Source: Campylobacterota bacterium (GTDB lineage: Bacteria > Campylobacterota > Campylobacteria > Campylobacterales > Sulfurovaceae). Taken from it: a stretch of DNA of 14,994 nt. This document shows positions 1-14,994 of this stretch, one piece after another. The position numbers were made by a program, and so were the translations under genes. The notes beneath the pieces were generated by a model. The model was not told the DNA's origin, did not search any database, and was given only the letters and a program-made list of their open reading frames with translations. Each line of letters starts with the position of its first letter. The first letter of the stretch is position 1. The stretch is from assembly GCA_034722955.1 (NCBI GenBank), contig JAYEOM010000055.1:1-14994 (forward strand). The letters run 5' to 3'.

Positions 1-645
1 TAATATAAATGGCAAAAGTGTATTGTACTCTCTGTCTCCGGCATCACCTAATCCAGGGATGATATACTTATCGTCATTGAGTCCTTCATCTATCTGGGCG
101 ATATATATATCAAGTTCCTCATAGGCATCTGTTACACACTTGAGACCTTCCGGTGATCCTATGATATTGAGTGAGATGATCTTGGATGCTCCGTGATCTT
201 TTAGTATCTCCATCGCATCTATGAGTGAGCCACCGGTGGCTATCATAGGGTCTACGAGAATGATCTGTTTTCCACGGCACTCAGGGAGGCGGTCATAATA
301 GAGCTTTGATCTATGTGTTGTCTCATCGCGTTTGATAGCCAAAAATCCTGCCTGTGCCTCTGGAAATAGCTCCATCATCGCCTCTAGCATCGGCAATCCT
401 GCACGCAAAACAGTGACAATCACAATACTGCTCTCATCGAGATAATCAAAAGAGTTATCTCCCTGCCAAGTCGGTACTATCTTTGGCTGCAAGGTAGAGG
501 AGTTGAGTGCGGCATCAGCGAGCAGAAGAGTGAGGTTTTTGACCATATGCCGAAACTGTGATGCCTCCATTCGTTCATCTCTCAGAGTGTTTACAAAGTG
601 AGTGGATAGTGATGTGTTGATCTCATGTATTTTGGAGTGATTCAT
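1..645 (-). CDS. upp: Uracil phosphoribosyltransferase (3' end runs off the window; not in the ORF track)
   Basis: Manual translation from ATG at 645: MNHSKIHEINTSLSTHFVNTLRDERMEASQFRHMVK...VTVLRAGLPM...AGFLAIKRDETT...YYDRLP...IILVDPMIATGGS...IYIAQIDEGLNDDKYIIPGLGDAGDREYNT. It contains the LRAG, PRPP-binding DPMxATGGS and PGLGDAGDR signatures. AGGAG SD lies upstream, and the ATG overlaps the helicase TGA (ATGA). The frame is open to position 1. Confidence 0.95.
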   Translation of the reverse strand, partial: MNHSKIHEINTSLSTHFVNTLRDERMEASQFRHMVKNLTLLLADAALNSSTLQPKIVPTWQGDNSFDYLDESSIVIVTVLRAGLPMLEAMMELFPEAQAGFLAIKRDETTHRSKLYYDRLPECRGKQIILVDPMIATGGSLIDAMEILKDHGASKIISLNIIGSPEGLKCVTDAYEELDIYIAQIDEGLNDDKYIIPGLGDAGDREYNTLLPFIL

Positions 646-3443
646 CGTCTTCTCCTGCTTCGATATGTTTTGTCTCCTCTATTTCTGCTGCCTCTACTGT
701 GACAGCTGTCACATATAGAAAATCTATAACTAAAGTCAAGTATCTTGCCGCATCTACGGCATTTTTTGACAAAGTGACCCTTTTGGAGTGAGTTCTCTAT
801 GAAGTGATTGAGTCTTACTCTTGCATCGATAGCCTTTTGGGTATCTCTGAAAAAGTCTGGAAACTTAAATGATAGCCAGAGGTAGAGTGAGATCTCTCTT
901 ACGCGATCTTCTGCATTGAGTAGCATATCATTGGTTTGTGCAAAAGCCGGTAGATCTCGCGGAGGGATATATAGTACCTCAGAACCCTTCTCTATGTTGC
1001 GTATATATCGGTGAAATACAGACTCTATATATGGAGAGGAGATGCTCGCCGGTGCACAGCTGAGATGGTATCTTGTCCTTAGATCCAGAGCGTACTCATC
1101 TACGATGGATGCTATCTCTAGCATCGACTCTATATTGGCCGCTTCAAATGGACCGTCAAACTCCATATTGTCTGCAAAAAAGGTGAGGATATCCATCAGA
1201 GTATCTCTCTCTAGTATCTCCCCTATGAGCAGTACATGCTCCAAGCTTGCCATCACACTAAAGGGGAGTTCTATATCAGTGAGTGGTGTATGAAACTGTC
1301 TGGATATAGTCTGTAGTGAAGCATCATCAAGTGTCCCTACAAAACCAGCCTCCTCTATGCCGTAGCGTCCTGCACGACCAGAGATCTGCAGTACCTCTGA
1401 TGGAGTTAACTCTCTGCGTCTCAAGCCATCAAATTTATTGTCTTTGGCAAATAGGATCGTCTTTATAGGCAGGTTGAGTCCCATCGCTATGGCATCAGTA
1501 GCTACTAGGATATCACTCTCACCTTCACGAAACCGTCTCGCCTCTTCTCGGCGTACTTCTGGTGAGAGATTTCCATAGACTACAGATACACGATAGTTGG
1601 ATGAGAGCTGTTGCTTGAGAGAGAGGACTTCACGACGGGAAAATGCGACAACAGCACTCTGTCTCTCTACTTTGTTGAGTGGAGTAGGGTTCTTTAGCAG
1701 TGTGAGTGGAGTCATCCTCTCGAAAGAGATCACCTCTAGCTCTTCTCCTAGGTAGTCACACAGCTCTATGACTGCTTGCAGTGCATTGGAGGATCCTGTC
1801 AGTATGATGGTCTTTGCCGGTGCTCCTATGAGTGCATTGGCCCAAGCCCAGCCTCTATCTCTGTCGTTGATCATCTGTATCTCATCTATGACACAGACCT
1901 CTACATCCACACTACTGTTGAGCATCTCGACAGTAGAGGAGATATGAGTAGACTCCTCATCTATGATCTCCTCTTCACCTGTGATCAGGGAGATATGCAG
2001 ACCATCTGCTTTGAGAGTTTCATACCCTTCAAGTGCCAGCAGTCGAAGTGGAGCTAGGTAGTATCCTGTATCTGCTGATTTTAGTTTCTCCAGAGCAGCG
2101 TATGTCTTTCCACTGTTGGTGGGACCTACATGAAAGATGATCTCTCTCTTGAGGCTTCTAGCTAGAGGAAAGAGATTTTTGAAGTCTCGTATGGTCTTCG
2201 CTAGCAACTCCTCTCGCATGCGTCTCTCTTTGAGTGGTTTGAGGTATTCGCCAAAGTGATAGAGGATACGCCTCCTGCTCTTATCTTTGATCTTTAGTGT
2301 TCTGGAGGTTTTGATCTGAGGTGCCAGAAACTGTATGATGAGTGACTCTATCTTGGATTTGGGTATATCCAACCCTAACGAAAGTTCAAGCATATGATCA
2401 TAGAGTGCATCTATGGCAAGTTTGAAATGGGTATGCAGCTCTTCGTTAATCCTGTTGAAATCTTCAGCGATCGGAAGCTCATCTCCTCTCCATATCGCTG
2501 AAAAGAGGAGTTCTTTGGTGTATGAGAGAGAGATCTTGTACTCTAGCTCCTCCCCAAACATAGTCAACATTTTTGATTTTTCGATGATGAAGTGATCGAT
2601 ACTCTCAAAAAGTTCATATCTATTATTGATACTAAGTAAAATCTTATCTAGCAGATCAAAGGAGAGTGGTATATGGTATAGATCTGTATCTGGCTGCATC
2701 TGTTTGATATGTCTGATCATCTGATCTTGGGAGAGCCAAGGGTGATCTTGTTGGGTGTGAGTTATGAAGGTATCTATGGACTTTTGTCTCTCTGTGATAG
2801 TTTTGCTCTTTTCATCTCTCAGCTGCTCGATGATCACTGCATCATCAAGCTCCCAGAGATCATCCATCGCAAGTGCTGCAGAGTGTGTTAGCAGTAGCTT
2901 GGTGAAGTCAACCTCACGCATCCCAAAATGATAGCTTTGATAAAACTCCATCTCATTGAGTGTATTGAACGATACTTCCAGTGCCTCTTCTAGTAACCTA
3001 AAGCGGCTCTGCAAGCGTATATAAGTCAGCTTCTGCCAAATCTTCTCTTCTGTTATTTTGGAACTTTTGGTCTCTATGAATGATTCGAGTATTCTGCTCT
3101 CCTCCTCTCTGCTATGCTCTATATCTTCGAGAAACATCAAGATCTTTCCTACCTTGTCTAGAGGTTTTGCTTTGATAGGGATCTCCTCTCTGCTCTCATC
3201 GATCGATAGATGACGAATGATATGTTCTCTGAGTACATGATCACCCTCACTCCATGCTCTGCGTAGTCCGCGTATCATCTCATCTCGCGAGAGTGAGGGA
3301 AGCTCAAGCTCCAAGAGCATAGAGAGTGCTACTAGTCTCTCGTCATCGAGTGTAGCTATCCCCTCATCAAAAGGGAGACCATCAAAGTAGTTGCGTATTT
3401 TATTGTTGAGTTTTATGAGGTATTTTCTTTTTTTCTTTGCCAT
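642..3443 (-). CDS. SUV3-like SF2 ATP-dependent RNA/DNA helicase with long N-terminal extension and C-terminal Cys4 motif
   Basis: 933-aa ORF with SUV3-family motifs: FPLAR, GPTNSGKT (Walker A), APLRLLA, DEIQM..DRDRGWAW, VAFSR, YGNLSPEVR, ATDAIAMGLNLPI, QISGRAGR. The C-terminus has CRRC-x12-CDSC and an Arg-rich tail. Confidence 0.9.
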   Translation of the reverse strand: MAKKKRKYLIKLNNKIRNYFDGLPFDEGIATLDDERLVALSMLLELELPSLSRDEMIRGLRRAWSEGDHVLREHIIRHLSIDESREEIPIKAKPLDKVGKILMFLEDIEHSREEESRILESFIETKSSKITEEKIWQKLTYIRLQSRFRLLEEALEVSFNTLNEMEFYQSYHFGMREVDFTKLLLTHSAALAMDDLWELDDAVIIEQLRDEKSKTITERQKSIDTFITHTQQDHPWLSQDQMIRHIKQMQPDTDLYHIPLSFDLLDKILLSINNRYELFESIDHFIIEKSKMLTMFGEELEYKISLSYTKELLFSAIWRGDELPIAEDFNRINEELHTHFKLAIDALYDHMLELSLGLDIPKSKIESLIIQFLAPQIKTSRTLKIKDKSRRRILYHFGEYLKPLKERRMREELLAKTIRDFKNLFPLARSLKREIIFHVGPTNSGKTYAALEKLKSADTGYYLAPLRLLALEGYETLKADGLHISLITGEEEIIDEESTHISSTVEMLNSSVDVEVCVIDEIQMINDRDRGWAWANALIGAPAKTIILTGSSNALQAVIELCDYLGEELEVISFERMTPLTLLKNPTPLNKVERQSAVVAFSRREVLSLKQQLSSNYRVSVVYGNLSPEVRREEARRFREGESDILVATDAIAMGLNLPIKTILFAKDNKFDGLRRRELTPSEVLQISGRAGRYGIEEAGFVGTLDDASLQTISRQFHTPLTDIELPFSVMASLEHVLLIGEILERDTLMDILTFFADNMEFDGPFEAANIESMLEIASIVDEYALDLRTRYHLSCAPASISSPYIESVFHRYIRNIEKGSEVLYIPPRDLPAFAQTNDMLLNAEDRVREISLYLWLSFKFPDFFRDTQKAIDARVRLNHFIENSLQKGHFVKKCRRCGKILDFSYRFSICDSCHSRGSRNRGDKTYRSRRRR

Positions 3444-3449
3444 AAAGCA

Positions 3450-3458
3450 AGTATAGCA
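3450..3458 (-). promoter_or_regulatory. Putative extended -10 promoter (TGcTATACT) positioned for a leaderless helicase mRNA
   Basis: The minus strand reads ...aaataTGcTATACTtgctttATG: extended -10, a 6-nt spacer, then the start codon at 3443. There is no SD sequence at a usable distance from the ATG. Confidence 0.6.
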
Positions 3459-3475
3459 TATTTCATCAACATTAG

Positions 3476-4888
3476 TTAGTCAAGAGAGTAATAAATATCC
3501 AGATACTCTTCTGCACTCTTATCAAAGGATACATCACAGTGCATATTGTGTTGGGCTTTTAGTGTGAAATCATTGGAGGATTTATATAGTATGAGTGCTC
3601 GCTCTACCGCTCGGGTTAAACTATCTGGTTCTAAAGTCTCTATAGCTATACCTCGACCACAGATGGATGATGATAGGTCATCTATATCTATGATCGTATC
3701 ATATAATCCACCTACACGATGTACGATAGGGAGTGTACCGTAACGCAGAGAGATCAACTGATTGAGACCGCATGGCTCAAACGAGGAGGGCATCAGTAGA
3801 AAATCAGCAGAAGCATACATATTGTGAGAGAGGGACTCATCATATCCAAAAAGTACAGATAGGTTTGGATACTCTCTAGCTATATCTAGCATCTTCTCTG
3901 CCATAGTTGGGTCTCCCTCACCAAGAATAGCAATATTGAGTTCCATATTTAAGAGTTTGGGCAGGGTTTGGATGATGATATCAACCCCCTTCTGCCCTGT
4001 AAAGCGTCCTATAAAGATAAATAGTGCTCTTTTAGCGTACTCCAGACCACTCTTTTTGCAAAATGTATACTTATTTATCTTTTTATATTTTAATGTACCA
4101 GAGTGGTAGTTTTGAGTTATTGTCAGATCACTCTTGGGATTAAATAGTAGAGTATCTATACCATTTAAAATACCATACAGTTTATGCTGATAAACTCTCA
4201 AAAATCCATCAAGTCCACATCCAAAGTGTGGTTGCAGTATCTCTCTGGCATAACGAGGACTGACAGTAGTGACGGCATCACTATATGCGATACCAGCCTT
4301 CATATAGTTTATATCTCCCCAATACTCTATCTCATCAGGCTTGAAGTAAGAGGAGTCCAACCCTAATATTTTCATCGTTGTTTGCGGATAGATACCCTGA
4401 AAAGCTAGATTGTGGATCGTAAAAACAGTATGGAGTTTGGGGTTTATCTCTCTTGACCATAGTGCTGCTAGAGCAGTATGCCAGTCATTGAGATGCAGCA
4501 GATCCACGGCATAGAGTTGAGAGAGAGTCACCAGTGCTTTCGAAAAGATTCCAAAACGCAGATCATTGTTAGGGTAGTCTCCATGCTCATTACCATATGG
4601 TGCTTGATAACAGCACAGAAGAGGCTCATATAGAAATAGGGTTTCTACTCCTTGGTTGTAGCCTTGATATAGAGCTATTTTATAGTAGTTTTTACCTAGT
4701 TTGACCCACATGAACTGATCTAAAGATGAGATCCCAAAGTGAGTACGATCTATAAAGTCATAGAGTGGCATCACAGAGAGTACCTCTATAGATTTGGCCA
4801 GAGCTCTAGGGAGTGCCTGTGCTACATCAGCGAGACCACCTGTTTTGGCATAGGGATAGATCTCTGCCGAAGCAAAGAGAAGTTTCAT
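3476..4888 (-). CDS. glgA: Glycogen synthase (GT5)
   Basis: 470 aa with KTGGLADV, HLNDWHT, TIHNLAFQG, TTVSPRYA, GILNGID, GRFTGQKG and PSSFEPCGLNQL motifs intact. The start directly follows the galT-like stop (TAAATG). Confidence 0.95.
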   Translation of the reverse strand: MKLLFASAEIYPYAKTGGLADVAQALPRALAKSIEVLSVMPLYDFIDRTHFGISSLDQFMWVKLGKNYYKIALYQGYNQGVETLFLYEPLLCCYQAPYGNEHGDYPNNDLRFGIFSKALVTLSQLYAVDLLHLNDWHTALAALWSREINPKLHTVFTIHNLAFQGIYPQTTMKILGLDSSYFKPDEIEYWGDINYMKAGIAYSDAVTTVSPRYAREILQPHFGCGLDGFLRVYQHKLYGILNGIDTLLFNPKSDLTITQNYHSGTLKYKKINKYTFCKKSGLEYAKRALFIFIGRFTGQKGVDIIIQTLPKLLNMELNIAILGEGDPTMAEKMLDIAREYPNLSVLFGYDESLSHNMYASADFLLMPSSFEPCGLNQLISLRYGTLPIVHRVGGLYDTIIDIDDLSSSICGRGIAIETLEPDSLTRAVERALILYKSSNDFTLKAQHNMHCDVSFDKSAEEYLDIYYSLD

Positions 4889-5908
4889 TTAGATCTTTGC
4901 CTTACGCAGTAGCTTTGCTGCCTCTTCCGGAGTAACGGGATTGATGAGCATGCCTGTAGATAGTTCAAAGCCTCCCAATCGATATATTCGCGGCATAATA
5001 CGAATAGTCATGCGATAGTATTTTTTGAGGTGAGGGAAATAGATCTCATTTTCAAAATTACTATTGAGAGGTGCCATTTTGAAGGCAAGGTTGTAGTCAA
5101 AATCCTCCAACTGAAAATCTAAACGCTCAAAGACATCTTTCATGAGATAAGCCAAATCTGCAATATCATCACGGTTGAGATCATCGAGTGAACAGATAGT
5201 CCTCCTCGGTGCGATTATCACCTCAAAAGGAAAGCTCGAAGCGTAAGGGCAAAATGCAGTAAAATCACCTCTTTGGGATACTACTCTGCTCTTAACAAGT
5301 CGTTCATTTTCCAATATATCTTCTACTTTTCCGCGTCCATGTCTGCGGTAGTACTGTAGCTCTCTCTCCATAAGCCTGAGTGCATCATGGGGCATGATGG
5401 GAAGTGCTATGATCTGTGTATGCGGGTGCTGTTGCGTTGCACCTGCACACTGACCATGATTTTTAAAAACACTCACATAGATCAATCGCTTGTCATGGCG
5501 AAGATCGGCAATACGCGTTGAGATAGCTGATAGCCACTCCCCTATATGAGATACTTTCATGTTTGACATACGACAGTCATGTATAGGAGTATCGATGACA
5601 ATCTCATGTGCTCCTACACCAGGTCTAGACTCAAACATACCATCTACTTGCGAATGATCCTCCAGCTCAATCTGTACCGCTTTGTAGAGATTGGGTACTA
5701 TACGGACACTCCAGTGACTTGTATCTGCTTCATTGTCTCTAATGGCATAGATCTCCGGAGGTGTCATCTCCTCATGCCCCTCGCAAAATGGACAAGATTT
5801 TTCGAAACTATGTTTTGATTTTTTGGATAGTGTATCGGGTCGTCTCATACGCTCTGGTGCTATCAGAACATAGTGGTCATGTATTCTATCTCTTCGGATC
5901 TCAGACAT
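4889..5908 (-). CDS. galT: GalT-family (HIT superfamily) hexose-1-phosphate nucleotidyltransferase; substrate uncertain
   Basis: 339 aa with N-terminal RMRRP, Zn-binding CPFC, NLY, GAHEIVI, FKNHG..AGA, catalytic HPHTQ, and C-terminal GGFELSTG..INPVTPEEAA. SD AGAGG lies upstream. Confidence 0.8.
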   Translation of the reverse strand: MSEIRRDRIHDHYVLIAPERMRRPDTLSKKSKHSFEKSCPFCEGHEEMTPPEIYAIRDNEADTSHWSVRIVPNLYKAVQIELEDHSQVDGMFESRPGVGAHEIVIDTPIHDCRMSNMKVSHIGEWLSAISTRIADLRHDKRLIYVSVFKNHGQCAGATQQHPHTQIIALPIMPHDALRLMERELQYYRRHGRGKVEDILENERLVKSRVVSQRGDFTAFCPYASSFPFEVIIAPRRTICSLDDLNRDDIADLAYLMKDVFERLDFQLEDFDYNLAFKMAPLNSNFENEIYFPHLKKYYRMTIRIMPRIYRLGGFELSTGMLINPVTPEEAAKLLRKAKI

Positions 5909-5929
5909 ATTTTTCCTCTATTTTATGCA

Positions 5930-7981
5930 TCAGACAAACCAGTTTTCTGCATAGGTTGTCTCTAGATTTATTTCAAGCTCTCCATACCCTGGAAGTGTTT
6001 GGATAATGATACCGTCCCGTTCGATCTCAAAACGAAGTTGAATATTTATAGCATCAACTGCTTCAAAATCGATACTGAGTTCAAACCAAGTTTTGCAAGC
6101 GACTTCGAGCTGTATACCATGGGATCTCTTATTGAAAGCCTTGGTACTGCATAGTGTTGAGAGATGGATATCAAACCGTGTATCAAAAGGCTCTATACGG
6201 ATATGTAGCTTATCACACTTCTGCAGAGCAGACATATCTCCCTCAAAGGCACAAAATATCTTCTTGTTGCTTTGACCAAATCGTATAGATTCGATCGGAC
6301 CGCGAACTCTATCCATAGTAGAGAATAGTTTTGTCTCATCTACAACTCCACTCCCTACCCACTCAAAAAATGAGTTTTGTTGACCATCTATTGTCGGTTC
6401 AATAGGAAATTTAGGTTGCAGAAGAAAGTCAACGCCACTTCGATCAGAGATGATAGGAGTATATAGATCATTTGGTGGTGATATCTTCATCAATAGATAG
6501 ATCTCTATGAGATGTGACCTGAAAAGTTCATCAAATTCAGCACCAAATTCAGTAACATGATCATCACCGTACCACCAAAACCAGTCAGAGCATTGGGCTG
6601 CAAGGAAGTGACTCTCTATCTTCTCCCTGACTCCACCCTCAAGACGCTTTTGGTGGTGTCTATAATCGCGTTTTGTCATATAGATCAACTCCCAGCCTCG
6701 TGTCTTTTCGGGATGCCCAACCCATGTGTTGAACTCTCCGTGTATCCAGCTTCCTGGTGCCAAGTAGGAGAGCTCTTTAGCCTCCTTCTGTGCTATTTGA
6801 TCCATCCCCAACATACTGCACCACTTGGTTTGTGCAAGTTTTCGATAGAGAGCATCAAAGAAATCAAAACCATTATTATGATAGAACTCCCAGGCGTTTT
6901 CACCATCAAGGATGACAAAAACTGTACGGTTATTACCATCTTTTGCTATAGAGTGCAGGGCAGAGACAAAGTGGTCTGCTGCACGCCCAGCTTCCCAGAA
7001 ACGATAGGTAAATCCCAATAGATCACTGAGACCATGATCGCGAAATCCTATAGTAAGTCCATTGTGTTTATATGGATAGTAGATTACATCGCGTTGATAA
7101 GTGCCTAGAGATTTGAACAGGATAGCTTCATCTGTAGCTATCCATTTGAGTCCCGCGTCACGGTATAGCTCGGTCGTTCTTTCGTCTACTGCCCCCTCCG
7201 CAGGCCAAAACCCTACAGGATCATGACCGAAAGTCTCTCTAAAGAGATGCTGAGCTTTAGATATTTGAAGCTTAGCATCATTTTCAAGAGATAGAGGGTG
7301 CTCAGGGATATTGGTACCGGGATGTGCTATCTGGGCACTATTCATATCTATAAGTAGAGGCAAGATAGGGTGGTTCAGAGGTGTTGTGGATAGTGATATG
7401 GTTCCATCTTGTTGAAGCAGAGCATAATAGGGGAAAATCATACCGATAAAATCACCAAGTATCTGAAGCAATACACTCTTCTGGTCACATCCAAAATGAC
7501 CATTTGAGTTTAGCATCTTTTGGATAGTTGCGTGGTGTGTGCGTATATAGTTACCACACCAAGCGAGAATAAACCATACTCCCATATCGCAAAGCTCATC
7601 ATCGTTATAGTACTCCAGATGATAAAGATGACGATAGGGCTCTATAGGCTCTATCATCGTATCATATGGTGCACTTTTGTACATTTTGATCATCCACTGG
7701 CGATCTGTCTCATTGATCTCAGATGGGTGCTGAACCCAAAGGGTAAAAAAACGATCATGTTTTACGATATCTTCTGCATAGAGATTGATCTGTTCGATCA
7801 GGGGAGGGGTGATGTTGAAAGTTGCTTTGAGTCCCTTGTGGCGTGCAAGCATCCAAGGCATATCGTAATAATCCTTGATAGCATGCAGAAAAACCCAAGG
7901 CATCTGCATGATACCTGAAGCATCACGGTAGTCAGGTTGATGCATATGCCATACAAAACTTAGATCTAAAGTATGACTCAT
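5930..7981 (-). CDS. Glycoside hydrolase family 57, amylopullulanase-like
   Basis: 683 aa with GH57 conserved regions WHMHQP, HPILPLL, GFWPAEGAV (Glu nucleophile), ILDGENAWEFY (Asp acid/base), GSWI and SDWFWWYG. There is no obvious signal peptide, and an extra C-terminal domain of about 170 aa is present. Confidence 0.88.
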   Translation of the reverse strand: MSHTLDLSFVWHMHQPDYRDASGIMQMPWVFLHAIKDYYDMPWMLARHKGLKATFNITPPLIEQINLYAEDIVKHDRFFTLWVQHPSEINETDRQWMIKMYKSAPYDTMIEPIEPYRHLYHLEYYNDDELCDMGVWFILAWCGNYIRTHHATIQKMLNSNGHFGCDQKSVLLQILGDFIGMIFPYYALLQQDGTISLSTTPLNHPILPLLIDMNSAQIAHPGTNIPEHPLSLENDAKLQISKAQHLFRETFGHDPVGFWPAEGAVDERTTELYRDAGLKWIATDEAILFKSLGTYQRDVIYYPYKHNGLTIGFRDHGLSDLLGFTYRFWEAGRAADHFVSALHSIAKDGNNRTVFVILDGENAWEFYHNNGFDFFDALYRKLAQTKWCSMLGMDQIAQKEAKELSYLAPGSWIHGEFNTWVGHPEKTRGWELIYMTKRDYRHHQKRLEGGVREKIESHFLAAQCSDWFWWYGDDHVTEFGAEFDELFRSHLIEIYLLMKISPPNDLYTPIISDRSGVDFLLQPKFPIEPTIDGQQNSFFEWVGSGVVDETKLFSTMDRVRGPIESIRFGQSNKKIFCAFEGDMSALQKCDKLHIRIEPFDTRFDIHLSTLCSTKAFNKRSHGIQLEVACKTWFELSIDFEAVDAINIQLRFEIERDGIIIQTLPGYGELEINLETTYAENWFV

Positions 7982-7982
7982 G

Positions 7983-10487
7983 CTACTCTTTTGACCAAGA
8001 TATTATCTTCTCTTCGTACTCTTGATAGATAGCAAGACCACTAGCTTCATCAGTTGCTTGGATAGAGAGATTGAGATGATCTGTATATTGATCAGGGATC
8101 ATCAAAATCCAATCTGTCTCATTGAGCCAAATCTTGACACCATCAGCAGATGAGGAGCGCTTATCTTTTGCATCTTCTAGGAATTTACGCATCATTTTTC
8201 CCTTGAGTGCCTGTGAACATTGGATTTTTGTCTGATGGTAGTAGAAATCTGCTACCTCTTTCACAAGATCTGATAGCTTGGTATCGTGCTTGATGATCAT
8301 CTCAAGTATCTTGATGGTAGCATACATAGAGTCTCTATATACAGAAAATTCAGTAAAAGCAAAATTGCCATCTACGGTAGCTATCAAGTCATACTGTTTG
8401 AGCTGCTCATATGTGAAGTTTGAATATTTACCCTGCTCAATTTCAAGATTATCATATTTGATAATATCAGGAGCCCATGTCGGTAGGAAGACTCGTTTTT
8501 TATTCTCTGCTGTCCCATCCATATTCATGAGTGCGAGTACTACTTGCAGTGCTGACTGCATAGATAGTATCACTCCATTATCACAAACTATGTCGAGTCT
8601 TTGACCATAGGGGTATATCAGAAATCCTGCATCTAGCTCTAGGCTCTTGACGACACTCTCCATATCTTTCGTAGATCTCTTAACAACAGATTGGAAGTTT
8701 GAAAGTCTATCGCTATCATAATAGTTGTTGAAGATCATGTTGTCAATACCGAGACTGTTTAGGATAGATGGTAAAACTTCAGAAGCAGACCCATGCATCG
8801 TATCGACAGCAACACGACAACCTACACAGCTAAAGTGTCTCTTCTCGAAGCTATCTATAACACTCCCTTTGTAGTTAATGCACTCTTCTAGGCGGTGAGA
8901 CTCTGAGACTTGACCGATTTGGCTGAAATCAACGCGTCTAAATGACTCTTTGAAATATGCTTTTTCGATCTTTTTGGCCAAATCGCTATTGATTCGAAGG
9001 GCTTCATCGTTAAAGAAGGTGACAACGGTAGTAGTCGTATCTTCTCTATCTAGTCTGAAGTAGACTCCTGCAACATACTCTGGCATACGAGAGAGGTTAA
9101 ATCGCAGAACAGATGAGGGGATACTCTTGAGGTCTACTACATTGATACCAGCTGCAAGCATACCACCTACAAAAGCTCTCTTGAGCATTCGTGAACCTTT
9201 GTGGTGATCTCTGCCTATGAGAACAGTAGAGCCTACCGGTATCTGTGCAGCAAAAGACTCTGCTAGTTTACTGGACATTTCGCAAGAGAACTCAATATTT
9301 GTCTTTCCTACTACCATCCCATTTTCAAAAATAGAATTTTTATATCGACTTCCCAAGATAACATTGCTGCTGACGATAGATGCAGCCTCTATATCTTTGT
9401 CAGGCCAGATTGTGACATCTTTCTCTACGGTGACAAGTTCACCTATTTTGCAACCCTCTGCGAGGATGATACCGGCTGTCATTTTGGAGTTTTTATCTAT
9501 GAGATTGTTGTTGCAGATGACAGCCATATCTATCTTGTTGCCTTTATTGATAGTAACACTATCCCATATAACGGAGTTGCTTACTTTGCTATCTTCGCCG
9601 ATAGTGACATTGTCACCGATGACAACATTTTTGAGCTTGGTTCTATCACCGATAGTGATATTTTTACCCAGCACTACTTTCCCGATGATCTCTACACCAT
9701 CTCCTAGAGTGTAGGACTCTTCGCTATAGAGTTCACCATCTGGATAGCTGACTAGCTCTCCTGGCATTTTGAAGTTGACACGGTTGCTCATGATATCTTC
9801 ATGAACTTCACGATAGCTATCTGGATTGCCGACATCTCTCCAGTACCCTTCAGCATTGCCTGCCATCAACTCTACACCCTCCGCCATCAGAAGAGGGAAG
9901 AGGTCTTTGGCAAAGTCAAAGTTTTCATTTTTGGGAATATACTCTAGTATCTCCGGTTCTATGATATAGATACCTGTGTTGATGGTATCACTAAACACTT
10001 CACCCCAACTCGGTTTTTCAAGAAACTTCTCTATGGTTCCCTCTTCATTGGCTATCACGACACCAAACTCTAGTGGATTCTCTACAGAAGTGAGAGTGAT
10101 GGTGAGTTGTGATTTTTTACTCTCATGATAGTCAAAGATCTTTTTGAAGTCAAAGTCTGTTACCAAGTCACCACTGATGATAATGAAGTTATCGTCACCT
10201 ATATACTCTTGTGCCAGCTTTACTGCACCAGCAGTACCATAGTCATCATCTGGGATAACATAGGTTATATTCATCCCAAATGCACTTCCATCACCAAAGT
10301 AGTCTTGGATAACCTCTGGCTTGAAATAGAGTAATACAATAAAATCTGTAATCCCCAAATCTCTGAGAGTTATCATTGTATTCTCCATCATTGGACGGTT
10401 GACAACGGGAAGCATTGGTTTGGGTCTTGAGTTTGTGAGTGGCTGGATCCGTGTACCGAATCCTCCTGCCATGACGACGGCTTTCAT
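7983..10487 (-). CDS. Sugar-1-phosphate nucleotidyltransferase (mannose-1-P guanylyltransferase-like) + left-handed beta-helix + degenerate phosphohexomutase-like domain
   Basis: 834 aa. The N-terminus has AGGFGTR..PLT..RPKPMLP, GTAGAV, SGD, FLEKP, INTGIY and YWRDVG. Hexapeptide repeats follow (VVLGKNITIGDRTKL, VVIGDNVTIGEDSKV). The C-terminal ~450 aa has PGM/PMM-type elements (IGRD...SRML, VDTMHGS, DGVKI). SD AAGGAG lies upstream. Confidence 0.88.
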   Translation of the reverse strand: MKAVVMAGGFGTRIQPLTNSRPKPMLPVVNRPMMENTMITLRDLGITDFIVLLYFKPEVIQDYFGDGSAFGMNITYVIPDDDYGTAGAVKLAQEYIGDDNFIIISGDLVTDFDFKKIFDYHESKKSQLTITLTSVENPLEFGVVIANEEGTIEKFLEKPSWGEVFSDTINTGIYIIEPEILEYIPKNENFDFAKDLFPLLMAEGVELMAGNAEGYWRDVGNPDSYREVHEDIMSNRVNFKMPGELVSYPDGELYSEESYTLGDGVEIIGKVVLGKNITIGDRTKLKNVVIGDNVTIGEDSKVSNSVIWDSVTINKGNKIDMAVICNNNLIDKNSKMTAGIILAEGCKIGELVTVEKDVTIWPDKDIEAASIVSSNVILGSRYKNSIFENGMVVGKTNIEFSCEMSSKLAESFAAQIPVGSTVLIGRDHHKGSRMLKRAFVGGMLAAGINVVDLKSIPSSVLRFNLSRMPEYVAGVYFRLDREDTTTTVVTFFNDEALRINSDLAKKIEKAYFKESFRRVDFSQIGQVSESHRLEECINYKGSVIDSFEKRHFSCVGCRVAVDTMHGSASEVLPSILNSLGIDNMIFNNYYDSDRLSNFQSVVKRSTKDMESVVKSLELDAGFLIYPYGQRLDIVCDNGVILSMQSALQVVLALMNMDGTAENKKRVFLPTWAPDIIKYDNLEIEQGKYSNFTYEQLKQYDLIATVDGNFAFTEFSVYRDSMYATIKILEMIIKHDTKLSDLVKEVADFYYHQTKIQCSQALKGKMMRKFLEDAKDKRSSSADGVKIWLNETDWILMIPDQYTDHLNLSIQATDEASGLAIYQEYEEKIISWSKE

Positions 10488-10560
10488 AATCTATAGCTCC
10501 TTTTGTGATATTAACTCTGATTATGTAATAAGAGACTCCATTGCATAGTCTGAGTTCTAA

Positions 10561-10566
10561 AGTATA
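10561..10566 (-). promoter_or_regulatory. Candidate -10 box (TATACT) for the NTase-GH57-galT-glgA genes
   Basis: The minus strand reads tttttaggttTATACTttagaac in the only long intergenic gap (10488-10648). An alternative TACAAT lies at 10615-10620. The context is AT-rich, so a chance match is possible. Confidence 0.3.
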
Positions 10567-10571
10567 AACCT

Positions 10572-10602
10572 AAAAAGATAGAGTATTGAACCTATCCCTT
10601 TT
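10572..10602 (-). terminator. Possible weak intrinsic terminator after the CBM48 gene
   Basis: Minus strand AAAAGGGATAG-GTTCAATACT-CTATCTTTTT: a GATAG/CTATC stem extended by G-U pairs and ending in a U5 run, about 45 nt after the stop codon. Confidence 0.3.
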
Positions 10603-10648
10603 GTCTATCGATCTATTGTATAGCTAACTCTTTAAATAGTAACTAAAA

Positions 10649-10930
10649 TTAGAGTTCTAAAAGTGAATTTTCACTGCCAAATGGTGATGCTACACACCCC
10701 AACTCTTCATCGCACTTCCACTCATCTCCATTGATGCTATAGCCGAACTCATAAGATTGGCCTCCATCCAAAAGTCTTCTCAGGTAAAAATCACCATTTT
10801 TCTTCTTTTTCATAGGTTCACTTTTCCACTCATTCCACTCTCCTGAAACAGAAGCACTCTCTAGATTGTCTTCTGCCGGCAGAGTAAAGGTAACCCAAGC
10901 CTTATTCCCTTTTTTATTGATTTTTATCAT
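10649..10930 (-). CDS. Stand-alone isoamylase early-set / CBM48 (AMPK beta-like glycogen-binding) protein
   Basis: 93 aa with VTFTLP, ASVSGEWNEW...PMKKKKNGDF, YEFGYSINGDEWKCD and SPFGSENSLL, matching the CBM48/AMPK-beta glycogen-binding pattern. SD AGGAG lies upstream. Confidence 0.85.
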   Translation of the reverse strand: MIKINKKGNKAWVTFTLPAEDNLESASVSGEWNEWKSEPMKKKKNGDFYLRRLLDGGQSYEFGYSINGDEWKCDEELGCVASPFGSENSLLEL

Positions 10931-10951
10931 TTGATTCTCCTAGTTATAGTT

Positions 10952-11911
10952 TTAATCGAGCAGTTTAAGTGCATCGAGATACTTTTGAGGTAGTTGGTAT
11001 TTGTTGGATACTACCTCTTGAATTTCCATAAGTTTAAACTCACCATGTTGGTGAACAACAACTTTGTTGGAGTTATTGTGTGACAAGAGGTGGTCAACAG
11101 CAGCGATAGTAAAGGCAAATGCCATGAGTCGATCACGGACTGTTGGATTTCCTCCTCGTTGAATATGCCCTAGTATACTGACGCGAGTCTCCAGACCGAT
11201 CGTATCCTGAAGCCATTTGTGTACTTCTCCTGTCTGATTGGTGCCTTCTGAGACGATAGCAAGAGCATAATTACGCCCATCTTTTACCTCTTTTTGCAGG
11301 CGTTTCCCAACCTTCTCATAGTCAAATTGGGTCTCTGGGATGACACAGATCTCTGCACCACTGATCATAGCTGAGACTATTGCTAAATATCCACAGTCTC
11401 TACCCATCACTTCGATCAGAAATGCACGGTTGAAGGAGGAGGCTGTATCGCGGATCTTATCAAGGGCATCACGGATGACATTGAGTGCTGTATCTACACC
11501 TAGACAGTAGTCTGTACCGTAGATATCATTATCTATGGTTGAGGGGATTCCTACAAAGTTGAGTTTAAACTCTGAGCTGAACCTCTCCATAGCACGAAAT
11601 GATCCATCACCACCAAGTACAACAAGACCAGTAATACCATGTGCTTTTAGATTTTCATATGCCTGTTTACGGTACTCATATTCAAAGAAGCGTTTGGAGC
11701 GTGATGAGCGGACAATAGTACCGCCACGGTGAAGAATACCGGCAACATCAATATGTGTAGCTGGCTTGATCTTGTTGTCGATCAAGCCCTCAAGACCATC
11801 ATAGATCAGAAAAGGCTCCTCTCCAAGCTTGTATGTATAATCTACAAACTTTTTAATCGCAGGGTTCATCCCCGGAGCATCACCACCGGAAGACATGATT
11901 GCCAAAGCCAT
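10952..11911 (-). CDS. pfkA: ATP-dependent 6-phosphofructokinase
   Basis: 319 aa with SGGDAPGMN, RGGT, GGDGS (Gly, ATP-type), TIDND, EVMGR and LGHIQRGG. The start overlaps the pgk stop (TAATG). Confidence 0.95.
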   Translation of the reverse strand: MALAIMSSGGDAPGMNPAIKKFVDYTYKLGEEPFLIYDGLEGLIDNKIKPATHIDVAGILHRGGTIVRSSRSKRFFEYEYRKQAYENLKAHGITGLVVLGGDGSFRAMERFSSEFKLNFVGIPSTIDNDIYGTDYCLGVDTALNVIRDALDKIRDTASSFNRAFLIEVMGRDCGYLAIVSAMISGAEICVIPETQFDYEKVGKRLQKEVKDGRNYALAIVSEGTNQTGEVHKWLQDTIGLETRVSILGHIQRGGNPTVRDRLMAFAFTIAAVDHLLSHNNSNKVVVHQHGEFKLMEIQEVVSNKYQLPQKYLDALKLLD

Positions 11912-13131
11912 TAACTCTCCTCCTCTTTTCGGTCTAGATTGCGAAATCCAGGTAGAATTTTTCCTTCAAGTAGTTCAAGACTAGCACCACCACCAGTAGA
12001 TATAAAGCTAAAGTTATCTGCCTCTCCGGCTCTATCCACAGCATCGGCAGTATCTCCGCCACCTACGATAGTATAGGCATAAGAGTCAGCAATGGCACTT
12101 GCCAATTTAAATGTACCTTTGGAAAATTTATCGATCTCATAGATCCCCATAGGACCGTTCCAGATGATAGTATTGGAGAGCTCTATCGCTTCACTGAAGA
12201 GTTTGACGGTTGCCGGACCGATATCTACTGCACTAAAGTTTTCAAGTACATCTTGTGCAGGAACAACTTTGACATCGATCGGAGACTCGACTGAATCTGT
12301 GATAACAACATCAACAGGAAGGTAGATCTTGACACCGTTTTCCCGTGCATGTTGCAGTACTACCCCAGCCGTTTCGATATACTCCTCCTCATAAAGTGAG
12401 TTCTGCATATCGTAACCCAATGCTTTCAGAAAAGTGTTGCTCATAGCACCGCCGATGATCAGCTTGTCGACCTTTTTCAGTACTGCTTCAAGCAGAGTGA
12501 TCTTGGATGATATCTTTGCTCCGCCAATCACTAGTGCTATAGGACGGACAGGGTTCTCTAGTGCTTTAGAAAATGCTTCGATCTCTCGTATCATCAAAAA
12601 GCCTGCTACTTTTGTATGGACAAACTCTGTGATACCGTAAGTGGAGGCGTGTTCACGATGTGAAGTGCCAAATGCATCATTGACATATATATCACATATA
12701 GATGCCAATTGTCTAGATAGCTCTGAATCATTCTGCTTCTCACCCTCATGAAAGCGTATATTTTCTAGTAAAAATACACGCTCTAGTGAACAGGTTGCGA
12801 TCTCATCTTTGTATCCGGCAAAGTTCTCTACAAACTCTACTTTTTTGTGTAGCAGTCTCTCAAGACGCTTTATAATATGTCTGAGACTATATCTCTCCTC
12901 ATATTTTCCCTTTGGTCGTCCAAAGTGTGATACTAGAGTGATGGAGCAAGCGTTATGGTCAATGCAGTAGTTGATCGTAGGAAGAGCAGCACGGATACGA
13001 CGATCATCCGTGATATTGTTATGAGAATCTACAGGGACATTGAAGTCTACTCGAATCAAAACACGCTTTCCGGTTACATCGATATCTCTGAGACTTTTGA
13101 CACCATGCATTATCTTTAGATTGGAAGTCAT
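11911..13131 (-). CDS. pgk: Phosphoglycerate kinase
   Basis: 406 aa with RVDFNVP, SHFGRPKG, LLENIRF, NDAFGTSHR, GGAKISSK, WNGPMG, GGGDT and ISTGGGASLELLEG. Confidence 0.97.
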   Translation of the reverse strand: MTSNLKIMHGVKSLRDIDVTGKRVLIRVDFNVPVDSHNNITDDRRIRAALPTINYCIDHNACSITLVSHFGRPKGKYEERYSLRHIIKRLERLLHKKVEFVENFAGYKDEIATCSLERVFLLENIRFHEGEKQNDSELSRQLASICDIYVNDAFGTSHREHASTYGITEFVHTKVAGFLMIREIEAFSKALENPVRPIALVIGGAKISSKITLLEAVLKKVDKLIIGGAMSNTFLKALGYDMQNSLYEEEYIETAGVVLQHARENGVKIYLPVDVVITDSVESPIDVKVVPAQDVLENFSAVDIGPATVKLFSEAIELSNTIIWNGPMGIYEIDKFSKGTFKLASAIADSYAYTIVGGGDTADAVDRAGEADNFSFISTGGGASLELLEGKILPGFRNLDRKEEES

Positions 13132-13143
13132 CGTATCATATCC

Positions 13144-14790
13144 CTATATGTTGAACATTCGTTCGTAGTACTCTGCTGCCATTCGAGAAGAGTCAAAATC
13201 ATACTCCACTTCGGACATCGCATTTTTCATGATACTAATCCACTGTTTTTGATCATTATAGTAGAGTGGAATTATTTTATCTTCTAGGATATCCATCATG
13301 TGTTTGTTGTCTAATCTATCCTGCTCTTCGATAGGCATAGTGTGGTCTAGTGCCGGAATAGTAAAAGAATTTTTGCCATCTTTGGCAAACTCCGGATGCC
13401 AGCCATCATCTATAGAGAAGTGGATTGAGCCATTCATAGCTGCTGTCATACCGCTCGTACCGCTTGCTTCTCGTGTGATTCTAGGTGTATTGAGCCATAT
13501 ATCACTCCCCTGCTTGAGAATTTTAGAGAGAGTCAACTCATATCCTACAAGAACGGCAATATTATCATAGTAGTGGCTGATATCTATAAGCTCATTGAAG
13601 ATATCAATCGATCCATAGTCCGTAGGGTATGGCTTGCCTGCCCAGATGATCTGTACAGGCATATCACTACTGTTCACAATTTTGTTAAATCGCTCCAAGT
13701 CATACTTGAGAAGTCCCGGTCGCTTATACTCTGCAAAACGGCGTGCCCATACGATCGTCAACACATTAGGGTCAAACATCTTCCCGGTCTGGTCTGCAAC
13801 TACATCAAAAAGATTCTTTTTGAGATGTTTTTTTCTAGCATACAACTCATACTCTTCATGCTCATCAAGTGCTCGAATCAGTGTCTTATCGGTCCAGTAC
13901 TTTTTGTTCTGTGCATTGGTGATAGATATAATGTCACAGCGATTTTCGACACCTTCCCACATCTCATTGGCTACTTTACCATGGATTTTTGAGACAGCAT
14001 TGGCTATTTTGGCACTTCTGAGTGCACCGACAGTGAGACTAAAGTCATCACCATCGTAATAACCGCTCATCTCTCTGACAGTTTCGAGAGAGTGTCCATT
14101 GAAGAAGCCCATCTCATGAAGGAAATGGATATTGTGTACCTCATTTCCAGCCGCTTCAGGTGTATGTGTTGTGAAGACAACATGCTCACGCAAAGCTTCC
14201 ATAGATTGATAGTGTTTTTTATAAAGTTCATATACTAGAGGGAGTGCATGTCCTTCATTCATATGATATAGATCTACTTTATGGTTGAGTGCTTCTAGCA
14301 CTTTGGTTCCACCAATACCGAGTACTATCTCTTGAGCAACTCTAGTTCTCTCGTTGCCATCATAGAGTTTATGAGTGATAGTTCTTGCCAAATAGTCATT
14401 TTCATCTGTATTAGTAGATAGTAGGATCATAGGAGCTGTACCGAACACTTCAGGACGAAGCAAAAATGCTTTGACTCTCACATCTTGACCATTGATATTG
14501 ACTGTGACATGCAGATCCAACTCTTCTAGAAAATAGTAAAATTTCCTTGTATAGGTTGGTTTGAGTGATCGATCCTCGTTACGAGCTTGATCGTAGTATC
14601 CAAAACTCCAGAGTAGTCCTACGCCTACCATATTTTGTTTGAGGTCATAAGCACTTCTCATATGAGATCCAGCGAGGAAGCCCAAGCCCCCTGAGTAGAT
14701 CTTGAGTGCTTGATCGATAGCAAATTCCATAGAGAAATAGGCAACACTCTTCTCGAAGCGTTGGTCTATATCATAGCTGTGTAGATTCAT
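13144..14790 (-). CDS. glgP: Short GT35 alpha-glucan (glycogen) phosphorylase-family protein, 548 aa, with Thr in place of the PLP lysine
   Basis: Start reassigned to ATG at 14790 (MNLHSYDIDQRF; AAGGA SD upstream), because the track's 14928 start lies inside gap. Motifs: YFSMEF, YSGGLG, HMNEGH, FTTHTP, NAVSKIHG, ARRFAEYKR, AGKPYP, DIWLNTP, EASGTSGMTAAMNG. Confidence 0.88.
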   Translation of the reverse strand: MNLHSYDIDQRFEKSVAYFSMEFAIDQALKIYSGGLGFLAGSHMRSAYDLKQNMVGVGLLWSFGYYDQARNEDRSLKPTYTRKFYYFLEELDLHVTVNINGQDVRVKAFLLRPEVFGTAPMILLSTNTDENDYLARTITHKLYDGNERTRVAQEIVLGIGGTKVLEALNHKVDLYHMNEGHALPLVYELYKKHYQSMEALREHVVFTTHTPEAAGNEVHNIHFLHEMGFFNGHSLETVREMSGYYDGDDFSLTVGALRSAKIANAVSKIHGKVANEMWEGVENRCDIISITNAQNKKYWTDKTLIRALDEHEEYELYARKKHLKKNLFDVVADQTGKMFDPNVLTIVWARRFAEYKRPGLLKYDLERFNKIVNSSDMPVQIIWAGKPYPTDYGSIDIFNELIDISHYYDNIAVLVGYELTLSKILKQGSDIWLNTPRITREASGTSGMTAAMNGSIHFSIDDGWHPEFAKDGKNSFTIPALDHTMPIEEQDRLDNKHMMDILEDKIIPLYYNDQKQWISIMKNAMSEVEYDFDSSRMAAEYYERMFNI

Positions 14791-14824
14791 AAAATTCCTT
14801 GATTCGTTTATAATTTTTACTATA

Positions 14825-14994
14825 TTATTTGTTGCCGACAAAGACACACATATCAACCAAACGGCTACTGTATCCCCACTCGTTATCGTACCAAGCCAAT
14901 ACTTTGACTGTCTTACCATCAATAACATTGGTCATGTCAGGTACAAAAGTAGAGCTGTAGGTTGATCCGATAAAGTCACTCGATACTCTCTTGT
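14825..14994 (-). CDS. gap: Type I glyceraldehyde-3-phosphate dehydrogenase, 3' fragment (not in the ORF track)
   Basis: Manual translation: KRVSSDFIGSTYSSTFVPDMTNVIDGKTVKVLAWYDNEWGYSSRLVDMCVFVGNK* with the diagnostic VSSDF and WYDNEWGYS. Stop TAA is at 14825-14827. Confidence 0.93.
   Translation of the reverse strand, partial: KRVSSDFIGSTYSSTFVPDMTNVIDGKTVKVLAWYDNEWGYSSRLVDMCVFVGNK

Follow-up and report, generated by a model that had tools for sequence, protein, structure and literature searches.

A short glycogen phosphorylase homologue of Campylobacterota with threonine in place of the PLP-binding lysine

The gene at positions 13144..14790 (minus strand) of the window, by which we mean the whole analysed stretch of 14,994 nucleotides from contig JAYEOM010000055.1 of the Campylobacterota assembly GCA_034722955.1, encodes an alpha-glucan (glycogen) phosphorylase homologue, P0001, in which a threonine occupies the position of the lysine that forms the Schiff base with PLP. 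This loss of the lysine is real and conserved, and P0001 is a further example of a lysine-less branch that has already been published. Classical GT35 phosphorylases are dimeric proteins of about 800 aa with PLP on Lys680 (rabbit numbering), and the use of PLP for its phosphate group is classically illustrated by glycogen phosphorylase. From the sequence state and how well it is conserved, the place of P0001 in its clade, the fold, the catalytic residues that it has kept and the genomic context of its gene, we infer with a probability of roughly three in four that P0001 is an active glycogen phosphorylase that works without PLP and belongs to the short lysine-less branch of TIGR02094/GP1. The protein would cleave the ends of alpha-1,4 glucans with orthophosphate to yield glucose-1-phosphate by means of the conserved glucan- and phosphate-binding residues, and PLP would not be covalently held.

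The reading frame from 13144 to 14790 is uninterrupted and translates into a protein of 548 aa. The longest ORF at this locus extends to 14928 (594 aa), and the added part runs into the 3' end of gap, which is read in a different frame. Because an AAGGAA box precedes the ATG at 14790 and the homologues have 546-557 aa in nearly all matches listed, the start at 14790 was accepted, as was the intact frame that the earlier note had reported with it. None of 80 genomic loci contains an internal stop. The view that the gene is under selection was also supported, since dN/dS amounted to 0.048 and 0.052 in comparisons with the two nearest orthologues, which indicates strong purifying selection; these values are rough, with dS being saturated in 33 of the 37 pairwise comparisons and just four dN/dS values having been obtained.

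The threonine, Thr449, is encoded by ACA at 13444..13446 (minus strand) within the motif EASGTSGMTAAMNG (DNA cga gaa gca agc ggt acg agc ggt atg ACA gca), and both the DNA and the alignment to Segatella copri glycogen phosphorylase (ScGP) bear out its position. It aligns with the lysine in the motif EASGTSGEKAEMNG of ScGP chain 9l6i, a residue that, to judge from the motif and from R507, R508 and K513, whose offsets match, probably corresponds to the PLP lysine Lys609 described for ScGP in the accessible text of PMC12912991. Among the 120 closest proteins listed, the query included, the motif reads SGMT in 118 and SGMS in 2. The best 80 genomic loci have Thr (62) or Ser (18) at this site, encoded by 10 different codons that comprise all four for Thr and all six for Ser, and Thr or Ser is likewise found in 238 of 238 further homologues. 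Short Bacteroidota homologues had been suggested to carry SGMTA, and indeed Thr is present in 36 of 37 Bacteroidota loci. The caveat that the threonine might be a base-call error or a private AAA-to-ACA mutation, ACA being one substitution away from AAA, can be dismissed as extremely improbable in view of this conservation and codon diversity, and the contigs of two Logan runs that span 13144-13495 are identical to the assembly, also at 13445 where a read check had been proposed, although the assembly may derive from these very runs, which are therefore not independent. The contig of a further run, X3, ends at 13439, before the Thr449 codon. The canonical class with covalent PLP (EC 2.4.1.1) has the Schiff-base lysine of EASGTxxMK, whereas P0001 has Thr449 at this position; P0001 is therefore not classed as a canonical PLP enzyme.

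In other respects P0001 has the features of a phosphorylase. It matches TIGR02094 with 452.3 bits (cut-off 191.7) and PF00343 (GT35), over residues 293-465 only, with 53.4 bits (cut-off 27). Its AF2 model (pLDDT 95.6, pTM 0.93) shows the GT-B phosphorylase fold, and the best Foldseek matches are glycogen phosphorylases, with TMq values of 0.90-0.91 for ScGP and 0.75-0.82 for the E. coli and rabbit enzymes. Among solved structures, ScGP (PDB 9l6i / 20yr; PNAS 2026, PMC12912991) comes closest (phmmer E 5e-75, 30% identity). Like P0001 it belongs to the TIGR02094 family, and the two agree in the aligned substrate-binding positions (Arg-Arg, Lys and His), but according to the accessible part of the publication ScGP differs in having 852 aa, extra N- and C-terminal domains, a pentameric structure, regulation by AMP and PLP on Lys609. 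The classical GT35 enzymes (rabbit muscle GP, E. coli GlgP and MalP) share with P0001 the GT-B fold and equivalents of the motifs GGLG, THT, KR..YK and EASGT, although their identity to P0001 is only 15-18%; their reaction is taken to be common to P0001, whose activity is predicted.

The motifs YSGGLGFLAG, HMNEGHALP, VFTTHTPEA, WARRFAEYKRPG, ISITNAQNKKYW and REASGTSGMTAAMNG are retained in P0001. Translation and alignment thus agree with the earlier description of GGLG, NEGH, THT and RRFAEYKR as being kept, and the set of glucan- and phosphate-binding residues (GGLG, the His of THT, the Arg-Arg and Lys of RRxxxYKR, and Glu, Ser, Gly and Thr of EASGT) is present in full. The GGLG loop comprises residues 34-37 (14680..14691, minus strand). 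In the 73 rows of alignment A2, G35 does not vary, and G34, L36 and G37 each reach at least 90% conservation. RRFAEYKR spans residues 350-357 (13720..13743, minus strand). H209, R350, R351 and K356 align to H316, R507, R508 and K513 of ScGP, for which the roles were taken from the accessible text of PMC12912991. All 80 loci keep N292, R350, R351, K356, E441 and T445, 78 keep H209, the two gaps being due to truncated loci, and all seven residues are invariant in the 238 further homologues. The segment at residues 290-295 (13906..13923, minus strand) reads ITNAQN instead of the usual ITNGVH, as had been noticed, and does so in 118 of the 120 closest proteins listed and in 68 of the 80 loci. At position 295, His is found in 114 of 117 canonical rows, and Asp or Asn in the lysine-less rows.

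Nineteen of 136 aligned rows lack the PLP lysine. In a FastTree phylogeny built with the trait columns removed, these rows lie on one side of a single branch with an SH-like support of 100, which corresponds to one change, and the same branch was recovered in an IQ-TREE quick tree with an SH-aLRT of 100; both trees cover the top-scoring relatives of the query only, and the lysine-less Methanococcus maripaludis enzyme MmGP is in neither of them. The replacement residues in the clade are Ser (13), Thr (3), Gly (2) and Ala (1). The 18 lysine-less representatives have 529-571 aa, and P0001, with its 548 aa, lacks the N-terminal extension seen in forms of 700-850 aa. Among the relatives sampled, the lysine-less proteins are one clade of about 550 aa, to which P0001 belongs by its length, its replaced lysine and its placement. 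The question whether Thr marks a conserved clade of this size can therefore be answered in the affirmative on the basis of the 120 proteins listed, the 80 loci and the tree.

Within the clade, P0001 was placed in a Campylobacterota subclade that adjoins Bacteroidota. The nearest non-Campylobacterota relatives are Bacteroidota with 53-59% identity, and the best 80 loci of the genome-contig scan all belong to Campylobacterota or Bacteroidota. In two cluster look-ups the only names were Bacteroidota, Vampirovibrionales, Sungbacteria and Paceibacterota, and a search seeded with P0122 returned Bacteroidota names only. In the IQ-TREE quick tree, the Campylobacterota are nested among the Bacteroidota. 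However, an AU test does not reject a tree in which the Bacteroidota are held together (p-value of 0.797), and this constrained tree is 15.4 lnL units better. We claim no transfer donor.

A lysine-less phosphorylase has been characterised before. The accessible part of the work on MmGP (bioRxiv 10.1101/2024.09.29.615707) describes this Lys-to-Thr protein as an active glycogen phosphorylase that yields Glc-1-P from glycogen and in which absorbance, fluorescence, a cyanohydrin assay and mass spectrometry (intact mass, and peptide mapping with 89% coverage) revealed no PLP; in the MmGP model bulky side chains fill the pyridoxal pocket, and a second bound orthophosphate was proposed from modelling. 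From what is described there, MmGP and P0001 are alike in being short phosphorylases of roughly 60 kDa with Thr for the EASGTxMK lysine and with GGLG and other active-site residues kept, and both hosts still make PLP. The study, by Gonzalez-Ordenes et al., has reportedly also come out in a FEBS J version of 2025 (doi 10.1111/febs.70182). On the MmGP side, Ser instead of Thr is reported for some Methanococcales, and MmGP is an archaeal monomer with complex regulation by metabolites, whereas P0001 is bacterial.

A phylogeny published in 2026 (Nat Commun, PMC13324651) describes, in its accessible text, a GP1 clade VIII of lysine-less phosphorylases of about 550 aa in Bacteroidota, Akkermansia and others. 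Archaea are placed there in a sub-clade made up mainly of FCB-group bacteria, the loss of the lysine coincides with the split of clade VIII into sub-clades, and MmGP is cited. P0001 is like these proteins in its length and in its replaced lysine, which in clade VIII gives way to Thr, Gly or Ala (PMC13324651), and the Bacteroidota named for the clade (Flavobacteria, Chitinophagia and Cytophagia) are the nearest relatives that P0001 has outside Campylobacterota. Campylobacterota are not named in the main text of PMC13324651, as judged by words beginning with Campylobacter, Epsilon or Sulfur. The relationship of P0001 to MmGP thus appears probable from the published clade description, taken together with the single origin of the lysine-less state among the relatives sampled.

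The earlier note had suggested four functions for the protein, namely non-covalent binding of PLP, use of another cofactor, NDP-glucose-dependent transfer and non-catalytic glycogen binding. None of these is favoured, as the characterised lysine-less MmGP is described as phosphorolysing glycogen without PLP. The earlier note had also stated that its idea would fall if the Thr clade were already biochemically characterised; such a characterisation largely exists, because MmGP is active without PLP as far as the accessible account goes. By analogy with the proposal made for MmGP, a second bound orthophosphate may stand in for the PLP 5'-phosphate as acid/base in P0001.

The reading that survives best beside that of a PLP-independent phosphorylase is one in which P0001 still depends on PLP, either because a lysine of the preceding helix, Lys426, has taken over from position 449 of the EASGT helix in forming the aldimine or because PLP is bound non-covalently. 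The earlier note had proposed to search for another lysine reaching the pocket, for instance from NAQNKKYW. A co-varying lysine was indeed found, but it lies elsewhere, at Lys426 (codon AAG, 13513..13515, minus strand). Lys426 is present in all 19 lysine-less rows and in none of the 117 lysine-bearing representatives, so that positions 449 and 426 show a perfectly reciprocal pattern. All 80 loci have Lys426 too, as do 237 of 238 further homologues, and it was seen only in lysine-less forms, being absent from all 15 canonical Campylobacterota forms and from the other canonical forms examined; ScGP has Val at this position. The invariant Lys426, together with the retained G444 and T445, leaves room for PLP being bound in another way. 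In addition, E441 of the motif is kept, and the genome encodes PdxJ and hence makes PLP, so that the loss of the lysine is not due to a shortage of PLP. Against continued dependence on PLP, MmGP carries the same Lys-to-Thr change and was described as being without PLP by several methods, and the pyridoxal pocket in the MmGP model is described as filled by bulky side chains. Moreover, about 20 further positions shift together with the loss of the lysine, for example A387P, F413 to I or V, and W465 to other residues, a pattern that fits a remodelled pocket. We therefore consider a PLP-dependent P0001 unlikely.

Pro387 in AGKP (codon at 13630..13632, minus strand) is a second signature of the clade. 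It is found in 17 of the 19 lysine-less rows, whereas the 117 canonical rows have Ala (104), Ser (11) or Cys (2), and ScGP has Ala. All 80 loci have Pro387, and the 238 further homologues have Pro (215), Thr (22) or Ala (1). Lys426, Pro387 and the other signature positions are not mentioned in the accessible text of PMC13324651, and the co-variation of Lys426 with the loss of the cofactor lysine is absent from the published accounts to the extent that these are accessible. Tentatively, Lys426 may represent a functional relocation that arose at the loss of the cofactor lysine together with A387P and the other roughly 20 changes, which would line the pocket. Its amine could then hold the second orthophosphate at the former site of the PLP 5'-phosphate or, with lower likelihood, tether PLP anew in vivo. 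If this is true, the 449/426 swap would be a mechanistic switch that enables a cofactor-free phosphorylase. The co-varying residue set led by Lys426 provides specific mutants for testing catalysis without PLP.

The genomic context points to a role in glycogen metabolism. The phosphorylase gene lies between gap and pgk, as had been stated from the sequence and as is confirmed by profile matches, in a tight row of genes on the minus strand. The 3' end of gap (glyceraldehyde-3-phosphate dehydrogenase; 14825..14994; Gp_dh_C, E 2.2e-6) is located 34 nt upstream of the phosphorylase start, and pgk (phosphoglycerate kinase; 11911..13131; PF00162, 490 bits) follows 12 nt downstream. Further along are pfk for an ATP-dependent 6-phosphofructokinase (10952..11911; PF00365 with 333 bits, NF002872 with 345 bits at a cut-off of 253), a gene for a 93-aa CBM48 / AMPK1_CBM-like glycogen-binding mini-protein (10649..10930; PF16561, 28.8 bits, cut-off 26.8), and a gene for a sugar-1-phosphate nucleotidyltransferase fused to a PGM-like domain (7983..10487; profile matches), in which the catalytic motifs searched for in the PGM-like domain were not found. 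The row continues with a GH57 enzyme assigned to family level (5930..7981; PF03065, 163 bits), a GalT-like hexose-1-phosphate nucleotidyltransferase (4889..5908; TIGR00209, 114 bits, cut-off 102) and the glycogen synthase gene glgA (3476..4888; TIGR02095, 485 bits, cut-off 328). A promoter and terminator scan of 10400-14994 did not exceed shuffled sequences (17 versus 11.4 +/- 3.8 expected, and 3 versus 2.5).

PF00343 has one match in the whole genome, which is 99.97% complete, and P0001 is thus its only phosphorylase; glgA and three other PGM-family genes are likewise present, as are genes for MalQ and for a GH57 and a GH13 enzyme. Glycogen genes adjoin the lysine-less phosphorylase in 28 of 41 Campylobacterota loci, and of the 47 sampled Campylobacterota genomes with a lysine-less form, 37 have no other phosphorylase.

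These observations bear on two further readings. A changed reaction, in which P0001 would be an NDP-glucose-dependent glucosyltransferase or a phosphorylase of another substrate with the GT-B nucleotide site replacing PLP, could be suggested by the GT-B fold that is common to GlgA, by the remodelled pocket residues and by a match of residues 129-545 to the GlgA model NF001898 (32 bits, far under the cut-off of 603). However, the row contains a dedicated glgA, P0001 is the sole phosphorylase of a genome that synthesises glycogen, MmGP is described as releasing Glc-1-P from glycogen, and R350, R351, K356 and H209, which align to substrate- and phosphate-binding residues of ScGP, are invariant. 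This makes a changed reaction quite improbable. Even less credit is due to a non-catalytic glycogen-binding or regulatory pseudo-enzyme, since the absence of a residue long held essential and the presence of a pseudo-PGM domain and a small CBM protein among the neighbours are outweighed by the invariant aligned catalytic residues, the dN/dS of about 0.05, the frequent occurrence as sole phosphorylase and the activity described for the archaeal lysine-less enzyme.

Because its gene forms a tight same-strand row with gap, pgk, pfk and genes for glycogen synthesis, P0001, as a PLP-independent phosphorylase, would feed stored glycogen into glycolysis in this Sulfurovum-like bacterium. A PLP-free branch challenges the textbook mechanism based on the PLP phosphate, a point that was already made by the Methanococcus enzyme and the 2026 phylogeny. 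Our present findings add that in free-living sulfur-oxidising Campylobacterota the main phosphorylase is the lysine-less form, which is the only one in 37 of 47 carrying genomes, and that it is linked in these bacteria to genes for glycolysis and glycogen synthesis.

The gene at 13144-14790 on the minus strand encodes a 548-residue alpha-glucan phosphorylase of the TIGR02094/GT35 type, in which Thr449 (codon ACA, 13446-13444) occupies the site where canonical relatives hold the PLP Schiff-base lysine. It retains the motifs YSGGLG, NEGH, TTHTP, ITNAQN and RRFAEYKR together with REASGTSGMTAAMNG, and the earlier note's account of this phosphorylase, its threonine, the ACA codon and the motifs was correct in every detail. 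The closest solved relative is the Segatella copri glycogen phosphorylase (ScGP; 9l6i; phmmer E value 5.4e-75), whose segment EASGTSGEKAEMNG places a lysine opposite Thr449. In the same alignment, H209, R350, R351 and K356 of the query correspond to H316, R507, R508 and K513 of ScGP. The motif, together with the agreement in offset at R507, R508 and K513, identifies the aligned lysine as Lys609, which the accessible text on ScGP describes as the PLP-holding residue (PMC12912991).

An exhaustive profile search returned 7909 relatives with E values of at most 1e-3. The best 150 cluster representatives included 135 of near full length, and these were aligned with the query (136 rows). Site 449 was occupied by Lys in 117 rows, and the others had Ser (13), Thr (3), Gly (2) or Ala (1). 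In trees built from the query's top-scoring relatives only, and after removal of the trait columns, the 19 rows lacking this lysine formed one side of a single branch (FastTree support 100, one change), with eight short lysine-bearing representatives as sister. All 19 are 529-571 residues long, so that the expectation of a clade of about 550 residues marked by Thr was borne out, with Ser, Gly and Ala as further occupants of the site. Named cluster members of this clade belong to Bacteroidota, Vampirovibrionales, Sungbacteria and Paceibacterota.

The loss of the lysine at 449 is coupled to changes at other positions. Every lysine-less row (19/19) carries Lys at position 426, which the lysine-bearing rows fill with Val (75 of 117), Thr (18), Ile (12), Tyr (3) or other residues (9), never with Lys. 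Pro stands at position 387 in 17/19 lysine-less rows, whereas the 117 canonical rows have Ala (104), Ser (11) or Cys (2); Asn occupies position 399 in 16/19 as opposed to Gln, Lys or Arg; and position 295 is Asp or Asn, whereas 114/117 canonical rows have His. A three-residue insertion at 114-116 is largely confined to the lysine-less clade. No intermediate state was found when the eight sister representatives were checked at the signature positions. We also scanned one-genome-per-species contigs with the lysine-less motif, which matched at least 600 stretches, and analysed the best 80 loci; 238 further homologues came from two word-index searches. Lys426 was present in 80/80 and 237/238 of these, respectively, and Pro387 in 80/80 and 215/238 (Thr 22, Ala 1). 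In an AF2 model the signature positions fall at C-domain strand ends or in the helices next after them (387 after strand 379-384, 413 in strand 411-414, 422 and 426 in helix 419-428, 449 in helix 445-452), which we take to be where the cofactor pocket of the rabbit enzyme is located. On this reading, the signature positions would lie at the cofactor pocket.

Phosphorylases of this type have already been described, and the query is a further example. According to the available part of a preprint (bioRxiv 10.1101/2024.09.29.615707), Methanococcales glycogen phosphorylases have Thr, sometimes Ser, at the lysine site, and the recombinant Methanococcus maripaludis enzyme (MmGP), a monomer of ~60 kDa, released Glc-1-P from glycogen, while absorbance, fluorescence, a cyanohydrin assay and mass spectrometry all failed to detect PLP. 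The MmGP model suggests a filled pyridoxal pocket (Phe26) and a possible second orthophosphate in place of the PLP phosphate. That part of the preprint presents the lysine change as Methanococcales-specific and does not mention a compensating lysine. The accessible text of a later study (PMC13324651, Nat Commun 2026), which cites the MmGP work in its published form (FEBS J), describes GP1 clade VIII as proteins of ~550 residues with Thr, Gly or Ala for the lysine, the lysine-replaced taxa being Flavobacteria, Chitinophagia, Cytophagia, Akkermansia and Gastranaerophilales. Its main text, to which our check was confined, contains no words beginning with Campylobacter, Epsilon or Sulfur. Among the matches listed, no publication joined glycogen phosphorylase with Campylobacterota names, which is not proof of absence.

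We consider it probable (roughly 0.75) that the gene encodes a glycogen phosphorylase that is active and independent of PLP. The catalytic residues in the alignment do not vary, and dN/dS was ~0.05 against the two nearest orthologues, with dS close to saturation and no value computable for 33 of the 37 pairs. The phosphorylase is the only PF00343 match in its 99.97%-complete genome, which also encodes glgA, a GH57 enzyme, one GH13 enzyme, MalQ and three further PGM-family genes. The main alternative is that PLP is held by a relocated lysine, Lys426, or non-covalently. The MmGP data, in the accessible part of the preprint, speak against this alternative, which we regard as unlikely. PLP is available to the host, because PdxJ is encoded in the genome. 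The earlier interpretation survives in part: the conserved Thr/Ser and the lysine-less clade of ~550 residues stand, and its non-covalent PLP is disfavoured. A sequencing error or private mutation behind Thr449, raised earlier as a caveat, is ruled out by the conservation of Thr or Ser across homologues: SGMT in 118 and SGMS in 2 of the 120 closest proteins listed (79-100% identity, query counted), Thr in 62 and Ser in 18 of the best 80 loci, where every one of the four Thr and six Ser codons is used, and Thr in 230 and Ser in 8 of the 238 further homologues. Contigs of two public runs span codon 449 without difference, as the earlier note had wished to see checked in the reads, which adds little because both runs may be the source of the assembly. 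The sole difference found across the gene is at position 13814, with A in contigs of three public runs and T in the window.

The phosphorylase belongs to a tight row of minus-strand genes: the 3' end of gap (14825-14994), the phosphorylase, pgk (11911-13131), pfk (10952-11911), a 93-residue CBM48-like protein (10649-10930), an 834-residue fusion of a sugar-1-phosphate nucleotidyltransferase (NTP_transferase, LbH) with a PGM-like domain (7983-10487), a GH57 enzyme (5930-7981), a GalT-like hexose-1-phosphate nucleotidyltransferase (4889-5908) and glgA (3476-4888). Its reading frame starts at the ATG at 14790; a longer frame of 594 residues was rejected, as it overlaps gap and its extra N-terminus is absent from homologues, nearly all of 546-557 residues. 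Glycogen genes adjoin the phosphorylase in 28/41 Campylobacterota loci as opposed to 1/37 Bacteroidota loci, and pgk or pfk in 16/41 as opposed to 0/37. The CBM48-like protein, placed between pfk and the fusion, matches AMPK1_CBM as its sole module (28.8 bits, cut-off 26.8) and recurs in several Campylobacterota loci. The fusion has tblastn matches near the phosphorylase in many Campylobacterota loci; its PGM/PMM-like part looks inactive, because neither the phosphoserine motif [ST][PGA]SH[NIC]P nor the metal motif DxDxDR was found in it (YPYGQR stands at residue 625). The GalT-like gene, flanked by the GH57 gene and glgA, shows conserved synteny in many Campylobacterota loci and may serve nucleotide-sugar exchange or have an ADP-glucose phosphorylase-like activity in the glycogen cluster. 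Directly downstream of glgA lies a gene with a Suv3-type RNA helicase architecture, here in a bacterium (642-3443, 933 residues; DEXQc_Suv3, Suv3_C_1 and SUV3_C domains), followed on the same strand by upp.

Among the best 80 loci, 41 from Campylobacterota (labels include Sulfurovum, Sulfurimonas, Sulfuricurvum, Arcobacter, Nitratifractor, Nitratiruptor and Sulfurospirillum) share 59-84% identity with the query, and 37 from Bacteroidota share 53-59%. In a 57-row tree from a quick IQ-TREE run, the query groups with 15 Campylobacterota rows in a single clade (SH-aLRT 99) that lies among Bacteroidota. Since an AU test did not reject a topology holding Bacteroidota together (p-value of 0.797; constrained tree better by 15.4 lnL units), we claim no donor, and only that the lysine-less phosphorylases of the two phyla appear from their sequences to be nearest neighbours. 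A Pseudomonadota-labelled bin, the Asaia bogorensis MAG (L072), contains a lysine-less phosphorylase that resembles those of Bacteroidota (55% identity, ITNAQN, SGMT); faulty binning or labelling, rather than transfer, possibly explains it.

A sample of 401 Campylobacterota genomes contained a phosphorylase match in 53, the window's own genome counted, and in 0/118 and 0/158 genomes of the two largest family groups. The short form (at least 59% identity) occurs in 47 genomes and a form of ~700-730 residues in 15, with both in 10 of those 15; one further genome has only short weak matches. In one genome, a fragment of 50 residues (G187:C20:274437-274586), which shares 76% identity with the phosphorylase N-terminus and ends in TAA, lies directly upstream of an intact orthologue. 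All 15 long forms have Lys449, Val, Ile or Leu at 426, Ala387 and His295. The genomes with both forms, the long one lysine-bearing, are G014, G032, G034, G040, G072, G091, G172, G190, G264 and G320 (loci L085-L094), and in the first four the lysine-less and canonical genes lie within ~5 kb of each other. These ten genomes offer natural material for comparing the two phosphorylase types.
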